In this document: piece after piece, positions 1 through 51,627 of the stretch
Layout of the letters: each line of letters opens with the position of its first letter
Position numbering within the stretch: the first letter of the stretch is position 1
DNA from: Escherichia phage tonijn
Reading direction: 5' to 3' (one strand)
DNA length: 51,627 bases
Sequence record: NC_049818.1
Translations under genes and position numbers: made by a program
Notes under the pieces: generated by a model
Told to the model about the DNA's origin: nothing
The model's input: the letters and a program-made list of their open reading frames with translations, nothing else
Databases searched by the model: none

Positions 1-562
1 AACGACAGTTAACGAGGAAGACGGGTATTCCGACTACAAGGAAGGAGACGCCATCAACATTTTGACAAGAGGTGTTGTATGGTGTGTAACTCAAACAATT
101 GAATCTCCCCCTGAGCATGGGGATCTTGTTTATGTTAACAATGATGGTTTTGTAGCAAAGAGTGATGGCGATGAAATCGTCGATGGCTGGATTTTTACTG
201 GTGACTTCTACAAGTTTGATGAAACAATAAACATAGTCGGAGTCAGAATAACGCCGCTTTATCATAGAAAATATCTTCTCACTGGTGCGATCATTGAGGC
301 TGAAAATGGATACATAGAGGGAACAGAGACGATCAATAACGTTCAATTAAAGGTAACAGTTGTTCCGACTTGGGCTGATGACAAAACGGGTCAGTGGACA
401 ATTACAAATCCACAAGATCCAAGTGTTGCCAGTGTTAGCCGCACAGGTCTTGTTGTTCCTACTGGTGTAGGAGGCAGAGTTAACGTCAACTGGACTGCTA
501 ATGATGGTTCTGGAGTTGCTGACCAGTTTGATATTGTATTTACGAAAACCGCTGGCGAATAA
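1..562 (+). CDS. Structural (capsid decoration-like) protein with C-terminal Ig-like domain; 3' part of a gene that starts at 51407 across the window junction
   Basis: Frame is open from nt 2 to stop TAA 560-562; the last 2 nt of the window (ac) plus nt 1 complete a codon in the same frame as the ORF starting at ATG 51407; C-terminal 80 aa are Thr/Val/Gly-rich beta-strand pattern typical of Big_2-type Ig folds; paralogous to 50847..51356. Confidence 0.5.
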   Translation, partial: TTVNEEDGYSDYKEGDAINILTRGVVWCVTQTIESPPEHGDLVYVNNDGFVAKSDGDEIVDGWIFTGDFYKFDETINIVGVRITPLYHRKYLLTGAIIEAENGYIEGTETINNVQLKVTVVPTWADDKTGQWTITNPQDPSVASVSRTGLVVPTGVGGRVNVNWTANDGSGVADQFDIVFTKTAGE

Positions 563-582
563 CTAATAGCATAAAAAAACAT

Positions 583-640
583 TGCACGTTTAACAAAAAG
601 TGCTATCATCTAGGCCGTTACATTTAACGGCCTTTTTTAT
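583..640 (+). promoter_or_regulatory. Capsid gene upstream region: TTGCAC-N16-TGcTATCAT (the 20-bp element in reverse orientation supplies a TGn extended -10), then hairpin plus T-tract
   Basis: Element 589-606 read as TTTAACAAAAAGTGCTAT; hairpin ggccgttacatttaacggcc 613-632, T6 633-638; RBS GGAGG 641-645. Confidence 0.4.
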
Positions 641-652
641 GGAGGAAGCAAA

Positions 653-1624
653 ATGGCTAAAAAATATGATGAACTAGATGCTACGATTGTGGCGAATCAT
701 TTGCAGATTCAGGGTGTTAAGTCCGACGCTTCTGATATGGGTATTTGGACCGCTCAAGAGCTACACAAGATCCGCTCTACCGCATACGAGAAAGAGTATC
801 CGGCAGGTTCCGCGCTTCGCGTATTCCCTGTAACAAACGAGCTTTCTGATACTGACAAGACTTTCGAATATCAGACTTTTGATAAGGTTGGCTACGCGAA
901 AATTATCGCCGACTACACCGATGATCTGCCGACTGTGGACGCGTTGATGACTTCTGAGTTTGGCAAAGTGTTCCGCCTGGGTAACGCTTATCTGATCTCC
1001 ATTGATGAGATTAAAGCAGGTCAGCGAACTGGCAAGAGCCTGTCAACTCGCAAGGCTAACGCTGCGCAAAATGCACATGATCAGTTGATTAACTTCCTGG
1101 TGTTCAAAGGTTCCAAGCCTCACAAGATCGTTTCCGTTTTCGATCATCCTAACCTTACGAAAATTGTTTCTAAAGGCTGGATGAGCCAGGACGGCAATAC
1201 CAAGTTCCCGGAAGTGGCAAGCGATGAACTGGAGGCCGCAATCGAAACGATCGAGGAAGTAACCAAAGGTCAGCACCGCGCGACCAACATCCTGATCCCG
1301 CCGTCCATGCGTAAAGTCCTAACGGTTCGAATGGAAAATACCACTGAAAGTTATCTGGAATACTTCCAGAAGCAAAACGGCGGTATCACTATCGACTCTA
1401 TCGCAGAGCTTGAGGATATTGACGGCAAAGGTACGAAAGGTTGCTTGGTTTACGAAAAAGATCCAATGAACATGAGCATTGAGATTCCAGAAGCGTTTAA
1501 CATGCTTCCGGCGCAGCCAAAAGACCTGCATTTCAAAGTTCCTTGCACTTCCAAGTGTACTGGCCTTACGATTTATCGTCCGTTTACGATGGTGCTTATT
1601 ACTGGCTTGAAAAAGTCAGCTTAA
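653..1624 (+). CDS. Major capsid protein
   Basis: 323-aa ORF with GGAGG RBS (641-645), first large gene after the head morphogenesis genes and before head-tail joining genes; followed by hairpin plus T-tract terminator. Confidence 0.7.
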   Translation: MAKKYDELDATIVANHLQIQGVKSDASDMGIWTAQELHKIRSTAYEKEYPAGSALRVFPVTNELSDTDKTFEYQTFDKVGYAKIIADYTDDLPTVDALMTSEFGKVFRLGNAYLISIDEIKAGQRTGKSLSTRKANAAQNAHDQLINFLVFKGSKPHKIVSVFDHPNLTKIVSKGWMSQDGNTKFPEVASDELEAAIETIEEVTKGQHRATNILIPPSMRKVLTVRMENTTESYLEYFQKQNGGITIDSIAELEDIDGKGTKGCLVYEKDPMNMSIEIPEAFNMLPAQPKDLHFKVPCTSKCTGLTIYRPFTMVLITGLKKSA

Positions 1625-1635
1625 TCAGATAACAT

Positions 1636-1668
1636 GGGGAGCCTTAAGGGTTCCCCTTTTTTTTATTT
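1636..1668 (+). terminator. Rho-independent terminator after the capsid gene
   Basis: Hairpin ggggagccttaagggttcccc followed by T8. Confidence 0.65.
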
Positions 1669-1682
1669 ATGGAGTACACAAA

Positions 1683-1949
1683 ATGAGCAAAACTTTAAAA
1701 CTTAAAGTAACTGGCATTTGCATGATTATTATGGACGGTAAGCGTTATCATCCTGGTGATGAAATTGAAATTGAATCTGAACGCATTAATGATTCCGCAA
1801 TTGAATACCTGATCGCTCGCGGTGATGTGGAAGTTAAAGACAATTCCGAAATTAACGAGCAAATCAAGGCGAAAGCGGAGAAGAAGCGCAAAAAAGATCC
1901 TACCGAGGGCAAGAGCCGCAAAGAGCTAGAGGACGGCGGCGAATATTAA
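1683..1949 (+). CDS. Hypothetical protein, Lys/Glu-rich C-terminus
   Basis: 88-aa ORF between capsid gene and head-tail joining genes; followed by GC hairpin 1955-1971. Confidence 0.5.
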
Positions 1950-1995
1950 TAATTGGGGCGCTTATGCGCCCTTTGTCACATCTGGAGAAAACAAA

Positions 1996-2415
1996 ATGGT
2001 AGATGAATTTTACACAGACGCTGAAATCATGCAGCAAATCGTAAAGTTAGCGCCGCCAATGCAACAAGTTGATCCCGATTTAATTGTGGCATGGATTGAG
2101 CTTGCTAAAGAGTTTGTTTGCAAAAAACGGTTTAAAAACTCATACCCTAAAGCGGTTGCGCTTTACACTCTTCACCTTATGACCTTAGACGGGGCAATGA
2201 AGCAGGAAGGTGAAAGCGTAGAAAGCTACTCCCGCCGCGTTGCCTCGTTCACTCTGACTGGTGAGTTTAGTCAGACGTTTGATCGAATCTCTTCCGATAC
2301 AAGCGGAAAGCAGATCCGACAAACGCCGTGGGGCAAAATGTACGAAGTGTTAAACCGTAAGCACGGTGGCGGCTTTGGCCTTGTGACTGGATTGCGCCGG
2401 AGATGCTGCCGATGA
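1996..2415 (+). CDS. Head-tail adaptor/connector protein (putative)
   Basis: 139-aa ORF, position between capsid and tail genes; overlaps the next gene start. Confidence 0.5.
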
Positions 2416-2783
2416 ACTACAATGAGATTGCAAGAATGGCTACGGCTGGGATTAACTTTTTCAGCGACGCTAACGGTATGTTTAAGTGCATCACGCAGCA
2501 GGGAGGGGTTGAGATTATCGGCGGAGAGGAAGTTACCAAGCCGGAGATTTCAGTGATGATAAAGGGGCTTGTTAGATCTCCGAGGACTAGAGAGGTTGAC
2601 GGTGAAACAATCCGAGTAACCGACAAGTTGGGGATATTCACCAATGAAACTGAGATCAAAAATGGTTATCAGATTGAAATTGATGGCGAACGTTATGTTG
2701 TCGTTGAAGCAAGACCAGTCAGGCAGACTAACATCACGGCGGCTTATCGTCCGATATTAAGGAGGATTGCTGTGCATGGCTGA
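2412..2783 (+). CDS. Head-tail joining protein (putative head closure)
   Basis: ATG at 2412 preceded by GGAG; 123 aa; synteny. Confidence 0.5.
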
Positions 2784-3219
2784 TAACTATAAGATCAGGG
2801 AATTTCACGGTGATATAAGCAGGTGGATTGATTCAGTAAGCAGCGGCCTTGTTGATTGCGTTGAAATGTTCGCGACAAACGTCCACGAGGATCTTGTAAA
2901 TCGCTCGCCAGTTGATACGGGCCGATATAAAGCCAACTGGCAGATAACATCAAACAAGCCGCCGCTATATGCGCTCAACCAATACGATCGCGATGGTAGT
3001 AAAACCATTGCAGAAGGTAAGCGAGCAATATATGCAATTATGCGTGGCGGTGGCGCTGTGCGGTCAATCTATTTTTCAAACATGCTCATTTACGCAAACG
3101 CGCTTGAATACGGGCATTCAAAACAAGCGCCGTCCGGCGTACTTGGAATCGTGGCGGTAAAGCTGCGATCTTATATGGCTAAGGCAATAAAGGATTCGAG
3201 GGCAAAAAATGCACTATGA
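2776..3219 (+). CDS. HK97 gp10-like neck/tail completion protein
   Basis: ATG 2776 ten nt after GGAGG 2761-2765; motifs TGRYKANW and YANALEYG resemble the HK97 gp10 family. Confidence 0.55.
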   Translation: MADNYKIREFHGDISRWIDSVSSGLVDCVEMFATNVHEDLVNRSPVDTGRYKANWQITSNKPPLYALNQYDRDGSKTIAEGKRAIYAIMRGGGAVRSIYFSNMLIYANALEYGHSKQAPSGVLGIVAVKLRSYMAKAIKDSRAKNAL

Positions 3220-3610
3220 TTTAATGTTGGCGGCAAGAAAGGCGCTGGCGGCTGAATATGAATCACGATTTAAGATAGCCTATGAAAACGTTGATTTTGT
3301 GCCGCCTGGAGATGGTTCTATGTGGTTAAAATTTAACTACATGGAAGCGGACACGGATCGCATATCTCTTGATAGAAAATGTGTTTCTTACATCGGTTTG
3401 GTTCAGGTTGGAATTGTTATTCCTCCTGGTGGTGGCACTGATAAAGCGCGTTTGCTGGCTAAAGAGATTGCGAGATTTTTCTATGATGGTAGAATGTTTG
3501 AAACTGGCTATATTAGCGAGGGAGCAAACGTCCACGCATTACTAAAAAGTGAAACAGGTTGGTTCTTGCCGATCCGTTTCAGTGTTAGGCTTGACACAAA
3601 GGAGGAATAA
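3209..3610 (+). CDS. Tail terminator / tail completion protein (putative)
   Basis: 133-aa ORF immediately upstream of the major tail gene. Confidence 0.45.
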   Translation: MHYDLMLAARKALAAEYESRFKIAYENVDFVPPGDGSMWLKFNYMEADTDRISLDRKCVSYIGLVQVGIVIPPGGGTDKARLLAKEIARFFYDGRMFETGYISEGANVHALLKSETGWFLPIRFSVRLDTKEE

Positions 3611-3612
3611 TC

Positions 3613-4275
3613 ATGCACTTGCCTAATGGTTCTCAAATTTTCATCGGCGTTAATATGGGCGATCCGATTCAGGCTACGGCTATCACTAACGCTAAGGAGC
3701 CTGTATTTACAGCGAGCGACACAAAAAATATCAAGAAGGGTGCTTATGTTCTGATTGAAACGTCTTCGTGGGGTAAGTTGGTTAGCCGCGTGTTGCGCGT
3801 TAAGGCTGTTACCGATAATGAAAGTGTCACCCTTGAGGGTGTTGATACTACTGATACTAACGTATTTCCTGTTGGCGAAAATACAGCAACCTTCCGAGAA
3901 GTAAAATCATGGGTAGAGATTCCTTGCGTACAGGATCTTGCGCAGGACGGCGGCGAGCAACAGTATTACACTTATCAGTGTTTGGCTGATGACCAGGAGC
4001 AGCAGTTACCGACCTATAAGAGCGCCGTTTCTCTTACCTACACTTTCGCGCATGAATATGATAACCCTATTTATCCGATCTTGCGCGAGGCTGAGGAATC
4101 CGGCGACGTAACCGCTTTGCGTATGTACGTGCCGAAAGCTAAAGAGATGCGTTGCTGGGCTGGCGTATTGTCTTTTAATGACATTCCGCAAACCACTATG
4201 AACGAAATGGAAACTGTTTCCCTTTCCGTATCTCTGAAAGGTCGATTTACGTTCTTATCTTCCGACATCAATTAA
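3613..4275 (+). CDS. Major tail protein
   Basis: 220-aa ORF directly upstream of the chaperone G/GT and tape measure genes (lambda V-G-T-H order); strong terminator 4281-4301 follows. Confidence 0.65.
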   Translation: MHLPNGSQIFIGVNMGDPIQATAITNAKEPVFTASDTKNIKKGAYVLIETSSWGKLVSRVLRVKAVTDNESVTLEGVDTTDTNVFPVGENTATFREVKSWVEIPCVQDLAQDGGEQQYYTYQCLADDQEQQLPTYKSAVSLTYTFAHEYDNPIYPILREAEESGDVTALRMYVPKAKEMRCWAGVLSFNDIPQTTMNEMETVSLSVSLKGRFTFLSSDIN

Positions 4276-4280
4276 AACAA

Positions 4281-4302
4281 GGGGCGTTGCGCCCCTTTTT
4301 TC
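4281..4302 (+). terminator. Rho-independent terminator after the major tail gene
   Basis: Hairpin ggggcgttgcgcccc followed by T6. Confidence 0.7.
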
Positions 4303-4374
4303 ATTCCTGTAAAATCAATCTATCAAATAAATCAATTCCACTTTTAACAAAAAGTGCTATAAGGAGATCTTGAG

Positions 4375-4692
4375 ATGGCAAAGATGAAACTAACGTTAGG
4401 CCCACTGCCTGATTTTAAGCTACCTGTTTCTTTCGTGCTTCCAAATGGTGATGAGCAAGTTATTGTTTTTACCGTGCGCCACAAGAAGGCAAGCGAAATT
4501 CACGAACGATACACGGCAGAAAAGCCGATGAGCGACGTAGAAATGATCACCTTTCTTGCTTCCGGTTGGGATCTGGAAGATGAATTTAACGAGGAAAACG
4601 TTGCTAAATTGCTGGATTATTACCCTTCTGCGTCATTATCGCTGACTGGTCATTATATGAAAGCACTTGCGGGGCAGCGGGTAAAAAACTAA
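4375..4692 (+). CDS. Tail assembly chaperone (gpG-like)
   Basis: 105-aa ORF with AAGGAG RBS 4361-4366; located between major tail and tape measure genes; ends in slippery heptamer. Confidence 0.65.
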   Translation: MAKMKLTLGPLPDFKLPVSFVLPNGDEQVIVFTVRHKKASEIHERYTAEKPMSDVEMITFLASGWDLEDEFNEENVAKLLDYYPSASLSLTGHYMKALAGQRVKN

Positions 4693-5009
4693 AGCGGGCG
4701 GTTTACCTGTTTTACCTCAAGCCGCCAACTGACGCACAATTAGAGGCCGTCGGCCTATCCCGTTCAGACTACGAAGGGGAGGATCCGCCGGAGGTAATTT
4801 TTGATGAATCAATGTTTCAATCTTGGGATCTGTTTTGCGCTATGCAGACGCAATGGAGATCGACTAGCGGCAGCGTGTATGGGTTCGACTATAACGTTTT
4901 GCCTATGCTTTTTGACATTTACAAGATTGAGGATCGGGAGATGGCGCTAAATGATTTGCGCATCATGGAACAAAAGGCGCTAGAAATGATTCATTCAAAC
5001 AAAACATAA
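4375..5009 (+). CDS. Tail assembly chaperone GT-like fusion made by programmed -1 frameshift
   Basis: Slippery heptamer A_AAA_AAC at 4683-4689 just before the G stop; the -1 frame is open from 4683 to stop 5007-5009 and coincides with track ORF 4812..5009. Confidence 0.55.
4683..4689 (+). other. Programmed -1 ribosomal frameshift slippery site (A AAA AAC)
   Basis: Canonical X_XXY_YYZ heptamer 3 nt before the G stop codon; position conserved in lambda-like G/GT. Confidence 0.55.
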
Positions 5010-5030
5010 GCGCCGAAAGGCGCTTTTTTA
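5009..5030 (+). terminator. Hairpin plus T-tract between GT and the tape measure gene (possible attenuator)
   Basis: agcgccgaaaggcgct followed by T6; tape measure RBS follows. Confidence 0.5.
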
Positions 5031-5048
5031 ATATCTGGAGGTTTTAAA

Positions 5049-7730
5049 ATGGCTGAGAAATACGCTGGCCTAACGCTAGGCGTTGACGTGTCGCAGGTCA
5101 ATAATGCTGTTAAATCATTGCAGCAATTCAAGAAGGCAAACGACGACGCAAAAAAAAGCGTTAATGAATTTGTTGATTCTGAGGTTGTGGCGCGACAGCA
5201 AGCTAAACAGTTTGCCGAAGAATTGGCGCGCCAGAAAGCAGAATTTAAGAAAATCCAGGAGTCAATTGATCCCACCGCATCAAAGATGGATAAGCTGCGA
5301 AAGGCAGCGACACAGCTTGATGCGCTATGGAAAAAGGGCATTGTTCCTGATGAGACTTTTTTTGAGCTTGGGGCAATTCTTGAGACACAGCAAAACAAGC
5401 TGATCGCAACCAAAAAAGCGATGACAGAGGAAGGCCGCGCGGCGCTTGAGGAATCAAAGAACAAAGCGCGTGCAGCGGAAGAGGCTAAAAAATTCATCCA
5501 GGCTTTGCGTGAGCAGGAAGAAGCAGCCGGAAAAAGCAAGTCTGAATTGCTGGAAATGAAAGCGGCACAGCTTGGAGTTAGCCAGGAGGCAGCACCTTAC
5601 ATCGCAAGACTGAAAGAGCAGGAAAAGCAGATCCAAAAACTTGGGATTTCTACAGGCCAATACAATCAAGCAATGAAGCTATTGCCAATGCAGATCACAG
5701 ACGTGGTGACTTCACTTGCTTCTGGTATGCCTGTTTGGCTGGTTGCAATCCAGCAGGGCGGACAGATTAAGGATTCTTTTGGTGGCGCATCCAATGCTTT
5801 AAAAGCGTTGCTATCTTTCCTTAATCCGGTAAACGTTGCGTTTGGCTTGCTTTCCGGCACGCTGGCAATTGCTGCATATAATGCCTACAAAACACAGACA
5901 GAGTTTGAGGCAATTAAAAAAACCGTTCAGGAAACAACTGGCTTGACTGGTGATTTTGCCGAAAAGATTGCTACCGGAATCCAGGAGCTTTCCGACAAGA
6001 CAGGAGAAAGCGCCGAAGATCTGGCAAAGGCTTACATCACCACGAAAGACGGCGCGAGCGAGGCGATTAAAAAACTGGTTGACGTTGGCATGACTTATGA
6101 TGACGCAAAAAAGAAAGTCAACGAGTACAAAGGCGCATCTAGCTTTGTTGGCCTGAATAACGACATTGCAAACCACAAAAATAAAATCCTTGAGTTGGGC
6201 GAGTCGTGGTATGAAGTTTTGAAAGCGAAGCGTGATTACGCTTCCCCGTCCGGCGGCCTGTTAGGTAAAGAGCTTGGCTATGTTAATCCTATGCTTAAGT
6301 TTGCACTTAACACTTATGAAGACATTGGAAAGGTCGTAAAAGATGCTAATAAGGACATGGCTGAACGAGCGGAGCGCATCGACAAAGAAAACCTGGCCTT
6401 GAACAGAGTGAGAGCAGCACAGGAGGCTTTAAACAAAGCCATTGAAGATCAGAAGGGCGTGGCGCGTTCGGCTGATGAAGAACTGAAAAAGCGTGCGGCT
6501 GAAAACGTGGAGTTCAGACGCAAAGAGCTTGAGGAGATCAAGAAGCAGGAGCAGAAAAAGAAAGAGGCTAAAGGCGGAATAGTTCGCGGCCCGACTGAGC
6601 AGCTTGATAAAGAGTTGTACGTTTTAAAAGCGCAACTGGAAACTCTTAAAGAGCATCGCACTGTTAATGATGTTATTTCTCGCCAGCGTAAATCTTTATG
6701 GAGCATCGAAAAGCAGATCGAGATCCTGGAGGATGCGCAGAGCAAGCGTAAATTGACCGGAGCGGAACAGGCGCTACTAAACGAGCAAAAATCCGTTTTG
6801 GAAATGGCAAGGCAAAAGGCTGAATTAGGGGATCAGATTGTTTTGCAGGAGCGCAAAAACAAGCTGGAGCAAGATAGCATTAAGTTTATCCGTGAAACGC
6901 AGGCGGCTATTGATGTGCTTGGCCTTAAGCAACTTGGCTACACTGAAAAGCAGATCGAGCGTGAGCTAGAGTTACGCAAGCTGCGCACCGACTACGAGGC
7001 GCAAGGAGGAAGCGTTAGCGATGAAGTTTTTCAGCAAATGGAGGCGAAACTTAAGCAGTATTATCAGACACAGGATGAGGTTCAAGGCAACTGGTTGGCA
7101 GGAGCAAAAAACGCATGGGAGCTATTCGCGGAAGATGCAAACAATGCCTATGGCAATGTTCAGCAGATCGCAAGCGAGGCGTTAAACGGCCTTACAAACC
7201 AATTAGCGAATTTTATCGCTACTGGCAAGGCAAACTTTAAAGACTTCTCGACTGCTATCATCAAAATGATTATTCAGATGATCACGAAAATGGTTGTCTT
7301 TAATGCGTTATCTGGCCTGATGGGTGGTCAAACCTGGACGATGGGGAGCTTGCTTAAGAATATTGGCGGATTTGCTGGCGGTGGATACACTGGCGACGGC
7401 GGGAAGTATGAGCCAGCCGGAATTGTTCATAAGGGTGAATTTGTCATGACTAAGGAGGCAACGCAGCGTATCGGAGTAGGCAACTTGTACCGCATGATGC
7501 GAGGCTATGCTAACGGCGGCGTTGTTGGTGGTTCCGGCTATACTGGCGGTGGCACTGTCACTGGTGGAGCACCTCAATTTAACATCGGTGGGATTGATGT
7601 TAGCATCAATAACGGCAATGATCCGAAGGGTATCGAAACTGGTGTTAAGATGATCTTTACTGATATGATTAGACGTTCCTGTATGCAGGGCGGGGAGGTT
7701 TACGAATTTGTTATGAGCAAGCGAGGTTGA
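5049..7730 (+). CDS. Tail tape measure protein
   Basis: 893-aa ORF, Ala/Lys/Glu-rich coiled-coil sequence with Gly-rich C-terminal region; follows G/GT. Confidence 0.8.
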   Translation: MAEKYAGLTLGVDVSQVNNAVKSLQQFKKANDDAKKSVNEFVDSEVVARQQAKQFAEELARQKAEFKKIQESIDPTASKMDKLRKAATQLDALWKKGIVPDETFFELGAILETQQNKLIATKKAMTEEGRAALEESKNKARAAEEAKKFIQALREQEEAAGKSKSELLEMKAAQLGVSQEAAPYIARLKEQEKQIQKLGISTGQYNQAMKLLPMQITDVVTSLASGMPVWLVAIQQGGQIKDSFGGASNALKALLSFLNPVNVAFGLLSGTLAIAAYNAYKTQTEFEAIKKTVQETTGLTGDFAEKIATGIQELSDKTGESAEDLAKAYITTKDGASEAIKKLVDVGMTYDDAKKKVNEYKGASSFVGLNNDIANHKNKILELGESWYEVLKAKRDYASPSGGLLGKELGYVNPMLKFALNTYEDIGKVVKDANKDMAERAERIDKENLALNRVRAAQEALNKAIEDQKGVARSADEELKKRAAENVEFRRKELEEIKKQEQKKKEAKGGIVRGPTEQLDKELYVLKAQLETLKEHRTVNDVISRQRKSLWSIEKQIEILEDAQSKRKLTGAEQALLNEQKSVLEMARQKAELGDQIVLQERKNKLEQDSIKFIRETQAAIDVLGLKQLGYTEKQIERELELRKLRTDYEAQGGSVSDEVFQQMEAKLKQYYQTQDEVQGNWLAGAKNAWELFAEDANNAYGNVQQIASEALNGLTNQLANFIATGKANFKDFSTAIIKMIIQMITKMVVFNALSGLMGGQTWTMGSLLKNIGGFAGGGYTGDGGKYEPAGIVHKGEFVMTKEATQRIGVGNLYRMMRGYANGGVVGGSGYTGGGTVTGGAPQFNIGGIDVSINNGNDPKGIETGVKMIFTDMIRRSCMQGGEVYEFVMSKRG

Positions 7731-7732
7731 TA

Positions 7733-8083
7733 ATGAAGCTGGATCAGTTTAAGTGGTGTACGCAGGTTCAGAACGGCGGCGGGGCAATGACGTCATCGAA
7801 TAACGATCGAGAGATTGCATTCGGTAACGGATACACACAGGTAGCATCTGGAGGTTTTAACACAATCCGGCGAGAGTTTAGCATTGTTTACGCTGGGCTT
7901 GATTACAGAGATGTTGTCAAGTTCCTGAATGAGCACAGGCTAAAGCCTTTCTTGTGGATCATGCCTGATGGAAGCCCTGGATTGTTCAGGGTGAAAAGCG
8001 GCAGCGTCGGCCTTACTCCACTGTCGCCAACCGTTCAGGAAGTAAAAGCCACTTTTACGGAGCAATTTACATCAATGCAATAA
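7733..8083 (+). CDS. Minor tail protein (lambda gpM-like)
   Basis: ATG 7733; 116 aa; first of the M-L-K-I-J order after the tape measure gene. Confidence 0.6.
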   Translation: MKLDQFKWCTQVQNGGGAMTSSNNDREIAFGNGYTQVASGGFNTIRREFSIVYAGLDYRDVVKFLNEHRLKPFLWIMPDGSPGLFRVKSGSVGLTPLSPTVQEVKATFTEQFTSMQ

Positions 8084-8087
8084 TTTA

Positions 8088-8112
8088 AAGCCGCCTTTGT
8101 GCGGCTTTTTTC
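8088..8112 (+). terminator. Rho-independent terminator after the gpM-like gene
   Basis: Hairpin aagccgcctttgtgcggctt followed by T6. Confidence 0.55.
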
Positions 8113-8145
8113 TTGATGTTACAATGAGCAAAAAGGAGGTAGAAA

Positions 8146-8907
8146 ATGGCTAATAAAGAATCAGGTAGAGTTGAATTTGAGAACTGCCTACAAAGTTTAT
8201 ACCCAGGCGAAATTATAACGCTCGTAGAGATTGATGGGACGAAGTTCGGAGCAAATATTTACCGATTTCACAATGAGAACATCTCTTATACTGCCGAAGA
8301 ATTAATGCAAGCGCAGCAAACTGGAATCTTGCCGCCGAAAGATATTATTTTTCAGGGTGAGGTTTACGGAGCGCGACCTTTCGGTGTGAGCGGGATTAAC
8401 TTCACAAGTAACGGCAGGGCAGATAAGCCTCAGCTTATAGTGTCAAACCTTGACAGCAGGGTTAGCGCCATGATCAGAAACTACAATGGCATGATGCAAG
8501 CAAAGGTGACTTTCTGGATTACGGCAAAGGAATTTATAGGAGAAGGCGGAGCAATCAAAGATGGCGCTTACAGAAAATTGGTTTATTACATTGAGCGCCC
8601 AAGCCAGTATAATAGAGAGGTGGCGAAATTTGATCTGACGTCGCCTTACGATATGGATGGACTGATGATCCCGCCGCGCATCACTCAAAGTGTTTGCTAT
8701 TGGGCGCAAAGGGGGTGGTACAGGAGCGGAAAGGGTTGCTCTTATAACGGATCGGCAATGTTCGATAAAGACAATAAGCCAGTAACAGATCCATCACAAG
8801 ACTATTGCGCCGGAACTGTAACGGCTTGCAAATTGAGATTCGGTCAGCAAAACGAGTTGGATTTCGGCGGTTGCGCGGTGGCGTCACTGCTACGGAGGAA
8901 TCAATAA
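8146..8907 (+). CDS. Minor tail protein (lambda gpL-like)
   Basis: 253 aa with a C-terminal Cys cluster (CYWAQ...GCSYNG...YCAG...CKL...GGCAV) consistent with the gpL Fe-S motif. Confidence 0.65.
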   Translation: MANKESGRVEFENCLQSLYPGEIITLVEIDGTKFGANIYRFHNENISYTAEELMQAQQTGILPPKDIIFQGEVYGARPFGVSGINFTSNGRADKPQLIVSNLDSRVSAMIRNYNGMMQAKVTFWITAKEFIGEGGAIKDGAYRKLVYYIERPSQYNREVAKFDLTSPYDMDGLMIPPRITQSVCYWAQRGWYRSGKGCSYNGSAMFDKDNKPVTDPSQDYCAGTVTACKLRFGQQNELDFGGCAVASLLRRNQ

Positions 8908-9638
8908 TGATTAGTGCAAAAATTAAACTTGAAATAATGCAGCACGTTAAAGAGGAATACCCTAAAGAGGCTTGCGGCGTCATAACTCAAAAGTCACGGG
9001 TACAGAAATATCACCGCATAACCAACGTGCATGACGATCCAGAAAATCATTTTGAAATGGACGCCGTAGAATACGCTGAATCGCTCGACAAAGGCGAATT
9101 AATCGCGGTGGTACATTCCCATTGCGGGGATGGTGCTAGTACGATACCGAGCGCGCACGACTCATGTATGTGCGATGAAATGGGTGTGTCGTGGATTATA
9201 GTGTCATGGCCCGAAGGTGATATGAGAATTGTAGAGCCGCAGGAGAGGCCGCTTATCGGTCGCCCGTGGTCGCTTGGGTCGTTCGATTGCTGGGGTCTTA
9301 TCATGGCGTGGCATAAACAGCACGGAGTAGTATTGAATGACTTCCGAAAGCCTTACGAGTGGTGGAAGTCAGAATATGGTGAAAATCTTTACCAGGATAA
9401 TTATTTAAAAGAGGGATTTATTGAAACTAACGAGCCTCCAAAGCCTGGTGATATGGTGATTATGCAGCTATCATCGCCAGTCTGGAATCATGCGGGGATT
9501 TATTTGGGTAACAATCAGCTATTACATCATGCGTTTGGAAAGCTATCTCGCATTGACTTGTATTCTGGATGGTATCAGGAGCACACTGTAAAAATTTGCC
9601 GACATAAGGATCTGAAATATGACATTGAAAGTAATTAA
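8907..9638 (+). CDS. Tail assembly protein (lambda gpK-like; JAB/MPN plus NlpC/P60 domains)
   Basis: ATG 8907 overlaps the L stop (TAATG); EACGVI...HSH...SAHD metal-site pattern and DCWGL Cys followed by His. Confidence 0.65.
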   Translation: MISAKIKLEIMQHVKEEYPKEACGVITQKSRVQKYHRITNVHDDPENHFEMDAVEYAESLDKGELIAVVHSHCGDGASTIPSAHDSCMCDEMGVSWIIVSWPEGDMRIVEPQERPLIGRPWSLGSFDCWGLIMAWHKQHGVVLNDFRKPYEWWKSEYGENLYQDNYLKEGFIETNEPPKPGDMVIMQLSSPVWNHAGIYLGNNQLLHHAFGKLSRIDLYSGWYQEHTVKICRHKDLKYDIESN

Positions 9639-10215
9639 GCTATCTGGTTCCCTGGGTCGTAGATTTGGCGTCTTTCACAAAATGGCGGTTGACTCATACC
9701 CCGAAGCAATACGCGCGTTATCTTCCCAGGTTGAAGGGTTCAAGGACTACATGCAAAGCGAAGTAGGATCGCGAATGAAGTATGCTGTATTCGTTGATGG
9801 AAAAAACGTTGGTCAGCATGATGAAAAATCATGGAAGTGCGCGCGAGAGGTTCGAATAGTTCCTGTTCCAACTGGTTCTAAGTCCGGCGGCCTGTTCAAT
9901 GTTGTTTTTGGTGCTGTAATTATGGCTACTGCGTTCATTACTGGCGGTGCAAGCCTGGCGGCTATGGGCGCTTTTGCATCTTCCGCATTTATGATGGGTG
10001 GTGCTATCGCACTTGGCGGTGTCATGCAAATGATCTCACCGCAGCAGGGTGGAATGAAACTGCAAAGCCAGTCAGCAGAGAATAAGCCTTCTTACGCTTT
10101 CGGCGGCGCAGTAAATACCACGGCGGCAGGTTATCCGGTTCCTTTGCCATATGGATATAGGACAGTAGGCGGCGCGATATGGTCGGCTGGCAGCTACGCA
10201 GAAGATAAAGCATAA
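9619..10215 (+). CDS. Tail assembly protein (lambda gpI-like)
   Basis: 198 aa, hydrophobic Gly/Ala-rich C-terminal half; lies between K and J. Confidence 0.6.
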   Translation: MTLKVIKLSGSLGRRFGVFHKMAVDSYPEAIRALSSQVEGFKDYMQSEVGSRMKYAVFVDGKNVGQHDEKSWKCAREVRIVPVPTGSKSGGLFNVVFGAVIMATAFITGGASLAAMGAFASSAFMMGGAIALGGVMQMISPQQGGMKLQSQSAENKPSYAFGGAVNTTAAGYPVPLPYGYRTVGGAIWSAGSYAEDKA

Positions 10216-10245
10216 AAAAATACCCGCCTTGCGCGGGTTTTTTTG
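10216..10245 (+). terminator. Rho-independent terminator between I and J
   Basis: Hairpin cccgccttgcgcggg at 10223-10237 followed by T7 tract. Confidence 0.6.
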
Positions 10246-10293
10246 TGCATTTATAATGTGCAAACCAAGAAACAGCACAAAAGGTTAAAAGTC

Positions 10294-13200
10294 ATGGCTA
10301 AATATATGATAAGCGGCAGTAAGGGCGGAAGCAAAAAGCCATATGTGCCAAAAGAGATGGAAGATAACCTGATCTCGATAAACAAGATTAAAGTTTTGCT
10401 GGCTGTATCTGATGGCGAGTGCGATCCAGATTTCACGTTGCGTGATCTTTATCTTGATGATGTTCCGGTTATTGCCAGCGATGGCACTGTTAACTATGAG
10501 GGTGTAACGGCTGAATATAGACCAGGCACACAGACGCAAGATTACATCCAGGGGTTTACTGACACGTCAAGCGAGGTGACAGTTTCGCGAGATATTACAA
10601 CAGACAATCCCTATATTATCTCTGTAACAAATAAAAATCTTTCTGCAATCAGAATCAAGATTCTGATGCCAACTGGCATAAAACAGGAGGATAACGGCGA
10701 TCTTGTTGGTGTAAGGGTTCAATATGCCGTAGATATGGCTGTTGATGGCGGTTCTTATAACGAGGTTATGAGAGATGTAATTGACGGCAAGACAAGATCA
10801 GGATATGACCGCAGCAGAAGGATTGATCTTCCTAAGTTTGATGAGCGCGTTTTAATCAGGGTCAAGCGACTGACTCCAGACAGCACATCTTCAAAGGTGA
10901 CTGATAAAATCAAACTGCAAAGTTACGCTGAGGTTGTGGATGCAAAATTCCGTTATCCTCTGACTGGCCTTGTATTCGTAGAATTTGACAGCGAATTGTT
11001 TCCTACGCAAATCCCTAACATTTCTATAAAAAAGAAATGGAAGATTATTAACGTGCCAAGCAACTACGATCCAATATCAAGAGAATATCACGGGTCATGG
11101 GATGGTACTTTTAAAAAAGCGTGGTCAAATAATCCTGCTTGGGTGCTTTATGATCTGGTAACGAATCAGCGTTATGGGCTTGACCAGCGAGAGCTAGGAA
11201 TACAGATCGACAAGTGGAGCTTATATGAGGCAGGAGTTTACTGTGATCAGAAAGTTCCAGACGGTAAAGGCGGTACAGAGCCTCGCTACCTATGCGATGT
11301 TGTGATTCAGAATCAAGTTGAGGCTTATCAGCTAATCCGTGACATTTGCTCAATCTTTCGCGGAATGAGCTTTTGGAATGGTGAGAGCTTATCAATCGTG
11401 ATTGATAAGCCGCGCGATCCATCATACGTGTTTACTAATGAAAACGTCATCAACGGTGATTTTCAGTACACAACCGCAAGCGAAAAAAGCATGTACACGC
11501 AGTGTAACGTGACGTTTGACGACGAACAAAACATGTATCAACAGGACGTAGAGGGGGTTTTTGATACTGAGGCGGCATTACGATTTGGATACAATCCAAC
11601 AAGCATTACAGCGATCGGGTGTACACGCAGGAGCGAAGCGAATCGTCGCGGTCGGTGGGTTTTGAAAACAAACCTTAGAAGCACTACTGTAAACTTTGCT
11701 ACTGGACTGGAGGGGATGATTCCATCAATAGGTGATGTGATTGCTATCGCTGATAATTTTCAGAGCAGCAACCTAACGTTAAACCTATCGGGCCGAGTGA
11801 TGGAAGTTTCAGGATTGCAGGTTTTCGTTCCGTTTAAGGTTGATGCTCGTCCTGGTGATTTTATTATCATCAACAAGCCGGACGGTAAGCCAGTTAAGCG
11901 CACGATCTCAAAGGTTAGCGCAGACGGAAAAACCATTGAGTTAAATATTGGATTTGGTTTTGATGTTAAGCCTGATACCGTTTTTGCGATTGACCGTACT
12001 GACCTTGCGTTGCAGCAATACGTTGTGACAACTATCAGCAAGGGTGATGACGAAAACGAGTTTACCTATTCAATCACGGCTGTAGAGTACGATCCGAACA
12101 AATACGACGAGATTGATTATGGAGTAAACATTGATGACAGGCCAACTTCAATTGTTCAGCCTGACGTGATGGCAGCGCCTGAGAACGTGCAGATCTCATC
12201 TTATTCTCGCGTCGTGCAGGGTGTCAGCGTTGAAACTATGGTTGTGTCATGGGAAAAAGTGCCTTATGCGTCATTGTATGAAATGCAATGGCGAAAAGGT
12301 GATGGCAACTGGCTGAATACGCCGCAGACAGCTAACAAAGAGATAGAGGTAGAAGGAATTTATTCTGGTAACTACCAAGTAAGGGTTAGATCTGTTTCTG
12401 CAAGCGGTAACACTTCCCCGTGGTCAAAGATTGCAACCGCCACCCTGACAGGTAAAGTTGGCGAGCCAGGAGCGCCGATTAATCTTACAGCTTCTGATAA
12501 TGAAGTTTTTGGCATTCGTGTCAAATGGGGTATGCCGGAAGGATCGGGCGATACGGCTTACATTGAGCTTCACCAATCGCCAGATGGGACGGTGGAAAAC
12601 TCAAGTTTGCTTACGCTGATCCCGTATCCTCAATATGAGTATTGGCATAGCACGTTACCAGCGGGTCAAGTTGTATGGTATAGAATCCGTAGCGTTGACA
12701 GGATCGGCAACGTTTCCGGCTGGACTGACTTTGTTCGCGGCATGGCGTCAGATGATGTTGAATCTGTTTTAGGCGACATTCTGGACAAGATTTTTGATAC
12801 CGAAGCGGGTCAAGAAATCAAAGAGAACGCCATAGACAGTGCAAACAAAATCAAAGACCAGGCGCAATCAATCATCCAGAACGCATTGGCAAACGATGCC
12901 GATGTGAAGTGGACGCGAGTACAAAACGGAAAGCGTAAGGCTGAATATGGTCATGCACTGGAGCTTATTGCTACCGAAACGGAGGCGCGAGTAACTCAAA
13001 TCGAAGAGTTAAAGGCGTCAATTGATGAAGATATAGTTTCAAGTATCAAAACCGTTCAGGAAGCGATTGCCAACGAATCAGAGACGCGAGCTACTCAAGT
13101 GCAGCAGCTTGATTCTAAATTTACGAAGGAAATAGACGGCGTAAAACGAGATACGGCTGCAAGCATTGGCGAGGTAAGGCAAACCATTACCAATGAATCA

Positions 13201-13872
13201 GAAGCGCGTGCGCAAGCCGTTCAGCAGCTTGACGCTAAGTTTACGAAAGAGATAAACGACCTTGACGAAGTGATCAAAACCGAAGTCGAGGCTAACATCT
13301 CAGAAGTGAAACAGGCGATCGCTAATGAGACAGAGGCAAGGGTTCAGGCCGACCAGTCTTTAACAGCTAAATTCGGAGACGTTGAGTCAGCACTAGCAGA
13401 AAAACTTGATTCGTGGGCTAACGTTGATTCGGTTGGCGCTAAGTACGCTATGAAATTGGGCCTTAATTACAAGGGGCAGAAGTACAGCGCAGGAATGGTA
13501 ATGCAGCTATCGCAATCGTCGCAGGGGTTGATCTCACAAATCCTTTTCGATGCTAACCGATTTGCAATTATGACCAGTTCGGCAGGTGGCGTTTACACAT
13601 TGCCGTTTGTAGTAGAAAATAACCAGGTGTTTATCAACAGTTTGTTGGTGAAAAACGGGTCCATTACTAACGCAATGATTGGTAACGTGATTCAGTCAAA
13701 TAACTTTGTTCAGAATCAGCAAGGATGGAGGCTTGATAAAAATGGTAACTTTGAGAACTACGGAACGAGAGCTGGAGAAGGAGCTACAAAATTCACTAAC
13801 GAAGGCTTAAAGGTGAAAGATGCAAATGGACGATTGAGGGTTGAGATAGGGAGAATAACCGGAAGTTGGTAA
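10294..13872 (+). CDS. Central tail fiber / host specificity protein (lambda gpJ-like)
   Basis: ATG 10294 after AAAGG; about 1192 aa; follows M-L-K-I; contains tandem repeats near the C-terminus. Confidence 0.75.
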   Translation: MAKYMISGSKGGSKKPYVPKEMEDNLISINKIKVLLAVSDGECDPDFTLRDLYLDDVPVIASDGTVNYEGVTAEYRPGTQTQDYIQGFTDTSSEVTVSRDITTDNPYIISVTNKNLSAIRIKILMPTGIKQEDNGDLVGVRVQYAVDMAVDGGSYNEVMRDVIDGKTRSGYDRSRRIDLPKFDERVLIRVKRLTPDSTSSKVTDKIKLQSYAEVVDAKFRYPLTGLVFVEFDSELFPTQIPNISIKKKWKIINVPSNYDPISREYHGSWDGTFKKAWSNNPAWVLYDLVTNQRYGLDQRELGIQIDKWSLYEAGVYCDQKVPDGKGGTEPRYLCDVVIQNQVEAYQLIRDICSIFRGMSFWNGESLSIVIDKPRDPSYVFTNENVINGDFQYTTASEKSMYTQCNVTFDDEQNMYQQDVEGVFDTEAALRFGYNPTSITAIGCTRRSEANRRGRWVLKTNLRSTTVNFATGLEGMIPSIGDVIAIADNFQSSNLTLNLSGRVMEVSGLQVFVPFKVDARPGDFIIINKPDGKPVKRTISKVSADGKTIELNIGFGFDVKPDTVFAIDRTDLALQQYVVTTISKGDDENEFTYSITAVEYDPNKYDEIDYGVNIDDRPTSIVQPDVMAAPENVQISSYSRVVQGVSVETMVVSWEKVPYASLYEMQWRKGDGNWLNTPQTANKEIEVEGIYSGNYQVRVRSVSASGNTSPWSKIATATLTGKVGEPGAPINLTASDNEVFGIRVKWGMPEGSGDTAYIELHQSPDGTVENSSLLTLIPYPQYEYWHSTLPAGQVVWYRIRSVDRIGNVSGWTDFVRGMASDDVESVLGDILDKIFDTEAGQEIKENAIDSANKIKDQAQSIIQNALANDADVKWTRVQNGKRKAEYGHALELIATETEARVTQIEELKASIDEDIVSSIKTVQEAIANESETRATQVQQLDSKFTKEIDGVKRDTAASIGEVRQTITNESEARAQAVQQLDAKFTKEINDLDEVIKTEVEANISEVKQAIANETEARVQADQSLTAKFGDVESALAEKLDSWANVDSVGAKYAMKLGLNYKGQKYSAGMVMQLSQSSQGLISQILFDANRFAIMTSSAGGVYTLPFVVENNQVFINSLLVKNGSITNAMIGNVIQSNNFVQNQQGWRLDKNGNFENYGTRAGEGATKFTNEGLKVKDANGRLRVEIGRITGSW
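12966..13380 (+). repeat. Four tandem imperfect repeats of about 120 bp inside the J gene (protein motif AIANESE-RA--VQQLD-KFTKEI)
   Basis: Repeat units visible at about 12966, 13060, 13186 and 13311 at both DNA and protein level. Confidence 0.6.
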
Positions 13873-13905
13873 AAAAAAAGGGGGCATGGCCCCCTTTAAT
13901 TTTAA
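13871..13905. terminator. Bidirectional terminator between convergent J and the - strand cassette
   Basis: A9 tract, hairpin gggggcatggccccc (13880-13894), then T-rich tract. Confidence 0.7.
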
Positions 13906-14528
13906 TCATAGTGCGATGAATTTATAACCAAAACAGATGATGCCGTGTAAATACCAACAGGACCAGGAGTTTGCGCAACCTGCCTAGATAAAGAATATAC
14001 CCCGTTGCCATACGCGGCAGCTTGAGACTCAAATATCATGAATCCACCTAAAGACGGATTGGGCACAGAGTTTAAAGCTGTTAGTGATGGCATGATGGCG
14101 CAAGGGTATCCCAAGTTAACGTCAAAAGCGATCCCGCTTACAGATACAAGTTTTGCATCCAAAGGCTTCATCTTTCCATGATAAACCATCTCACCATTAG
14201 CATTATAAAAAGCTATTCCGTGACTACCAGGAGGAGTAACCATGTTGCTAAAAGCATAAACAAATACCTCGCCTTGATTGTCGGACTTTTCTATCTTTAT
14301 TGCGTGCTTCCCACCATTATTAAACTGAGTAAATGCTATGTATGATTTTGATGTTAACCTTACAAAAAAGAAGCACGGTCTATTTATTGGTATAGAAGTA
14401 TTAAAAACGGTTCCTGTTCTTGCTGATATTTTCCCTTTATCTATAAGGTTAACAGGAGTGAAATCTGGACTTAACCACAATGAACCGTCTGGTTTTTTTA
14501 TGCTCATCCCGTACATTATTACCCCCAA
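13902..14528 (-). CDS. Hypothetical protein (last gene of the - strand cassette)
   Basis: 208-aa ORF; start overlaps the stop of the upstream ORF. Confidence 0.5.
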   Translation of the reverse strand: MGVIMYGMSIKKPDGSLWLSPDFTPVNLIDKGKISARTGTVFNTSIPINRPCFFFVRLTSKSYIAFTQFNNGGKHAIKIEKSDNQGEVFVYAFSNMVTPPGSHGIAFYNANGEMVYHGKMKPLDAKLVSVSGIAFDVNLGYPCAIMPSLTALNSVPNPSLGGFMIFESQAAAYGNGVYSLSRQVAQTPGPVGIYTASSVLVINSSHYD

Positions 14529-14797
14529 AAAGTATATATATATCTTGAGTCAGATCCAGAAAGGCCACTCCATGTAACGGTATCACCACTTACACCCAAC
14601 TTTGGAGCGCCTGGATCGCCTCCTCGCCACGAATTCATTCCAACATATATTGCTTTCAAAGACTTACCTGGCGGCCTGTTTGAGTAGGTCTTACTGCCGG
14701 ATGATTGGGTAAATTTATCCAAGAAAAAAACTGGAGTTAAAAGGCCAGTAACATTTCTACCTTGCTCATCATATATTGCATACCCATATTCAGCCAT
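14519..14797 (-). CDS. Hypothetical protein
   Basis: 92-aa ORF translationally coupled to the flanking genes. Confidence 0.45.
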   Translation of the reverse strand: MAEYGYAIYDEQGRNVTGLLTPVFFLDKFTQSSGSKTYSNRPPGKSLKAIYVGMNSWRGGDPGAPKLGVSGDTVTWSGLSGSDSRYIYTFWG

Positions 14798-15065
14798 TTT
14801 TGCACCTCAAATCAATGAATTTTCTTTCATCTTGCCAACGGTTGATAAATTTAACTTCTTTATTGTCAACGCTCAACCTGTATTGCTTTTGGCTGAATCT
14901 GTTTTCGCGGACCGCATTAATTTTAACTTCATGGAATCCGTTAACAGGGAATGTTTTAACGTTAAATTTTGCCGTGCAATCGATCTCCTTGAAGTTGCCA
15001 GTAGGCGAAGAAGAACATCCGGTCAGGGCGGCTACGGTGGCGATAACTGCGATTAATTTTTTCAT
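14790..15065 (-). CDS. Lipoprotein, candidate superinfection-exclusion protein (Cor/Llp-like)
   Basis: ATG 15063-15065 after AAGGAG; signal peptide with lipobox LTGC (MKKLIAVIATVAALTGCSS); position next to tail fiber genes. Confidence 0.5.
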   Translation of the reverse strand: MKKLIAVIATVAALTGCSSSPTGNFKEIDCTAKFNVKTFPVNGFHEVKINAVRENRFSQKQYRLSVDNKEVKFINRWQDERKFIDLRCKNG

Positions 15066-15097
15066 CTTCAATACTCCTTAGTTGTTGTTGGCTGTAA

Positions 15098-15140
15098 CTA
15101 TACACGATCCGGCAAGCCGAGTTTAGCAAAAAGTGCTACT
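15098..15140 (-). promoter_or_regulatory. Conserved 20-bp element plus TATAGT -10, oriented to drive the lipoprotein cassette
   Basis: The - strand reads TAGCACTTTTTGCTAAAC, 18 nt, then TATAGT, then AAGGAG RBS. Confidence 0.45.
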
Positions 15141-15508
15141 TGTTATTTTTTGTTTTCCGGTGTTATCGGATTTAAGGCGGCGTAAATTTAGCGCAAATTT
15201 TAGCCAACATAAGAACAATAAATAATCAATAAAATAGGTATATACATATAAAATCAATAGTTTATTTATTTATGTATGTGTATTTGTTTTTTCTTGTTAT
15301 CTGTGTTTCTTGTGGTTTTGGTTGTTTGTGGTGATTTTTCTTTCTGAGTATCTGTATGTGCCATCATTCATGTGTATGTATATAATCCGGCGTATCTGAG
15401 AGAACGAGGGAACAAGAAAAATAACACATATTAATCATTAACTTACGCGTCAAATTTGTTTTATTGCCATCTGAGAACGTTTAGAAAACAGAAAAAACAA
15501 AACAACTA

Positions 15509-15536
15509 TTGACTAAATCAACCAAATGGCTACAAT
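15509..15536 (+). promoter_or_regulatory. Sigma70-type promoter (TTGACT-N16-TACAAT) for the recombination operon
   Basis: TTGACT 15509-15514, TACAAT 15531-15536, RBS GAGGAG 15553-15558, ATG 15567. Confidence 0.6.
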
Positions 15537-15566
15537 GCACACACAAAGCAACGAGGAGCATTAAAG

Positions 15567-16622
15567 ATGAGTGATTTTAACGCCTATACTAGCGAAGAAA
15601 TGAGCAATGAGCTTTATCATGATCCTAACGCGTGGACGGCTGAATACGTCAGCGGTTCCAGCCTGGCGGAGATTTACAGCACTTGCCCTGCGTACTGGAA
15701 GTACAAGCCTCGCCAGGAAACCAAAGCACTTGTTTTCGGTACGCAGTCGCATACCAATTTTGAAAGCAAGGAGTTATTCGAAAAAACATATCGCCGCGCA
15801 CCGTCGCAGGATGATTTTAAAGATCTGATCACAAGTCAAACGGCGTTGGCCTCAAAGCTGAAATCTTTTGGCCTGAAAGGTACAACGGGTAAGCAATACC
15901 CTGAATTGCTGGAAATGCTGTACAAGTGCGGTGAGGATCTCAATGTGTGGTGGCTTATCGAAATGATGGCAGAATGCCAGGCCGCAGCGGACGGCGTGCA
16001 GCTAATCGACGCGAAAGATTATGATGCCTGTGTAGCGATGCGGCGCGTACTTGAGGCAATACCTGAGCATAATGCTTGCATGAATAGCCCAACCGCGCAG
16101 CGTGAAATGTCAATATTCGGGATCATCAATGGCGTAAAAGTTAAAGTGCGCCTTGATCACGTTGACGTAAACAAGGATGTAAAGGCCACAATCATTAACG
16201 GTTACGACGAAAAAGGCCGACCGATTTATGAAGAAGTCATCTATCCAGAAGCTGTGATTATCACTGACTATAAAACAACGGTTAGCGCAAATCCGGTTGA
16301 CTTCCAGCGCCTGGCTTACAATCACGGCTATTATCTCAAAATGGCTTTGCAGCATGATTTATTTAAAAAGGCGTATCCAGACGAGGAAAGGCCAGTAATT
16401 GTGAGATTGCTTGCTCAAGAGAAGAAAGAGCCTTACTTGCCGCTCGCATTCCGCATGAACATTGAGCAATTGAAGATTGGGCGTATCCAGTACATGAGCG
16501 TGATCAATAAGTTCAATGTTTGCCAGAAGTTAGATGAATGGCCTTCGTATGCAAACGGACAACCAGAAATTGATCTGGATACTCCTGATTGGGTGCGCGC
16601 TCAATTCAGGCAGTATCTATAA
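15567..16622 (+). CDS. PD-(D/E)XK-type recombination exonuclease (putative)
   Basis: 351 aa; VIITDYKTT motif consistent with a D-x-K nuclease core; first gene of the exonuclease-Erf-SSB module. Confidence 0.5.
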   Translation: MSDFNAYTSEEMSNELYHDPNAWTAEYVSGSSLAEIYSTCPAYWKYKPRQETKALVFGTQSHTNFESKELFEKTYRRAPSQDDFKDLITSQTALASKLKSFGLKGTTGKQYPELLEMLYKCGEDLNVWWLIEMMAECQAAADGVQLIDAKDYDACVAMRRVLEAIPEHNACMNSPTAQREMSIFGIINGVKVKVRLDHVDVNKDVKATIINGYDEKGRPIYEEVIYPEAVIITDYKTTVSANPVDFQRLAYNHGYYLKMALQHDLFKKAYPDEERPVIVRLLAQEKKEPYLPLAFRMNIEQLKIGRIQYMSVINKFNVCQKLDEWPSYANGQPEIDLDTPDWVRAQFRQYL

Positions 16623-16697
16623 CAAACCAAACAAATAGCTAAACTTTTATAATGGTTGGTGATATAATTCGCCAACCAGATAGCGGGAGAATTAGAA

Positions 16698-16955
16698 ATG
16701 ACAGATAAAGACAATGCCACATTATTGCATTTAGAACGATTCATTGATCGAGTAACCATTGCAATGAAAGAATTTATTAAGCCGATGAACATTAAAGAGT
16801 CGGAAGAAATGAAGACTTACATCAAGGACGTGGTTGCATCCATTGACAACGTTATCCTTGTTGCAACGATGAGCAAGGGAAACAAAGAGCGCGAGAGGTT
16901 GGTTGCTGAATCAACAGAAGAATTTATTAAAATGCTTGAAAGCGAGAAGGAATAA
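16698..16955 (+). CDS. Hypothetical protein
   Basis: 85-aa ORF with GGGAG RBS. Confidence 0.45.
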   Translation: MTDKDNATLLHLERFIDRVTIAMKEFIKPMNIKESEEMKTYIKDVVASIDNVILVATMSKGNKERERLVAESTEEFIKMLESEKE

Positions 16956-17612
<657 letters not shown>

Positions 17613-17617
17613 TAAAC

Positions 17618-17640
17618 GGGGCGCTTGCGCCCCTTTTGTC
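17618..17640 (+). terminator. Rho-independent terminator
   Basis: Hairpin ggggcgcttgcgcccc followed by TTTTG. Confidence 0.55.
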
Positions 17641-17655
17641 ATAGGAGAAAACAAA

Positions 17656-18108
17656 ATGCACGTTATTACAGGTGAGATTCGAAAAGAGCCAAAAGTAAAG
17701 CAAATGCCTAACGGCAGCACGCTATATGTTGTTGAGCTTTCCGAGCGATACAAAGACCGAGAGGGAAATTGGCAGTATACAAACTATGTGTTTTTCTTTA
17801 ACGCGAAAACAGACGGCCTGAATGGTTGGTATGCTGAGGCTTTCCAGGTAGGAAAGGTTATTTCTGTTTCCTGCGATACCTTGCGAGTTGAAACGCGAGA
17901 ATACAACGGAAAGATTTACAGCACCGTGCAGCCTGGCGGATTTGCAAACCTGCTATTTAGCCAGCGCGGAGAAAGCCAGCAACAATATCAGCAGCGAACG
18001 CAAGGAGGCTGGGGGCAACCACAACAGCAACAGCAACAAAACGCTCAACAGCAGCCGCAGCAAAGCAATCAGCCTCCGATTGACTTTGACGATGATATAC
18101 CATTCTAA
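17656..18108 (+). CDS. Single-stranded DNA-binding protein
   Basis: ATG 17656 after AGGAG; OB-fold-like N-terminus, Gln-rich linker, acidic C-terminal tail DFDDDIPF. Confidence 0.8.
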   Translation: MHVITGEIRKEPKVKQMPNGSTLYVVELSERYKDREGNWQYTNYVFFFNAKTDGLNGWYAEAFQVGKVISVSCDTLRVETREYNGKIYSTVQPGGFANLLFSQRGESQQQYQQRTQGGWGQPQQQQQQNAQQQPQQSNQPPIDFDDDIPF

Positions 18109-18111
18109 TAA

Positions 18112-18143
18112 CAAAAAGCCCCGCATATGCGGGGCATTTTTTT
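18112..18143. terminator. Bidirectional terminator between convergent SSB and tail fiber genes
   Basis: Hairpin gccccgcatatgcggggc (18118-18135) flanked by A- and T-tracts. Confidence 0.65.
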
Positions 18144-20883
18144 AGTTAAGAGTGGTAGGATTGTTGATTAGCTTTGACAGTAAATCTTTTAATTCTGCAA
18201 CCTCCTTTTCAAGTTTGCTTATGCGATCGTCACTTTCACGGCATACTTTCACAAGCAATCCAGTAACAGCGCCATAATCAACAGATAAGAATCTTTCCTC
18301 TCCAACTAACTGATTTCCATCCTTAGTTGGACCAGCAAGATCCGTGTACTGAGTGAATCCGCTAACCGCTTCCGGTATTGCCTCCATTACTTCTTGAGCA
18401 ATTACCCCAGCATAAGGTAAACCATTCTCCTTAAGCGTGTAAGTGTATCCGCTCATTTTGCGCAATGATTCAGTTGCGTTCTCAATCTCTTCAATGTTGT
18501 CCTTCAAGTCACGGTCTGACACCTGATTAAACGCCGTAGCTTGAGCAGCACCATTAACATTAAGAACGCGAGATCCATCTTTGTTTTGCTGAGCATAAAA
18601 AAGATAACCATTATCAAGTTTTGCCTCAATAACAGATGGTCTTCCTGTCGTATTTCCCCAAAGTGAAATTGTTGCATGTTGTGCCGATGTAGCCGAGTTT
18701 TCAAACCTGAATAATCTTCCGTTTGATCTTCTTACAACTGAAGCCGTGCCATCAACAAAAAATCCTCCACCTTTATTTTGCGTTACCGCGGTAATATCTC
18801 CAGCAACAACAACAGAGCTTCCACGCATATCATTATTGAAAACAACATCTGTACTATTGCCGGTTTTCCCTATGTAAAAAAGCCTTTTCCTTGTTGCATC
18901 TTCGCATGAATAATACAATGCCTGAGTTGTTCCGCTTGCAGATCCTCTAATTATATATCCGTTGTTTGCAGTTTCTACCACACTCCTTGATTTTGCAATA
19001 ATTGGTATTGATGAGTAAAAACCAGAATCATGAGAAAACCTTAAGATCTCGCTTGCTTTTGTGCTTTCAGCAACAGGATCACTAGCACCCCACTTGAAAA
19101 CAACGTCGGAAAATTTGAAATCAGCAGTTGGAACTATAACCTCGCATCTTTGAGCAACTCTAACTTTTACAGGAAACGCTCTCTTTTCTATATAGAATGC
19201 AGTATATCCGCCTTCATCACTAGTTCCAGACATCAAAACAGAATGAATTGATTTTTCGTTAGGATCATATTGCGAGAATGCGCCATATACGCATTGTTTT
19301 CTGTCGCTTGCACCAGATGATCTAATGTAACCAGTGAAAGTACATGAGTTCATTGGATCTGCGGCAAGTCCGCTTCTTGTCTGTATTGCAATCTCCGATC
19401 CAAGATACCGCAAATCATCTGTTGGCATTTTTATGATTATTGGATAATACTTCCCGTCAACAGCGCCTGACGGGGCATCAACAATAACCATATTTTCAAA
19501 TCCTGAGTATGGGATCTCAAGGTTTTCCCTTACTTCCTGTACTGTTGTCCCTCCAGTACCACCTTGACCAACTGCTAATGGTTGCCATTTGGACGTGTTT
19601 CTATTGTATACGCCCCACACACCCTTTTCAGCGTCCCTTACTTCAAAATAAGTCTGCCCACCTCCAGAGTAAAGACGCGTAACATCACCGCCTGCAATTT
19701 GATCTAATCTATCAATACCAAGATTGACCTTAGTTGTTTTCACATCTGTTACTGAAATTGCATTTCCTATTAAACTACCGTTAACGCTGAAATTCCCGTC
19801 AATATCAAGTCCAGCATACTTATTTATTGAGCTATCAGCATTTGACAAATGAAGCGTTAGCCATTCTTTGTTGTCTCCTCGTATTTCACCATAAACTCTA
19901 TAGCCAAGCCTTTTTTGCCCTGACGTATTATTAAGGTATCCTGTCAGAATGCCAGCGGCAGCTTGTTGAGCGTCATTATTACGAACAAGGTTAAGATTTT
20001 GAAATTGTGGACTGTTTCCATCTCCAAGACCTATTCTTGTTCTGTATGTGTTTGTTGACTCCTGAGCATAAAAAGCAAACCATGCTGACCATACTTGTCT
20101 TGTTGGATCGTACCATCTCGAATAAAAGTAACCCTGAGAATTGTAAGGCCTGTAAATTTGATGGCAGGCATCGTTACCGTTAGCCCTGTTTGAGATAACT
20201 TGCAAAGATCCGGCCAATTTTGCTGGATACCCCCTTTCAGGAGTAGCGAAAGCACTAGTACCTTGAAAGTAAAGACCAGCTTGCTCACCCTTAAGATTAT
20301 CTATGTTTGTCTCATCAAGATTAACCCATGATTGATAGTATGCGCTTAAATTCTTTCGTGAGACACCCTTATCAGCAAGATCATTAAGATTTTGAGACTT
20401 AACAAGAAAATTACCAGGTTGAATGCTTTCTGCATACTGCTTAGCTTTATCTTCGCTTGTTTTTGCAGCTTCCGCGCTTTGCTTTGCTGATTCAGCACCC
20501 TGTTTAACCTGATCTACAAGCTGTTTCAGGCTATCAATATCAAAATCTTTGAAAAACTCTATTGCTTCCTCAATAACAGTCTCTTTGCTTTGATAGTAAC
20601 GAAGTGTTTCCGCTACGTCCTGCGCCAACCCGTCAACCGTTAACGAGTCATGCAGCAAGATCAGGTAATTTGTCTTCTGGACTACCGCGCCGCCAGTAGT
20701 AATTGCGCGAATGCTTGTATCGCTAATCACTTCTGTGATCACGGCAGCCTGCAAAGGTTGAGTAAGAAAGAAAATAGTTGCACCTGGGCGAATCAAGGTT
20801 AATTGCTCACGCCATTTTGTGTCGTAACCAGTTACATAACCTTGCGCGTCCATAGACGCTTGGCCTTGTCTGTAAATTGCCAT
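18142..20883 (-). CDS. Tail fiber protein with C-terminal intramolecular chaperone (peptidase S74-like) domain
   Basis: ATG at 20881-20883 (complement) after AGGAGG; 913 aa; C-terminal [12 protein letters not shown] ... LEKEVAELK is the characteristic auto-cleaving chaperone motif of phage fibers. Confidence 0.7.
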
Positions 20884-20947
20884 TTGTAAAATCCTCCTAA
20901 ATAGCACTTTTTGCTAATGACAATGCAGATAATAGCATTTTCAAATG

Positions 20948-20975
20948 CAAAAAAAAACCCCGCATAAGCGGGGTA
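20948..20975 (-). terminator. Rho-independent terminator downstream of the primase gene
   Basis: The - strand reads ccccgcttatgcgggg followed by T9. Confidence 0.6.
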
Positions 20976-20989
20976 ATACTAGCGGAGTT

Positions 20990-21919
20990 TTATAGCAGTG
21001 ATTCGGGCTTGTAGAGTTTTCTTTCTACGCCCTGTTTAAAATTATCGTTAACAGGCATCATTATGTCAAGACCTCTTTCCTCTGCCGCGATTATCACATC
21101 ACGATCATCTTTCCGGCAGACTACGCGCATTCTTCTTTCTCCTTTATATCTATGCGCAACCATTTCAAGATTTGAAGGAGTAAAGCAGGCCCACACCTCT
21201 TGGCCAGTTGATAAATGAACATGCTGGGAATCAACCCAATCAAGGCACAAATATATCGTCTTATCTGTGCTACCTGTTTTAACAACAGACCCGCGCGTGT
21301 AGTCGCGAGCTAAAAACCAATCCTTTCCATCCTCATCAATGAAAAGCACGTTACACATTTCATCATCCAGCCCGTCATCATGCACCAAGTGACAAGGTAG
21401 CGCGTGAATGTATCGACCATCCTTGACGCCGCAATCATAATAACAATCTTCCGGCGGATATATCCCCTCATAAACGCTTAAGGGTGTGCGATCGAATTTT
21501 AATGTTTTTGCCATCACTTTTTCGCAGCATTCATGACTTGCCTGTTTCCCGAACGAGTAGCCAGAAGAACGTGAAGCGCGCTTGTTTGCTCTGATCCTGT
21601 AATCTTGTGGCACTTTGCCGAGGAAGCGGCCCAAAATGTTGATGGCCTCGCTGTAAGGTTCGCCAGTTAATTTCATTAACCAACCGATCCCCGTGTCGTT
21701 ACCGCATACGTTGCAGATCGCGCCGCCGTCGCCCTCTTCATTTAGCTTATCAGTCCATCTAAAACGATCCTTACCGCCGCAGTGCGGGCAAGGCTGATGC
21801 TTTTTGTTGAAAACATCGCTATGCAGTCCGCAAATGCTTTGTAGTGCTTCACGCCATAACCCCTTCATATATGGCAAAACATCTTCTTTCTGATAGGTCA
21901 TAAAGTTTTCAGTATTCAT
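20990..21919 (-). CDS. DNA primase (zinc-ribbon type)
   Basis: ATG 21917-21919 (complement) after GAGG; CPHCGGKDRFRW ... CNVCGN zinc-binding motif. Confidence 0.6.
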   Translation of the reverse strand: MNTENFMTYQKEDVLPYMKGLWREALQSICGLHSDVFNKKHQPCPHCGGKDRFRWTDKLNEEGDGGAICNVCGNDTGIGWLMKLTGEPYSEAINILGRFLGKVPQDYRIRANKRASRSSGYSFGKQASHECCEKVMAKTLKFDRTPLSVYEGIYPPEDCYYDCGVKDGRYIHALPCHLVHDDGLDDEMCNVLFIDEDGKDWFLARDYTRGSVVKTGSTDKTIYLCLDWVDSQHVHLSTGQEVWACFTPSNLEMVAHRYKGERRMRVVCRKDDRDVIIAAEERGLDIMMPVNDNFKQGVERKLYKPESLL

Positions 21920-21929
21920 AGCAACCTCA

Positions 21930-21966
21930 ATAAAAAAGCCCAGCAAATATTATCATTTCGCTGGGC
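21930..21966 (-). terminator. Rho-independent terminator
   Basis: The - strand hairpin gcccagcgaaatgataatatttgctgggc followed by T6. Confidence 0.5.
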
Positions 21967-21973
21967 CTTATCA

Positions 21974-22450
21974 TTAGCTATTCGTGCTGTTATCACCTTT
22001 GTAGAATCGTCCGCCTGGTTCGTAGTCTGAATTTTTGACTACGCGCAACATTTCGTATTTGTCGCAACGGGTAGTAAGAGGCTTGCCGTTAGAATCAAAC
22101 CGCAGATCTGGACGACAAAACGAGGCGCGGTATCCTTTGCATCCATTATATTTGTAGTCGTTATGCACCTTTTGTGCTCCAGCGGCTGAAATCATACCAC
22201 GCTTTCGCCATTGGTTAACAACTTGCTGAGATACGCGCAGACGTCGAGCCATAGCAGGAACGCCGCCGTAATACTCGATCAGAATGTCAAGGCGAGATTT
22301 CAGGCTTGCTTTTACCTCATCTCGCAGGATAAGAAATCCGGTTCGGTGTTTTCGTGGCTTTTTGTCTTTACCTCGTCGCGTTCCGTTGTTACCGTTAATA
22401 GTGCGCTTGTCGATCTCACCCGTAGACACTGCAATTCGTGCATCTTTCAT
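21974..22450 (-). CDS. Putative DNA-binding protein (HTH) with basic N-terminal region
   Basis: 158 aa; segment GGVPAMARRLRVSQQVVNQWRKRGMIS resembles a Cro/YdaS-type helix-turn-helix. Confidence 0.5.
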   Translation of the reverse strand: MKDARIAVSTGEIDKRTINGNNGTRRGKDKKPRKHRTGFLILRDEVKASLKSRLDILIEYYGGVPAMARRLRVSQQVVNQWRKRGMISAAGAQKVHNDYKYNGCKGYRASFCRPDLRFDSNGKPLTTRCDKYEMLRVVKNSDYEPGGRFYKGDNSTNS

Positions 22451-22461
22451 CTAGTCACCTC

Positions 22462-22510
22462 ATAGCATTTTTTGTTAAAACAGTTTATTGTAATGAGTCT
22501 ATTATATACT
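22462..22510 (+). promoter_or_regulatory. Conserved 20-bp element plus TATATA/TATACT, upstream of the helicase gene
   Basis: ATAGCATTTTTTGTTAAAAC at 22462-22481; -10-like hexamers at 22503-22510; ATG 22538. Confidence 0.45.
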
Positions 22511-22537
22511 CCAAATGGCATTTTTTAAAGGTTTAAG

Positions 22538-24535
22538 ATGATTCCAAATATCGAAAAACAAATATCAGCGTTAGGCGAGGCAGTAATAAAAAGCATCCAA
22601 GAGCGATTCACGGTTGGCAATATAGTGCCTTATCCTTATCAGTGCGTTGCGTATGCCGAGATCGCAAAGCGCATGAAAAACTATGAGCATCCTTTCTTTG
22701 TTAAGGCTTCTGTGTCGGCTGGTAAAACATTGATGTTTGCGATGGTTGCGGCGCAATGCCGCAAGATGGGATTGAAAATGATGGTCCTTGCTCGCCAGGC
22801 TGAAATTGTTGATCAGGATTCAGAAGAGATCAGCAATCTTGGCGTGCCAAACTCAATCTATTGCGCCGGACTGAAAACAAAAAGCGCATACTTTCCGATC
22901 GTAGTCGGTTCTGAGGGCACTGTAGTAAACGGATTGTTTAAGTCGTTAGGTGATTATGTTCCGCACGTTATCGGTATTGATGAATGTCACCAGGTGGATT
23001 GGGAGGATCTCGCCGACGCGATAGAAAATAATGAATCTTACCAGCAGATGACCACTAAGAAGGATTTGCCTGTACTGATTGGAGAAGAACAGCAATTTGA
23101 TTCCAATGGCGATCCAATGTTCGGAACAGGACGCACACAGTACACGGTAATAATCATGGAAATGATGCGCAGGTGTCGCGAGGCATACGGGCACGAATTG
23201 CGAATATTCGGTATGACTGGATCTGAGTTTCGCGGCGTGGTTCCAATACTGGTTGAAGATAAGAACAAAAAGGGATTCTGGCGTGAGCAGGTGACTAACA
23301 TAGACACAAACTACTTAATCAAATTCGGTTCTGTAGTGCCAACAAATTTCGGCGACGTAGGCGACCTGGGGTATGACCTTTCAGAGTTCGAAGCCAGTAG
23401 CGAGGATGGCGTTTCAGACTTTGACGCTAAAACATTGCGCAAGATGGAAGAAAAGATCCATCAAGACGCAACAATGACACAGAAAATCATGGCTAAAGTC
23501 CATGAGATATGCAAAGACAGGAACGGAGTTTTAGTTACATGCGCAGGGGAAAGGCACTGCAAGGAGGCAGCCGCCGCACTGCCGCCAGGCGTTGAATACA
23601 GGATCATAACTGGCAAGACTGGAGATAATCAGCGTAAAGAGTGGCTGAGGGAGGCATACGAGGGAAAAGTAAAATACATCTTCCAGGTACAGGCGCTTAC
23701 CACTGGCGTTAACGTTCCGTTTTGGGATACTTCTGTAATACTGAGAAAGATAGGATCTCTAACATTGCTAATCCAGCTTTTGGGGCGCGGTATGCGACTG
23801 CTTAAGCAATGGCACATTGAGCAGGGATTCAAGAAAAAAGATCATCTTGTATTGGATTTTGCCGGTACTATGGATGAGTTAGGGGATTTGTATTTCGATC
23901 CAATCCTTGAGCAAGCGCAATTCCAAAAGAGATTTACAAACGGGAAAGAGCCTAAGACTTGTCCGATATGTGGAACGCTAAACAGCTTTTACGCTCGCCG
24001 ATGTATGCACGTAGACGATAACGGGAAGAGATGCGAGCATTTTTGGACTTACAGAATTTGCGAGGACCAGGTAGATCCGAGAACGAAAAAGATAATCAAG
24101 CGCGGTTGCGGAACAAAAAACGACGTGGTGGCGAGGGTGTGCCGTTGTTGCGATATTTCTCTTGTCGATCCTAACGAGAAGTTAAGCGGTAAGCACTACA
24201 CAAAAAACGATTGGTGCAACGTTAAATCTTTCCGCGTTGATATGACTAAAAATCAGAAAGGAATTGTTTTTTGCTATGAGCTTGAGGCCAACGGCGACAC
24301 GTTCAAGGCATACGAAAGATTTTTCCCTGAGTCAGAAAGCAACATTTGCCGGACGATATGGAGAAAAATAGCATTGCAGCACATACCGGATCGCAAGATT
24401 GCTGGTATGGTGGCGAGCTATAGAAATGCGCGTAAAATAATGTCATACGCTCATCACATCATGCCGCCTGTACGCGTAACGCACCGCAAAAACGGCAAAG
24501 GTGAGGATAACATTGCAAAACGGGAGTTTGTTTAA
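22538..24535 (+). CDS. SF2 ATP-dependent helicase (DEAH-type)
   Basis: Walker A VSAGKTL, motif II IGIDECHQ; 665 aa with C-terminal Cys-rich region. Confidence 0.7.
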   Translation: MIPNIEKQISALGEAVIKSIQERFTVGNIVPYPYQCVAYAEIAKRMKNYEHPFFVKASVSAGKTLMFAMVAAQCRKMGLKMMVLARQAEIVDQDSEEISNLGVPNSIYCAGLKTKSAYFPIVVGSEGTVVNGLFKSLGDYVPHVIGIDECHQVDWEDLADAIENNESYQQMTTKKDLPVLIGEEQQFDSNGDPMFGTGRTQYTVIIMEMMRRCREAYGHELRIFGMTGSEFRGVVPILVEDKNKKGFWREQVTNIDTNYLIKFGSVVPTNFGDVGDLGYDLSEFEASSEDGVSDFDAKTLRKMEEKIHQDATMTQKIMAKVHEICKDRNGVLVTCAGERHCKEAAAALPPGVEYRIITGKTGDNQRKEWLREAYEGKVKYIFQVQALTTGVNVPFWDTSVILRKIGSLTLLIQLLGRGMRLLKQWHIEQGFKKKDHLVLDFAGTMDELGDLYFDPILEQAQFQKRFTNGKEPKTCPICGTLNSFYARRCMHVDDNGKRCEHFWTYRICEDQVDPRTKKIIKRGCGTKNDVVARVCRCCDISLVDPNEKLSGKHYTKNDWCNVKSFRVDMTKNQKGIVFCYELEANGDTFKAYERFFPESESNICRTIWRKIALQHIPDRKIAGMVASYRNARKIMSYAHHIMPPVRVTHRKNGKGEDNIAKREFV

Positions 24536-24954
24536 TGGCTATAACTGATAAAGGCGATTATCTTGAGTTTTACGAAAGAGATCCAACCGACACTAGAAAG
24601 GAAGTTAATCACCAGATAGATAGTTTTCAGTGGTTGACTTATGCTCATCCTTATTTGCTGGCGTGGCATACGGTAAACGAGAATGAGAAGTCTAAAGCAA
24701 CGGCGATGATTGATCAGCAGTCCGGCTTGGTTAAGGGAGTAAGCGATTTCATCATCCTGATTGGCTTAAACGGAAAATACCCCTTTGCGGCGATTGAGAT
24801 CAAACGAGTGAATAAATCAGGCAAGGGGAAAGCATCACCAGTCAGCGATGAACAAAAGGCTTTTTTGCGTCGCGTTCGCAGCTTAGGAGGATTCGCTGCG
24901 GTAGCCTACGGATTCAATCAGTTTAAGTTGGCTATTGAATACATGCTTAAATAG
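24535..24954 (+). CDS. VRR-NUC-type nuclease (putative)
   Basis: 139 aa; GVSDFIILI ... AIEIKR pattern consistent with a PD-(D/E)XK VRR-NUC core. Confidence 0.45.
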   Translation: MAITDKGDYLEFYERDPTDTRKEVNHQIDSFQWLTYAHPYLLAWHTVNENEKSKATAMIDQQSGLVKGVSDFIILIGLNGKYPFAAIEIKRVNKSGKGKASPVSDEQKAFLRRVRSLGGFAAVAYGFNQFKLAIEYMLK

Positions 24955-24995
24955 CACTTTTTGTTAAAACTGGCGCGATGGATTGCGCCATAATT
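24949..24995 (+). promoter_or_regulatory. Conserved 20-bp element, GC dyad and ATAAT; stop codon of the upstream gene embedded
   Basis: AAATAGCACTTTTTGTTAAAAC 24949-24970, dyad ggcgcgatggattgcgcc, then cATAATt. Confidence 0.5.
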
Positions 24996-25034
24996 CAATA
25001 ACACGAGATGGCTTTTAATAGCGGAGAAATGAAA

Positions 25035-25760
25035 ATGGCTAAAGATATTTTAGATAAAGACACCCATGACGCATTCGTTAGCTTTGAGCAGTTGGAGAGA
25101 GAAACGTTTATAGGGAATGCCCTTGCAACTGGAGGCCATTACCAGGCAGTAAAGCCAAATCAATATTATAAGGTAAGTGGCAACCGATACGCTGGAAGCA
25201 CCACGCCGGACGTTGTGCGCGATATGTGGAGCACGCCTCAAGAGATTGTGGAGTGGATGGAATCAGAATTTGGTGAATACGATCTCGACGCGGCAGCAAG
25301 CCAGGAAAACGCAGTTTGCGAGAAGTTCTATAGCAAGGAAACAAACTGCTTAAAGCGTTGGTGGGGTAGCAACAAGCACGTATGGCTTAACCCGCCGTAC
25401 AGCAACCCAACTCCATTTATCAAGAAAGCAATTGAGCAAATGGAGCACAACAACCAAATTGATGTTTTGTTGCCAGCCGACAACTCTACAGCATGGTTTT
25501 ATGAGGCGCAGAAAAACGCGGCTGAAATCATCTGGATCACTGGCGAGGTTTACGAAGAGGGTGGAGTAGAATACTCCCGCACCGGAAGAATCGCCTTTGT
25601 GTCTGGATTGACTGGCGAGCCTGTACAGGGCAACAACAAGGGGAGCGTGATTTTTGTCATGCGAAAACTTAAAGAAGGCGAGGAGCAGAAAACGCGATAC
25701 GTTAAGATCAGCGATATTTGCCCTTCTGTAACCGAACGCCGCGCGCGCAAACGGAGCTAA
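25035..25760 (+). CDS. DNA N6-adenine methyltransferase (phage Dam-type)
   Basis: NPPY catalytic motif (HVWLNPPYSN); start chosen at the third ATG, 8 nt after GGAG; alternative starts 25008 or 25029. Confidence 0.6.
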   Translation: MAKDILDKDTHDAFVSFEQLERETFIGNALATGGHYQAVKPNQYYKVSGNRYAGSTTPDVVRDMWSTPQEIVEWMESEFGEYDLDAAASQENAVCEKFYSKETNCLKRWWGSNKHVWLNPPYSNPTPFIKKAIEQMEHNNQIDVLLPADNSTAWFYEAQKNAAEIIWITGEVYEEGGVEYSRTGRIAFVSGLTGEPVQGNNKGSVIFVMRKLKEGEEQKTRYVKISDICPSVTERRARKRS

Positions 25761-25764
25761 CACG

Positions 25765-26022
25765 ATGAAAAAAGAGAGAAGCGTTTATTTAAATGAAACT
25801 GGCGAATGGTTGTTATTTCGCGCTATGGTGTGCGATGCACTTGATAAAAATCCTAACGTGAAAAAGATGATTGATTGCGATCCGTGGGAATTTTCAAGCG
25901 CATTAGATATGAGCTTTGAGGAGACAAGAAAACTCCCGCTTGAAAAATGGCACGAACAAATCAGAAATGACATGCAAGAGTTTGTTGATTCGTGGAATTT
26001 TCAGCACGGAATGATCCACTAA
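25765..26022 (+). CDS. Hypothetical protein
   Basis: 85-aa ORF; stop embedded in the 20-bp element. Confidence 0.45.
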   Translation: MKKERSVYLNETGEWLLFRAMVCDALDKNPNVKKMIDCDPWEFSSALDMSFEETRKLPLEKWHEQIRNDMQEFVDSWNFQHGMIH

Positions 26023-26066
26023 TAGCACTTTTTGTTAAAACGCCCGGCCTAGTGTCGGGCATAATT
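26021..26066 (+). promoter_or_regulatory. Conserved 20-bp element plus hairpin plus ATAATT; left arm of an inverted pair with 29240..29283
   Basis: AATAGCACTTTTTGTTAAAACgcccggcctagtgtcgggcATAATT. Confidence 0.5.
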
Positions 26067-26098
26067 ATTTCAACGAAGCAAACATGAGGAAATAAAAA

Positions 26099-26278
26099 AT
26101 GGTGGTATTCGATAAACGCGCTTTTAATCTTGCTCAAGAAGTAGCAAAAGGTTCAGTGGATGGCGGTTCAAAGGAAGGGTTCCAGTTTGATTGGGAGATC
26201 GCAATGTTTTTACTGAAAGTTGCATACGGTCACGCGCCAATTGAACAAGCGGAGGCATATTATAAGCATGAAGGTTGA
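26099..26278 (+). CDS. Small hypothetical protein (59 aa), below the ORF-track size cutoff
   Basis: ATG 26099 with GAGG 26086-26089 downstream of the element/-10; stop TGA 26276-26278. Confidence 0.4.
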   Translation: MVVFDKRAFNLAQEVAKGSVDGGSKEGFQFDWEIAMFLLKVAYGHAPIEQAEAYYKHEG

Positions 26279-26510
26279 GCAAGGGAGAGAGGCGGTATGG
26301 AATCACGCTAAAGAATGCGGTATTGCCGACGATATAAAGAAGATCGCGCAATACTTTGATATTGCAGATGTGAGCATAATTAGCGGTGATAAGATGACTT
26401 TCCTCAAGGAAAGGCCGCGAAAAATGGTAAGAGTTCCAGCAGTTCCAACAAAAATTGATTTCAAAGAGGCAATGGCTAAAATCCGAGAGCCTCGCAAATA
26501 TTATAAATGA
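26267..26510 (+). CDS. Hypothetical protein
   Basis: ATG 26267 eleven nt after GGAGG; in frame with track ORF 26220..26510. Confidence 0.45.
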
Positions 26511-26604
26511 GGATAGTTATCATGTGGCGCTTGTTTGTTCTACCGTTACCCGTTATCATCGCTGTTACAGTTATGTACCATATAGTAATGAGATAGGTAG
26601 CAGA

Positions 26605-27720
26605 ATGAAAAATGTAAAAATTACAGATGAGCAATTCAAGATCGAACGGGCGGCAGGTAAGACATATAAACAGATCGCTCAAGAGTACGGAATGAATGTG
26701 AGAAGCGTCGAGCGTCGCGCGGCGCGTCTTGCAAAGCAAGGACAGTTATCGACCATTGGAGCGCCTGGTTTTGGTGTTCATGGTGAGTCAGTAATGACCG
26801 ACAAAGAAGGCAACATAATCCTCAAGTGGACCAAAACCAGCAAGGACAAAGAGCAATTAGAAGCATTGATGCGCGCAGCAATGGAGGCGTTTAGCGAGGA
26901 AGTGCCGCGATTAGATCCAGTTCCATTGCAGGAGCGTGACTATAATGAAACGCTTTCATTGTATCCGATCTTTGACATGCACTTAGGCGCTATGGCCCAT
27001 AAGCACGAATGCGGCGAAAATTGGGATACTGCGACGGCGGAGCGCGTTATGAATAACTTTATCGACTATGCTTTGATGTGCGCACCTGACAGTGAAAAGG
27101 CTGTTATCCTGATTGGTGGCGACATGCTTCATAGCGATGGCCTGGAGGCTGTGACCCCTGCAAGCGGTCACGTACTTGATCAAGATAGCCGATATGCAAA
27201 ATTGGTTTACGTTGCAATACGTGCAATGCGCCGCGCAATTAATAAAATGCTGTTAAAGCATAAACATGTTGAGGTCCAGATCGTTGAGGGCAATCACGAC
27301 CAATCAGGAATGATTTGGCTACGCGCAGCAATGGCGGCAGCATATGAGAACGAGCCGCGCGTTTACGTTGATGTTTCTCCTCGCGTTGTTCACCACACGC
27401 AATACGGAAAAACTTTCCTTGCGTACCATCACGGGCACACAGTGCGTAAACCGGAGACTTTGCTAATGATGTGCGCGTCAGATTGGCGGGAGGACTTCGG
27501 AAACTCAAAAACGATGTATGCGCACGTAGGGCACTGGCATCACCAGACCGTGACGGAAACGTCGCTTGGGATCGTGGAGGTACATAGCACCCTGGCGGCA
27601 AAAGACGCATACGCCGCGCGCGGTGGCTGGAGATCTCGACGCCGTGCGGCGGTTATCATTTACGACAAAGAGCATGGAGAAGTCGGGCGATTTGTTCACT
27701 ATCCAGAAATGATGAATTGA
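26605..27720 (+). CDS. Calcineurin-like metallophosphoesterase with N-terminal HTH domain
   Basis: Metallophosphatase motifs in order: DMH, GGDMLHSD, EGNHDQ, YHHGH, GHWHH; N-terminal YKQIAQEYGMNVRSVERRAARL looks like a helix-turn-helix. Confidence 0.6.
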   Translation: MKNVKITDEQFKIERAAGKTYKQIAQEYGMNVRSVERRAARLAKQGQLSTIGAPGFGVHGESVMTDKEGNIILKWTKTSKDKEQLEALMRAAMEAFSEEVPRLDPVPLQERDYNETLSLYPIFDMHLGAMAHKHECGENWDTATAERVMNNFIDYALMCAPDSEKAVILIGGDMLHSDGLEAVTPASGHVLDQDSRYAKLVYVAIRAMRRAINKMLLKHKHVEVQIVEGNHDQSGMIWLRAAMAAAYENEPRVYVDVSPRVVHHTQYGKTFLAYHHGHTVRKPETLLMMCASDWREDFGNSKTMYAHVGHWHHQTVTETSLGIVEVHSTLAAKDAYAARGGWRSRRRAAVIIYDKEHGEVGRFVHYPEMMN

Positions 27721-27764
27721 TGAATTTTTATTTAAATCAATGACAAATTAAATCAAAAACTTGC

Positions 27765-27795
27765 AAAGGGGCGGCGTTTGTCGCCTCTTTTTTTT
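27765..27795 (+). terminator. Rho-independent terminator
   Basis: Imperfect hairpin aggggcggcg/gtcgcctct followed by T8. Confidence 0.5.
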
Positions 27796-27865
27796 GTTTA
27801 ATTTTTTACCATGTGCGTTTATCATGCGGTCAATATATTGACTTTAATTAATATGGAGAATAAAA

Positions 27866-28081
27866 ATGAAAGATTTTATTAACGCAGCTACCGCCGGATC
27901 TGGCGGTTCATCTATCGCAAGCGCCGCTACAGGGCAGTTAACCATTGCTATTGCCAGTTTTGTTTTAATGGCTGCATTCGGTGCGTGGGGCGCTTACCTT
28001 CGCTGGCGTGATAGTAAAAAATTCCACGAGGCGATCGAAAAAGGTGATATTCAAAAAGCTATTGAAATCAGGGGCAAGTAA
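27866..28081 (+). CDS. Holin (putative pinholin)
   Basis: 71 aa, hydrophobic segments and charged C-terminus; immediately upstream of the endolysin. Confidence 0.55.
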
Positions 28082-28572
28082 TGAGCATAAAGAACAAGGT
28101 AGCGGCTGCGGCCTTTGGCGTTGCGGTTGCCTTGACTTCTCCACTTCTTGAAGAGATCGAAGGGGTAAGATACAAGCCATACAAAGATATTGCGGGAATA
28201 TGGACGGTTTGCGCAGGAATCACCGGACCAGATGTTATCCTGGGGAAAACGTACACTAAAAAAGAGTGTGATGCTTTGTTGGCTAAGCATATCCAGGTTG
28301 CTAAAAAGGAAGTTGACAAGCAAGTTAAGGTTGACATTCCTGATAGTATGCGTGCAGCAATGTACTCATTCACTTACAATGCAGGTGTGGGAGCTTTCAG
28401 AAATTCAACAATGCTGAAACTCATCAACCAGGGGAAATTAAACGAGGCTTGCGATCAGCTTTATCGTTGGACGTATTACCATAACCCCAAAACAGGAAAG
28501 CGCGAGAAGTCTAAAGGCTTACTTAACAGGCGCAAGGTCGAATACAAATATTGCACAATGGATCTGAAATGA
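28081..28572 (+). CDS. SAR endolysin (lysozyme with N-terminal signal-anchor-release domain)
   Basis: N-terminal weakly hydrophobic Ala/Gly-rich segment, then [22 protein letters not shown] resembling a T4-lysozyme-type catalytic E-D-T region. Confidence 0.7.
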
Positions 28573-28964
28573 TGAAGAAATTTTTATTTACACCAATCGC
28601 AATGGCGGTGATCTTGTCTGGATGTTCAAGCGTTACGCCACTGACCGGATTAATCGGCAGTAAGCCGGAAATAACAGCACAGGCTGGCGCGGAGAACGTG
28701 AAGCAGACAGTTGGCATTACAGCAAAGCAGGACGCCAGCACAAAACAGGAAACCACAATAAAGGAATCTGCGGTTGACAAGGTGGACACGTCCAGCAAGA
28801 AGGATTTCACAACATCAACCATTCAGGCCAATACCATCAAGGCAGACAAAATTCAGGTCGTGCAGGGTAATAACGGCAGATGGTACGATCCAATAATCAT
28901 ATGCGTGGTTGTGTTCATTGTGCTGATTTGTCTTTACTGGAGGGAAAAGAAAAAGGAGGCTTAA
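28569..28964 (+). CDS. Unimolecular spanin (lipoprotein with C-terminal TM helix)
   Basis: ATG 28569 overlaps the endolysin stop; lipobox ILSGCSS at the N-terminus and TM segment [16 protein letters not shown] at the C-terminus. Confidence 0.6.
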
Positions 28965-28982
28965 TGCCTCCTTTATTTTTAT
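28956..28982. terminator. Bidirectional terminator at the lysis cassette / leftward block boundary
   Basis: Hairpin aggaggcttaatgcctcct followed by T-rich tract. Confidence 0.55.
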
Positions 28983-29203
28983 GCGTCGGGCCACATATGA
29001 GTTTCGTTTGTTGGCTTGTTCGATTCGTCGTACTGCCTTACTTCAATGCTGCAAGTGTCGCCGTACAGTTCTGCAATCTTGCGCTCATTTTCAACCGCCG
29101 ATTGCTCACTCCATCCAAAATCCCTGTCGTAAATTGTCGGTATTTCAGCAGAAGATCCGTTGTCATGATTATATACGCGAACTACTAAAAACTTGCTGGA
29201 CAT
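28979..29203 (-). CDS. Hypothetical protein
   Basis: 74-aa ORF downstream of the element copy at 29240-29283. Confidence 0.45.
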   Translation of the reverse strand: MSSKFLVVRVYNHDNGSSAEIPTIYDRDFGWSEQSAVENERKIAELYGDTCSIEVRQYDESNKPTNETHMWPDA

Positions 29204-29239
29204 AATTTTACCTTTTGGTTGTTTCGTTTCGATGAAACA

Positions 29240-29283
29240 AATATACCCGACACTAGGCCGGGCGTTTTAACAAAAAATGCTAT
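29240..29283 (-). promoter_or_regulatory. Conserved 20-bp element plus hairpin; right arm of the inverted pair with 26021..26066
   Basis: The - strand reads AATAGCATTTTTTGTTAAAACgcccggcctagtgtcgggtATATTT. Confidence 0.5.
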
Positions 29284-29474
29284 TCCATACGCTTTACCGT
29301 AACCAGTAATACACCATCATCATTGCATAAAACATGTTCAGTGGTGCTAAAAGCGCGCATATCTGAATAAAGTAGCGTAAGTAAAGCATGAATAAAATCC
29401 TCATGTGATATTGAATTTACGGCGCAGTGCTTCAAGATCTTGTCTATTAGCTTTTGCCTGGAACAATTCATCAT
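29280..29474 (-). CDS. Small hypothetical protein (start uncertain; overlaps the end of 29401..29796)
   Basis: Stop TAG embedded in the 20-bp element as in other boundary cassettes; alternative internal start at 29360. Confidence 0.3.
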   Translation of the reverse strand: MMNCSRQKLIDKILKHCAVNSISHEDFIHALLTLLYSDMRAFSTTEHVLCNDDGVLLVTVKRME

Positions 29475-29796
29475 CGCCCATCTCCCCTATTCTCGCCATA
29501 TCCCTGATCCAGTCGTTGCGCATACCATCCAGGCTATACAATTCGAATCCGAAAGGACGCTTTGACGATCCTTTGGACCAGTATTTACCGCAGACCCCAT
29601 CTATATAGCCAGCCGTCATCATTCTTGCGCAAAATTCCTTAGATGCAAGGCTGGCGAACATTCGCGGCGTAAGTCCGGCGGCACGTGCGAGCCGCTCGCA
29701 TTCTCTATGCTGATAGATAAATTTGGCTATGTGCTGCCTGTTAAACCAGTCGTATGACTCACACCATTTATACAGATCAAGCAAAAACATAATCAT
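29401..29796 (-). CDS. Hypothetical protein
   Basis: 131-aa ORF; ATG overlaps the stop of the upstream gene (ATGA). Confidence 0.5.
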   Translation of the reverse strand: MIMFLLDLYKWCESYDWFNRQHIAKFIYQHRECERLARAAGLTPRMFASLASKEFCARMMTAGYIDGVCGKYWSKGSSKRPFGFELYSLDGMRNDWIRDMARIGEMGDDELFQAKANRQDLEALRRKFNIT

Positions 29797-31373
29797 CCCA
29801 GCAGTATTGGATTTACAAAAATAACACCATTAATCACACAAACATAATTTCTCTCTTCCAGCATTGGCAGCAAGTGCCCTTCTATCCTCTTCATTACGCC
29901 AGCTTGACCAACGAAAGGTTTTACCTTTCTCGCTGATTCGTACAGGGCGCGGATATTCAGAATCCCTTTATTAGCCTTGCCGTGTCTAGTGATCAATTCA
30001 ATCAATTTACCCATTTCAGCATCATCACCAGCATAACCAGAAGCATTGGCGGCGCTAATGTATGTTTTGCTCAATTCCTGAAACATGATCAGCGCCTCTT
30101 GCATTGTTTCCACGTCGATCTCTTTCGACTTCTGCGGGTATCCAGCAGGATTAAACCAGTTGCGGATAACATGCAGGACGGAAGCAAGCCTGATCACCTG
30201 TTTATCCATTTTACCCAGCGCACCGCGTAACATTGTATGAGAATACTTTCCGCCGTCTGCAAGATGCGGTTCCATATCCTGGCGAGCAATGTTGAGCACT
30301 CGCATAGCTGAACGGCTTATTTTCAGCGATACATTTGATTCGCTCATGATGTTATGCACCAATTGATAATATTGGGCCTTCAATTCAGAATCCACCGCCT
30401 CATAGGTAGAATCACCATTTTCATCAATGAATGAGCGACGGCCTAAGAATGATTCCTCACGTACCAACAAAAAGCGCTCACTCACACCGATACCGCGCGA
30501 TCCAGCGTCCATGATTCCGCTTATCGTTTCATCCTGGGCTATAACGCTCATACATCCAAGTGCGCGAAAACTCATGTTATTGTCAGCATTAGCACGGGCA
30601 ATTGATACGTGACCATTATCCCACGCCTTAAGCACTAGCTCGCTGTTAGTCTTCCTTTCGCTATTGGCATAGGTCAAGCCTAACAGACTGTTAATACTTG
30701 TTGCTTCGTCAGATATTACGGCAAAGTTACCTTGCTTGTTGTTGATTTTTGCCAAGCCTTCTGGAGTTGTATCTGAAACAGGGAAAGTTATATCACACAT
30801 CTTTTCCAGCTTCTCCTCCAGATCCTCTTTTTCCTGGTATAGAGATTCCATATCAGCGCCTGATCTTTCGCTTTTCATCTCCTTTGCAAGACCTGCCAAC
30901 TTTGCCTGTATTTTCTTTCTTTCCTTGCGGCGTTGCTCGTTGATCTTCTCAACTTCCGCAATCATCGGAGCAATAGCCATACTATTGATCGCAGATTTAC
31001 CAGTTGACGGCGGCTGGCTTGTAACAACGTAAAGCGCAGTCGGCTGATCGGTTCCGTGATAGTCAACCGTAAAGCGTCCAAGCATAGCGGCAGAAATGCA
31101 GCCGATAAAGTGCATGTAAGCTGATGATTCAGGGAATTGAACGGATCGCGCAATGCTGCGTGATAGCTTGCCGACAACATCAATATCATTACCAAGAGAA
31201 ATAACGGGGTAGCGATCGTGACCGCTATTTACATCCTTCACGTCGCCCCAAAAGCTGGACGACTGGCGATAGCCGTTAGCCTGAATTGATACGCGAACTG
31301 GTGAAAGGTTCTGGCTTTCAGCCATAGCGATTATTTGCTGTGGAGTTAATTTGTTCGTTTCTAATGAAAACAT
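29793..31373 (-). CDS. P-loop NTPase of unknown function (Walker A and B)
   Basis: 526 aa; Walker A QPPSTGKSA and Walker B-like FAVISDEAT; AAGGAG RBS. Confidence 0.55.
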   Translation of the reverse strand: MFSLETNKLTPQQIIAMAESQNLSPVRVSIQANGYRQSSSFWGDVKDVNSGHDRYPVISLGNDIDVVGKLSRSIARSVQFPESSAYMHFIGCISAAMLGRFTVDYHGTDQPTALYVVTSQPPSTGKSAINSMAIAPMIAEVEKINEQRRKERKKIQAKLAGLAKEMKSERSGADMESLYQEKEDLEEKLEKMCDITFPVSDTTPEGLAKINNKQGNFAVISDEATSINSLLGLTYANSERKTNSELVLKAWDNGHVSIARANADNNMSFRALGCMSVIAQDETISGIMDAGSRGIGVSERFLLVREESFLGRRSFIDENGDSTYEAVDSELKAQYYQLVHNIMSESNVSLKISRSAMRVLNIARQDMEPHLADGGKYSHTMLRGALGKMDKQVIRLASVLHVIRNWFNPAGYPQKSKEIDVETMQEALIMFQELSKTYISAANASGYAGDDAEMGKLIELITRHGKANKGILNIRALYESARKVKPFVGQAGVMKRIEGHLLPMLEERNYVCVINGVIFVNPILLG

Positions 31374-31392
31374 TCGTTAGCTTCTCCTTTGT

Positions 31393-31444
31393 GGGCCGTA
31401 AATTTTAACGGCCCAATACTACCCCGTTTTGTCAAAAAGTGCTA
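31393..31444 (-). promoter_or_regulatory. Conserved 20-bp element (variant) plus hairpin upstream of the P-loop NTPase gene
   Basis: The - strand reads ATAGCACTTTTTGACAAAAC then the hairpin gggccgttaaaatttacggccc then RBS. Confidence 0.45.
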
Positions 31445-31663
31445 TTTGATCCGCTCTATTGCAACCAGAAGTCGATCAGGCTGGCGGTCGCTGTAGCATT
31501 CTCCTGTAATCCCATCCTTAAACGTAAAGTAAAGCGCCTTATGATATGAAAAACCAATCAGCCAACCTACCGCCGTTTTTTTGATGGGCCTGACTATATC
31601 GCCAGGCTTGAAAGTCTTTGTGGTAGAATTCGTTACTTTGTAACGGTTTTCACTGTTTATCAC
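31442..31663 (-). CDS. Hypothetical protein
   Basis: 73-aa ORF; stop lies within the element. Confidence 0.45.
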   Translation of the reverse strand: MINSENRYKVTNSTTKTFKPGDIVRPIKKTAVGWLIGFSYHKALYFTFKDGITGECYSDRQPDRLLVAIERIK

Positions 31664-32046
31664 AGATATTTGCCCTCAAACAGATAACAGCCGCCAGCAG
31701 AGAATCCGACCTCTTCACGGTACAGGTTCCAGCGGTCGCCGCACTCATCAAAAACATAACCCGCAACGCTTCCAAGCGGTCGCCCTTTCTCGATCTGGTA
31801 TCGCTTGCCCTGCTTAAAGTGCTTTTTGCACGGCATGTTATGATCTACAAACGTGCAAAGAACGGTTTTTGTGTTAATGGCGCGGTAATCATCTCGGTTT
31901 GCTGGAAGCCAGCGGCTACCCTTAACAAGCGTCTTAACCTGGAACTCTTCCACCTCGATCACATCATCACTTCCTGCAATCTTCTGATAAACCGTTTTAA
32001 AACGGCCTTTCATCAATACGTTGGTTTCATTACAGATAACATTCAT
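31660..32046 (-). CDS. Hypothetical protein
   Basis: 128-aa ORF with AGGAG RBS downstream of the element at 32075-32119. Confidence 0.5.
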   Translation of the reverse strand: MNVICNETNVLMKGRFKTVYQKIAGSDDVIEVEEFQVKTLVKGSRWLPANRDDYRAINTKTVLCTFVDHNMPCKKHFKQGKRYQIEKGRPLGSVAGYVFDECGDRWNLYREEVGFSAGGCYLFEGKYL

Positions 32047-32074
32047 GATCAGATCTCCTTTGTTTGTTCGATGT

Positions 32075-32119
32075 GATTATGCCAGGTTTTTACACCTGGC
32101 TTTTAACAAAAAGTGCTAT
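32075..32119 (-). promoter_or_regulatory. Conserved 20-bp element, hairpin and ATAATC
   Basis: The - strand reads ATAGCACTTTTTGTTAAAAgccaggtgtaaaaacctggcATAATC. Confidence 0.5.
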
Positions 32120-32832
32120 TTTGAGTTTGACTCAAAGACGGCGCGAGCAAATCCGCGCGGAGTGAGGGAGCGGATCATCTTTGTGCGCGATGACTTACCG
32201 CCAGTTTTGGCCCAGCCTGGATTATCTTTGTCTTCCTCTTTCGGCAGGATTAAAGCGCGCGGAGGAATAACAAAGCCGTTTCCAGTCCAGAGGCACGTTT
32301 TCTTAAAATAGCGATCCCGTGCCGGAATAATATCAGGGAAGTCGGGATGTTTATCATCTTCCGGCAGATAGCCAGCGTAATCGCACGGATGGAACGTATA
32401 ATCAGGCTTTCGCCATAACGTTGACAACTTGCCAACCGGATTTTCGATCATGTAAGGAACACCGAAATAATCAGCTATATCAGCCGCGATTCTGCAAGTG
32501 TCGGCGGCCTCATCCTGGAACGATGGATTCTCAAGGCGTTTTTTGGCCCAATGGCGAGATCCGCTATTTGCAAGGTCGGTGCATGGTGGGAAGGCCATAA
32601 TAAAATCAGGATTGCCCCACTCATTATTGATTGCCTTAACATAAAAAGCATCATCAATCCAGACGTTAACGTATTCGATATTCTCATGCTGTATGCGCAC
32701 TGACTGGTAATCACCGTGATCGCCGCCGTCAGCATTAAAGCAAATGCACTTATAGCCATTATCAGCCCAATCTTTAACGGCTTTACCAGATCCATCAAAT
32801 AGGGAGAATATTAAACCTTTATACATCGTCAT
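32116..32832 (-). CDS. DNA cytosine-5 methyltransferase-like protein (compact)
   Basis: ATG 32830-32832 after GAGG; motifs LFDGSG (FxGxG), FPPCTD (PC motif), ENPVG (ENV-like), RSLTPRGFARA (C-terminal motif); 238 aa. Confidence 0.5.
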   Translation of the reverse strand: MTMYKGLIFSLFDGSGKAVKDWADNGYKCICFNADGGDHGDYQSVRIQHENIEYVNVWIDDAFYVKAINNEWGNPDFIMAFPPCTDLANSGSRHWAKKRLENPSFQDEAADTCRIAADIADYFGVPYMIENPVGKLSTLWRKPDYTFHPCDYAGYLPEDDKHPDFPDIIPARDRYFKKTCLWTGNGFVIPPRALILPKEEDKDNPGWAKTGGKSSRTKMIRSLTPRGFARAVFESNSK

Positions 32833-32836
32833 TACC

Positions 32837-33061
32837 TCAAAACGGAAAACAGCGCGGACAACTAGGATCGAAATCGCATCCACAATCATTAACAATCATA
32901 TTGGGATCTGCAAATATTGCGCTTGATTCAAGATCCATATCCATATCACCTAAAGCCTCATCAAGAGTCTTAATTTTATATGCCACTTCAAGCGCCGCCT
33001 CTTTATTTATTCCGGCATCTTCTGCCATTTGAAGGCGCTCAAAAAAACCGTCCTGACTCAT
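32837..33061 (-). CDS. Hypothetical acidic protein with C-terminal Cys cluster
   Basis: 74-aa ORF; start overlaps the stop of a small upstream ORF. Confidence 0.45.
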   Translation of the reverse strand: MSQDGFFERLQMAEDAGINKEAALEVAYKIKTLDEALGDMDMDLESSAIFADPNMIVNDCGCDFDPSCPRCFPF

Positions 33062-33174
33062 CGCATAACTCCCTTAATAACAGCCAAGATAATAGCCAGG
33101 CCAGCAGCAGTAACCAAAAATCCAACCGCGCCAATAATCGAATAAAAAAAGAAATCAATAGCTTTATCTATCAT
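33058..33174 (-). CDS. Small hydrophobic membrane protein (38 aa), below the ORF-track cutoff
   Basis: ATG 33172-33174 after GAGGTG; sequence MIDKAIDFFFYSIIGAVGFLVTAAGLAIILAVIKGVMR; stop overlaps the next ATG. Confidence 0.4.
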   Translation of the reverse strand: MIDKAIDFFFYSIIGAVGFLVTAAGLAIILAVIKGVMR

Positions 33175-33216
33175 TTTTCACCTCATTTAAAAGGCGGCAA
33201 AACGCCGCCAGATTAA

Positions 33217-33444
33217 TTAAAGAGCGCGCCAACTTTGAATATAGAAAGCGTTTTCCTCCAGTAATTCTTTTACCTGATCTTTATTGTATTTGCGCACCTT
33301 ACCGCCTGGATGGATACCAATAAGATAGCCGCCTTTGCCCTCGGTGATAGTGATTTGGCTAATTCCGCAGGACTTATCAAGTTTTACAGCCACGCGGTGA
33401 TGAGCGTCAATAGTTGCCATAATGTTTAAAACTTTTGCTTTCAT
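33217..33444 (-). CDS. Hypothetical protein
   Basis: 75-aa ORF. Confidence 0.45.
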   Translation of the reverse strand: MKAKVLNIMATIDAHHRVAVKLDKSCGISQITITEGKGGYLIGIHPGGKVRKYNKDQVKELLEENAFYIQSWRAL

Positions 33445-33552
33445 TTAAATATCCTCAATTGAAATATGAATGACGTGGCGCTCTTTTTCCGTCGCCGCCG
33501 TAATGGTCATTTGCAACCGCCACCATCCAAGCGTTTTTGAAAATAAATAGCC

Positions 33553-33765
33553 TCATTTCTTATTTTTCAGCTTAAATTTATGACCTGGAACACCAGCGCC
33601 AATATACCCATCGTTGTATTCCATTAAATAAAGGTGAAGACCATTATCTGAAATTACATGAGGATCTTCTTTGAGATTTCCCATTAGTGGATATTCTTTT
33701 CCGCGCGTAAATTTCCAAATTGAGTTATAAGTTTCTACGCATTTAAGTTTTAATTGCTTTGCCAT
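33553..33765 (-). CDS. Hypothetical protein
   Basis: 70-aa ORF. Confidence 0.45.
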   Translation of the reverse strand: MAKQLKLKCVETYNSIWKFTRGKEYPLMGNLKEDPHVISDNGLHLYLMEYNDGYIGAGVPGHKFKLKNKK

Positions 33766-34046
33766 TATGCGATCCCAGTTACGTTAAAACTTACAGCCTT
33801 TGTTGCGCTAAATACATAAGCATCAACAGCGCCGCCAAATACACGAATTTTACCCTGGCCGTACTGCGCATTCATATTTCGCCAAACCGTTCTATTAGAA
33901 CAGAATGCGCTACCAGTCTTAATAAGCGTATCCATCTCTTTTCTTAGATCGCGATAGTCAAGCCAGAATCTAAAGGCGCGCTGTTTAATTCGCGCCGCCT
34001 TGATTTTTTCTCTTGCGCTATTGAAATCATTCTTTTCGTATGCCAT
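33765..34046 (-). CDS. Hypothetical protein
   Basis: 93-aa ORF, start/stop overlap with neighbours. Confidence 0.45.
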   Translation of the reverse strand: MAYEKNDFNSAREKIKAARIKQRAFRFWLDYRDLRKEMDTLIKTGSAFCSNRTVWRNMNAQYGQGKIRVFGGAVDAYVFSATKAVSFNVTGIA

Positions 34047-34243
34047 TAAATGATCTCCATGTATGTTTCAAAGCCATTTAACTTGAACAGGCCGTTTTCA
34101 CATTTGCGCACGTTCCAAGTTAGCCCTGAGTGGTACGCCTCCATATCATCAAGGTCAATGGTGATTTCAGCGCCTTTCTTAAACAAACCTTTTTCGTGAG
34201 ACTTGTCGCGCTTAACAACTTTAACATCAACTTGATTTTCCAT
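34046..34243 (-). CDS. Hypothetical protein
   Basis: Start at an internal ATG (34241-34243) with GAGG RBS, downstream of the element/-10 at 34275-34318. Confidence 0.45.
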   Translation of the reverse strand: MENQVDVKVVKRDKSHEKGLFKKGAEITIDLDDMEAYHSGLTWNVRKCENGLFKLNGFETYMEII

Positions 34244-34274
34244 CTTTAAATCCTCGTTTGTTGTCGATGTATGT

Positions 34275-34318
34275 AATATACCATTCAGGCGCACATCGTT
34301 TTTAACAAAAAGTGCTAT
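34275..34318 (-). promoter_or_regulatory. Conserved 20-bp element plus TATATT
   Basis: The - strand reads ATAGCACTTTTTGTTAAAAA, 19 nt, then TATATT, then a conserved leader ACATACATCGACAACAAACGAGGA. Confidence 0.5.
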
Positions 34319-34605
34319 TGAACAACCTTACCAGTTAAAGAGATAAGTTGCCTTGTAATCTTGTGGCGGCGATACTTACGCGCAACAACAGGAAGGCTTT
34401 CACCGCTTTGATGACCAAAACAGATCGGCAATTCACCTTCAAGGGAGCGGAAGCCACCAAATTCAAGATCCCGCACTGGCTTCGTGCGCCAGGCTTCAAT
34501 AAATCCGCGCTCGTCACGAGTGATATAGCGGTATATGTTCGGGAGGGGCAATTGTATCCCCTCAAAATCCACGGTATCGTTATAGCTATAAAACTTAGAA
34601 CTCAT
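34315..34605 (-). CDS. Hypothetical protein
   Basis: ATG 34603-34605 after GGAG; 96 aa; stop TAG inside the element. Confidence 0.45.
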   Translation of the reverse strand: MSSKFYSYNDTVDFEGIQLPLPNIYRYITRDERGFIEAWRTKPVRDLEFGGFRSLEGELPICFGHQSGESLPVVARKYRRHKITRQLISLTGKVVQ

Positions 34606-34747
34606 AGTCAACAACTCCAAACTCATTGACGATTTGCGCCTTGTAGAATCCGCCATTTTTCGCCAGGTTGTAACAAGCGGCTACGGTTTCAAATTCGCGC
34701 GCTTCCGGCTGGCTGTTTTCGTGTTCCCAAGTAATCAGAGTAACCAT
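34595..34747 (-). CDS. Small hypothetical protein (50 aa), below the ORF-track cutoff
   Basis: ATG 34745-34747 after GAGGA, directly downstream of the element/-10 at 34781-34826. Confidence 0.4.
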   Translation of the reverse strand: MVTLITWEHENSQPEAREFETVAACYNLAKNGGFYKAQIVNEFGVVDYEF

Positions 34748-34780
34748 TTTCAAATCCTCGCATTCGTTGTCGATGCGTGT

Positions 34781-34826
34781 AATGTACAGGAATGCGAGGA
34801 TTGAGTTTTAACAAAAAGTGCTATTT
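34781..34826 (-). promoter_or_regulatory. Conserved 20-bp element plus TACATT
   Basis: The - strand reads AAATAGCACTTTTTGTTAAAAC, 18 nt, then TACATT, then a conserved leader. Confidence 0.5.
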
Positions 34827-35088
34827 AGTCCAGGAATTCGATTTCACGCTCTCCAGTTAACGGATCCACAAGCCAGAATCCGAGCGGTTCGCCGTGCATA
34901 CCGCCATAGAATCCAAGCGCCGTCAGATCTTCACCTTTAACAAATACCAGGTTTCCGCTACGGCTTACGTGAGAAACGTTAACGATAACCGGAAATGTGC
35001 GATCCTTAAATGCGGGCCGCAGGGCGTAACATCCGTTATTGAGCAAACGTGCTTTGCGCTTAACTGGAATAGGTGCATTAATTTTCAT
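34825..35088 (-). CDS. Hypothetical protein
   Basis: 87-aa ORF with GGAG RBS. Confidence 0.45.
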   Translation of the reverse strand: MKINAPIPVKRKARLLNNGCYALRPAFKDRTFPVIVNVSHVSRSGNLVFVKGEDLTALGFYGGMHGEPLGFWLVDPLTGEREIEFLD

Positions 35089-35100
35089 GGTTATTACTCC

Positions 35101-35313
35101 TTATCGTAAAGATTTAAAGACGTATAGTTTATTGCGGTAACTATATATCCGCATTGTTATTTCTCGCAGTGCAATATATTCCTTCCTGTTTTCCGGCAGA
35201 CTGGCGAGCAACAACAGGCAGTATTTATAAGCGCGGTCAAGATTCCTTTCCGTGCCCCTGCAATATCCCTTGTTGCGCCTGGAGCGGTACAGCCATAACA
35301 ATTTCTTGAACAT
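35101..35313 (-). CDS. Hypothetical basic protein
   Basis: Start at an internal ATG adjacent to the stop of the upstream gene; 70 aa. Confidence 0.35.
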   Translation of the reverse strand: MFKKLLWLYRSRRNKGYCRGTERNLDRAYKYCLLLLASLPENRKEYIALREITMRIYSYRNKLYVFKSLR

Positions 35314-35314
35314 T

Positions 35315-35524
35315 TCAGATACGCCCATACAGATCACAGACTTCGTTGATAAAATTGCTTTGCGCCCCTTTGTTGTCACGCTCAAGAATTGCGCGGCATT
35401 CAAACTTATGATTATGCACGATGACTACAACCATGTTTTCAGGCATTGAGCGGTTATAGCGTTGCGCATCACTGATTGAAACATCCATACCCATCTCATG
35501 TGCTTTCTTGATCACATCCAACAT
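35315..35524 (-). CDS. Hypothetical protein, paralog of 35512..35778
   Basis: Start at ATG (MLDVIKK); shares the motif FIN(D/E)VC(L/D)L with the upstream gene. Confidence 0.45.
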   Translation of the reverse strand: MLDVIKKAHEMGMDVSISDAQRYNRSMPENMVVVIVHNHKFECRAILERDNKGAQSNFINEVCDLYGRI

Positions 35525-35778
35525 TTTTTCTTCTCCTGCAATAAGCAAACATCATTGATAAAATCAGCACGGCCCTTAATGTTGCTGATGTGGAACGTCT
35601 TTTCAGCGTACAGGCCATCACCTTCAATCACGATCATTACGCGAGTCGGTTTATTCACGGGCGCACACGAAAAGAGTGGGCGCACCGGAAGAAATTTAGT
35701 AGCCACATCCAGGTTAGCCCTGGCGGCCCTGCAAAATGCCTCCGCCAGATCCAAATCATTTTCGGTAATCACCGCCAT
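35512..35778 (-). CDS. Hypothetical protein, paralog of 35315..35524
   Basis: 88-aa ORF. Confidence 0.45.
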   Translation of the reverse strand: MAVITENDLDLAEAFCRAARANLDVATKFLPVRPLFSCAPVNKPTRVMIVIEGDGLYAEKTFHISNIKGRADFINDVCLLQEKKKCWM

Positions 35779-36050
35779 TACTTCTTGATCTCCTCACTGA
35801 TAAATTTCAGCACCTGACGCAAGAAAACCTCGTTGTTGATAGTCGCTGGCAATTCTTCTTTCACTTCTTGCGGCAGATAGATATTGCCGTGCCAGGTCAA
35901 GCAATCGTAGTTGATACGATAAGAGCAAAGCCACTCGCAATCGTTATCTGCTTCCCAAATACAGAGTTGCAGAACATCGCCAAAATCTTCAACAGTCAGA
36001 TCCAGACCGTGACGCTTAGCGAAATTGAAAGTGGTTTTGCTGATGTTCAT
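35778..36050 (-). CDS. Hypothetical protein (first gene of the leftward block)
   Basis: 90-aa ORF with AGGAG RBS downstream of the element/-10 at 36085-36130. Confidence 0.5.
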   Translation of the reverse strand: MNISKTTFNFAKRHGLDLTVEDFGDVLQLCIWEADNDCEWLCSYRINYDCLTWHGNIYLPQEVKEELPATINNEVFLRQVLKFISEEIKK

Positions 36051-36084
36051 TGCTATCTCCTGAGCGGTTCGTTTTGATGTGTGT

Positions 36085-36130
36085 AATGTACCCGATCAGG
36101 TGGCCTGAGTTTTAACAAAAAGTGCTATTT
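36085..36130 (-). promoter_or_regulatory. Conserved 20-bp element plus TACATT, driving the leftward block
   Basis: The - strand reads AAATAGCACTTTTTGTTAAAAC, 18 nt, then TACATT. Confidence 0.5.
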
Positions 36131-36159
36131 GACGGTTAGCGCCAGGATTGTGATCGAAA

Positions 36160-36247
36160 TAATCAAAAGTAATCATTCGTAATCAAATCACGTCAAAATG
36201 ATGATTGCCTTTGCAAATTTGATGAGAAAAGTAATCACGATTAATCA
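36160..36247 (+). repeat. Five direct repeats of (G/T)TAATCA with 10-bp phasing; candidate operator/iteron array
   Basis: Copies at 36160, 36169, 36179 (about 10 bp apart) and 36231, 36241. Confidence 0.5.
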
Positions 36248-36683
36248 TTGGTTGCAGGGGAGATAGTGAAACCTTCCCCTCTTGCCTCACTTTTTTGCCT
36301 GGCTGTCAGTGGCTGTTGTCTTTTGTTCACCCCTGTTACCGATTTCAGGCGGCGTGTTTCCGCGCGGTTTTCCGGTGTAGCGAAAACGAAAAAAACAAAA
36401 AAAATCCTATATAATACATTGAAAATAAAGATTATTTATTTATATATATCTATAATGTTTTCTTTTTGTTCTCACTGTTACAGTGCTTTTTGTTGGTTAT
36501 GGTGTGGTTGTGTGTGGGCATATATGGATAGTTGCGCGCGCGGCGGATTGCATATGTATATATACTTTTTCCGGCGGATTGCGTTAACAGCGTGAACAGA
36601 AAAATAACAGCCGCGAAATCAATAACTTGCGCATGATTTTGTAGTTTTTCGATATTGGTAACGTTTTGAATACAACAAAAACA

Positions 36684-36711
36684 TTGACACGCACCAAATA
36701 GCTTTTATAAT
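36684..36711 (+). promoter_or_regulatory. Consensus sigma70 promoter TTGACA-N16-TATAAT for the rightward early block
   Basis: TTGACA 36684-36689 and TATAAT 36706-36711; the track ORF start at 36710 lies inside the -10 and is rejected. Confidence 0.7.
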
Positions 36712-36742
36712 GCGCCAACAGTCAACAACTGGAGGAAAGGAA

Positions 36743-37207
36743 ATGGAACAGAAGACCACTAAGGACTATTGCGATTGGCTTCGCGAGCTTGGTCGCCGCC
36801 TGGCTAGTGGCGATATTGAAGAGTATAAAATGTCACTAATTGACCTGGCCGGAATGTTAAGCGGTGACGACTGCTACAAGATCACGCGCAGTTCATCCTA
36901 CAGCCGGACCATTATCAACCGCGTTCCAGAAGTAAGGGCCGCAGGTCGGGTAAGCATCAAGGTAGAGGAAACGGAAGATGATAAATTTTACGTTTTCCGC
37001 ATGGTCCGAGAATCGAAAAGGAAAATCATCACGCCAGAAGAATTGCCAGCCATCAAGGCAAGGGCGATTAAAAAGTTTGCCGATCGCTTACTGGCAGCAA
37101 TCCCGAACATCGTGGACCTGGAAGGGGATAAACTGGCTGGAGCTTGTGAGGGCGTAAGCCGCTACCAGGATATGATCCGCGAAATCATCAAAGAGGAAGA
37201 GCAATGA
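36743..37207 (+). CDS. Hypothetical early protein
   Basis: ATG 36743 after GGAGGAAAGG; 154 aa. Confidence 0.55.
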   Translation: MEQKTTKDYCDWLRELGRRLASGDIEEYKMSLIDLAGMLSGDDCYKITRSSSYSRTIINRVPEVRAAGRVSIKVEETEDDKFYVFRMVRESKRKIITPEELPAIKARAIKKFADRLLAAIPNIVDLEGDKLAGACEGVSRYQDMIREIIKEEEQ

Positions 37208-37476
37208 AAAAGGCATTAATCAGCGTTTTGGCGGCAATGGCATTCCTGACCGGATGCAAAGAAGATGGCGCGCATGTTGGCAATGTGCAGATGGCTAACC
37301 CTGGCGATGACTACAGCGTAAGGGAGCTATTCACCGCCGATGGTTGCACTGTTTACCGATTCTATGACGGTCGCACTGTTTACTTCACCAACTGCAAGGG
37401 AACGACTAGCTGGGAAGTGTCGAAAAGCAACGGCAAAGGCACGAAAACAGAATACATGACCGTTGAGACAAAATAG
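37204..37476 (+). CDS. Lipoprotein
   Basis: Signal peptide plus lipobox (MKKALISVLAAMAFLTGCKE). Confidence 0.55.
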   Translation: MKKALISVLAAMAFLTGCKEDGAHVGNVQMANPGDDYSVRELFTADGCTVYRFYDGRTVYFTNCKGTTSWEVSKSNGKGTKTEYMTVETK

Positions 37477-37517
37477 CACTTTTTGTTAAAACGCCAGGCG
37501 CAAAGCCTGGCATAATA
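37471..37517 (+). promoter_or_regulatory. Conserved 20-bp element, hairpin and ATAAT
   Basis: AAATAGCACTTTTTGTTAAAACgccaggcgcaaagcctggcATAATA; stop TAG of the lipoprotein gene is embedded. Confidence 0.5.
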
Positions 37518-37548
37518 GCCTCATCGAAACGAGATTGAGGAAACAAAA

Positions 37549-37734
37549 ATGGCACGTCGCATCACCAAAGACCTTAAAGTCCTGAACAAAGAAAACGTAG
37601 TTAAAATCCTGGTTATCTGGGGCTACAACGAAGAAACAGCAAAGCAGAAGGTAGAGGCAGGTTATGACCTGGCTGTAAAAGCAATGCCAAACGACGACGC
37701 CAAAGGCATTGCAAACTATGTAGCGTTCTTTTAA
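37549..37734 (+). CDS. Hypothetical protein
   Basis: 61-aa ORF with GAGG RBS. Confidence 0.45.
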   Translation: MARRITKDLKVLNKENVVKILVIWGYNEETAKQKVEAGYDLAVKAMPNDDAKGIANYVAFF

Positions 37735-37749
37735 TTAGCAGGTGAATAA

Positions 37750-37935
37750 ATGAAAACGAAATTAGTCCATAAATCAGAAATCAAGATCGGCGATACTGTG
37801 ATTCACAACGGTGAGCTTAGAACGGTTGGCAAAGAGTCAATAAGCCACGATGAATTTATGGGGATCTTGTTGTTCGGTGACTCTTATCGGCTTGGTTATA
37901 AAATGGTTGAGCTTGTGGAAGAGGTAAAATTCTAA
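37750..37935 (+). CDS. Hypothetical protein
   Basis: 61-aa ORF; stop within the next element copy. Confidence 0.45.
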   Translation: MKTKLVHKSEIKIGDTVIHNGELRTVGKESISHDEFMGILLFGDSYRLGYKMVELVEEVKF

Positions 37936-37979
37936 ATAGCACTTTTTGTTAAAACTCAAAAACGATAACCAAGCATAAT
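37934..37979 (+). promoter_or_regulatory. Conserved 20-bp element plus ATAATA (no dyad)
   Basis: AAATAGCACTTTTTGTTAAAAC 37934-37955; cATAATa 37974-37979. Confidence 0.45.
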
Positions 37980-38033
37980 AAATCACATAGGGCGGCACGG
38001 CGTCGCCCACAAAACCAATCAGGAGAAAGCACC

Positions 38034-38927
38034 ATGTTAAAACTTGCTGACATTAAATTCCCGATCACCTTCGAATCTCGCGGCATTGGTCATTACATTT
38101 TTACCGATGAAAAAACATGCCATAAGGTTGATATGAATAGCGACAAACTAAGCCCATCAACAATGGAGATTGAACACTTTATTGATGCACACAATACGCA
38201 CTACAACGCCCTTAAAGACTACGGCTACGCAATGCCAGGCTACACATGTTTGCACTACAAGCCATATAAGGGCCAGGTGTTGCCAGTGCGCTCACCGGAA
38301 CGCGCGGAGATTCCGATGGTCCACATGAAAACCTGCGACTACAAAAAGCTGTGGTGCTTAAGTGTGGACAATATCAAGTATCCGATCACGTTCCACACGA
38401 CTGGTAAGTCAACGATTCGCTACACATCGCGCGACAATGGCGTTTATAGCGATGGTACGAAATCAGAGTTGAAAGTTGATTTCTTTGTCAACGGTCACAA
38501 CAAATTCAATCCGCACAACGAAGAGGATAAAGTGTACTACGTGGAAGACATTACAAAACACTTGTTTGGAGAAACTCCATTCGGCGGCGGAAAGACGTCA
38601 ATTCAAAAAATCATTGGCGAGGAGATCCACAAAGCGGCTGTCGAAATGAAAGCGCCTGGAGGCTGGCGTATTGACAAGAGCGCCTTTGCAAATCAAGAAA
38701 TCGTAACGCAGGGCGCGATTGAAGATATGCCAGTTGCAGCCACGCTAAAAGGAGTCCGGCTTGATGACGGCAGTTGGTATGAATTAACGGCTACACCAAA
38801 GACGATCGAAATTCATGATGATGTTGTTATCCTTCTGCTTCACTACGGCGGCACTAAAAACCGGACTGTTGCGGGTGAGATCAGCATCAAGCGCGGAACG
38901 ATGGTTAAGTGGAAGGTGAAGATTTGA
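38034..38927 (+). CDS. Hypothetical protein with internal duplication
   Basis: 297 aa; duplicated segment IKFPITFESRG / IKYPITFHTTG. Confidence 0.5.
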   Translation: MLKLADIKFPITFESRGIGHYIFTDEKTCHKVDMNSDKLSPSTMEIEHFIDAHNTHYNALKDYGYAMPGYTCLHYKPYKGQVLPVRSPERAEIPMVHMKTCDYKKLWCLSVDNIKYPITFHTTGKSTIRYTSRDNGVYSDGTKSELKVDFFVNGHNKFNPHNEEDKVYYVEDITKHLFGETPFGGGKTSIQKIIGEEIHKAAVEMKAPGGWRIDKSAFANQEIVTQGAIEDMPVAATLKGVRLDDGSWYELTATPKTIEIHDDVVILLLHYGGTKNRTVAGEISIKRGTMVKWKVKI

Positions 38928-39003
38928 GTTTGCTCACTGCGGCGCACGTCGCCGCATGGATCGGATTGTTTGCCTACCTGTTTAGCTTTTATTGAGGTGA
39001 GAG

Positions 39004-39156
39004 ATGGCTACCTGGATTTTGCTGATTCTTATGATTGATGGCGGCGTTGACCATATCGAAATGAATAGCCAGCAATCTTGCATTGAGGCACGAGAGCAGA
39101 TCAAGAACAACAACAGGTTTCATGCGTACACTCACACGCTATGTATTAAGAAATAG
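39004..39156 (+). CDS. Small hypothetical protein (50 aa), below the ORF-track cutoff
   Basis: ATG 39004 after GAGGTGAG; stop TAG 39154-39156 embedded in the element. Confidence 0.4.
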   Translation: MATWILLILMIDGGVDHIEMNSQQSCIEAREQIKNNNRFHAYTHTLCIKK

Positions 39157-39195
39157 CATTTTTTGTTAAAACTCAAATGTGGGGCCAAGTATAAT
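39151..39195 (+). promoter_or_regulatory. Conserved 20-bp element plus TATAAT
   Basis: AAATAGCATTTTTTGTTAAAAC 39151-39172; TATAAT 39190-39195; RBS AAGGAG 39212-39217. Confidence 0.5.
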
Positions 39196-39225
39196 GGCCT
39201 CACTTTCAAAGAAGGAGATAAAACG

Positions 39226-39444
39226 ATGTACATTAAAAAGAAGATGAAATGCGTTTCCGTTAACTATGCTTGCTCTGGCATGTTCAAGCCTGGCGAAATC
39301 TATACGGCGCAAAAACTGAAATCATCAACCGGATCTTTTTACGTGAGCAATAGTAAGGGGCATCGCATGTTCCTGAGCGGCGGCGAAGGCACTAAGGTTA
39401 TGGCACACGCTATGGTAATGGCTGAATTTGAGGAGGTGAAATAA
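39226..39444 (+). CDS. Hypothetical protein
   Basis: ATG 39226 after AAGGAG; 72 aa. Confidence 0.5.
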   Translation: MYIKKKMKCVSVNYACSGMFKPGEIYTAQKLKSSTGSFYVSNSKGHRMFLSGGEGTKVMAHAMVMAEFEEVK

Positions 39445-39857
39445 TGGATGACTGCATGCCGTTTCCTGGATATAGAAATAAAGATGGTTACGGTCAGGTT
39501 TGCATAAATGGTGTAGTTGTTGGCGCTCACAGGTTAGCATATTGCAGAGCTAACAACCTTTCACTTAATGATATACGTGGAATGGTTGTAAGGCATAGGT
39601 GTGATAATCCGCCGTGCTGCAATCCTGATCATTTGGAGATAGGAACGCAAAGGGATAACGTTATTGATTGCATAAAGCGAGGAAGGTTTAAAAGTAATGC
39701 TGGTGTTAATAATCCAAGAGCAAAATTGAATTACGACACAGCAGAAGAGATTCGCAAAGAGTACGCTAGCGGCGTAGTGTCTATGGGGGCGCTAGCTGAG
39801 AAATACATGGTTGGTAAAAGCACAATAAAAAGAGTTATTGACCGGAGCATTTGGTGA
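39444..39857 (+). CDS. HNH endonuclease
   Basis: AHRLAY ... HRCDNPPCCNPDHLEIGTQRDN is a classic HNH motif (His-Asn-His with a Cys pair). Confidence 0.75.
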   Translation: MDDCMPFPGYRNKDGYGQVCINGVVVGAHRLAYCRANNLSLNDIRGMVVRHRCDNPPCCNPDHLEIGTQRDNVIDCIKRGRFKSNAGVNNPRAKLNYDTAEEIRKEYASGVVSMGALAEKYMVGKSTIKRVIDRSIW

Positions 39858-40567
39858 TGAAAATTTATACATTTGAACTGTGGGGCAAGAAGTACGAATT
39901 TACGACAAGCAAGCCTATTGTTGTGTGCGATCTCGACGGCACACTATCGGACGGATCGCATCGTTTGCATTTGCTGCCAACTGAAAACTTGCACCTTACG
40001 GAATCGTGGCGCGAGTTTAACAGGGCCGCCGCCGGAGATTCACCGATTAAAAGCACGATCGCGGTTATTAACGGTTTATGGGTGTCGGGATTTGCCATCG
40101 TCATCTTGACCGGACGCAGCGACGAGGTTCGCTATGAAACCTGCAAATGGTTGAATGAGAACGGCGTGAAGTTTGACGAAATCATCATGCGCCGCCAGGA
40201 GGACAACCGAAAGGATACGGTTATTAAAGAAGAAGCCTTGCGCGCTATTGGCCTGGACAACATTGTTTGCGCCTTTGACGATTCGCCTAACGTGGTTAAG
40301 CACTTCCGCAGCTTGGGGATCACAACCTATCAGGTCACGGAATACGACAAGCCACACGCTCACATACAATCTCACGGCGTGGAATCAATCAAGATCACGA
40401 AGCGCGCCCGATTCGTCGGCAGCAAAGATAGCCTTGTCAATGCCAGCTTTATCAAAGGCAAGGTTTATGATGTTCATAGCCATGATAAAAACCGATTCTT
40501 TTTGTGGGATGAAAAAGGTTTTGGCTGGTGCTTTGAACACGACGACGGCGATTTTGTTAATGCGTAA
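39851..40567 (+). CDS. HAD-superfamily phosphatase (nucleotidase or polynucleotide 3'-phosphatase-like)
   Basis: Motif I VVCDLDGTLSD, motif II ILTGRS, later FDDS. Confidence 0.6.
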   Translation: MVMKIYTFELWGKKYEFTTSKPIVVCDLDGTLSDGSHRLHLLPTENLHLTESWREFNRAAAGDSPIKSTIAVINGLWVSGFAIVILTGRSDEVRYETCKWLNENGVKFDEIIMRRQEDNRKDTVIKEEALRAIGLDNIVCAFDDSPNVVKHFRSLGITTYQVTEYDKPHAHIQSHGVESIKITKRARFVGSKDSLVNASFIKGKVYDVHSHDKNRFFLWDEKGFGWCFEHDDGDFVNA

Positions 40568-40610
40568 TAGCACTTTTTGTTAAAACATCTCAACGGGCTT
40601 GCGGTATAGT
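40565..40610 (+). promoter_or_regulatory. Conserved 20-bp element, dyad and TATAGT
   Basis: TAATAGCACTTTTTGTTAAAAC 40565-40586; TATAGT 40605-40610 inside the dyad gggcttgcggtatagtaagccc. Confidence 0.5.
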
Positions 40611-40641
40611 AAGCCCATCAACAACAAACGAGGATTAAATC

Positions 40642-40905
40642 ATGGCTAACAAGATCGAGTTTTTTAAAGCGGTAGACATTATTGATGGCGCGCCTAGCTT
40701 CTTTGCGATCCATTCTATTGACGGCAAGGATATTGGGTACAACGTTATCCGTCGAGATGGAATATCAAAACTTAGTGACCTGGTAGGCCATATTGTGTCA
40801 ATCGGGAAATGCGCATGGCCCGATTCGCCACGAGAGCCACGCCGCCGCGACATGGTAGAGCCTGTTCTGCTTTACACTCTGGTAGTAGAAGGAGAAAATA
40901 AATGA
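40642..40905 (+). CDS. Hypothetical protein
   Basis: 87-aa ORF. Confidence 0.45.
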   Translation: MANKIEFFKAVDIIDGAPSFFAIHSIDGKDIGYNVIRRDGISKLSDLVGHIVSIGKCAWPDSPREPRRRDMVEPVLLYTLVVEGENK

Positions 40906-41087
40906 TTTGGTTACTTGCTTTTTTGGTTGTTTTTCTTTACATTTCAGGCTTGTTTACGTTCCGCGCGTTGGTGAAATATTCTGACGCGACAGACAAAGAC
41001 GATAAAATCGTTCTCGCTTTCTGGTTTGTTTGGGTGTGGTTAGCAATTTACGAGATCATCAGAGACAAACAGAAATTTGAGTGGTGA
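40902..41087 (+). CDS. Small membrane protein (two TM segments)
   Basis: 61 aa, hydrophobic (MIWLLAFLVVFLYISGLF ... FWFVWVWLAIY). Confidence 0.45.
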   Translation: MIWLLAFLVVFLYISGLFTFRALVKYSDATDKDDKIVLAFWFVWVWLAIYEIIRDKQKFEW

Positions 41088-41143
41088 TTCTTGCTATGGC
41101 GCATTCATGCAGTGCGCCATGTTGAGAAAACCTAAAGGGGGAA

Positions 41144-41296
41144 ATGATGCGTAACTTTGAAAAAATCATTACCAAAAAGAAGCGTCGCGGGTACGATGAG
41201 CATGTGGAGCTTGTGAAAAAGCAACGCAAGAAGCGCAACGAAGACAAGAAGCGTGGGAAAAAATTTAATGCGATTTTTCGCTATGGAGGAAACTAA
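41144..41296 (+). CDS. Small highly basic protein (50 aa), below the ORF-track cutoff
   Basis: ATG 41144 after AAAGGGGGAA; Lys/Arg-rich (KKKRRG ... KKQRKKRNEDKKRGKK). Confidence 0.4.
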   Translation: MMRNFEKIITKKKRRGYDEHVELVKKQRKKRNEDKKRGKKFNAIFRYGGN

Positions 41297-41488
41297 ATGC
41301 AATTGCCACCATTTAACGAAAAAAGCGAAGAGATTGCCAAAACTGCATGTCACCTTCGAGAGCTTGCCGACATGATAGAGCGCGGTAGGGTTATGATTGT
41401 CAATATGACTATCAAAAGCGAGAATAGAAATTTCAAGGTTTTAAGCGAGACAACAGAAATTACTGTGTTGAAAGCAAGGGGAGAATAA
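41297..41488 (+). CDS. Hypothetical protein
   Basis: 63-aa ORF with GGAGGA RBS. Confidence 0.45.
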   Translation: MQLPPFNEKSEEIAKTACHLRELADMIERGRVMIVNMTIKSENRNFKVLSETTEITVLKARGE

Positions 41489-41490
41489 TC

Positions 41491-42081
41491 ATGAAGCGAG
41501 ACATTATTATCCTTAATGGGCCGCCTGGTTGTGGAAAGGACACTATTGCAGCTTACCTAACGGGCCATCGTTACCCAGCGGTTAAGGCGTCATTCAAACA
41601 GCCGATGTTCGATATTGCGTTTTCCATGCTGGGCGTGTACCGATACGATGAATTTATGGACCTGTACAACGACCGAGAACAAAAAGAAAAGCCTCAAGTT
41701 ATCTTAGGCGGCAAGTCACCTCGACAATTCATGATCTGGATTAGCGAGGATGTAATGAAGCCAGTTTTTGGAGATCACTATTTCGGGCGTCGAATGGTTG
41801 AAGAGATTCACGAGATGTACCGAGATTTGGCGGTTGTGATCAGTGATGGCGGATTCCCCGAAGAAATCAAGCCGCTCGTTAAGGCGGGGCATGAGGTGCA
41901 TATTTGCCGATTGCATCGCGACGGCTTCACGTTTGCTGGCGATTCGAGAGACTACATTGACCTGAGCGGTTATCACTATCGAATCCATCACTATGATTTC
42001 CACTTGCAGGACGGTAAGCCGGAACTGGCTGTAAACGAGATCGTCAATGCTGTCAAATGGAAGCACACACAGATTAAATAG
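41491..42081 (+). CDS. P-loop kinase, deoxynucleoside monophosphate kinase-like
   Basis: Walker A GPPGCGKDT; resembles the GKDT-type P-loop of T4-type dNMP kinases (from memory of that family). Confidence 0.5.
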   Translation: MKRDIIILNGPPGCGKDTIAAYLTGHRYPAVKASFKQPMFDIAFSMLGVYRYDEFMDLYNDREQKEKPQVILGGKSPRQFMIWISEDVMKPVFGDHYFGRRMVEEIHEMYRDLAVVISDGGFPEEIKPLVKAGHEVHICRLHRDGFTFAGDSRDYIDLSGYHYRIHHYDFHLQDGKPELAVNEIVNAVKWKHTQIK

Positions 42082-42121
42082 CACGAATTGCTAAACGCGG
42101 GGTTATCGGCCCCGCTATAAT
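42076..42121 (+). promoter_or_regulatory. Variant element (ATAGCACGAATTGCTAAAC), hairpin and TATAAT
   Basis: Hairpin gcggggttatcggccccgc 42097-42115; TATAAT 42116-42121. Confidence 0.45.
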
Positions 42122-42151
42122 GCTCACATCAACAAGCAAGAGGAAATCACA

Positions 42152-42532
42152 ATGGTTAACATTCGAAAAATCCGCGTCGGCACTAAATTCTTAGTTACTT
42201 ACGCAATTCCAGATAGCGGAATGAAGAAGGGCCAGATTGTTAAGGTTGATAGCAAAAGGTTCGGAATCCCTGGTATCAATGGCTATCTAATCAATAGAGA
42301 TCTTGGATTCGACGGCTTCGCTATCCGTGCGCTTGAGGGTATTGTTGCCACTCTTAAGCGAATCACTAATCATCGCGGTTGTCCAATCAAGACGATTAAA
42401 GCGCCAGTAAATTACGGCAAACTGGATAATCGTCGAATCCGCCGCCTGGCGCGTAACGCGTTAAAATTCCGTGGCGTAGGCGATGATTTCTACTATGGAT
42501 ACAAGAGGATTGCGCGCAATGCTGGGAAATAA
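42152..42532 (+). CDS. Hypothetical protein
   Basis: 126-aa ORF. Confidence 0.5.
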   Translation: MVNIRKIRVGTKFLVTYAIPDSGMKKGQIVKVDSKRFGIPGINGYLINRDLGFDGFAIRALEGIVATLKRITNHRGCPIKTIKAPVNYGKLDNRRIRRLARNALKFRGVGDDFYYGYKRIARNAGK

Positions 42533-42631
42533 CAATAACGCAACGAATCCTAAGCCACCTTTTGATTTTCATTCCGCAATGATTGCGGTATTATCAATGC
42601 TACTTTTTCTTTATAGCATGAGGGCGCTACT

Positions 42632-42880
42632 ATGGTTTTTAACGCATTGAAACGACTGTTTAAGCCGGAATACCGGATCGTATTTTGCCGCGACTGTTCT
42701 ACTTATCATGTGCAGCGACGCAGCTTAGGCGGCAATTGGCACTATGTTACAGATGACTTTTTCGGCATCATTGCCACTGAATTTAAGTATTACAGTGATG
42801 CTTATATGTACGTGAAGAAGCGCCACCGCTTACGCAAGTGTCGTTTTTCCGTGCTGATTCACGTTAATGATTGTTACTGA
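42632..42880 (+). CDS. Hypothetical Cys-containing protein
   Basis: 82-aa ORF with GAGG RBS. Confidence 0.45.
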   Translation: MVFNALKRLFKPEYRIVFCRDCSTYHVQRRSLGGNWHYVTDDFFGIIATEFKYYSDAYMYVKKRHRLRKCRFSVLIHVNDCY

Positions 42881-42887
42881 GGTGAAA

Positions 42888-43070
42888 ATGAAAACTTGTA
42901 TTATTATTCTTTTCCTGATCCTTTTCGGTAGCCATTTAACCATTAACTATGAGGGCATTATGGCCTTTTGGGGCAACTTGATGGTTTTTGCCGCTGGTTC
43001 AATTACTGGCTACTCTGACGGGAAAAAGGACGGCGTTCGCAAGATGCTGATGGGACTTAAACAAAAATAA
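42888..43070 (+). CDS. Small membrane protein
   Basis: Start at an internal ATG after GAGGTGAAA; hydrophobic N-terminus. Confidence 0.4.
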   Translation: MKTCIIILFLILFGSHLTINYEGIMAFWGNLMVFAAGSITGYSDGKKDGVRKMLMGLKQK

Positions 43071-43081
43071 GGGGATCTGAA

Positions 43082-43372
43082 ATGGCAAACAAAACTTACC
43101 GCAAACTACTGGTTAACGCTTTTGAAAACATTGCGCAGTGTAACAAGTGGAACGACTCTAAACACTCGCCAGTCACAATGAAGCGCGCCGGATTCAAAAA
43201 TGCTCGTTCATGGGCGCGAGCTTTCGCAGCTTGCTATATGCCGGATGGTGGTCTAGGAACGATGAACGATTTTTTGATCAACATGATAGAGGAAGCGGCG
43301 CGAGAGGATCGACCGCTGACACAGCGAGATTTTGACGACTTCGCGCGCGATGAGCTTTACTATCTGAGCTAA
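43082..43372 (+). CDS. Hypothetical protein
   Basis: 96-aa ORF; stop embedded in the element. Confidence 0.5.
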   Translation: MANKTYRKLLVNAFENIAQCNKWNDSKHSPVTMKRAGFKNARSWARAFAACYMPDGGLGTMNDFLINMIEEAAREDRPLTQRDFDDFARDELYYLS

Positions 43373-43421
43373 TAGCACTTTTTGTTAAAACTTCCGCAAG
43401 GGCATTTGATAAAGTGCCCTT
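43370..43421 (+). promoter_or_regulatory. Conserved 20-bp element plus hairpin
   Basis: TAATAGCACTTTTTGTTAAAAC 43370-43391; hairpin aagggcatttgataaagtgccctt. Confidence 0.45.
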
Positions 43422-43447
43422 ATTGAAGCGAAACAGAGGAAAGCGCA

Positions 43448-43660
43448 ATGAAAATCAAAATCACCAAAATCGACACCATCAACGGCGACGGATCAATCAC
43501 TCTTGAGCAATGCGGTTTGGTTGTTGGTGATGTACTGGAAGTTGATGGACATTTCAGCGACGGATCTTATTGTGTTATTGCGCCGCGTAACAGCGAGTTT
43601 ATCAAGGCTGGCGACAATATTAGTGTTAACCATGACGAATGCGAGGTAGTAGAAGAATGA
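43448..43660 (+). CDS. Hypothetical protein
   Basis: 70-aa ORF. Confidence 0.45.
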   Translation: MKIKITKIDTINGDGSITLEQCGLVVGDVLEVDGHFSDGSYCVIAPRNSEFIKAGDNISVNHDECEVVEE

Positions 43661-43920
43661 TCACGATTAACCTGTCAGAGCAGCAAGCGCGCATTATGTT
43701 GTCGGCCTTCGGTTGGCGAGACAATGACGGTTTACAGGCCACAGTTAAAATTTATGAGCCAGTGGCGCGTGAAGTTTTCAGCCAGCTAGAACACGCATTT
43801 GATCCTGCTGGGACTGAGCAAGCGGAAACTGCCGCATGGTTCGGAGAGAACGGATACAGAGATCAGCAAGTCGAAAACTGGAAGCGCATAAACGAGACTA
43901 TGGAGGAATCAGGTTTATGA
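43657..43920 (+). CDS. Hypothetical acidic protein
   Basis: Start at ATG overlapping the upstream stop; 87 aa. Confidence 0.45.
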   Translation: MITINLSEQQARIMLSAFGWRDNDGLQATVKIYEPVAREVFSQLEHAFDPAGTEQAETAAWFGENGYRDQQVENWKRINETMEESGL

Positions 43921-44231
43921 TTTACATTCACTACTACCAAATAGGAACTAACGAGAACAAAAAAGAGCATCGTTTCATCCACGATGATTTGGACAAGGCA
44001 AAGGCCCAGCAACAGGTTTTAGGCGGCGTCATTCAGGCTTTTGAGCCTGTGGAAGATATTGAGTACCGCGAGCATTTAAAAGATGTTGTTATTGATGAGA
44101 TCTCTTGCTTGATTGATGATATGACAAATCACGGCCCTGGTTCCCCGTGGGAAGATGCAGGATCTGTAACGTGGGATAAGGCCAAAGTTAAGACGCTAAA
44201 CAACTTTCGAGAGATTCTCGACGGTTTTTAA
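43917..44231 (+). CDS. Hypothetical strongly acidic protein
   Basis: 104 aa with about 22 Asp/Glu against about 10 Lys/Arg; start overlaps the upstream stop (ATGA). Confidence 0.45.
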   Translation: MIYIHYYQIGTNENKKEHRFIHDDLDKAKAQQQVLGGVIQAFEPVEDIEYREHLKDVVIDEISCLIDDMTNHGPGSPWEDAGSVTWDKAKVKTLNNFREILDGF

Positions 44232-44301
44232 TTAAAAACGCATAGTCGTTAGAGCGCCTCAATCGCATTCTAACGAGCTATTTTTCTGGTAAGGTGATTT
44301 A

Positions 44302-44430
44302 ATGGATGAGTACAAACAACCTTCGCAGTGGTGCAAAGAGAAGCAAGAAGAGGCACTGGAGCGCGGAGATGTGGAAGAAGCTATGAACTATTTCAAACTT
44401 GCGGAAGAATGGAAGGGGAGAGGATACTGA
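44302..44430 (+). CDS. Small hypothetical protein (42 aa), below the ORF-track cutoff
   Basis: ATG 44302 after AAGGTGA; stop overlaps the next start. Confidence 0.35.
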   Translation: MDEYKQPSQWCKEKQEEALERGDVEEAMNYFKLAEEWKGRGY

Positions 44431-44660
44431 TGTTCGGCATGAATGAGGCGCAATTCAACGCAGCTAAACGCCAGGCTAAAAAGTGCGGCGAGGCGATGAA
44501 AGCGGATGTGGAAAAGCGCGGGAAGTATGTTGATGAAGTAATGAAGGGCATCATTGCAGAACACTACCAGCCAATCGCGCCAATGTTGACGATCACTCAA
44601 TTCATTTGGCTATGTGGTTACTTGCGTGGACGTTGGGGGAACGCTTTCGACAGGGAATGA
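44430..44660 (+). CDS. Hypothetical protein
   Basis: Start at an internal ATG of track ORF 44328..44660; 76 aa. Confidence 0.45.
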   Translation: MFGMNEAQFNAAKRQAKKCGEAMKADVEKRGKYVDEVMKGIIAEHYQPIAPMLTITQFIWLCGYLRGRWGNAFDRE

Positions 44661-44822
44661 TTGACAACTATTTCCTGATTGGTTAGCATGGCGTCGTTTA
44701 CATAAGAGCGGCTTAGTCCGAACGCGTGACGCGATAGTCACACAACAACGGCGATATGCAGGAGGTTTTTGCAACGCAAAATAATCCATAAGACGTATCG
44801 CCTTTTTTAATGGAGATCCAAA

Positions 44823-45056
44823 ATGATTAAATACAAATTAACAGTTTCTTTCCGTGATACCGTTATTCATCCTTTCTACAATAGCTTTGTTAACAGCTTT
44901 ACGGTAGAGGCGACAGAGGATCAGCTAGACGGTGACGAAACTTGCATTTCTATTGGAAATGTTGCTTACCCGATTCACAACATTACCAGCATTAAGCGTG
45001 AGGTTGTCGCTGATGAATTACAAAGTGAAGATGACGATCCGGCGAATGGGGCGTAA
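44823..45056 (+). CDS. Hypothetical protein
   Basis: 77-aa ORF; candidate promoter TTGACA (44661-44666) upstream. Confidence 0.45.
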   Translation: MIKYKLTVSFRDTVIHPFYNSFVNSFTVEATEDQLDGDETCISIGNVAYPIHNITSIKREVVADELQSEDDDPANGA

Positions 45057-45198
45057 TTGCCAATCATGCAAACAGGAATATGAATGCGTAGTTGATGCTC
45101 TTGATGAACTGGAAGCAGTAGCAAAAGCAAAAGAGCAATCGGGCGCTAATCCTGAAACACATCAATTTTCAATTAACCTTGTGAGGGCTTTACAATGA
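45013..45198 (+). CDS. Hypothetical Cys-rich small protein (start uncertain)
   Basis: Internal ATG with GAGG RBS in track ORF 44932..45198; overlaps the end of the upstream gene. Confidence 0.3.
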   Translation: MNYKVKMTIRRMGRNCQSCKQEYECVVDALDELEAVAKAKEQSGANPETHQFSINLVRALQ

Positions 45199-45419
45199 TC
45201 GCATTATCTTTCTGCATTGGTTTTATCATGGCTATCATTATCTTTTCCGTTGTCATGCGCTTTGCTTATAAGTTCGTGATTAATAAAGGTTGGTACGCTT
45301 CTGCAATCTGGAGCGAAAAACAAAAGAAATGGCTTGTACGTGGTCAATACCTGATGATCGGTAGCAAGATCCTAAATTCCATTCGAGCCAAAGATGGGAA
45401 AGTAAAATATACAGCTTAA
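45195..45419 (+). CDS. Small membrane protein
   Basis: 74 aa with N-terminal TM segment; followed by a strong terminator. Confidence 0.45.
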   Translation: MIALSFCIGFIMAIIIFSVVMRFAYKFVINKGWYASAIWSEKQKKWLVRGQYLMIGSKILNSIRAKDGKVKYTA

Positions 45420-45422
45420 AAA

Positions 45423-45469
45423 TCACCCGCCGAACGGCGGGTTTTTTATTGCCCGTTGTTTGGTATAAT
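45423..45469 (+). promoter_or_regulatory. Terminator hairpin followed by an extended -10 promoter (TGgTATAAT) for the terminase operon
   Basis: Hairpin cacccgccgaacggcgggtt plus T-tract 45424-45447; TG 45461-45462 and TATAAT 45464-45469; RBS AAGGAGG. Confidence 0.55.
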
Positions 45470-45497
45470 CAGGCATCTAACAAAAGGAGGATTAACA

Positions 45498-46025
45498 ATG
45501 GCTAAAAACGTTGAGCCTGCTGTAAAGGCATTAAATTTCAAAGAGTTATACAATAAAACTTATGGCGATATTGTTACGCTAAACAACCGCCACAAGTACA
45601 CGCCGGAACAGGTTTTTGATATGGCGATCCGCTATTTCACTTGGGCCGAAGAGAATCACATCCAGGCGGCTGAAACTGCTTCCTTTCAGGGTGACGTGTA
45701 CGAGAGCAGAGTTTACAAGCCTCGCGTTTTCACGGTTAACGGATTCAGCTTGTATCTCGGCGTGACTGAGGCAGCCGTAAGCAAATGGCGTAAAGAGCCT
45801 GGATTCTGCGATGTGATGGAGTTTGTTGATAAAGTAATTTACGAGCAAAAATTCCAGCTTGCGGCAAATAACATGATTAACGCTGGATTTATCGGTAAAG
45901 AGATCGGAGTAGAGAAGCCAGCAACAGTGAGCGTTGAAGCGAGCGCGGCAGCTAATGCAAGCATTGACGCAGTAACTGCCGATGAGGTGAAAGAGGCTGT
46001 GATTGATATTCTGGAGCAACTTTAA
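45498..46025 (+). CDS. Terminase small subunit
   Basis: ATG 45498 after AAAAGGAGG; 175 aa immediately upstream of the large terminase gene. Confidence 0.55.
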   Translation: MAKNVEPAVKALNFKELYNKTYGDIVTLNNRHKYTPEQVFDMAIRYFTWAEENHIQAAETASFQGDVYESRVYKPRVFTVNGFSLYLGVTEAAVSKWRKEPGFCDVMEFVDKVIYEQKFQLAANNMINAGFIGKEIGVEKPATVSVEASAAANASIDAVTADEVKEAVIDILEQL

Positions 46026-47593
46026 TGATCATATGGGAAGATTTGACGGCGGCGCAAAAGCGAGCCATTAAAGAAATCAGTGAGCATTCATTCGAAAAGA
46101 TGATCAGGATCTGGTTCCAACTATTACAGGGGCAAAAATTCCAGAGCAACTGGCATTTTAGCTTATTGTGCAGTGAGGTAGAGAAGATCATCAATGGAGA
46201 GTCGCAGAATGTGATTTTCAACATTACGCCAGGTAGCGGCAAGACTGAGATTTTCTCGATCCACATGTCACCCTACGCGTCATTGAAAAGCCGGAAAGTG
46301 AGAAACCTTAACCTTTCGTTTAGTGATGGCCTTGTCCAGCAAAACAGCAACCGGATAAAGGAGATTATCGGTTCTCCTGAGTGGCAAGAGCTATGGCCTG
46401 GAAAACTGGCAAAGGCGAGCGCTAAAGATCTGATAGTCACCGAAGGCGGCAAGGTTAAATTGCAAGTTAACTCACGTTCTATTGGCGGCCAGGTAACAGG
46501 TTTGCGTGGCGGCTATATGGACGATGGTTTTACTGGTATGCTGGTTCTTGACGATCCAGACAAGCCGGATGATATGCTTTCTAAGGTCAAGCGCGAGGCT
46601 ATTCACATGCGGTTAAAAAACACAGTGCGATCGCGTCGAATGAAAGACACCACGCCAATTGTTATGGTGCAACAGCGACTACACGTTAATGATTCCACCT
46701 GGTTCATGCTTAATGGCGGGATGGGTGGTATTGAGTTTAAAGTCGTGAGCATTCCGGCGCTGGTTACGAAAGAATACCGCGAAACGCTTCCTGATTGGTT
46801 GAAGCCTGAATTTGATCGTGATGTGCTGTCAAGTAAGCCAGTGATGATAGATGGCGTCGCTCATTATTCATTTTGGCCTGCGAAGGAAAGCGCGGAGGAG
46901 TTGCTTGCATTGCGCAATGCAGATCCTTACACGTTCGCCAGCCAATACCAACAGCAACCAATCGCGCTTGGCGGGAACGTGTTTAAAACAGAGTGGTTCC
47001 AGTATTACGGCAGCGGCGAAAAGTGCGCACTACCAAAACCGGATCGCTTTGAATACACATTTATTACTGGAGATACCGCGCAGAAGGCCGGAGAGCTTAA
47101 CGACTATTCGGTTTTTTGTTATTGGGGGATGTATAAGAATCGCGTTTACTTCATTGATGGCATTCGCGGAAAGTGGGAAGCGCCGGATCTTGAATTAAAT
47201 TTTATTGCCTTCGTTAACCAGTGCTGGAAGCGCAATAAGGAGTGTGGCAGCTTGCGACGTATCCACATTGAGGATAAGGCCAGCGGCACGGGTTTGATTC
47301 AGGGGGCCAAAAAGAAGATCCCGATTGATATAAATCCCGTTCAGCGAAGCAATGACAAGGTGACGCGAGCAATGGACGCCGCGCCAGTAATGAGGGCCGG
47401 ACGTGTGGCGCTGCCAGAAAATCACCCCATGCTGCCTGAGATACTGGCAGAGGTTGCAGCATTCACTTTTGATGATTCTCATCCCCATGATGATATTGTC
47501 GATAATATAGTTGATGCTGTTAACGTCGAAATGAACTTGGCAGATGATCCGGTGGCAAGGATGAAAAAGCTGGCTGGTCTACGCAATAAATAG
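46025..47593 (+). CDS. Terminase large subunit
   Basis: Walker A ITPGSGKTE and Walker B MLVLDDPD; 522 aa; followed by portal gene. Confidence 0.8.
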   Translation: MIIWEDLTAAQKRAIKEISEHSFEKMIRIWFQLLQGQKFQSNWHFSLLCSEVEKIINGESQNVIFNITPGSGKTEIFSIHMSPYASLKSRKVRNLNLSFSDGLVQQNSNRIKEIIGSPEWQELWPGKLAKASAKDLIVTEGGKVKLQVNSRSIGGQVTGLRGGYMDDGFTGMLVLDDPDKPDDMLSKVKREAIHMRLKNTVRSRRMKDTTPIVMVQQRLHVNDSTWFMLNGGMGGIEFKVVSIPALVTKEYRETLPDWLKPEFDRDVLSSKPVMIDGVAHYSFWPAKESAEELLALRNADPYTFASQYQQQPIALGGNVFKTEWFQYYGSGEKCALPKPDRFEYTFITGDTAQKAGELNDYSVFCYWGMYKNRVYFIDGIRGKWEAPDLELNFIAFVNQCWKRNKECGSLRRIHIEDKASGTGLIQGAKKKIPIDINPVQRSNDKVTRAMDAAPVMRAGRVALPENHPMLPEILAEVAAFTFDDSHPHDDIVDNIVDAVNVEMNLADDPVARMKKLAGLRNK

Positions 47594-47647
47594 CACTAAT
47601 TGCTAAAAAGTTATATAATCAAGGCTGGATTTTTCCAGCCTTTTTTA
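47588..47647 (+). promoter_or_regulatory. Variant element (ATAGCACTAATTGCTAAAAAG), TATATAAT and terminator-like hairpin
   Basis: TATAAT 47615-47620; hairpin aggctggatttttccagcct 47622-47641 followed by T6. Confidence 0.45.
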
Positions 47648-47663
47648 TTATGGAGATTTGACG

Positions 47664-48956
47664 ATGAGTGAAAAAACAAGGCTAGTTAAGGCCGATGGAT
47701 ACAACGAGATTTTCAAGGGCAGCAAGGGCAATGGGCGTGTGGAGTTGCCTTTCTTTATGCAAGGGTTCGAATACACCACGCACGCTGATTTTTACATTCG
47801 CGACGGCCTAGCAAAACGAATCATCGACGTTGTTCCAGAAGAAATGGTGACACCTGGATTTAATATTGATGGCGTGGAAGATGAGGAGAGTTTTAGATCT
47901 TTGTGGGATGAGAAGCGACTAAACGATAAAATCATTGATGCGCTTTGCTGGTCGCGTCTTTTTGGTGGCGCTGCAATCGTGGCAATCGTTCAGGATGGCA
48001 GGGCATTAAAGTCACCTGTAGCGCCTGGTGCAATCCTTGAAGATGTTCGCGTTTACGATCGCTTTCAGGTTCGCGTAGAAAAGCGAGAAACTAATCCGCG
48101 CAAGGTGCGATATGGTGAGCCATTGATTTACACTATTACACCTGGTGCTGACCTGCCAGAATACCAGGTTCACTATTCGCGAGTCTGTATTATCGACGGT
48201 GAGCGGCTACCAAATCAGCGACGTCAATCAAATGATGGATGGGGTGAGTCGATCCTGAATAAGCGACTTGTTGAGGCTATTTGTGATTATAACTACTGCG
48301 AAAACTTAGCAACTCAATTGTTGCGACGTAAGCAACAGGCGGTATGGAAAGCTAAAGGTCTTGCTGATCTTTGTGATGATGATGATGGTGTTAACGCCGC
48401 ACGTTTGCGCCTTGCTCAAGTTGATGATGAGGGTGGCGTGGGCCGTGCGATCGGCATTGATGCGGAAGATGAGGAATATGATGTTTTAAATTCTGATATT
48501 TCCGGCGTCGATTCATTCCTTGAAAAGAAGATGGATCGCATTGTATCTCTTTCCGGCATCCATGAAATCATCCTCAAAAACAAGAACGTTGGCGGTGTTA
48601 GTGCGAGCCAAAACACGGCGCTTGAAACCTTCTACAAGCTGATCGACCGAAAGCGAAAGGAAGAATACAAACCAATCCTTGAATTTCTGATCCCGTTCCT
48701 GATTCAAGAGCAAGAATGGAGTATTCAGTTTGCGCCGTTAAGCGTTCCCAGCGAAAAGGACCAGGCCGAGATCTTGAACAAGAATATTGATTCTTTGAGC
48801 AAGGCTATTGACGGTCAATTCATGGATACAGAGGAGGCGCGCGACACATTGCGAGCCATTGCGCCTAACGTTAAACTAAAAGACGGCAATAACATTAAAT
48901 TACCTGAGCAGGACGTAGAGCCGGAGCCAGGAACAACCGAGGGTAACGATCAATGA
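47664..48956 (+). CDS. Portal protein
   Basis: ATG 47664 after GGAG; 430 aa directly downstream of the large terminase gene. Confidence 0.6.
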   Translation: MSEKTRLVKADGYNEIFKGSKGNGRVELPFFMQGFEYTTHADFYIRDGLAKRIIDVVPEEMVTPGFNIDGVEDEESFRSLWDEKRLNDKIIDALCWSRLFGGAAIVAIVQDGRALKSPVAPGAILEDVRVYDRFQVRVEKRETNPRKVRYGEPLIYTITPGADLPEYQVHYSRVCIIDGERLPNQRRQSNDGWGESILNKRLVEAICDYNYCENLATQLLRRKQQAVWKAKGLADLCDDDDGVNAARLRLAQVDDEGGVGRAIGIDAEDEEYDVLNSDISGVDSFLEKKMDRIVSLSGIHEIILKNKNVGGVSASQNTALETFYKLIDRKRKEEYKPILEFLIPFLIQEQEWSIQFAPLSVPSEKDQAEILNKNIDSLSKAIDGQFMDTEEARDTLRAIAPNVKLKDGNNIKLPEQDVEPEPGTTEGNDQ

Positions 48957-49708
48957 TAGTGAAAGGCGTCGTTAAACAATGGCGCTTTCCTGAAGCAAGC
49001 GAGCGGCAATTGCGCCGCTCAATTCAGGAGGCGATAAGGGATCTTGTTGTGCTGATGCGCAGCAAAACAAAGGAAATGAAATTTGACGCGGACACCGAAG
49101 AAATCAACGCCGCAGAGGATGAGATTAGTAGCTTCGCGTTAAAGCTAATAGCTGGCATCGCCGCATCACTTCCGGCTGTCGGCCTTGCTGTTTATAAATT
49201 CAACGCAAAGCAATTTATTAACGTAGCGAAATCAACGGGAGGCAAGTCAAATTCCGCCGTTATCATCCTTATGGCTATTGGGGCCAATGCGAATGAGAGT
49301 TGGTATAAGACGCTATACGGTCAATGGCATGACATGACGATCGCATCTCTTCAAAAACTATTTGGAAACATCGTGTCTGACTGGTCAACCAATATTAGAT
49401 CGGCAAACTTTCGCGGAATGAGAGATAGTCAGGTTAATGAATTGGCTGGTAAGAGATTTGCAGTGTATAGCTCTTGGGGTAAGACAAGGGCTGAAAATAT
49501 CATAGGCGCTTGGAATAGTAGACTCATGCGCCAGCGTCTTTATGATGCAAAAGTAACTCATTATTTTTGGCATGGTATGCTTGATGACAGAGAACGATTG
49601 CAGCATGTACAATGGGAGGGTAAGCGCATTGCGCTAGATTCTGAACATGATTTTCCTGGTGAGCCTTTCGGTTGTCGTTGTTGGGCCATACCAGATTGGA
49701 ACAGTTAA
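48953..49708 (+). CDS. Minor head protein (Mu F-like / SPP1 gp7-like)
   Basis: 251 aa; C-terminal GEPFGCRCW resembles the conserved C-terminal motif of Mu F-family proteins; position after portal. Confidence 0.55.
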   Translation: MIVKGVVKQWRFPEASERQLRRSIQEAIRDLVVLMRSKTKEMKFDADTEEINAAEDEISSFALKLIAGIAASLPAVGLAVYKFNAKQFINVAKSTGGKSNSAVIILMAIGANANESWYKTLYGQWHDMTIASLQKLFGNIVSDWSTNIRSANFRGMRDSQVNELAGKRFAVYSSWGKTRAENIIGAWNSRLMRQRLYDAKVTHYFWHGMLDDRERLQHVQWEGKRIALDSEHDFPGEPFGCRCWAIPDWNS

Positions 49709-49718
49709 GAGGTGTTAA

Positions 49719-50834
49719 ATGAAGGCAAAACAAAGATTTGATAGCGCCAAAGTAAAGGCGCACTTTGATGATAACGGGTTTTTAGTTGATCGCCCTATCG
49801 TGGCGCGAATTGGTTTACAAGTCTATCAGACTCCTTTCGGTGAGCGCAGAGAATTTCGTCCGGCGTCCGAAGTATTCAAGGCCGACTCGCTCGCCACCTT
49901 CGCAGGTAAGCCAGTCACGGTTGGTCACGTCACGGTAACGCCAGAAAACGCCGAAAAGGTTGTGGTTGGTTCTTGTGCTGGCGCTGGCGTGCCGAACGGG
50001 ATCGGCGTAGAGGTTCCGTTAAGCATTTACTCAAAACGAGCAATCGAAAGCGCGAAGAAGCGAGACACGGCGGAAATTTCAGTTGGTTATACATCGGTTG
50101 ATATTGATAAACCAGGCTGGGGCAATAATAAAACTGGTGAGTACGTTTTCGATGAGGATGTTAGCGAAGACTGGAAACCTGATTCTCCTGATTGGGTTAA
50201 GTTTGATGCAATCCAGACTGAAATCAAGGTAAACCACATCGCGTTAGTTTTCCGAGGTCGAGCTGGCATTGCAAAATTAAACCTTGATAGCCAGCAAGAT
50301 TTTCCGTATAGTGACGACGTTATTAACAACAAAGAGGATCAAATCATGACTGTAAAAATTAAACTGGATGGCGCTGTAGAGTTTGACGTGCCAAAAGCAG
50401 TTGCGGATCACATTGAATCACTGAAAGCTGATGCAAAAGCACAGAAAGAAAAGGCGGACGGCCTGGAAGCTGAGCGAGACGCACTGCAAACCAAAGTAGA
50501 TGGCATTCAGGATCAGATTGATGCCGCAGTCAAGAAGGCCAAAGAAGATGCCGAGCAATATGCTCAATTAGTGGCAGACGCTAAAGAGTTAGGCATCAAG
50601 TGCGACGGCCTGGATGCGAAAGCAATCAAGGTTGCATACATCAAAGAAGTTATGGGTAATGACGTTTCTGATAAAGCTGATGCCTATATCGAAACAGCTT
50701 TCGACATCGCCAAAAACTCTGATAAAATGGCTGCGCAGCGCAAGAGTATTAAAGGTGAATCTTTCGCTAATGAAAAACAGGATGACGCAGGTTGCAAGCT
50801 GAATCCTAACGCTCGTTTTGAGAAACTGAAATAA
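49719..50834 (+). CDS. Prohead scaffold/protease candidate with coiled-coil C-terminal half
   Basis: 371 aa; Ala/Lys/Asp/Glu-rich C-terminal half; position between the MuF-like gene and capsid-associated genes. Confidence 0.4.
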   Translation: MKAKQRFDSAKVKAHFDDNGFLVDRPIVARIGLQVYQTPFGERREFRPASEVFKADSLATFAGKPVTVGHVTVTPENAEKVVVGSCAGAGVPNGIGVEVPLSIYSKRAIESAKKRDTAEISVGYTSVDIDKPGWGNNKTGEYVFDEDVSEDWKPDSPDWVKFDAIQTEIKVNHIALVFRGRAGIAKLNLDSQQDFPYSDDVINNKEDQIMTVKIKLDGAVEFDVPKAVADHIESLKADAKAQKEKADGLEAERDALQTKVDGIQDQIDAAVKKAKEDAEQYAQLVADAKELGIKCDGLDAKAIKVAYIKEVMGNDVSDKADAYIETAFDIAKNSDKMAAQRKSIKGESFANEKQDDAGCKLNPNARFEKLK

Positions 50835-50846
50835 GGAGTAATTAAA

Positions 50847-51356
50847 ATGGCTAAAATTGGAGCAAGTTATTTTGACACTATGGCGCGCGCGCTTCCTGGT
50901 CAGGTATCCGACACGTCGGCATATAACATCGACGGCGCTTGCGTTCTTGACAAGGATGATGGAATCGCTATCCCCGTTGGCGTGGCGGTAAAATTAAAAG
51001 GCGTAGATTCTATGGGTAACAAACTTATCGACGCCATCACTTCAAGCGCTGACGTTCCTTATGGTGTTGCTATTCGATCGCACTTCCAGACAACCGGAGA
51101 AAACGGTCGTATGGTTTATGAAGTTGGTGGAGGCATCAACGTCATGACTGAGGGTAGAGTTTGGATGGTCGTAGATGATTCCGATAAGGCAAAAACTCCA
51201 CAATATCGCGAGCCTGTGAAAATTGATGATTCCACAGGATTTGTTAAAAGTTCTGGAGCAATTACAACGAACTGGATCTTTACTGGCGATAAAACAACTT
51301 ACGGTTCTGGTCAGGATGTGTTGACTTTGTTTGAAGTTCAGGTCTTCCCAAGCTAA
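50847..51356 (+). CDS. Structural (capsid decoration-like) protein, paralog of the junction-spanning gene
   Basis: 169 aa; shares YNIDG, GVA(I/L)RS and W(I)FTGD motifs with the 51407..562 product; terminator 51364-51390 follows. Confidence 0.45.
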   Translation: MAKIGASYFDTMARALPGQVSDTSAYNIDGACVLDKDDGIAIPVGVAVKLKGVDSMGNKLIDAITSSADVPYGVAIRSHFQTTGENGRMVYEVGGGINVMTEGRVWMVVDDSDKAKTPQYREPVKIDDSTGFVKSSGAITTNWIFTGDKTTYGSGQDVLTLFEVQVFPS

Positions 51357-51406
51357 AATCAAGGCGCTCGCTTGAGCGCCTTTTTTATTATGTAAGGAGA
51401 AATGAA

Positions 51407-51627
51407 ATGGCTAAAGATTATTCATCTGTTATGGGTCTTTCTTGCCCTGGTTGTTTGGTTGATTCTACTCGCTACAATATTGATGGTACTGGCGTTTGTG
51501 GTTCTGAATCGATCATTGCTGGTAAGGTTGTTTTCTTTAAGGAGAGAATCGGCGGTTACAACATATTTGTTGACCACAAAGAGGAGGACGCTGTGGTTGC
51601 GGGTGTTGCGCTAAGGAGCAACATAAC
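51407..51627 (+). CDS. 5' part of the structural protein gene that continues at 1..562 (runs off the window end)
   Basis: ATG 51407 eight nt after AAGGAG; no stop before the window end; frame continuity with nt 2 onwards. Confidence 0.45.
   Translation, partial: MAKDYSSVMGLSCPGCLVDSTRYNIDGTGVCGSESIIAGKVVFFKERIGGYNIFVDHKEEDAVVAGVALRSNI

What the first reader, a model, noticed from the sequence alone, without database searches (positions are those of the whole stretch)
4375..5009. Programmed -1 frameshift (A_AAA_AAC) producing a GT-type tail chaperone fusion
The gpG-like ORF ends GTA-AAA-AAC-TAA. The heptamer A AAA AAC (4683-4689) is a canonical slippery site, and the -1 frame is open from there for 107 codons to stop 5007-5009, overlapping track ORF 4812..5009. 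This matches the conserved G/GT frameshift upstream of tape measure genes in long-tailed phages.
Basis: partly seen in the sequence, partly recalled or inferred. Interest (0 to 1): 0.45.

Follow-up and report, generated by a model that had tools for sequence, protein, structure and literature searches.

The report
Tail chaperone G/GT frameshift site
This is the well-known "G/GT" trick of long-tailed phages, here in a T1-like coliphage: a few ribosomes slip back one base at the end of the tail-chaperone gene and make a longer fusion protein. It is real and strongly conserved, but ordinary and already annotated in close relatives.

Summary
ORF 4375-4692 (105 aa, Pfam Phage_TAC_4) ends CGG GTA AAA AAC TAA. 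The heptamer A_AAA_AAC (4683-4689) is in phase and abuts the stop codon. The -1 frame is open to 5007-5009 and has no ATG/GTG/TTG before 4812.

The pair lies between the tail tube gene (3613-4275) and the tape measure gene (5049-7730).

- **Fusion product:** the 211-aa fusion matches PHROG 17368 end to end (E 6e-99).
- **Translation in the -1 frame:** the 41 start-less -1 codons (4689-4811) give dN/dS of 0.05-0.17 in five comparisons. The other two frames give 1 or more.
- **Conservation:** A_AAA_AAC plus stop is invariant in 27 other unique G sequences, T1 included, at 43-100% G identity to the window. Three more distant relatives carry G_GGA_AAC plus stop.
- **Heptamer constraint:** only 6 of 104 third codon positions of G are invariant, and three of them are the heptamer codons.
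- **Hairpin:** a hairpin 7 nt downstream (4697-4726) folds better than 98% of synonymous recodings, but shows no covariation.

Phages Stevie (same heptamer) and Sushi already annotate the joined CDS. The closest relatives checked (four Warwickvirus records, one Hanrivervirus record) and T1 itself do not. No experiment is available.

Verdict: already known, low interest. Its main value is as an annotation correction.

The parts
3613..4275 (+). Tail tube (major tail) protein gene, the upstream neighbour that defines the G/GT position
   Evidence: Pfam Phage_tail_3, E 5e-65. Annotated as major tail protein in near-identical phages.
4279..4297 (+). Terminator-like hairpin followed by a T-run, between the tube gene and G
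   Evidence: Pattern scan. The same position is annotated as a terminator in T1, Stevie, Sushi and Sip.
4361..4366 (+). Shine-Dalgarno sequence AAGGAG, 8 nt upstream of the G start codon
   Evidence: Read directly from the sequence.
4375..4692 (+). G: tail assembly (tape measure) chaperone, 105 aa, product of normal translation
   Evidence: ORF list and translation. Pfam Phage_TAC_4, E 5e-31, full length. phrog_569 and phrog_17368.
4683..4689 (+). Slippery heptamer A_AAA_AAC, in phase with G
   Evidence: Sequence. Found in 32 of 40 sequences scanned and invariant in all 29 unique G sequences aligned, T1 included. Its three codons supply 3 of the 6 invariant third positions among 104.
4690..4692 (+). 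Zero-frame stop TAA, directly abutting the heptamer
   Evidence: Sequence. A stop (TAA or TGA) follows the heptamer directly in every relative that has a heptamer.
4697..4726 (+). Candidate stimulatory hairpin: 8 bp (GGCGGUUU / AAGCCGCC), 14-nt loop, 7-nt spacer after the heptamer
   Evidence: It is the main stem of the MFE fold of the 71 nt 4690-4760 (total -20.5 kcal/mol, z = -1.27). A hairpin in this position is present in most relatives. The 50-nt downstream segment folds at -13.2 kcal/mol, more stable than 97.9% of synonymous recodings. No covariation. Function is inferred.
4689..5009 (+). T segment: -1 frame, 106 codons plus stop (5007-5009), translated only as the C-terminal part of GT
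   Evidence: Pfam DUF1799, E 1.5e-12, covering T residues 23-101. phrog_680 covers residues 9-105. dN/dS 0.05-0.17 over 4689-4811. No ATG/GTG/TTG before 4812.
4375..5009 (+). GT fusion, join(4375..4689, 4689..5009), 211 aa, 24.3 kDa
   Evidence: phrog_17368 matched 1-209 against profile positions 1-211 of 213, E 5.6e-99. Equivalent joined CDS annotated in Stevie and Sushi. Mass.
5008..5025 (+). Terminator-like hairpin followed by a T-run, between T and the tape measure gene
   Evidence: Pattern scan. Annotated as a terminator in relatives.
5049..7730 (+). Tape measure protein gene, the downstream neighbour and presumed client of G/GT
   Evidence: Pfam TMP_2, E 1e-36, and Tape_meas_lam_C, E 2e-22.

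Best explanation
The window is a T1-like coliphage (Drexlerviridae, closest to the genus Warwickvirus).

Most ribosomes translating gene 4375-4692 stop at TAA 4690-4692 and release the 105-aa tail assembly chaperone G. A small fraction slip back one nucleotide on A_AAA_AAC (4683-4689). The Lys and Asn tRNAs re-pair from AAA AAC to AAA AAA. Decoding then resumes at CTA (4689-4691) and continues in the -1 frame to 5007-5009. The result is a 211-aa fusion, GT, with the junction ...GQRVKN-LKRAVYL...

By analogy with lambda gpG/gpGT, the shared G part is expected to coat the tape measure protein (5049-7730). The T part (DUF1799) is expected to recruit the tail tube protein (3613-4275). Neither protein is expected to end up in the virion.

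The low-efficiency heptamer probably sets a low GT:G ratio. The adjacent stop codon and the hairpin 7 nt downstream (4697-4726) may assist.

Shown here: the sequence anatomy, translation of the -1 frame from the shift site (from the selection pattern), and conservation of the signal. Inferred: the slippage itself, its efficiency, the role of the hairpin and the stop codon, and the binding partners.
For: **Anatomy.**
- The heptamer is in phase and abuts the stop.
- G has a well-spaced Shine-Dalgarno sequence.
- The -1 ORF has no ATG/GTG/TTG before 4812.
- The only SD-like GGAGG (4790-4794) lies 17 nt upstream of that ATG.

**Gene context.** The order is terminator protein, tube, G, T, tape measure, gpM-like minor tail protein.

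**Families.** G is Phage_TAC_4 and T is DUF1799. The DUF1799 match starts 19 residues upstream of Met-42, the ATG at 4812. The fusion matches phrog_17368 over its whole length with no break at the junction.

**Comparative evidence.**
- tblastn finds G and T as two pieces in adjacent frames in 58 of 60 sampled records, out of 1127 matching records.
- A_AAA_AAC plus stop is found in 32 of 40 sequences scanned, with G identity down to 40%. T1 also has it. Three distant relatives have G_GGA_AAC plus stop.
- T homology starts at T residue 1 in 39 of 40 sequences scanned. The motif LKRAV follows the shift directly in the 22 unique T sequences from loci that carry A_AAA_AAC, apart from the Dhillonvirus locus L036.
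- dN/dS over 4689-4811 is 0.05-0.17 in the -1 frame for the five comparisons where it could be computed. It is 1 or more in the other two frames.
- 39 of 41 third positions vary there.
- In G, only 6 of 104 third positions are invariant, and three of them are the heptamer codons.
- The C at heptamer position 7 never changes, although T would be synonymous in both frames (AAC to AAT for Asn, CTA to TTA for Leu). This is my reading.

**Precedent.**
- The lambda G/GT mechanism, with its 30:1 ratio, is established (PMC5009743).
- Stevie has the same heptamer and an annotated join. [quoted passage not shown] Sushi also has a join. U136B was annotated by hand via a slippery sequence (PMC8104045).

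**Hairpin.** It lies at a 7-nt spacer, recurs in most relatives, and is stronger than 97.9% to more than 99.9% of synonymous recodings in most lineages.
Against: - No protein-level or reporter evidence exists for this phage or, as far as I could find, for any T1-like phage.
- A_AAA_AAC is a weak shifter in E. coli (PMC4066793), so the yield may be very low.
- The hairpin is not significant against dinucleotide shuffles (z = -1.27). It shows no compensatory changes and is absent in some relatives (L026, L035, L031). Both arms also encode conserved residues (RAV, KPP).
- Rogue1 and Sushi lack a full heptamer. They have only A_AAG or A_AAA, one codon before the last sense codon. The exact slip mechanism is therefore not uniform in the family.
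- The T domain has no detectable sequence similarity to lambda gpT. Its proposed binding to the tube protein rests on analogy alone.
Confidence: 0.9

Rival explanations
1. T is a separate small protein (65 aa, 7.8 kDa) started at ATG 4812, as many GenBank records annotate it. Under this reading no frameshift is needed.
For: ORF 4812..5009 exists. It is annotated as its own CDS in records such as Sip, NorthRox and, in a shorter form, T1 ST39. A Met at this position is present in many relatives.
Against: - The 41 codons upstream of 4812 are under strong purifying selection in the -1 frame.
- Those codons carry part of the DUF1799 and phrog_680 homology.
- There is no start codon in them.
- The nearest SD-like sequence is 17 nt from the ATG.
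- The first possible start in the T frame falls at different positions in relatives.
- Sushi has no Met at this position.
Confidence: 0.04
2. The fusion arises by transcriptional slippage. RNA polymerase adds one A in the A6 run, so a subset of mRNAs encodes GT in a single frame, with the junction ...VKK-LKR... instead of ...VKN-LKR...
For: The site is a run of six A residues. An extra A would give the same downstream frame. Three public assemblies differ in run length (A5) at this site.
Against: - Efficient bacterial transcriptional slippage is known for longer runs of about 8-9 or more (my knowledge, after Baranov et al. 2005 as cited in PMC4066793).
- Relatives use G_GGA_AAC, GCA AAG G or CAA AAG, with only three or four A residues in the run. 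These sites can support tRNA slippage but hardly polymerase slippage.
- The strict phase of the heptamer and the invariant C at position 7 are properties of a ribosomal signal.
- The A5 assemblies carry other homopolymer indels nearby, so they look like sequencing errors.
Confidence: 0.04
3. The outcome is the same (-1 shift, GT fusion), but the event is a termination-coupled single-tRNA slip. With AAC in the P site and UAA in the A site, slow termination lets peptidyl-tRNA-Asn slide back one base (a 'shifty stop'). This would replace the classic tandem slip of two tRNAs.
For: The stop codon abuts the heptamer in the window and in every relative with a heptamer (0 nt distance). In other phage sets the average distance from slip site to stop is 26-36 nt (PMC10885494). 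Relatives without a heptamer still place a single slippery Lys codon within two codons of the stop.
Against: - The position of the stop is also fixed by the T-frame codons: CTA/CTG (Leu) followed by an A. Its conservation therefore need not reflect a role in shifting.
- The XXX part of the heptamer (GTA or GCA third base A, then AAA) is also invariant. That argues for two-tRNA re-pairing.
- The stimulation of -1 shifts by an adjacent stop is recalled from the literature (Weiss et al. 1987) and was not checked here.
Confidence: 0.2
4. The frame break is an artefact. Either it is a sequencing error in a homopolymer, so that G and T are really one ORF, or T is a decaying pseudogene.
For: The break is at a homopolymer run, a typical place for indel errors.
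Against: - The same two-frame arrangement with the same A6 run is found in 31 other sequences scanned, from independently sequenced phages and viral contigs.
- 58 of 60 sampled records, out of 1127 matching records, show two pieces.
- T is under purifying selection.
Confidence: 0.01

Closest known systems
Citrobacter phage Stevie (KM236241, Tlsvirus) tape measure chaperone pair CPT_Stevie15/16; also Klebsiella phage Sushi (NC_028774) gp14/gp15 and E. coli phage U136B
   Same: These are homologous genes in the same family, and Stevie is in the same subfamily, Tempevirinae. Stevie's locus (L018, 49,816-bp contig) has the same A_AAA_AAC plus TAA at the end of G. Its annotated joined CDS is 210 aa, against 211 aa here. 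The frameshift is mentioned in print (PMC4319613, PMC8104045).
   Different: The window's closest relatives that I checked do not annotate the join. They are four Warwickvirus records (mar001J1, tunzivis, Sip, NorthRox), one Hanrivervirus record (egaa) and T1 itself. Sushi uses GCA AAA GTT TAA, not a full heptamer. All of these are predictions, and none has been demonstrated experimentally.
Phage lambda gpG / gpGT (-1 frameshift at G_GGA_AAG; Levin et al. 1993; Xu, Hendrix and Duda 2004, 2013, 2014)
   Same: - Same gene position, between the tube gene V and the tape measure gene H (one search compared).
- Same logic: a short chaperone plus a rarer -1 fusion that extends it by a second domain.
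- The neighbouring tape measure protein carries the lambda C-terminal domain.
   Different: - The sequence families differ. Lambda G is Phage_TAC_2 and lambda T is Phage_tail_T; here they are Phage_TAC_4 and DUF1799.
- No profile similarity was found between the T domains.
- Lambda's slip site lies upstream of the G stop and uses the efficient ...A_AAG. Here the weak ...A_AAC abuts the stop.
- Lambda's mechanism is proven; this one is inferred.
IS1 insA-insB' -1 frameshift in E. coli
   Same: Identical heptamer, A_AAA_AAC, working in the same host with low efficiency and no established stimulator (PMC4066793). It shows that this motif does function in E. coli.
   Different: The proteins and the biology are unrelated (transposase regulation, not virion assembly).
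Haloarchaeal virus HCTV-2 g-t frameshift
   Same: A G/T-type tail chaperone frameshift reported to use A_AAA_AAC. HCTV-1 uses G_GGA_AAC (PMC5009743). These are the same two motifs seen in this family.
   Different: The host is archaeal. No sequence relationship was tested here.

Membership tests
G/GT-type tail assembly chaperone with programmed -1 frameshift (Xu, Hendrix and Duda 2004) | Two ORFs located between the major tail (tube) gene and the tape measure gene | tested here: met
   Tube gene 3613-4275 (Phage_tail_3), G 4375-4692, T to 5009, tape measure gene 5049-7730 (TMP_2, Tape_meas_lam_C).
G/GT-type tail assembly chaperone with programmed -1 frameshift (Xu, Hendrix and Duda 2004) | The second ORF overlaps the first in the -1 frame and lacks its own credible start | tested here: met
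   The -1 frame is open from about 4608. There is no ATG/GTG/TTG before 4812. The SD-like GGAGG lies 17 nt from that ATG.
G/GT-type tail assembly chaperone with programmed -1 frameshift (Xu, Hendrix and Duda 2004) | An in-phase slippery sequence within the overlap | tested here: met
   A_AAA_AAC at 4683-4689, in phase. The motif is proven in E. coli for IS1 (PMC4066793).
G/GT-type tail assembly chaperone with programmed -1 frameshift (Xu, Hendrix and Duda 2004) | The arrangement and the slip site are conserved among diverged relatives | tested here: met
   Heptamer plus stop is conserved in 32 of 40 sequences scanned and in T1. Three distant relatives carry G_GGA_AAC. The three heptamer codons are invariant at third positions, where 98 of 104 third positions vary.
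G/GT-type tail assembly chaperone with programmed -1 frameshift (Xu, Hendrix and Duda 2004) | The -1 frame is translated from the shift site onward | tested here: met
   dN/dS is 0.05-0.17 in the -1 frame over 4689-4811, against 1 or more in the other frames. Homology starts at T residue 1. This evidence is indirect (evolutionary).
G/GT-type tail assembly chaperone with programmed -1 frameshift (Xu, Hendrix and Duda 2004) | A fusion protein is made at a low ratio to G and is needed for tail assembly | not testable with these tools
   This needs a western blot, mass spectrometry, a reporter assay or genetics. No published data for T1-like phages were found.
Pfam PF08748 Phage_TAC_4 | Score above the gathering threshold over the full domain | tested here: met
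   107.9 bits against a cutoff of 21.1. Residues 1-105 match profile positions 1-124 of 124.
Pfam PF08809 DUF1799 (the T domain of this family) | Score above the gathering threshold | tested here: met
   48 bits against a cutoff of 26. T residues 23-101 match profile positions 3-80 of 80.
Lambda gpG (PF06894) and gpT (PF06223) sequence families | Detectable sequence similarity to lambda G or T | tested here: not met
   Pfam assigns different families. hhalign of the T alignment against lambda T gives probability 0.5%. The system works like lambda G/GT but is not a member of those sequence families.
-1 PRF signal with a downstream stimulatory RNA structure | A stable structure 5-9 nt after the heptamer, supported beyond what coding constraint explains | tested here: inconclusive
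   An 8-bp hairpin at 4697-4726 with a 7-nt spacer. z = -1.27 against shuffles. No covariation. It is stronger than 97.9% of synonymous recodings here and than more than 99.9% in several relatives, but absent in three lineages.
Transcriptional slippage site | A long homopolymer run (about 8-9 or more) shared by relatives | tested here: not met
   The run is only A6 here. Relatives with the same gene arrangement have only three or four A residues in the run.

The most novel reading that the evidence does not exclude
The signal may be a tuned, three-part, low-output device rather than a plain heptamer. The three parts would be a deliberately weak A_AAA_AAC (or G_GGA_AAC), a stop codon placed directly against it so that slow termination feeds the slip, and a hairpin 7 nt downstream kept by selection on synonymous sites.

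The C at position 7 is invariant even though T would be silent in both frames. That would mean the GT:G ratio is under tight selection across this phage family.
Probability: 0.3. Interest if true: 0.3.

Novelty: already known. Interest (0 to 1): 0.12.

Why it matters
The main value is correct annotation.

The closest relatives I checked (four Warwickvirus records and one Hanrivervirus record) and T1 itself list G and a truncated 55-65 aa 'T' ORF, or nothing, instead of the 211-aa GT fusion. PHROG-derived and RefSeq names call these chaperones 'tail length tape measure protein'. Adding join(4375..4689,4689..5009) and the name 'tail assembly chaperone' would fix this.

Biologically it adds one more well-conserved example of the G/GT rule. 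[quoted passage not shown] That series could be used to study how E. coli phages set a low frameshift ratio. It opens no new question.

Tried and rejected
- **Independent start for T.** Rejected on the selection pattern, the extent of homology and the poor RBS spacing.
- **Upstream SD-like stimulator, as in dnaX or IS911.** The G-rich stretch 4671-4681 is not a good SD and is not conserved in relatives. Dropped.
- **Pseudoknot.** A 4-bp loop-to-downstream pairing (CCUC 4715-4718 with GAGG 4743-4746) is possible by eye. The loop sequence is not kept in relatives. Dropped.
- **Covariation support for the hairpin.** None found.
- **Homology of the T domain to lambda gpT.** None found.
- **Solved structures.** No PDB relative by sequence; best E-value 0.59.
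- **Large protein database search with the fusion.** It returned only three T-only proteins of 123-136 aa and no natural in-frame fusion, so it was uninformative.
- **Xu et al. 2004.** The paper could not be read, so I cannot say whether T1 was in their table.
- **Structure prediction.** Not run.
- **A5 variants in HCF1, L014 and L030.** Considered as real polymorphism, which would require a +1 shift. Judged to be homopolymer sequencing errors because other 1-nt indels lie nearby.

Full report
**What the window is.** The 1.5 kb around the finding is 98.9% identical to Escherichia phage vB_Eco_mar001J1. It is 94-97% identical to other Warwickvirus phages (Drexlerviridae, Tempevirinae), which are T1-like siphophages of E. 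coli.

**Checking the observation.**
- The sequence reads ...CGG GTA AAA AAC TAA in the frame of ORF 4375-4692.
- The heptamer A_AAA_AAC occupies 4683-4689 in the phase required for a tandem -1 slip. The zero-frame stop follows at once (4690-4692).
- The -1 frame is open from about 4608 to the stop at 5007-5009.
- ORF 4812..5009 is the first stretch in that frame that begins with ATG, GTG or TTG. The 41 codons between the shift site and 4812 therefore have no start codon.
It is 107 only if the re-read AAA codon is included.
- The fusion would be 211 aa and 24.3 kDa, against 11.9 kDa for G.
- G has a good Shine-Dalgarno sequence (AAGGAG, 8 nt upstream). The ATG at 4812 has only a GGAGG 17 nt away.

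**Is it more than chance?** One in-phase heptamer in a 27-codon overlap is not rare on its own. I scanned all mechanical ORFs of at least 80 aa on both strands and found 68 in-phase X_XXY_YYZ heptamers. Only five open into 100 or more -1 codons. The other four lie in spurious ORFs nested inside longer ORFs. This site is the only one at the end of a real gene that leads into a long start-less ORF.

**What the proteins are.**
- G is a full-length Pfam Phage_TAC_4 tail assembly chaperone (E 5e-31).
- The -1 segment is Pfam DUF1799 (E 1.5e-12). That match begins at T residue 23, 19 residues upstream of the ATG-encoded Met at residue 42.
- In PHROGs the T segment matches phrog_680 from residue 9. 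The conceptual fusion matches phrog_17368 from end to end (residues 1-209 on profile positions 1-211 of 213, E 5.6e-99), with no break at the junction.
- The neighbours are tail terminator (3209-3610), tail tube (3613-4275), tape measure (5049-7730, with lambda's C-terminal domain) and a gpM-like minor tail protein (7727-8083). This is the lambda order U-V-G-T-H-M.

**Comparative evidence.**
- tblastn with the fusion finds 1127 phage records. In 58 of 60 sampled rows G and T appear as two adjacent pieces.
- I scanned 40 sequences: 39 loci fetched from GenBank phages and IMG/VR contigs, plus the window itself. The heptamer A_AAA_AAC followed directly by a stop is present in 32 of them, with G identity down to 40%. 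T1 also has it (GCA AAA AAC TAA).
- Three more distant relatives (25-41% identity, from Pseudomonas and Ralstonia phages and a metagenomic contig) have G_GGA_AAC plus stop.
- Rogue1 (GCA AAG GTC TAA), Sushi (GCA AAA GTT TAA) and ST22 (CAA AAG CCC TGA) lack a full heptamer. They keep a slippery Lys codon within two codons of the stop.
- In 39 of the 40 sequences, T homology starts at T residue 1. The motif LKRAV follows the shift directly in the 22 unique T sequences from loci that carry A_AAA_AAC, apart from the Dhillonvirus locus L036.

**Selection.**
- Over 4689-4811, the part that no start codon can reach, dN/dS against eight relatives could be computed for five of them. It is 0.05-0.17 in the -1 frame and 1 or more in the other two frames.
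- 39 of 41 third positions vary in that stretch. It is therefore translated in the -1 frame.
- In G, across 29 unique sequences, only 6 of 104 third codon positions are invariant. Two belong to ATG and TGG. Three are the last three codons, GTA/GCA, AAA and AAC, which form the heptamer.
- The C at position 7 is never T, although T would be silent in both frames. That points to selection on the signal itself.

**Downstream RNA structure.**
- An 8-bp hairpin (4697-4726) starts 7 nt after the heptamer. A hairpin in this position recurs in most relatives.
- It is unremarkable against dinucleotide shuffles (z = -1.27) and shows no compensatory changes.
- I then kept the protein sequence fixed and redrew synonymous codons. 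The native 50-nt segment folds at -13.2 kcal/mol, better than 97.9% of recodings in the window. In several relatives it beats more than 99.9%. It does not do so in L026, L035 and L031.
- I rate it a plausible but unproven stimulator.

**Mechanism.** The most likely reading is the standard one. Most ribosomes make G. A small fraction slip -1 on A_AAA_AAC and make GT. [quoted passage not shown] Both are nevertheless used, and IS1 is a proven A_AAA_AAC case (PMC4066793). In lambda, the G:GT ratio of about 30:1 matters for tail assembly. There G binds the tape measure protein and T binds the tube protein (PMC5009743). Applying those roles here is inference, because the T domain shows no detectable similarity to lambda gpT and G belongs to a different Pfam family.

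**Rivals.**
- Independent initiation at 4812 is contradicted by the selection pattern, the extent of homology and the lack of a proper RBS.
- Transcriptional slippage is unlikely on A6. It cannot explain relatives with only three or four A residues in the run.
- A termination-coupled single-tRNA slip is a variant I cannot exclude, because the stop always abuts the heptamer. However, the T-frame codons also fix that stop.
- A sequencing artefact is excluded by the number of independent genomes with the same arrangement.

**Comparison with what is known.** The homologous site is already annotated as a joined CDS in Citrobacter phage Stevie (same subfamily, same heptamer, 210-aa product) and in Klebsiella phage Sushi. 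[quoted passage not shown] U136B was annotated the same way by hand (PMC8104045). The window's closest relatives that I checked (four Warwickvirus records, one Hanrivervirus record) and T1 itself do not annotate the join. One record marks the region 'unable to determine intron boundaries'.

**Verdict.** The finding is real and correctly interpreted, but it is a known feature of this phage family. Its practical value is an annotation fix. Interest is low.

Noticed in passing
window 4279-4297 and 5008-5025: Terminator-like GC hairpins with T-runs bracket the G/T pair. The second overlaps the T stop codon and lies just before the tape measure start. Relatives annotate terminators at the same places. 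This suggests stepwise attenuation of transcription from the tube gene to the chaperones to the tape measure gene.
   Followed up: partly
window 4375-5009; PHROGs 569, 680 and 17368; many RefSeq records: The chaperone G, the T ORF and the GT fusion are named 'tail length tape measure protein' in PHROGs and in RefSeq re-annotations of many T1-like phages. This looks like a propagated mislabel for tail assembly chaperones.
   Followed up: partly
L006 (Citrobacter phage HCF1, NC_054897) 690-720; L014 and L030 (IMG/VR) about 1800-1830: Three public assemblies have A5 instead of A6 at the slip site, which would put T in the +1 frame. Each also has other single-base homopolymer indels nearby, so they are probably sequencing errors. 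If real, they would need a different recoding event.
   Followed up: partly
L014 (IMGVR_UViG_2974632794_000001) about 2040-2100: The end of T, the intergenic terminator and the first codons of the tape measure gene appear to be missing. The sequence joins ...EDREM to SEQYAGLTLGVD. This is either a deletion or an assembly artefact.
   Followed up: no
L007 (Klebsiella phage vB_KM5a1-KLB26, PP556865.1) 401-1029: The depositors marked the whole G/T region as a misc_feature: 'similar to coding tape measure chaperone; unable to determine intron boundaries'. The frame break was noticed but not recognised as a frameshift. The locus has the same A_AAA_AAC TAA.
   Followed up: yes
window 7106-7112: A second in-phase A_AAA_AAC lies inside the tape measure gene. 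The -1 frame is open for only 42 codons after it, so it is most likely chance.
   Followed up: no
L033 (Rogue1), L034 (Sushi), L038 (Enterobacter phage ST22), at the ends of their G genes: [quoted passage not shown] It always lies within two codons of the G stop. This is a natural series for comparing slip-site strength.
   Followed up: partly
window 4375-4692 (G): A 2026 preprint reports that a bacterial STAND/Avs immune sensor (Avs17) recognises the N-terminal core of phage tail assembly chaperones, the part shared by the short and the frameshifted isoforms (10.64898/2026.01.04.697583). Whether this phage's G is such a target was not examined.
   Followed up: no

What the first reader, a model, noticed from the sequence alone, without database searches (positions are those of the whole stretch)
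12966..13380. Tandem ~40-aa repeats in the C-terminal part of the J-like central fiber
At least four consecutive units are visible in the protein (ETEARVTQIEELKASI, then AIANESETRATQVQQLDSKFTKEIDG, then TITNESEARAQAVQQLDAKFTKEIND, then AIANETEARVQADQSLTAKFGDVES) and in the DNA. Such repeats are recombination-prone and may tune fiber length or flexibility.
Basis: seen in the sequence. Interest (0 to 1): 0.35.

Follow-up and report, generated by a model that had tools for sequence, protein, structure and literature searches.

The report
Hairpin-sized repeats in T1-like tail fibre
The four repeats are real and form the helical shaft of a T1-like phage's central tail fibre; they carry the sequence signature of a shaft that, in a related bacterial killing device, refolds into a compact beta-prism to open the tail tip, so this is a new example of a recently described mechanism, not a new kind of thing.

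Summary
Observation confirmed. ORF 10243/10294..13872 (+) is the orthologue of phage T1 gp33, the lambda-J-like central fibre. It holds four in-frame units starting at aa 899, 932, 972 and 1016 (nt 12937-13389). The units are 33, 40 and 44 aa long, not a uniform ~40. Self-similarity scores of 49-78 exceed the shuffle maximum of 41. At DNA level the repeat is weak: unit cores are 45-72% identical, the longest exact repeat is 11 nt, and TRF finds nothing.

AlphaFold2 puts the whole array in one long helix (aa ~896-1039). Hydrophobic periodicity is 3.64 residues, which is hendecad-like, not heptad. Each unit holds a reverse and a forward copy of the 11-residue SxSxxMxxLxS motif. He et al. [quoted passage not shown] The window has 9 motif hits where 1.8 are expected.

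Across 230 distinct units, the "small" motif positions are 91-100% small although they face away from the helix core. Relatives carry 3-7 units, mostly 33, 36, 40 or 44 aa long (9-12 helical turns). T1 itself has a 97%-identical 99-nt tandem duplication.

Best reading: a modular, probably metastable, trimeric shaft. The helix is well supported; the fold switch is inferred. It is a new member of a known kind, of moderate interest.

The parts
10294..13872 (+). J-like central fibre / tail tip gene, orthologue of T1 gp33. The ATG at 10294 gives 1192 aa. The mechanical ORF starts at TTG 10243 and gives 1209 aa; the aa numbers in this report use the 1209-aa frame, so subtract 17 for the ATG start.
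   Evidence: Pfam finds FNIII-A_GpJ at aa 109-234, Phage-tail_3 at 357-505 and Phage_Tail_Tip at 1051-1180. PDB 9L9P_S (T1 gp33) matches full length at E=0. The gene is 97% identical to the annotated tail fibre CDS of phage JLBYU07, which starts at the equivalent of 10294.
12748..12927 (+). Helical linker after the last FN3 domain (aa 836-895). It is a possible 'spine' segment and contains a degenerate unit 0 (SIIQNALANDADV).
   Evidence: AF2 predicts helices at aa 839-851 and 854-891 with low pLDDT. A weak diagonal at offset 60 scores 42, just above the shuffle maximum. The analogy with the 'spine' of He et al. is inference.
12928..13359 (+). Predicted long alpha-helix (aa 896-1039, about 144 residues, about 21 nm if straight) that contains the repeat array.
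   Evidence: AF2 with a 36-sequence alignment gives one helix at aa 896-1039. AF2 with 87 sequences gives helices at aa 901-926 and 929-1038 with pLDDT 66-80. Hydrophobic periodicity is 3.65 residues, power 155 against a shuffle 99th percentile of 93.
12937..13035 (+). Unit 1 (aa 899-931, 33 aa): KAEYGHALELIATETEARVTQIEELKASIDEDI. The forward motif is ARVTQIEELKA; the reverse half is degenerate.
13036..13155 (+). Unit 2 (aa 932-971, 40 aa). Reverse motif SSIKTVQEAIA, turn NESE, forward motif TRATQVQQLDS, then a 14-aa linker.
13156..13287 (+). Unit 3 (aa 972-1015, 44 aa). Reverse motif ASIGEVRQTIT, turn NESE, forward motif ARAQAVQQLDA, then an 18-aa linker.
   Evidence: It is 62% identical to unit 2 over 34 aa.
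13288..13389 (+). Unit 4 (aa 1016-1049). Reverse motif ANISEVKQAIA, turn NETE, forward motif ARVQADQSLTA (Asp at M with Arg at -4). It sits at the helix-to-beta junction.
   Evidence: AF2 ends the helix at aa 1038-1039 and starts strands at aa 1041-1042.
13393..13782 (+). Phage_Tail_Tip (DUF1983) beta domain, the counterpart of lambda gpJ's central straight fibre. The protein ends 29 aa later, with no receptor-binding domain of its own.
   Evidence: Pfam PF09327, E 3e-40. Foldseek hits lambda gpJ 8xcj/8xci at E 1e-7. PDB sequence hits to gpJ fragments.
13902..15071 (-). Context: three small genes on the opposite strand, homologues of T1 gp31 and gp32 and a Cor-like lipoprotein. This is the likely receptor-binding and superinfection-exclusion locus whose products dock on the fibre tip.
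   Evidence: PHROGs phrog_425, phrog_557 and phrog_1119. T1 annotation. Maffei et al. 2021, PMC8594841, on RBP loci downstream of gpJ in Drexlerviridae. No Pfam family matches.

Best explanation
[quoted passage not shown] The shaft links the FN3 domains that close the tail tip to the distal beta domain, where the separately encoded receptor-binding proteins dock.

Anatomy of one unit:
- an 11-residue reverse motif (SxLxxMxxSxS);
- a 4-residue NE[ST]E segment;
- an 11-residue forward motif (SxSxxMxxLxS);
- a variable linker of 7, 14 or 18 residues.

In the virion the array most likely forms one continuous three-stranded coiled coil with hendecad-like packing (9 core positions per 33 residues), about 21 nm long here. 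Unit lengths differ by whole helical turns, so the hydrophobic stripe stays in phase across the array.

By homology of position and by motif with the F7/F2 pyocin central fibre, the shaft is probably metastable. On receptor binding each unit would refold into a beta-hairpin. The trimer would collapse into a short triangular beta-prism seeded by the strands that follow unit 4. That would pull the tip towards the membrane and open it for tape-measure and DNA exit.

The array grows and shrinks in evolution one hairpin-sized unit at a time.

Shown here: the repeats, helix propensity, periodicity, motif enrichment, conservation of small residues, and copy-number variation.
Inferred: trimeric coiled-coil packing (from the T1 and pyocin structures) and the fold switch itself.
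For: - **Identity of the protein.** Full-length match to T1 gp33, a trimer in the T1 tail tip whose C-terminus (821-1172) was too flexible to resolve.
- **Helix.** Two AF2 runs place aa 896/901-1039 in a helix and start the beta structure at aa 1041.
- **Periodicity.** A sharp hydrophobic peak at 3.64-3.65 residues has power 155 against a shuffle 99th percentile of 93. There is none at 3.50. Twelve of the 13 proteins tested (window plus relatives, 3-7 units, arrays up to 264 aa) peak at 3.59-3.68; 10 of those exceed their shuffle 99th percentile.
- **Motif.** Nine SxSxxMxxLxS or reverse hits lie in aa 880-1060, essentially alternating F-R-F-R (one extra overlapping forward hit at aa 1039). Shuffles give a mean of 1.8, and only 1 of 2000 reaches 9. 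The other 879 aa hold 3 hits. The motif, its meaning and the Arg(+/-4)-Asp/Glu pairing at M come from He et al., PMC12874032.
- **Conservation.** In 230 distinct units, positions 2, 12, 17 and 27 are 100% small and position 19 is 91% small. Yet they lie 80-161 degrees from the hydrophobic face. Positions 4, 7, 11, 22, 25, 29 and 33 carry the hydrophobic stripe, and E14 and R18 are 98-99% conserved.
- **Alignment to a solved shaft.** A long alignment places units 2-4 on F2 pyocin fibre residues 963-1056. These lie inside its cryo-EM-resolved trimeric coiled coil, 907-1085.
- **Prior prediction for T1-like phages.** He et al. list TLS and Shfl1 among the central fibres predicted to switch, with 40- and 33-residue helical inserts. 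Those are the unit sizes seen here.
- **Modularity.** Relatives carry 3-7 units, mostly 33, 36, 40 or 44 aa long. Internal units are the most alike. T1 has a 99-nt duplication.
Against: - The repeat region alone does not find the pyocin fibre at E<=1. A profile of the unit hits only T1 gp33 in the PDB. The link to the pyocin shaft therefore rests on position, a degenerate motif and an alignment anchored by the C-terminal domain.
- Both AF2 runs were monomeric and gave only the helix. No beta-prism conformer was obtained. pLDDT in the helix is moderate (55-80).
- No structure of any T1-like fibre shaft exists.
- He et al. note that lambda and T5 do not show this switch.
- Rarer unit lengths of 50, 52 and 57 aa are not whole numbers of turns.
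- The periodicity here is hendecad-like, whereas the F2 pyocin shaft is described as mostly heptad.
- One relative (L005) peaks at 2.07 residues rather than about 3.6, and two others (P0088 and T1, near the threshold) do not clearly exceed their shuffle controls.
Confidence: 0.55

Rival explanations
1. A static spacer. The array is an ordinary, stable trimeric coiled coil that only sets the distance and flexibility between tail tip and receptor-binding tip. Unit number simply tunes reach. This is essentially the first reader's view.
For: Helix prediction and coherent 3.64 periodicity. Copy number of 3-7 changes length about 2.6-fold. No beta conformer was predicted here. Lambda and T5 work without such a switch.
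Against: It does not explain why positions facing away from the core are 91-100% small, including the helix-unfavourable Ser, Thr and Gly, across 230 units. It does not explain why the 11-residue motif alternates in orientation. The positionally equivalent shaft does switch in the F7 pyocin, and T1-like fibres were predicted to switch.
Confidence: 0.25
2. A docking platform. The repeated units are binding sites on the shaft for the lateral tail fibres or other accessory proteins, and the conserved small or charged surface residues are interface residues.
For: In F-type pyocins three side-fibre trimers bind the negatively charged coiled-coil shaft at a kink, and the shaft needs them for stability. 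The close relative JLBYU07 encodes lateral fibre genes just downstream of the region syntenic with the window. The linkers contain Gly (KEIDGVKRD, ASIGEV). Long linkers of 50-58 aa in relatives break the helical phase.
Against: Nothing here tests binding. Laboratory T1 lacks lateral fibres yet is infectious. One docking site would not need 3-7 copies. This reading is compatible with the main explanation and does not exclude it.
Confidence: 0.1
3. A constitutive beta-prism. The array is already a stack of beta-hairpins in the virion, extending the lambda-like central straight fibre, and the helix prediction is an artefact of monomeric modelling.
For: The motif is a strand motif. AF3 predicted a prism for 30% of related fibres. 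A secondary periodicity near 2.1 is present here, and a 3-unit relative peaks at 2.07. The domain that follows is a beta-prism or beta-helix.
Against: A coherent 3.64 periodicity across variable linkers, and unit lengths that are mostly whole helical turns, have no rationale in a hairpin stack. M positions are hydrophobic in 7 of 8 motifs, which He et al. associate with the coiled-coil state. The pyocin pre-ejection state is a coiled coil. For T1, AF3 gave an extended fibre of about 370 A.
Confidence: 0.07

Closest known systems
Phage T1 gp33 central fibre protein (PDB 9L9P; PMC11945409)
   Same: It is the orthologue. The alignment runs full length at E=0, with the same domain order, four units of the same family, and the same Phage_Tail_Tip C-terminus ending in ...GRxTGSW.
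   Different: T1's units are 33/33/33 aa, and units 2 and 3 are a recent 99-nt duplication at 97% identity. The window has 33/40/44 aa with diverged copies. The downstream receptor-binding genes are inverted relative to T1. T1's shaft was not resolved, so it gives no structural answer.
F-type pyocin central fibre (F7 PyoF10 / F2 PA0641; He et al. PMC12874032; bioRxiv 10.64898/2026.02.24.707460; PDB 25VF)
   Same: J-like protein with FN3 domains, then a helical shaft of about 145-180 residues, then a beta domain, with separately encoded tip-binding proteins. Both carry the SxSxxMxxLxS motif in alternating orientation and Arg-Asp/Glu pairs at core positions.
   Different: Similarity in the shaft itself is not significant. 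The periodicity here is 3.64 (hendecad-like), against the mostly heptad pattern reported for F2. This is a DNA-injecting phage, not a tailocin. The switch is demonstrated only for F7.
Central fibres of T1-like phages TLS and Shfl1, as predicted by He et al. (Fig. 5)
   Same: [quoted passage not shown] The reported 40- and 33-residue helical inserts match the unit sizes found here.
   Different: These are predictions only. The preprint's main text never uses the word 'repeat'. The explicit repeat architecture, copy-number range and length classes are worked out here.
Lambda gpJ (PDB 8IYK, 8XCJ)
   Same: The N-terminal 830 aa and the Phage_Tail_Tip domain are homologous. Both form a trimeric tip with upstream K- and I-like genes.
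   Different: In the PDB alignments, similarity to lambda gpJ is confined to the N-terminal ~860 aa and the Phage_Tail_Tip domain; the array region does not align to it. Lambda carries its own receptor-binding domain, and He et al. say it does not show the extensive switch.
Influenza haemagglutinin HA2 and other class I fusion proteins (analogy only)
   Same: A metastable trimeric helical assembly whose refolding does mechanical work at a membrane. He et al. draw this analogy.
   Different: There is no homology. The direction is opposite (loop to helix in HA2), and HA2 has no repeat array.

Membership tests
Lambda-J-like tip attachment / central fibre protein (T1 gp33 orthologue) | N-terminal hub domains and the FNIII-A_GpJ and Phage-tail_3 domains | tested here: met
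   PF24801 at E 2.5e-41 and PF13550 at E 1e-22. Alignment to lambda gpJ 8IYK at E 2e-118 and to T1 gp33 at E=0.
Lambda-J-like tip attachment / central fibre protein (T1 gp33 orthologue) | C-terminal Phage_Tail_Tip (central straight fibre) domain | tested here: met
   PF09327 at E 3.2e-40, aa 1051-1180. Foldseek hits 8xcj/8xci at E 1e-7.
Lambda-J-like tip attachment / central fibre protein (T1 gp33 orthologue) | Synteny: directly preceded by K-like and I-like tail genes | tested here: met
   phrog_30 minor tail protein (8805-9638) and phrog_32 tail assembly protein (9619-10215). Same order as in T1 and JLBYU07.
Fold-switching coiled-coil / beta-prism segment of central fibre proteins (He et al. 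2026) | Located between the last FN3 domain and the non-switching beta strands of the C-terminal domain | tested here: met
   The second FN3-like segment (weak self-similarity to the aa 659-733 fn3 hit) ends at about aa 835; the array spans aa 899-1049 and Phage_Tail_Tip starts at aa 1051. AF2 strands begin at aa 1041.
Fold-switching coiled-coil / beta-prism segment of central fibre proteins (He et al. 2026) | High alpha-helical / coiled-coil propensity over 100 residues or more | tested here: met
   AF2 helix of about 140 residues in two runs. Amphipathic periodicity of 3.64 well above shuffles. No dedicated coiled-coil predictor was available, and trimer packing was not modelled.
Fold-switching coiled-coil / beta-prism segment of central fibre proteins (He et al. 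2026) | SxSxxMxxLxS motif recurring in alternating orientation | tested here: met
   Nine hits, essentially alternating F and R, against 1.8 expected; 1 of 2000 shuffles reaches 9. R-to-F spacing is constant at 15 residues.
Fold-switching coiled-coil / beta-prism segment of central fibre proteins (He et al. 2026) | Small residues at S positions conserved although exposed in the helix; L and M positions in the helix core; Arg at +/-4 of acidic M | tested here: met
   In 230 units, S positions are 91-100% small (position 10: 67%) and lie 80-161 degrees off the core direction. L and M positions lie within 47 degrees of it. R18 is 98% conserved, with D at M22 in 25% of units. Unit 4 here reads ARVQAD.
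Fold-switching coiled-coil / beta-prism segment of central fibre proteins (He et al. 2026) | Sequence homology of the segment itself to the pyocin shaft | tested here: inconclusive
   It aligns to F2 pyocin 963-1056 only as part of a longer alignment at E 5e-18. The region alone and the unit profile do not reach E<=1.
Fold-switching coiled-coil / beta-prism segment of central fibre proteins (He et al. 2026) | An alternative beta-prism conformer is predicted or observed | tested here: inconclusive
   Only monomeric AF2 with alignments of 87 sequences or fewer could be run, and both runs gave a helix. He et al. needed trimers and deep alignments. An experimental switch is not testable with these tools.
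Canonical heptad coiled coil | Hydrophobic periodicity of 3.5 residues | tested here: not met
   Power at 3.50 is 0.3, against 155 at 3.65. Frame tracing shows a +4 register shift every 11-18 residues. The pattern is hendecad / 18-residue-like.
DNA-level tandem repeat prone to slippage | Head-to-tail DNA copies similar enough for TRF detection or homologous pairing | tested here: not met
   TRF finds nothing in 10000-16000. Cores are 45-72% identical and the longest exact repeat is 11 nt. The feature is met in T1: 99 nt, 2.2 copies, 97%.
Curated Pfam repeat or fibre-repeat family | Match above the gathering threshold in the repeat region | tested here: not met
   Only sub-threshold hits to generic coiled-coil families (CCDC90-like, SF-assemblin, Apolipoprotein) cover aa 908-1057.

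The most novel reading that the evidence does not exclude
The array is a modular molecular spring. Each 33-44-aa unit is one beta-hairpin stored as 9-12 turns of coiled coil. The number of units (3-7 in Drexlerviridae) would then set the stroke and the stored energy of a coiled-coil-to-beta-prism collapse. For this phage that would mean roughly 21 nm of shaft shortening to a prism of about 4 nm, opening the T1-like tail tip. Unit lengths restricted to whole helical turns would be the footprint of selection on both folds at once. That would make natural copy-number variants, and the T1 duplication, a ready-made series for testing how fold-switch length relates to infection.
Probability: 0.4. 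Interest if true: 0.6.

Novelty: new member of a known kind. Interest (0 to 1): 0.4.

Why it matters
How non-contractile tails obtain the energy to breach the envelope is a long-standing question. The fold-switch answer was shown in 2026 for one pyocin and only predicted for phages.

This window shows that in T1-like coliphages the candidate switch region is a clean array of hairpin-sized repeats. The copy number (3-7) and the unit lengths (33, 36, 40, 44 aa) vary naturally. That gives genetically tractable phages in which to test the mechanism, for example by adding or removing units, changing the phase, or mutating S positions.

It also explains why the gp33 C-terminus is the most variable and structurally elusive part of the T1 tip. 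For annotation it gives a simple sequence signature (xAxIxxVxxAIAxExEARAxAxxxLxAK) for a region that no Pfam family covers.

Tried and rejected
- **Tandem Repeats Finder on the gene** found nothing in the array. The repeat is a protein-level feature. TRF on a 7-unit relative (L019) was also negative.
- **First homologue search with the 374-aa C-terminus** returned mostly fragments. They served as an AF2 alignment but not for counting units. The search was repeated with the full protein.
- **A second AF2 run with a larger alignment (87 sequences)**, meant to elicit a beta conformer, gave the helix again. Monomer mode cannot settle the switch.
- **PDB searches with the repeat region alone and with a unit profile**, meant to show homology to the pyocin shaft, hit only T1 gp33 plus chance coiled coils (Atg11, ROCK1).
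- **The released F7 models** (9YG8-9YGD) were not among the matches.
- **Foldseek with the whole model** was informative only for the beta domain.
- **A Rayleigh-type test of unit-length quantisation** over the 9 distinct spacing values was weak (R about 0.5 at any period), because the rare long linkers (50-58 aa) are out of phase. The quantisation claim is therefore limited to the four common lengths.
- **Pfam on the three downstream genes** found nothing.
- **A heptad coiled coil, a collagen-like or Pfam fibre repeat, and chance similarity** were considered and rejected on the tests above.
- **Supplementary tables of He et al.** are not held, so it could not be checked whether T1 or a Warwickvirus was among their 24 fibres.


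Full report
**1. What is at the coordinates**

The interval 12966-13380 lies inside one long ORF on the + strand, 10243..13872 (1209 aa from a TTG). The closest annotated relative is Escherichia phage JLBYU07 (Drexlerviridae, Tempevirinae, Warwickvirus), 97% identical across the gene. It starts the gene at the ATG equivalent to window 10294, giving 1192 aa. I number residues from 10243; subtract 17 for the ATG start.

Pfam finds FNIII-A_GpJ (aa 109-234), Phage-tail_3 (357-505), a weak fn3 (659-733) and Phage_Tail_Tip/DUF1983 (1051-1180). Nothing above threshold covers aa 840-1050; only generic coiled-coil families hit weakly there. The protein aligns end to end with chain S of PDB 9L9P, the 1172-aa gp33 of phage T1 (E=0). 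Over its N-terminal ~860 aa it also aligns with the F2-pyocin tail fibre, a 'J-like tail tip protein gp24' and lambda gpJ.

The genes upstream are the K-like and I-like tail genes. Downstream, on the opposite strand, lie homologues of T1 gp31 and gp32 and a Cor-like lipoprotein.

**2. Are the repeats real?**

Yes. The quoted strings are in the translation.
- A BLOSUM62 self-comparison gives its four best diagonals at offsets 40, 44, 33 and 84 aa (scores 78, 64, 49, 49), all in aa 907-1050. Shuffles of the same 220-aa segment give mean 28.3 and maximum 41.
- A small profile built from the unit cores of this protein and T1 finds four units, at aa 907, 940, 980 and 1024.
- The period is therefore 33, 40 and 44 aa, not a uniform ~40.
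- At DNA level the signal is faint. A 31-nt family at 65-77% identity has spacings of 99, 120 and 132 nt, and one 40-nt pair reaches 83% between units 2 and 3. Cores are 45-72% identical and the longest exact direct repeat is 11 nt. Tandem Repeats Finder reports nothing.
- A degenerate 'unit 0' (SIIQNALANDADV, aa ~876) is at the edge of significance.

**3. Anatomy of a unit**

Framed 8 residues further upstream, each unit reads: reverse motif, four-residue NE[ST]E, forward motif, linker.

Scanning for the 11-residue pattern SxSxxMxxLxS and its reverse gives nine hits in aa 880-1060, in essentially alternating order:

| Hit | Sequence |
|---|---|
| F915 | ARVTQIEELKA |
| R933 | SSIKTVQEAIA |
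| F948 | TRATQVQQLDS |
| R973 | ASIGEVRQTIT |
| F988 | ARAQAVQQLDA |
| R1017 | ANISEVKQAIA |
| F1032 | ARVQADQSLTA |
| F1039 | SLTAKFGDVES (overlaps F1032) |
| R1049 | SALAEKLDSWA |

Shuffles give a mean of 1.8 hits, and only 1 of 2000 reaches nine. The other 879 residues hold three hits. The reverse-to-forward distance is always 15 residues. All length variation sits in the forward-to-reverse linker: 7, 14 and 18 residues.

**4. Secondary structure and periodicity**

AlphaFold2 could be run only as a monomer.
- With a 36-sequence alignment it gives one helix at aa 896-1039, then strands from aa 1042.
- With 87 sequences it gives helices at aa 901-926 and 929-1038, then strands from aa 1041, with pLDDT 66-80 in the helix.
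- The beta part matches lambda's central tail fibre structurally (8xcj/8xci, E 1e-7).

The hydrophobicity spectrum of aa 905-1060 has a sharp peak at 3.65 residues, with power 155 against a shuffle 99th percentile of 93. There is essentially nothing at 3.50. Heptad-frame tracing shows a +4 register shift every 11-18 residues. The amphipathic stripe is thus continuous through units and linkers, with hendecad-like packing (nine core positions per 33 residues).

Twelve of the 13 proteins tested (the window plus relatives carrying 3-7 units, arrays up to 264 aa) peak at 3.59-3.68, and 10 of those exceed their shuffle 99th percentile. One 3-unit variant peaks instead at 2.07.

**5. Relatives**

T1's four units are 33/33/33 aa. 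Units 2 and 3 are a 99-nt tandem duplication, 2.2 copies at 97% identity.

I surveyed 120 full-length homologues (64-98% identical overall) plus 34 fetched loci.
- Unit number runs from 3 to 7.
- Start-to-start distances are 33, 36, 40 or 44 aa in most cases. At 3.64 residues per turn these are 9, 10, 11 and 12 helical turns.
- Rarer distances are 50, 52, 57 and 58 aa.
- Internal units are the most alike (50-65% identical); the first and last units are divergent. This fits expansion by duplication of internal units.

The array is also the least conserved part of the protein. L004 is 100% identical to the window over aa 1-900 but 82% and 68% identical in the next two 50-aa bins, and its unit 2 is 52 aa rather than 40. 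L005 is 90-98% identical upstream, 54/10/46% in the array, and 80-94% just after it.

**6. What is known about this kind of region**

- The T1 cryo-EM paper modelled gp33 residues 13-820 only. The rest was too flexible, and AF3 predicted a ~370 A alpha/beta-helix extension (PMC11945409).
- Two 2026 papers resolve the equivalent part of the F-type pyocin central fibre (PA0641/PyoF10) as a trimeric coiled-coil shaft, residues ~907-1085. Side fibres dock on it, and an adhesin-bearing beta domain follows.
- He et al. (PMC12874032) show that in the F7 pyocin the 163-residue shaft converts into a triangular beta-prism on cell contact. That opens the tip and ejects the tape-measure protein. Ala-to-Gln changes at prism corners abolish killing without affecting assembly. 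The strands share the motif SxSxxMxxLxS: S is small, buried in the prism and exposed in the coil; L is buried in both; M is buried only in the coil; acidic M residues pair with Arg at +/-4.
- They predicted the same switch in 21 of 24 siphophage fibres. Their Fig. 5 legend names the T1-like phages TLS and Shfl1, with helical inserts of 40 and 33 residues in the predicted prism. Those are the unit sizes found here.
- The words 'repeat', 'heptad' and 'hairpin' do not occur in their main text.

**7. Linking the window to that mechanism**

For:
- The position between the FN3 domains and the beta domain is the same.
- The motif is enriched and alternates in orientation.
- Over 230 distinct units, the S positions (2, 12, 17, 27) are 100% small and position 19 is 91% small. 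They include Ser, Thr and Gly, and lie 80-161 degrees from the hydrophobic face. The L and M positions and positions 11, 29 and 33 form the stripe. E14 and R18 are 98-99% conserved, with R18 on the core side and Asp at M22 in a quarter of units. Such strict smallness at helix-exposed sites is hard to explain for a plain coiled coil, and it is the signature He et al. describe.
- A long alignment puts units 2-4 on F2-pyocin residues 963-1056, inside its resolved shaft.

Against or limiting:
- The shaft alone shows no significant similarity to the pyocin.
- Only a helix was predicted here.
- The periodicity differs from the heptads reported for F2.
- Lambda and T5 do not use this switch.
- No T1-like shaft has been seen experimentally.

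**8. Conclusion and mechanism**

The helical shaft made of hairpin-sized modules is well supported; I put it at about 0.85. That it is metastable and refolds into a prism during infection is an inference, at about 0.5. The confidence of 0.55 is for the combined statement.

Simple geometry, from my own knowledge of 1.5 A per helical residue and 4.8 A per strand, gives about 21 nm for the 144-residue helix and about 4 nm for an eight-strand prism. Unit number would therefore set both the reach and the stroke.

According to Maffei et al. (PMC8594841), Drexlerviridae receptor-binding proteins are separate proteins. They are thought to dock non-covalently on the end of the J-like protein and to be encoded just downstream, together with exclusion genes. 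This fits a protein that ends right after its Phage_Tail_Tip domain, and the three genes at 13902-15071.

**9. Novelty**

This is a new member of a recently described kind. What this analysis adds is the explicit repeat architecture: one unit equals a reverse strand, a turn, a forward strand and a linker. It also adds the hendecad-like periodicity, the common unit lengths equal to whole helical turns, the 3-7 copy range, the T1 duplication, and the finding that the array is the local hot spot of divergence.

It does not hold for this sequence now.

Noticed in passing
window 13902-15071 (- strand); compare L034 (T1) 28607-29850: The genes homologous to T1 gp32 (92 aa, phrog_557) and gp31 (208 aa, phrog_425) lie on the strand opposite to the J-like gene, together with a Cor-like lipoprotein (93 aa, MKMKKLIAVIATVAALTGC...). 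In T1, gp32 and gp31 follow gp33 on the same strand and only cor is inverted. The likely receptor-binding cassette is therefore inverted here. No Pfam family covers any of the three proteins.
   Followed up: partly
L034 (phage T1, NC_005833) 27809-28029: T1's gp33 gene contains a 99-nt tandem repeat, 2.2 copies at 97% identity. It encodes two copies of a 33-aa unit that are identical except in the first few residues (85% identical over the 34-aa frame). This looks like a recent duplication in the reference T1 genome.
   Followed up: yes
L004 / L008 (IMG/VR contigs) versus window aa 901-1000 (nt 12943-13242): Two metagenomic phages have a J protein 100% identical to the window over the first 900 aa, but a replaced patch in units 1-2. 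Their unit 2 linker is KFTTEISKAKDDAINGAVDAAKVYTDSS, giving 52 aa instead of 40. This looks like a short gene-conversion or recombination patch confined to the array.
   Followed up: partly
phage database hits (e.g. MG065669.1 'Campylobacter phage A123', MG065648.1 'A144'): Eighteen to 35 GenBank records named Campylobacter phage, with host given as C. jejuni, carry T1-like J genes 87% or more identical to this coliphage. These are probably contaminating or misassigned coliphages.
   Followed up: no
P0018 and P0040: Close homologues of the fibre C-terminus are deposited as a 49.6-kb 'plasmid' of Paraclostridium bifermentans and as a Gordonia sp. protein. These hosts are implausible for a T1-like coliphage, so the records are likely contamination of those assemblies.
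   Followed up: no
L005-type relatives (3 units, 33/33 aa), array aa 884-983 of that protein: In this short variant the strongest hydrophobic periodicity is 2.07 residues (beta-like; power 104 against a shuffle 99th percentile of 99), not 3.6. The window shows a weaker secondary peak at 2.1. It may be a harmonic of the 33-aa repeat, or a hint of stronger strand character.
   Followed up: partly
window 1-51627: The gene content seen between about 8.8 and 17.6 kb (tail genes, RecE-like exonuclease VIII at 15567-16622, Erf-like recombinase at 16959-17612) and the 97% identity to 50-52-kb Warwickvirus genomes suggest the window is a near-complete Drexlerviridae genome, permuted relative to JLBYU07.
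   Followed up: partly
PDB entries 23gd_D and 9ze4_N: Two further solved chains match the C-terminal part: 'J-like tail tip protein gp24' (1148 aa) and 'Tip attachment protein J central straight fiber domain-containing protein' (429 aa). No paper describing them was found in the library, and they may hold experimental views of related shafts.
   Followed up: no

What the first reader, a model, noticed from the sequence alone, without database searches (positions are those of the whole stretch)
13902..15140. Minus-strand three-gene cassette (lipoprotein plus two unknown proteins) between tail and recombination modules
Three translationally coupled genes (lipoprotein 14790..15065, then 14519..14797, then 13902..14528) are transcribed opposite to the tail genes from their own element-type promoter and end at the bidirectional terminator shared with J. 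The lipoprotein (signal peptide plus LTGC lipobox) resembles receptor-blocking superinfection-exclusion lipoproteins (Cor/Llp type), which are typically solitary. The two downstream proteins of 92 and 208 aa have no recognisable motifs, so this may be a multi-component exclusion or receptor-related module.
Basis: inference. Interest (0 to 1): 0.55.

Follow-up and report, generated by a model that had tools for sequence, protein, structure and literature searches.

The report
BtuB receptor-binding and exclusion cassette
This is the already described host-recognition locus of a T1-like coliphage: two small tail-tip proteins that most likely bind the outer-membrane vitamin B12 transporter BtuB, plus a lipoprotein that probably blocks that receptor in infected cells.

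Summary
The three minus-strand genes are real. They are conserved and under purifying selection (dN/dS 0.06-0.14). They lie between the J tail-tip gene and the recE/erf/ssb module and end at a hairpin terminator shared with J.

The window is a Warwickvirus-like Drexlerviridae phage. The cassette is the "bona fide RBP locus downstream of gpJ" of Maffei et al. 2021, in its BtuB allele. Bas04 (88-92% identity) and Bas06 (55-73%) carry the same cassette and were shown to need BtuB.

The 92-aa and 204-aa proteins are not exclusion or membrane proteins:
- Proteins 91/92 and 200/204 identical were detected by mass spectrometry in purified vB_EcoS-95 virions; the lipoprotein was not.
- Neither has a signal peptide or transmembrane segment.
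- Single-chain fusions of the two proteins occur directly after gpJ in prophages.
- The last ~80 residues of J co-vary with cassette type.

The lipoprotein is a plausible Cor/Llp-like exclusion factor, but it scores below the curated Cor cut-off and its function is untested.

This is known biology and of low interest.

The parts
10294..13872 (+). J-like central tail fibre / tail-tip gene (1192 aa from ATG 10294; the mechanical ORF starts at TTG 10243)
   Evidence: One search gives the ORF. It has the same length as vBEcoS95_83 (3579 nt), which was detected in virions at 132.4 kDa. Relatives annotate it as J-like tail tip protein.
13630..13869 (+). Last ~80 codons of J: the tip segment that co-varies with the cassette type and is the probable docking site for the 92-aa/204-aa proteins
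   Evidence: The J proteins of the Dhillonviruses PTXU06 and Oekolampad are 94-96% identical upstream but only 42% identical in the last 80 aa. The PTXU06 tip (BtuB-type cassette) is 49-55% identical to the window, Bas04 and T1 tips. The Oekolampad tip (LptD-type) is 33-34% identical to them.
13877..13897 (.). Hairpin terminator between the convergent J and 204-aa genes
   Evidence: 9-bp GC-rich stem, -18.5 kcal/mol, z = -4.2. A T9 run follows on the minus strand; the tail on the plus strand is weaker.
13902..14516 (-). 204-aa virion protein; predicted BtuB-specific receptor-binding protein (large subunit)
14519..14797 (-). 92-aa virion protein; small subunit or adaptor of the receptor-binding complex
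   Evidence: PHROG 557, 3e-21. It is 91/92 identical to vBEcoS95_85, found in virions with 3 peptides and 55% coverage. Its profile matches residues 1-84 of 307-325-aa proteins whose remainder matches the 204-aa profile.
14790..15065 (-). 91-aa lipoprotein precursor (lipobox LTG|C17; invariant C30 and C88); predicted BtuB-directed superinfection-exclusion protein
15066..15125 (-). Conserved 5' leader upstream of the lipoprotein gene (SD AAGGAG 15074..15079; -10-like TATAGT 15097..15102). The promoter is not established.
   Evidence: The block is conserved in Bas04, Bas06 and the FhuA-type phage Bas05, where it precedes cor alone.

Best explanation
The cassette is the host-recognition and self-exclusion locus of a Warwickvirus-like T1-type siphophage, in its BtuB-specific allele.

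The 92-aa and 204-aa proteins are soluble, all-beta virion proteins. They assemble non-covalently on the C-terminal tip of the trimeric J central fibre. Together they form a split receptor-binding protein, equivalent to the single-chain ~320-aa RBPs of related phages.

By analogy with the fused and solved relatives, the 92-aa protein corresponds to the tail-proximal N-terminal module. The distal loops of the 204-aa protein contact the extracellular face of BtuB, the TonB-dependent vitamin B12 transporter. This contact gives irreversible adsorption and triggers DNA ejection.

The first gene encodes a lipoprotein that is exported, lipidated and anchored on the periplasmic side of the outer membrane. 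There it most likely binds BtuB and makes it unusable for this phage's RBP, as T5 Llp does with FhuA and Rtp45 does with LptD. This would protect infected cells from superinfection and protect progeny from adsorbing to debris.

Shown or near-shown:
- The genes are real.
- The two proteins are virion-associated, from MS on a phage with 98-100% identical proteins.
- Phages with homologous cassettes depend on BtuB.
- The 204-aa protein has an RBP-like fold.
- Natural fusions of the two proteins exist.

Inferred:
- Direct binding to BtuB.
- Which subunit contacts the receptor.
- Docking on the J tip.
- The exclusion activity of the lipoprotein.
For: 1. Identity of the element. The region is 98.9% identical to phage Poky and ~97.9% identical to vB_EcoS-95, both Warwickvirus. 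The cassette lies directly after gpJ, the position of the RBP locus defined by Maffei 2021 (PMC8594841).

2. Receptor. Bas04 FritzSarasin and Bas06 KarlJaspers have BtuB as their experimentally determined terminal receptor (S5 Table). Both carry the same three-gene minus-strand cassette. Identities to the window proteins (lipoprotein, small, large) are 91/92/88% for Bas04 and 55/73/64% for Bas06. Bas05, in the same genus but FhuA-dependent, has a different, T1-type allele.

3. Virion association. LC-MS/MS of vB_EcoS-95 virions detected _0084 (22.0 kDa) and _0085 (10.0 kDa, 55% coverage) but not _0086 (PMC6340994 Table 6). The locus tags map to the 204-aa, 92-aa and lipoprotein genes. The window proteins are 200/204, 91/92 and 91/91 identical to them, and the calculated masses are 21,982 and 10,016 Da.

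5. Split versus fused forms. About 11 of the 130 library hits are 307-325 aa long, with the 204-like part at residues ~95-290. The 92-aa profile matches their N-termini; for P0143 the match covers residues 1-83 at E = 6.5e-8. The P0143 gene overlaps the gpJ stop codon in a lambdoid prophage and is followed by a Cor-like lipoprotein gene on the opposite strand.

6. The J tip co-varies with cassette type.

7. Neither the 92-aa nor the 204-aa protein has a signal peptide or transmembrane segment (maximum KD19 0.59 and 1.36).

Against: - No direct binding, adsorption or exclusion experiment exists for this allele in the literature I could search.
- The virion MS evidence for the 204-aa protein rests on 2 peptides. 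It comes from whole-virion digests and does not locate the protein on the tail.
- The T1 cryo-EM study did not resolve the J C-terminus or see gp31/gp32 (PMC11945409).
- There is no detectable sequence similarity to the Oekolampad RBP. Foldseek against the PDB found nothing significant.
- Co-transcription of virion proteins with a presumed early exclusion gene is regulatorily odd, and no promoter could be assigned.
Confidence: 0.8

Rival explanations
1. The cassette is a multi-component superinfection-exclusion module. The 92-aa and 204-aa proteins would be (outer) membrane proteins that act with the Cor-like lipoprotein. This is the first reader's idea and is also suggested for the T1 'cor cassette' in PMC13164509.
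For: [quoted passage not shown] Here they are translationally coupled to the lipoprotein gene. PMC13164509 assumes a Sie-related role for them.
Against: - Neither protein has a signal peptide or transmembrane segment.
- Both are found in purified virions, while the lipoprotein is not.
- The fold is RBP-like.
- In T1, Bas05, the Stx phages and prophage L006 the pair or its fusion follows the tail fibre or J gene on the tail-gene strand, either separate from cor or with no lipoprotein gene annotated beside it.
- The J tip co-varies with the cassette.
- There are no PADLOC hits.
Confidence: 0.04
2. Only the 204-aa protein is a structural RBP. The 92-aa protein would be an assembly chaperone or tail-fibre assembly factor that is not part of the functional tip.
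For: Many phage fibre genes are followed or preceded by small chaperone genes. The 92-aa protein has no informative match among solved structures by sequence, and it was not modelled here.
Against: It was detected in virions with 3 peptides and 55% coverage. Natural single-chain fusions keep it as the N-terminal module of the RBP. It is more conserved than the large protein among BtuB-type phages (73% versus 64% identity to Bas06), as expected for a tail-proximal adaptor.
Confidence: 0.1
3. The cassette is an RBP locus, but this particular allele recognises a receptor other than BtuB, for example another TonB-dependent transporter.
For: Receptor specificity can change with few substitutions. 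The same protein superfamily serves FhuA in T1 and Bas05 and also occurs in Stx phages. The receptor of the window phage itself was not tested.
Against: The window proteins fall within the diversity spanned by two experimentally BtuB-dependent phages, at 88% and 64% identity for the large protein. FhuA-type proteins are only 22-25% identical to it.
Confidence: 0.07

Closest known systems
BtuB-type 'bona fide RBP locus' downstream of gpJ in Drexlerviridae and Dhillonvirus (Maffei et al. 2021, PMC8594841; Bas04 FritzSarasin bas04_0023-0025; Bas06 KarlJaspers bas06_0024-0026; vB_EcoS-95 genes 84-86)
   Same: It has the same position, the same three genes in the same order and on the same strand, and the same terminator arrangement. 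Identity is 98-100% to the vB_EcoS-95 proteins and 88-92% to the Bas04 proteins.
   Different: Nothing of substance; the window is another isolate of this allele. None of these records gives the three genes a functional name: GenBank entries call them hypothetical, and RefSeq/PHROG-style entries call them membrane proteins or, in one record, Cor.
T1-type FhuA locus: T1 gp32 (101 aa), gp31 (229 aa) and Cor gp30, and the equivalents in N15, HK022, phi80 and ES18
   Same: The small and large proteins are homologous. The A1 profile matches T1 gp31 at 1.9e-9 and the Bas05 large protein at 1.4e-12. The A2 profile matches the Bas05 small protein at 3.6e-9. All share N-terminal YG..(W/Y)(D/N)..G motifs and a C-terminal ..YD. 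A small lipoprotein gene lies alongside, and the J tip sequence is similar (69% identity over the last 80 aa).
   Different: Identity is only 22-29%. The receptor is FhuA, not BtuB. In T1 the pair is on the tail-gene strand and cor alone is on the opposite strand, whereas here the pair lies downstream of the lipoprotein gene in one minus-strand unit.
LptD-type locus of Oekolampad (Bas18) and Rtp: RBP bas18_0025 (PDB 9rpt chain C) plus the exclusion lipoprotein (bas18_0026 / Rtp45)
   Different: It has a single 321-aa chain instead of 92 + 204 aa. There is no detectable sequence similarity. Its receptor is LptDE, which is not a TonB-dependent transporter, its J tip is different, and its lipoprotein acts by displacing a loop rather than by allostery through the plug.
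T5 pb5/Llp and BF23 Hrs/Llp (Demerecviridae), which target FhuA and BtuB
   Same: The logic is the same: a dedicated RBP held non-covalently on the central fibre, with an adjacent small disulphide-bonded lipoprotein that inactivates the same TonB-dependent receptor from the periplasm (PMC9586334).

Membership tests
Small-siphophage RBP locus downstream of gpJ (Maffei 2021), BtuB allele | Located immediately downstream of the gpJ homologue, before the recombination or lateral-fibre genes | tested here: met
   J ends at 13872, the cassette spans 13902..15065, and recE-like starts at 15567. Synteny is the same in Bas04, Bas06 and vB_EcoS-95.
Small-siphophage RBP locus downstream of gpJ (Maffei 2021), BtuB allele | Homologous to the allele carried by phages whose terminal receptor was determined experimentally as BtuB, and distinct from alleles linked to other receptors | tested here: met
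   Identities for the lipoprotein, small and large proteins are 91/92/88% to Bas04 and 55/73/64% to Bas06, both BtuB-dependent. They are only 22-29% to the FhuA-type alleles of Bas05 and T1.
Small-siphophage RBP locus downstream of gpJ (Maffei 2021), BtuB allele | The encoded RBP proteins are virion components | tested here: met
   This rests on the literature for near-identical proteins. MS of vB_EcoS-95 virions detected genes 84 and 85, which are 200/204 and 91/92 identical to the window proteins. It has not been shown for this isolate.
Small-siphophage RBP locus downstream of gpJ (Maffei 2021), BtuB allele | Direct binding of the RBP to BtuB, and BtuB dependence of this phage | not testable with these tools
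   This needs plating on a btuB deletion strain, pull-down or cryo-EM. No multimer prediction tool was available.
Oekolampad-type RBP fold (PDB 9rpt chain C) | Structural similarity of the whole protein to the solved RBP | tested here: met
Oekolampad-type RBP fold (PDB 9rpt chain C) | Detectable sequence homology | tested here: not met
   BLASTP gives E > 1. The A1 profile scores 2.7 bits, and phmmer with the Oekolampad RBP finds none of the 166 family proteins.
Cor / Llp receptor-blocking exclusion lipoproteins | Sec/SPII signal peptide with a lipobox, and a small mature protein (~60-80 aa) | tested here: met
   The precursor begins MKKLIAVIATVAALTG|C and the mature protein is 75 aa. Pfam LPAM_1 gives a weak hit.
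Cor / Llp receptor-blocking exclusion lipoproteins | A conserved Cys pair near the two ends of the mature protein (Llp Cys11-Cys58 disulphide) | tested here: met
   C30 and C88 are invariant in 13 homologues. T1 Cor has the same pattern..CTA.. and ..DCSI. The disulphide itself is inferred, not shown.
Cor / Llp receptor-blocking exclusion lipoproteins | Sequence membership in the curated Cor family | tested here: not met
   NCBIfam NF047972 scores 18.6 bits against a cut-off of 31. BLASTP to T1 Cor aligns only residues 1-34. The PHROG 1119 hit at 6e-8 is largely driven by the signal peptide.
Cor / Llp receptor-blocking exclusion lipoproteins | Llp-like fold | tested here: inconclusive
Cor / Llp receptor-blocking exclusion lipoproteins | [quoted passage not shown] | not testable with these tools
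   No experiment on this lipoprotein family was found.
'Outer membrane protein' / 'membrane associated protein' (names of PHROG 557 and 425) | A signal peptide, transmembrane helix or beta-barrel that would place the protein in a host membrane | tested here: not met
   The N-termini are not hydrophobic (MAEYGYAIYDEQ.., MYGMSIKKPDGS..). Maximum KD19 is 0.59 and 1.36. The 204-aa protein models as a soluble all-beta protein. Both proteins are found in virions.

The most novel reading that the evidence does not exclude
The RBPs encoded downstream of gpJ in small siphophages may form one structural superfamily that exists in split (small + large) and fused (~320 aa) forms. A 2026 preprint treats the FhuA-, BtuB- and LptD-specific families as unrelated. 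The same split pair in short-tailed Stx-converting phages (VT2-Sakai orf63/orf64) would then be a so far unrecognised receptor-binding module of those toxin-carrying phages. The BtuB-type lipoprotein would be a new sequence family of TonB-dependent-transporter-blocking exclusion proteins.
Probability: 0.4. Interest if true: 0.45.

Novelty: already known. Interest (0 to 1): 0.22.

Why it matters
The locus decides which outer-membrane protein the phage uses, so it predicts host range and the route to resistance (loss of btuB). It is also the natural cassette to swap when engineering receptor specificity.

For annotation, the result is corrective. Database names such as 'outer membrane protein', 'membrane associated protein' and 'moron' for PHROG 557 and 425 are misleading. 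These proteins should be called tail-tip receptor-binding proteins.

The links found here are modest additions to a known picture and generate hypotheses. They are the structural match to the solved LptD RBP, the natural small+large fusions, the co-variation of the J tip, and the homologous pair in Stx phages.

Tried and rejected
- Pfam, NCBIfam and PADLOC gave nothing useful for the 92-aa and 204-aa proteins.
- A sequence search of the PDB gave nothing.
- I tested whether the 92-aa protein and the two halves of the 204-aa protein are paralogous repeats. hhalign supports only a 14-residue motif, YGxAxY(D/N)xxGxxV, at E = 0.0036, and no domain-level homology. I dropped the three-repeat idea.
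- I tested for direct sequence similarity between the 92-aa protein and the N-terminus of the Oekolampad RBP. There is none.
- I looked for a sigma-70 promoter for the cassette. None passes the scan. The TTGCTA...TATAGT pair has a 21-nt spacer, so I do not call it a promoter, although Dhillonvirus and T1 have clear sigma-70-like promoters at the equivalent place.
- The T1 cryo-EM paper did not help, because the distal J region was not resolved.
Full report
**1. What is in the sequence**

Three ORFs lie on the minus strand between the J-like tail-tip gene (+, ending at 13872) and a recE-like/erf/ssb recombination module (+, starting at 15567).

- The first ORF (14790..15065, 91 aa) starts MKKLIAVIATVAALTG|C, a classical lipoprotein signal peptide with an LTGC lipobox. 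An AAGGAG ribosome-binding site precedes it.
- The second ORF (14519..14797, 92 aa) starts inside the end of the first (ATGGCTGA overlap).
- The third ORF ends at 13902. Its real start is ATG 14516, two bases after the stop codon of the second gene and behind a GGGGG ribosome-binding site. All 17 homologues begin MYG... and are 203-210 aa long.

A 9-bp GC-rich hairpin (13877..13897; -18.5 kcal/mol, z = -4.2) fills the 29-nt gap between the convergent J and 204-aa genes, with a T9 run on the minus strand.

All three genes are under strong purifying selection relative to phage Bas04: dN/dS is 0.14, 0.06 and 0.08.

The consensus scan finds no sigma-70 site on the minus strand upstream of 15065. 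A conserved TATAGT at 15097..15102 has no properly spaced -35 element.

**2. Where it comes from**

The region is 98.9% identical to Escherichia phage vB_EcoD_Poky, ~97.9% identical to vB_EcoS-95, and 87% identical to FritzSarasin (Bas04), tonnikala, swan01 and others. All are Drexlerviridae, Tempevirinae, Warwickvirus. The window is therefore a T1-like virulent coliphage.

**3. What the locus is called in the literature**

Maffei et al. 2021 (PMC8594841) defined 'bona fide RBP loci' directly downstream of gpJ in Drexlerviridae, Dhillonvirus and Queuovirinae. The allelic variants of these loci match the terminal receptor (FhuA, BtuB, YncD, LptD) without exception. [quoted passage not shown]

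A 2026 preprint (10.64898/2026.04.02.716166) confirmed this on 64 T1-like phages (Drexlerviridae and related taxa) and speaks of an RBP plus 'one or two accessory proteins'.

For the LptD allele, both functions have been shown by cryo-EM. The Oekolampad (Bas18) RBP binds the extracellular face of LptDE, and the adjacent lipoprotein of Rtp binds the periplasmic face (10.1101/2025.07.07.663478).

A 2026 paper on phage KanT1 (PMC13164509) describes the T1 version as a 'cor cassette'. Relying on the PHROG names, it speculates that the two non-lipoprotein genes encode membrane proteins related to exclusion.

**4. Which receptor**

In the BASEL S5 Table the experimentally determined terminal receptor of Bas04 FritzSarasin and Bas06 KarlJaspers is BtuB. 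Both phages carry the same minus-strand cassette of 89 + 91/92 + 204 aa.

| Phage | Receptor | Lipoprotein | Small | Large |
|---|---|---|---|---|
| Bas04 | BtuB | 91% | 92% | 88% |
| Bas06 | BtuB | 55% | 73% | 64% |
| Bas05 | FhuA | 25% | 29% | 25% |
| T1 | FhuA | 29% | 22% | 22% |

Values are identities to the window proteins.

Bas05 PeterMerian is in the same genus but depends on FhuA. It has the T1-type allele instead: J, then 103 aa, then 197 aa on the plus strand, with cor on the minus strand. The window allele lies inside the diversity spanned by two BtuB-dependent phages, so BtuB is the most likely receptor.

**5. The 92-aa and 204-aa proteins are virion proteins, not membrane or exclusion proteins**

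(a) LC-MS/MS of purified vB_EcoS-95 virions detected vB_EcoS-95_0083 (J, 132.4 kDa), _0084 ('unknown', 22.0 kDa, 2 peptides) and _0085 ('unknown', 10.0 kDa, 3 peptides, 55% coverage), but not _0086 (PMC6340994, Table 6). In the GenBank record these tags are the 204-aa, 92-aa and lipoprotein genes. The window proteins are 200/204, 91/92 and 91/91 identical to them, and their calculated masses are 21,982 and 10,016 Da.

(b) Neither protein has a signal peptide or a hydrophobic segment (maximum 19-residue Kyte-Doolittle average 0.59 and 1.36).

(d) Oekolampad has the same gene layout as the window, with the lipoprotein gene then the RBP gene on the minus strand, convergent on J.

(e) An exhaustive profile search with the 204-aa family found 130 proteins. 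About 11 of them are 307-325 aa long, with the 204-like part at residues ~95-290. A profile of the 92-aa family matches their N-terminal ~80 residues: P0143 at E = 6.5e-8, P0130 at 6e-7, P0113 at 1e-5, and others. These are natural small+large fusions, which argues that the two window proteins act as one unit. The P0143 gene overlaps the stop codon of gpJ in a lambdoid prophage. It is followed by an opposite-strand lipoprotein gene with an LSGC lipobox and two further Cys residues.

(f) The last ~80 residues of J co-vary with the cassette. The Dhillonvirus J proteins of PTXU06 (BtuB-type cassette) and Oekolampad (LptD-type) are 94-96% identical upstream but 42% identical in the last 80 residues. 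The PTXU06 tip is 49-55% identical to the tips of the window, Bas04 and T1, whereas the Oekolampad tip is 33-34% identical to them. This is what is expected if the cassette proteins dock on the J tip. It agrees with the preprint's observation that the J tip is a specificity-associated feature.

**6. Relationship to the T1 (FhuA) pair**

In T1 the order is J (gp33), gp32 (101 aa) and gp31 (229 aa) on the tail-gene strand, then cor (gp30) on the opposite strand.

Pairwise BLAST similarity to the window proteins is marginal, but profiles connect them. The 204-aa profile scores T1 gp31 at 1.9e-9 over its full length and the Bas05 large protein at 1.4e-12. The 92-aa profile scores the Bas05 small protein at 3.6e-9. 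T1-gp31-like representatives are also among the whole-library hits.

The BtuB- and FhuA-type pairs are therefore one superfamily. The LptD RBP is linked to it only by structure.

A short motif, YGxAx(Y/W)(D/N)xxG, recurs at the N-terminus of the small protein, at the N-terminus of the large protein and in the middle of the large protein. Domain-level repeat homology is not supported.

**7. The lipoprotein**

It matches PHROG 1119 'Cor superinfection exclusion protein' at E = 6e-8 and the NCBIfam Cor equivalog at 18.6 bits, below the 31-bit cut-off. BLAST against T1 Cor aligns only the signal peptide and a few residues beyond it.

Among 13 homologues, C30 and C88 are invariant, at positions 14 and 72 of the 75-residue mature protein. 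This recalls the Cys11-Cys58 disulphide that ties the termini of T5 Llp (PMC9586334) and the CTA...C pattern of T1 Cor.

The protein was not detected in virions. Its role as a BtuB-directed exclusion factor is therefore a reasonable inference from position, size, lipidation signal and analogy, and nothing more. BtuB is a TonB-dependent transporter like FhuA, so the Llp mechanism of binding the periplasmic face and allosterically closing extracellular loops is the most likely one. van den Berg et al. explicitly proposed that this mechanism extends to other such transporters.

**8. Mosaic boundaries**

The signal peptide of the lipoprotein belongs to the phage backbone rather than to the cassette.

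- PTXU06 (BtuB-type) and Oekolampad (LptD-type) share MKTLIMICAVLLSGC.
- Bas05 cor and the Bas06 lipoprotein share MKKLIAVLIAAVALTGC.
- The ~100 nt upstream of the lipoprotein start codon are conserved between BtuB- and FhuA-type Tempevirinae.

Together with the J-tip result, this places the exchangeable module between roughly the last 80 codons of J and the end of the lipoprotein signal peptide.

Between the window and Bas04, synonymous divergence is 0.24 in the lipoprotein gene but 0.88-0.94 in the two RBP genes. This suggests a further breakpoint inside the cassette.

**9. Mechanism**

Shown or nearly shown:
- The genes are real.
- The 92-aa and 204-aa proteins are virion components.
- Phages with this allele need BtuB.
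- The large protein has the fold of a solved RBP from the same locus type.

Inferred:
- The two proteins form a heteromer on the J tip.
- The small protein is the tail-proximal module. It corresponds to the N-terminal part of the fused forms, and in the LptD RBP models the N-terminus lies at the tail-proximal base (PMC13035648).
- The distal loops of the large protein bind the extracellular loops of BtuB.
- The lipoprotein inactivates BtuB from the periplasm.

An open point is regulation. Here, and in Oekolampad, virion proteins are co-transcribed with a gene expected to act early. No promoter could be assigned.

**10. Verdict**

The lipoprotein is a plausible Cor/Llp-type exclusion protein. 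The two downstream proteins are the tail-tip receptor-binding proteins, not extra exclusion components.

The locus type, its BtuB allele and even near-identical sequences are already published, so this is known biology. The small additions from this analysis are:
- the natural fusions;
- the link between an overlooked virion proteome and the RBP-locus model;
- the observation that the PHROG and RefSeq names for these families are misnomers.

Noticed in passing
L002 (VT2-Sakai NC_000902.1) 5768-6618; window 13902-14797: Short-tailed Stx-converting phages (VT2-Sakai, 933W-like and many Stx2a phages) carry a homologous small+large pair (orf63/orf64; the large protein is 45% identical). It lies directly after a tail fibre gene and before lom, with no lipoprotein gene annotated next to it. 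It may be an unrecognised receptor-binding module of these toxin phages. The annotated GTG start of orf63 (75 aa) looks truncated compared with the 92-aa family.
   Followed up: partly
window 13902-14797 (PHROG 557 and 425): The database names 'outer membrane protein', 'membrane associated protein' and the category 'moron, auxiliary metabolic gene and host takeover' for these families conflict with three observations: the lack of any export signal, the detection in virions and the RBP-like fold. The names propagate into RefSeq and pharokka annotations and misled a 2026 paper.
   Followed up: yes
window 14790-15065 versus 13902-14797; L001: Between the window and Bas04, synonymous divergence is 0.24 in the lipoprotein gene but 0.88-0.94 in the two RBP genes. 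This indicates a recombination breakpoint inside the cassette, so the lipoprotein and RBP genes do not always travel together.
   Followed up: partly
window 15015-15065; L004 3001-3045; L005 7800-7844; L008, L009: The lipoprotein signal peptide and the upstream leader are specific to the phage backbone, not the cassette. They are identical in PTXU06 and Oekolampad, and in Bas05 cor and the Bas06 lipoprotein. One mosaic junction of the exchangeable module therefore lies just after the signal peptide.
   Followed up: partly
window 15066-15566: This is a 500-bp AT-rich intergenic region with A/C-rich tracts (ACAAACAACCAAAACCACAAGAAACACAG...) and many short inverted repeats. It is conserved in Bas04, Bas05 and Bas06. 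Two sigma-70-like sites on the plus strand (15358-15386 and 15509-15536) probably serve the recE/erf/ssb operon. T1 has GTTACAC repeats in the equivalent place.
   Followed up: partly
phage records MG065680, MG065643, MG065657, MG065681: Five records labelled 'Campylobacter phage', all 49,946 bp with host C. jejuni, carry this Drexlerviridae cassette (large protein 63% identical, lipoprotein 53%). They look like T1-like coliphages and may be contaminants or mislabelled.
   Followed up: no
window 13902-14797; T1 L003 28607-29601: A short motif, (Y/W)G-x-(A/S)-x-(Y/W)-(D/N)-x-x-G, recurs at the N-terminus of the small protein, at the N-terminus of the large protein and at about residue 100 of the large protein. 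It is present in both BtuB- and FhuA-type pairs, and a similar motif starts the Oekolampad RBP. Its structural role is unknown, and domain-level repeat homology was not significant.
   Followed up: partly
Synteny matches T1 gp29-gp27.
   Followed up: no

What the first reader, a model, noticed from the sequence alone, without database searches (positions are those of the whole stretch)
15072..15566. Divergent control region A: ORF-free GT/AT-rich block plus promoter, a diverged duplicate of region B
No credible ORF lies between the - strand lipoprotein gene and the + strand exonuclease gene. The region contains TTATTTATTTAT, a T/G-rich run (ttcttgttatctgtgtttcttgtggttttggttgtttgtggtg), TATGTATATAAT, GAACAAGAAAAATAACAC and finally TTGACT-N16-TACAAT. 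Region B (36361-36711) has the same blocks in the same order (TTATTTATTTAT, ttggttatggtgtggttgtgtgtggg, CATATGTATATATA, GAACAGAAAAATAACAG, then TTGACA-N16-TATAAT). The duplicated architecture suggests a shared function such as early promoter enhancers, bent DNA, replication origins or small RNAs.
Basis: seen in the sequence. Interest (0 to 1): 0.6.

Follow-up and report, generated by a model that had tools for sequence, protein, structure and literature searches.

The report
Duplicated origin-like early control module
This T1-like coliphage carries two diverged copies of a ~400-bp non-coding module, conserved in both places across the family, that ends in an early host-type promoter and looks like a replication origin, which nobody has mapped in this family.

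Summary
The window is a T1-like (Drexlerviridae) coliphage genome. Region A (15140-15540) and region B (36310-36715) align in one collinear stretch: 67% identity, E 1e-10, z = 30 against shuffles. They are the only two copies in the genome.

The same module sits at both positions in Tunavirus, Hanrivervirus, Changchunvirus and Henuseptimavirus; in Tlsvirus copy A was seen and copy B is inferred from the published TLS P01 promoter.

Each copy has the same layout:
- pairs of TGTT(A)-core repeats spaced 9-10 bp, on the + strand on the left and reverse-complemented on the right;
- two GC boxes;
- a deeply conserved AT core, which is the least stable DNA of the whole genome here and in T1;
- a T/G-rich block;
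- IHF-consensus sites;
- a canonical sigma-70 promoter, one of only about three such promoters.

I found no conserved ORF, no Rfam match and no conserved RNA fold.

Best reading (confidence 0.4): these are immediate-early control regions that also hold the phage's replication origins, where repeats flanking a melting element load a helicase. The phage encodes a P4-alpha-like primase and a helicase with a winged-helix tail. The main rival (0.35) is a purely transcriptional promoter and operator cluster. No experiment exists for either.

Membership of the P4 iteron family was tested and not met. Interest is moderate.

The parts
15113..15140 (-). Copy of the Drexlerviridae 21-nt repeat (aaATAGCACnnnTTGnTAAAA, read on the - strand), pointing towards the cor/lipoprotein gene. 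It lies outside the duplicated module proper.
   Evidence: family D2 (9 copies in the window, plus 11 of the reverse family D1). The repeat is described in PMC11447400.
15140..15169 (+). Region A, left repeat pair: TTGTTATTTTTTGTTTTCCGGTGTTATCGG (TGTT cores about 10 bp apart).
   Evidence: family D1, direct repeat 15140 / 15284, spacing 144. Conserved in 41 orthologues. TGTTA hits at 15141 and 15161 on the + strand.
15174..15200 (+). Region A, GC box 1 (AAGGCGGCGTAAATTTAGCGCAAATTT).
   Evidence: Direct repeat with box 2, spacing 210 (D3). In phage N5822 all four boxes share one variant type.
15209..15288 (.). Region A, AT-rich core: second least stable 80-bp stretch of the genome. Contains the IHF consensus AATCAATAGTTTA at 15252.
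   Evidence: nearest-neighbour dG -80.9, z = 4.8; IHF scan. It is the most conserved block across all A and B copies.
15276..15372 (+). Region A, T/G-rich block (A10 C10 G22 T55). Its 5' end holds the second repeat pair, 15284-15312.
   Evidence: The composition is conserved across genera although the sequence is not.
15358..15394 (+). Region A, internal promoter-like site GTGCCA-17-TATAAT, followed directly by GC box 2 (TCCGGCGTA).
   Evidence: D3.
15400..15427 (-). Region A, right repeat array: GAGAACGAG GGAACAAGA AAAATAACAC (three AACA cores, 9-10 bp period, the reverse complement of the left repeats).
   Evidence: Inverted repeat 15288-15298 / 15411-15421, 11 of 11 complementary (I11). The homologous arrays are visible in the alignments.
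15433..15506 (.). Region A, IHF-like site (AATCATTAACTTA, 1 mismatch) and the distal A/C-rich array GAGAACGTTTAGAAAACAGAAAAAACAAAACAAC.
   Evidence: Read. Conserved block AATCAATnACTTAC.
15509..15536 (+). Sigma-70 promoter P_A (TTGACT-16-TACAAT), driving exonuclease VIII, an Erf-like annealing protein and SSB.
   Evidence: Equivalent to TLS P51. The downstream genes are annotated in relatives.
36102..36129 (-). Copy of the 21-nt repeat, pointing leftwards into the - strand operon that ends with the DUF3987 helicase gene.
   Evidence: D2 and D6.
36160..36248 (+). B-specific insert: TAATCA five times, phased at exactly 10 bp (36160/70/80 and 36232/42). It is not part of the duplication.
   Evidence: 5 per 200 nt against 0.21 expected. 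The T1 record's coordinate 1 maps into the homologous stretch.
36314..36339 (+). Region B, left repeat pair: TGTTGTCTTTTGTTCACCCCTGTTAC.
   Evidence: D2 (direct repeat with 36456-36481, spacing 142). It includes one perfect TGTTCACC at 36324.
36345..36375 (+). Region B, GC box 1 (CAGGCGGCGTGTTTCCGCGCGGTTTTCCGG).
   Evidence: (D11).
36388..36467 (.). Region B, AT-rich core: least stable 80-bp stretch of the genome. Contains TATAAT at 36410 and the promoter-like site TTGAAA-16-TATATA at 36419-36446.
   Evidence: dG -80.1, z = 4.9., D12: AATACATTGA at 36413 is a paralogue of AAAACATTGA at the -35 of P_B.
36456..36528 (+). Region B, second repeat pair (36456-36481) and T/G-rich block (A8 C7 G21 T37).
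   Evidence: (D2, I1).
36541..36582 (+). Region B, GC box 2: CGGCGGATTGC twice, flanking TATATATAC.
   Evidence: D10.
36583..36610 (-). Region B, right repeat array: GTTAACAGC GTGAACAGA AAAATAACAG.
   Evidence: 25-nt inverted repeat with 36456-36480, 80% complementary (I1). Compare the P4 ori sequence GGTGAACAGT GGTGAACAGAC GGTGAACAGT.
36617..36683 (.). Region B, IHF consensus AATCAATAACTTG (36617) and the distal array GGTAACGTTTTGAATACAACAAAAACA.
   Evidence: I2.
36684..36711 (+). Sigma-70 promoter P_B (TTGACA-16-TATAAT, 12 of 12), driving the rightward early genes. The first gene is DUF7174, likely starting at 36744.
   Evidence: Equivalent to TLS P01.

Best explanation
Regions A and B are the two copies of one ~400-bp non-coding module. 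Drexlerviridae keep it at two fixed places: upstream of the exonuclease / annealing-protein / SSB operon, and upstream of the rightward early genes.

**Proposed mechanism.** Each module is an immediate-early control region that also serves as a replication origin.
1. Host sigma-70 RNA polymerase starts early transcription at the canonical promoter on the right edge.
2. Upstream, a phage-encoded DNA-binding protein occupies short TGTT(A)-core repeats. These are phased at about one helical turn and face each other on either side of the centre.
3. IHF bends the DNA.
4. The AT core, the easiest DNA to melt in the whole genome, opens so that the phage helicase and the P4-alpha-like primase can be loaded.
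5. Neighbouring early transcription helps the opening.

The candidate binding protein is the DUF3987 helicase, through its C-terminal winged helix. An alternative candidate is the Cro-like 158-aa regulator.

**Shown:** the duplication, its conservation across the family, the anatomy, the promoters, the duplex-stability minimum, and the absence of coding or RNA signals.

**Inferred:** protein binding to the repeats, melting of the AT core, and origin function.
For: **The duplication is real and there are exactly two copies.**

**The module is conserved.**
- Region A is conserved in 41 loci whose exonuclease is 57-100% identical to the window's.
- Region B is conserved in four other phages (three assigned to different genera); a T1-specific A/B similarity has z of about 14.
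- Tlsvirus keeps module A although it has no divergent gene there, so the module does not depend on the divergent gene layout.

**Duplex stability.**
- The AT cores are the two least stable sites of the genome at 40, 80 and 120-bp windows. z is 4.1-4.9 in the window and 4.8-6.3 in T1.
- The third early sigma-70 promoter region (22451-22537) is only 87 nt long and has no module. The module is therefore more than a generic early promoter.

**Repeats.**
- Direct repeats lie 142-144 bp apart in window A, window B and T1 A. Inverted arms enclose 104-113 nt.
- The right arrays hold three units with a 9-10 bp period.
- TGTT occurs 29 times in the modules against 8.9 expected (P = 7e-8). TGTTA occurs 8 times against 2.3 expected in the window and 11 against 2.1 in T1. 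TGTAAC occurs 7 times in 500 nt of T1 A against 0.25 expected.
- The repeat and GC-box sequences differ between clades at homologous positions. N5822 has CCCACCGC in all four boxes. This points to a co-evolving phage protein.

**IHF.** Two of the six IHF consensus sites of the genome fall in the two regions, against 0.13 expected.

**Replication proteins.**
- The primase is homologous to the P4 alpha primase domain (E = 3e-16).
- The helicase is DUF3987, with a separable C-terminal domain modelled as a winged helix.

**Precedents.**
- P4 ori and crr are annotated with TGTTCACC repeats.
- SPP1 has oriL and oriR (PMC5737612).

**No competing origin candidate.** Published T1-like genome papers report none (PMC11447400, PMC7718038).
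Against: - There is no experimental datum of any kind: no replication mapping, no transcription start sites, no footprints.
- In the window phage the repeats are short and degenerate, and the region's T/G-rich composition inflates their counts.
- The P4 octamer itself is not enriched: the 7-mer core TGTTCAC with up to 1 mismatch occurs 5 times against 3.0 expected.
- T1 regions A and B use visibly different repeat words (TGTAAC against GATTAAC / GATTACG) that share only a TAAC / TGTTA core.
- The AT core is conserved in sequence, not merely in composition. It contains -10-like and, in B, -35-like hexamers that are paralogous to the main promoter (D12). This fits tandem promoters as well as it fits a melting element.
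- There are no DnaA boxes and no GATC cluster. GC skew only follows gene orientation.
Confidence: 0.4

Rival explanations
1. The module is purely transcriptional. Each region is a cluster of tandem host-type early promoters (the main one, plus one or two upstream in the AT core and before GC box 2). It also carries UP-like A/C-rich tracts, IHF sites and operator arrays. A phage regulator, for example the Cro/YdaS-like 158-aa protein, uses the operators to boost or shut off early transcription. There is no role in replication.
For: - The right ends are canonical sigma-70 promoters in front of early operons.
- Each region is internally a tandem duplication of a unit that ends in a promoter or a promoter-like site. 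AATACATTGA in the AT core matches AAAACATTGA at the -35 of P_B. TTGAAA-16-TATATA lies in B, and GTGCCA-17-TATAAT in A.
- The third least stable site of the genome is the third early promoter region.
- The AT core is conserved in sequence across genera. This suits recognition by invariant host proteins such as RNA polymerase and IHF.
- A Cro-like HTH regulator is encoded behind the third sigma-70 promoter.
Against: - The third early promoter works from an 87-nt spacer with no such module.
- The candidate -35 in the AT core is absent from the A copies, and the upstream TATAAT has no -35.
- Repeats up to 370 bp upstream of the promoter, arranged as facing arrays around a melting-prone centre, are unusual for simple operators.
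- The strand-asymmetric T/G block has no obvious role in a promoter.
Confidence: 0.35
2. The module acts as RNA. A transcript from an upstream promoter runs through the T/G-rich block, and the T/G-rich arm pairs with the downstream A/C-rich arm. The resulting long hairpin serves as a processing, antitermination or stability signal for early mRNA.
For: - Inverted arms enclosing 104-113 nt are present in window A, window B and T1 A, although their sequences differ.
- Minimum-free-energy folds of the + strand pair these arms in all three.
Against: - There is no Rfam match.
- RNAalifold consensus energy is 0 for all sub-blocks, and only -1.9 and -4.1 kcal/mol over 418 columns.
- z-scores run from -0.7 to -3.0.
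- By eye in the alignment, one arm changes in the next clade without a compensating change in the other (not counted).
- No convincing promoter lies upstream of the arms in the A copies.
Confidence: 0.07
3. The module is a site for DNA packaging or recombination, not for replication or transcription.
For: - The T1 and TLS records start inside the region-B equivalent, at the start of the annotated terminal repeat.
- Region A sits next to the recombination genes.
Against: - The record start maps to the B-specific insert (TAATCA / TGATTG repeats), not to the duplicated part.
- A pac phage needs one pac site, and region A lies far from any reported end.
Confidence: 0.05
4. The resemblance is a chance or low-complexity similarity between two AT-rich spacers, or a neutral relic of an old duplication.
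For: Both regions are AT-rich and rich in simple runs.
Against: - z = 30 against dinucleotide shuffles, with a single collinear HSP at E = 1e-10.
- Both copies are retained, with the same block order, in distant genera whose exonuclease proteins are only about 60% identical to the window's.
Confidence: 0.01

Closest known systems
Satellite phage P4 ori and crr (type I iterons TGTTCACC, bound by the alpha primase-helicase)
   Same: - There are two separate cis elements per genome.
- Each carries short repeats of the TGTTCAC / GTGAACAG type at a 9-11 bp period, next to AT-rich DNA.
- Window B contains TTGTTCACC and GCGTGAACAG.
- The phage primase is homologous to the alpha primase domain (E = 3e-16).
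   Different: - The octamer is not enriched in the window.
- T1 uses TGTAAC and GATTAAC instead.
- No alpha-type origin-binding domain was found, and the helicase belongs to a different family (DUF3987).
- The modules lie 21 kb apart and each ends in a promoter.
- Nothing shows that the two copies cooperate.
Origins of phage-inducible chromosomal islands (PICI / SaPI pri-rep-ori)
   Same: [quoted passage not shown] The initiator is a helicase with a separate DNA-recognition part.
   Different: Those origins lie directly next to the rep gene and occur once per element. Their repeats are longer and sharper. Their function has been shown with plasmids, whereas nothing has been tested here.
Bacillus phage SPP1 oriL and oriR
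   Same: There are two discrete origin-type regions in one virulent siphovirus genome. Each has repeated protein-binding boxes next to an AT-rich unwinding element (PMC5737612).
   Different: The SPP1 boxes are bound by a dedicated origin-binding protein (G38P), and oriL lies inside a gene. There is no sequence or protein homology to the module described here.
Transcription-linked phage origins (T4 origins that use R-loops; T7 primary origin, recalled from my own knowledge)
   Same: A promoter sits next to a melting-prone element, there are several origins per genome, and they act in the early phase (PMC3016281 abstract).
   Different: Here the AT core lies upstream of the strong promoter. The RNA that would cross the T/G block is GU-rich, which is unfavourable for stable R-loops.
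Promoters P01 and P51 of phage TLS, and the 21-nt direct repeats of T1-like phages
   Same: P_B and P_A are the orthologues of P01 and P51. The leftward 21-nt repeats at the left edges are the published repeats (PMC11447400).
   Different: That paper lists only the promoter hexamers. It states that no origin-type repeats were found anywhere in the genome. It does not describe the 350-bp duplicated upstream module.

Membership tests
Iteron-plus-unwinding-element replication origin | Cluster of repeated short sites, phased at about one helical turn, for an initiator protein | tested here: inconclusive
   - TGTT occurs 29 times against 8.9 expected. TGTTA occurs 8 against 2.3 in the window and 11 against 2.1 in T1. 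TGTAAC occurs 7 against 0.25 in T1 A.
- The period is 9-10 bp.
- The words are short and degenerate, and they are confounded by the T/G-rich composition.
Iteron-plus-unwinding-element replication origin | Adjacent AT-rich element of low duplex stability | tested here: met
   The two cores are the two least stable sites of the genome at 40, 80 and 120-bp windows, in both the window and T1.
Iteron-plus-unwinding-element replication origin | A cognate initiator is encoded and binds the repeats | not testable with these tools
   Only candidates were found: the DUF3987 helicase with a C-terminal winged helix and a Cro-like regulator. There are no binding data.
Iteron-plus-unwinding-element replication origin | Replication starts there, or the element confers replication | not testable with these tools
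   This needs marker-frequency or plasmid assays. None was found in the literature searched.
P4 ori/crr type I iteron system | Multiple copies of the octamer TGTTCACC | tested here: not met
   There is one perfect copy (36324) and one 7-of-8 copy (36591). The 7-mer core TGTTCAC with up to 1 mismatch occurs 5 times against 3.0 expected.
P4 ori/crr type I iteron system | Alpha-type C-terminal origin-binding domain | tested here: not met
P4 ori/crr type I iteron system | Alpha-like zinc-ribbon / TOPRIM primase | tested here: met
   Pfam Zn_Ribbon_Prim. Alpha residues 20-263 align to the 318-aa primase with E = 3e-16.
Sigma-70 early promoter | -35 and -10 hexamers with a 16-18 bp spacer, placed just upstream of an operon | tested here: met
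   The match is 10 of 12 at 15509-15536 and 12 of 12 at 36684-36711. They are orthologous to TLS P51 and P01.
Sigma-70 early promoter | Mapped transcription start, early timing | not testable with these tools
   No transcriptome of a Drexlerviridae phage was found.
Structured non-coding RNA | Match to a curated family, or a conserved fold with covariation | tested here: not met
   There are no Rfam gathering-score hits in the window. Consensus folding energy is about zero for all sub-blocks on both strands.
Drexlerviridae 21-nt direct repeat | aaATAGCACnnnTTGnTAAAA in the direction of transcription, upstream of a gene | tested here: met
   15113-15140 and 36102-36129 belong to family D2. These copies flank the duplicated module and are not part of it.

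The most novel reading that the evidence does not exclude
The two modules are the long-sought replication origins of T1-like phages and work as a cooperating pair, as P4 ori and crr do. The winged-helix tail of the DUF3987 helicase would bind the facing TGTT(A) arrays in both modules. The AT cores would melt with help from IHF and early transcription. Replication of the 50-kb genome would then start from two sites 21 kb apart.
Probability: 0.15. Interest if true: 0.6.

Novelty: new variant of a known kind. Interest (0 to 1): 0.45.

Why it matters
T1 is one of the seven classic T phages and a notorious laboratory contaminant. Its replication origin has never been mapped, and recent genome papers state that no origin-like repeats could be found. 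The logic of its early transcription is also open: the function of the 21-nt repeats is listed as an unanswered question in the TLS paper.

A family-wide, duplicated ~400-bp module gives two concrete loci to test. It joins two of the three host-type promoters to the two most melting-prone sites of the genome.

If the modules are origins, this would settle how a phage with a P4-like primase and a DUF3987 helicase, but no polymerase, starts replication. It would also provide parts for T1-based vectors or for blocking contaminant phages. If they are only promoter clusters, they still define the immediate-early regulon of the family.

Tried and rejected
- **Rfam, whole window:** no hit at gathering thresholds.
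- **RNAalifold, 14 orthologues, five sub-blocks, both strands:** no consensus structure. Single-sequence folds are only weakly better than shuffles.
- **Small ORFs in region A:** not conserved.
- **P4 iteron family:** the P4 record confirmed my recollection of TGTTCACC, but the octamer is not enriched here.
- **DnaA boxes and Chi:** none in A or B. GATC is depleted, not clustered.
- **GC skew:** it follows gene orientation and says nothing about origins.
- **Third copy of the module:** none found.
- **Exact-pattern scan of viral contigs with the AT-core consensus:** The pattern is too low in complexity, so the result was discarded.
- **Literature searches** for a Drexlerviridae transcriptome or a mapped origin found nothing usable.
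- **Relatives of the gene to the right of B:** only two relatives were found, so B orthologues had to be fetched through DNA hits instead.
- **DNA curvature:** not modelled.

Full report
**What the window is.** The 51.6-kb window is essentially a whole genome of a T1-like coliphage (Drexlerviridae). It is 98% identical to vB_EcoD_Poky, vB_EcoS-95 and JLBYU10 over the 2 kb around the finding.
- Region A lies between the - strand cor/outer-membrane lipoprotein gene and the + strand exonuclease VIII gene. That gene is followed by genes for an Erf-like annealing protein and SSB.
- Region B lies between a - strand operon and the rightward early genes.
- The ORF list puts the first rightward gene at 36710. 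That ATG lies inside the -10 hexamer. GGAGG at 36731 with ATG at 36744 is the likely start, and the Pfam DUF7174 match begins at residue 15.

**Checking the observation.**
- A local alignment of A against B scores 114, against 22.9 +/- 3.0 for dinucleotide-preserving shuffles (z = 30).
- blastn returns one collinear HSP, 15141-15499 against 36314-36683, 66.9% identity, E = 1.2e-10.
- A profile built from eight copies finds only A and B in the window. It also gives weak reverse-strand hits over the AT cores, which shows that the centre is roughly dyad-symmetric.
- The similarity is therefore real, collinear and restricted to two copies.
- The leftmost part of each region is a separate, already published element: the Drexlerviridae 21-nt repeat, here pointing leftwards (PMC11447400).

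**Conservation.** Forty-three viral contigs encode relatives of the exonuclease at 57-100% identity. Their upstream 1 kb aligns with the same order of blocks as region A.
- Region B equivalents were fetched from W011D (Changchunvirus), pSf-1 (Hanrivervirus), N5822 (Henuseptimavirus) and PMBT35. They align with both window copies.
- T1's own A and B resemble each other: score 66 against 23.8 +/- 2.9.
- In Tlsvirus there is no - strand gene to the left of region A, only a + strand tail gene and its terminator. The module is still there. It therefore does not depend on the divergent gene layout.
- The three small ORFs in region A are disrupted in other clades.

**Anatomy.** Each module is itself an internal tandem duplication.
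- Direct repeats lie 144 bp apart in window A, 142 bp in window B and 143 bp in T1 A. A second set is spaced about 210 bp.
- Reading left to right, each module contains:
  1. a pair of TGTT-core repeats about 10 bp apart, preceded by a T run;
  2. a GC box;
  3. an A/C-rich stretch;
  4. an AT core (consensus CTATATAATACATTGAAAATAAAGnnTATTTATTTATATATATCTAT), the best-conserved block in all copies;
  5. a second TGTT pair;
  6. a T/G-rich block (A: A10 C10 G22 T55; B: A8 C7 G21 T37), whose composition is conserved but whose sequence is not;
  7. a TATATA element and a second GC box;
  8. an array of three AACA-core units with a 9-10 bp period, the reverse complement of the left repeats;
  9. 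an IHF-type site;
  10. a second A/C-rich array;
  11. the sigma-70 promoter.
- The arms form inverted repeats enclosing 104-113 nt in window A, window B and T1 A.
- Repeat words and GC boxes differ between clades at homologous positions. T1 A has GTGTAACAG, T1 B has CGATTAACA three times, and the window has TGTTAYC / TGTTCAC. N5822 has CCCACCGC in all four boxes, where the window has GGCGGCGT / CCGGCG.
- Enrichment is significant but modest in the window: TGTT 29 against 8.9 expected, TGTTA 8 against 2.3. It is clearer in T1: TGTTA 11 against 2.1, and TGTAAC 7 against 0.25 in 500 nt.

**Physical and host-factor signals.**
- With nearest-neighbour energies, the AT cores of B and A are the two least stable stretches of the whole genome at 40, 80 and 120-bp windows (z = 4.1-4.9). 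The same holds for T1 (z = 4.8-6.3).
- The third least stable site is the third divergent spacer, 22451-22537.
- The IHF consensus WATCAANNNNTTR occurs six times in the genome. Two of these lie in A and B, against 0.13 expected.
- There are no DnaA boxes and no Chi sites, and GATC is depleted in these regions.
- GC skew follows gene orientation only.

**Transcription context.** The TLS paper found only three sigma-70 promoters: P01, P51 and P57 (Suppl. Table S1). These correspond to P_B, P_A and the spacer at 22451-22537.
- My own scan agrees that strong intergenic sigma-70 sites are few.
- A and B thus hold two of the three likely immediate-early promoters.
- The third promoter works from an 87-nt spacer with no module. 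So the 350 bp upstream of P_A and P_B is not a general requirement of early promoters.
- Against that, the AT core holds promoter-like hexamers paralogous to the main promoter. AATACATTGA at 36413 matches AAAACATTGA at 36678, and TTGAAA-16-TATATA lies in B. A second promoter-like site precedes GC box 2 in A. This keeps a tandem-promoter reading alive.

**RNA.** There are no Rfam hits.
- Consensus folding of 14 orthologues gives 0 kcal/mol for each sub-block on both strands, and only -1.9 and -4.1 kcal/mol over the whole 418 columns.
- Single-sequence folds pair the inverted arms, but with z of only -0.7 to -3.0.
- A structured RNA is not supported.

**Replication proteins and the P4 lead.** I recalled that P4 has two cis elements, ori and crr, with TGTTCACC iterons. 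The P4 record confirms this.
- The window's 318-aa primase has the zinc ribbon of primase-helicases. It aligns to alpha residues 20-263 with E = 3e-16.
- Window B contains TTGTTCACC and GCGTGAACAG. Its right array resembles the P4 ori triple repeat.
- The octamer is not enriched, however, and no alpha-type origin-binding domain was found. Membership of the P4 system is therefore not met. What remains is a resemblance in how the system might work.
- The 526-aa helicase is DUF3987. Its last ~85 residues match a separate PHROG. They were modelled as helix-strand-helix-helix-strand-strand, with pLDDT 76-91 (per 10-residue block) over that part of the model.

**Weighing the explanations.** The facing arrays of phased, clade-variable repeats around the most melting-prone DNA of the genome match the layout described for PICI origins (PMC6092414). 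They also match SPP1 oriL and oriR (PMC5737612).
- T1-like genome papers report no other origin candidate.
- I therefore favour a combined early-promoter-plus-origin module, at 0.4.
- A purely transcriptional promoter and operator cluster is close behind, at 0.35.
- An RNA role (0.07), a packaging or recombination role (0.05) and chance (0.01) trail.
- No experimental evidence exists for any of these. Marker-frequency sequencing and a plasmid amplification test would decide.

**Novelty and score.** The promoters and the flanking 21-nt repeats are published. The duplicated 350-bp upstream module and its anatomy are not described in any paper I could search.
- It is a new variant of a known kind of element.
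- It is of moderate interest because it makes the unmapped T1 origin directly testable.

Noticed in passing
window 36130-36300: The B-specific insert carries TAATCA five times on the + strand at exact 10-bp spacing (36160/70/80 and 36232/42). This is the densest cluster in the genome: 5 per 200 nt against 0.21 expected. The homologous stretch in T1 has TGATTG repeats and holds coordinate 1 of the T1 record, the start of its 2.8-kb terminal repeat. The TLS record starts there too. It may be the packaging (pac) recognition site.
   Followed up: partly
window 36710-36744: The mechanical ORF start at 36710 lies inside the -10 hexamer of P_B. GGAGG at 36731 with ATG at 36744 is the likely true start of the DUF7174 gene.
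   Followed up: partly
about 20 sites across the window, e.g. 24949-24995, 26020-26066, 37471-37517: The published 21-nt repeat (ATAGCACTTTTTGTTAAAAC) is often followed by a GC-rich hairpin and then CATAAT about 22 nt downstream. That spacing is too long for a normal sigma-70 promoter. It suggests a promoter class that depends on a phage factor.
   Followed up: no
window 22451-22537: The third divergent spacer is only 87 nt long and is the third least stable DNA in the genome. It carries a - strand TTAAAA-16-TATAAT site (the TLS P57 equivalent) ahead of the Cro-like regulator and primase genes, and a + strand 21-nt repeat ahead of the SNF2-type helicase gene.
   Followed up: partly
window 29796-30050 (- strand, helicase aa 440-526): The C-terminal ~85 residues of the DUF3987 helicase match a separate PHROG of unknown function. 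They fold in silico as a winged helix.
   Followed up: yes
records in the phage collection: Eighteen records named 'Campylobacter phage' (hit IDs H57, H58, H60 and others) and one named 'Streptococcus phage' are T1-like coliphage sequences. They are probably contaminants or mislabelled hosts.
   Followed up: no
whole window; modules 15140-15566 and 36310-36743: GATC is frequent in the genome (307 sites, about 1 per 168 bp) but absent from both modules.
   Followed up: partly
L052 and L054 (Tlsvirus region A): Tlsvirus phages have no cor gene to the left of region A. The module follows the tail gene and its terminator directly.
   Followed up: partly
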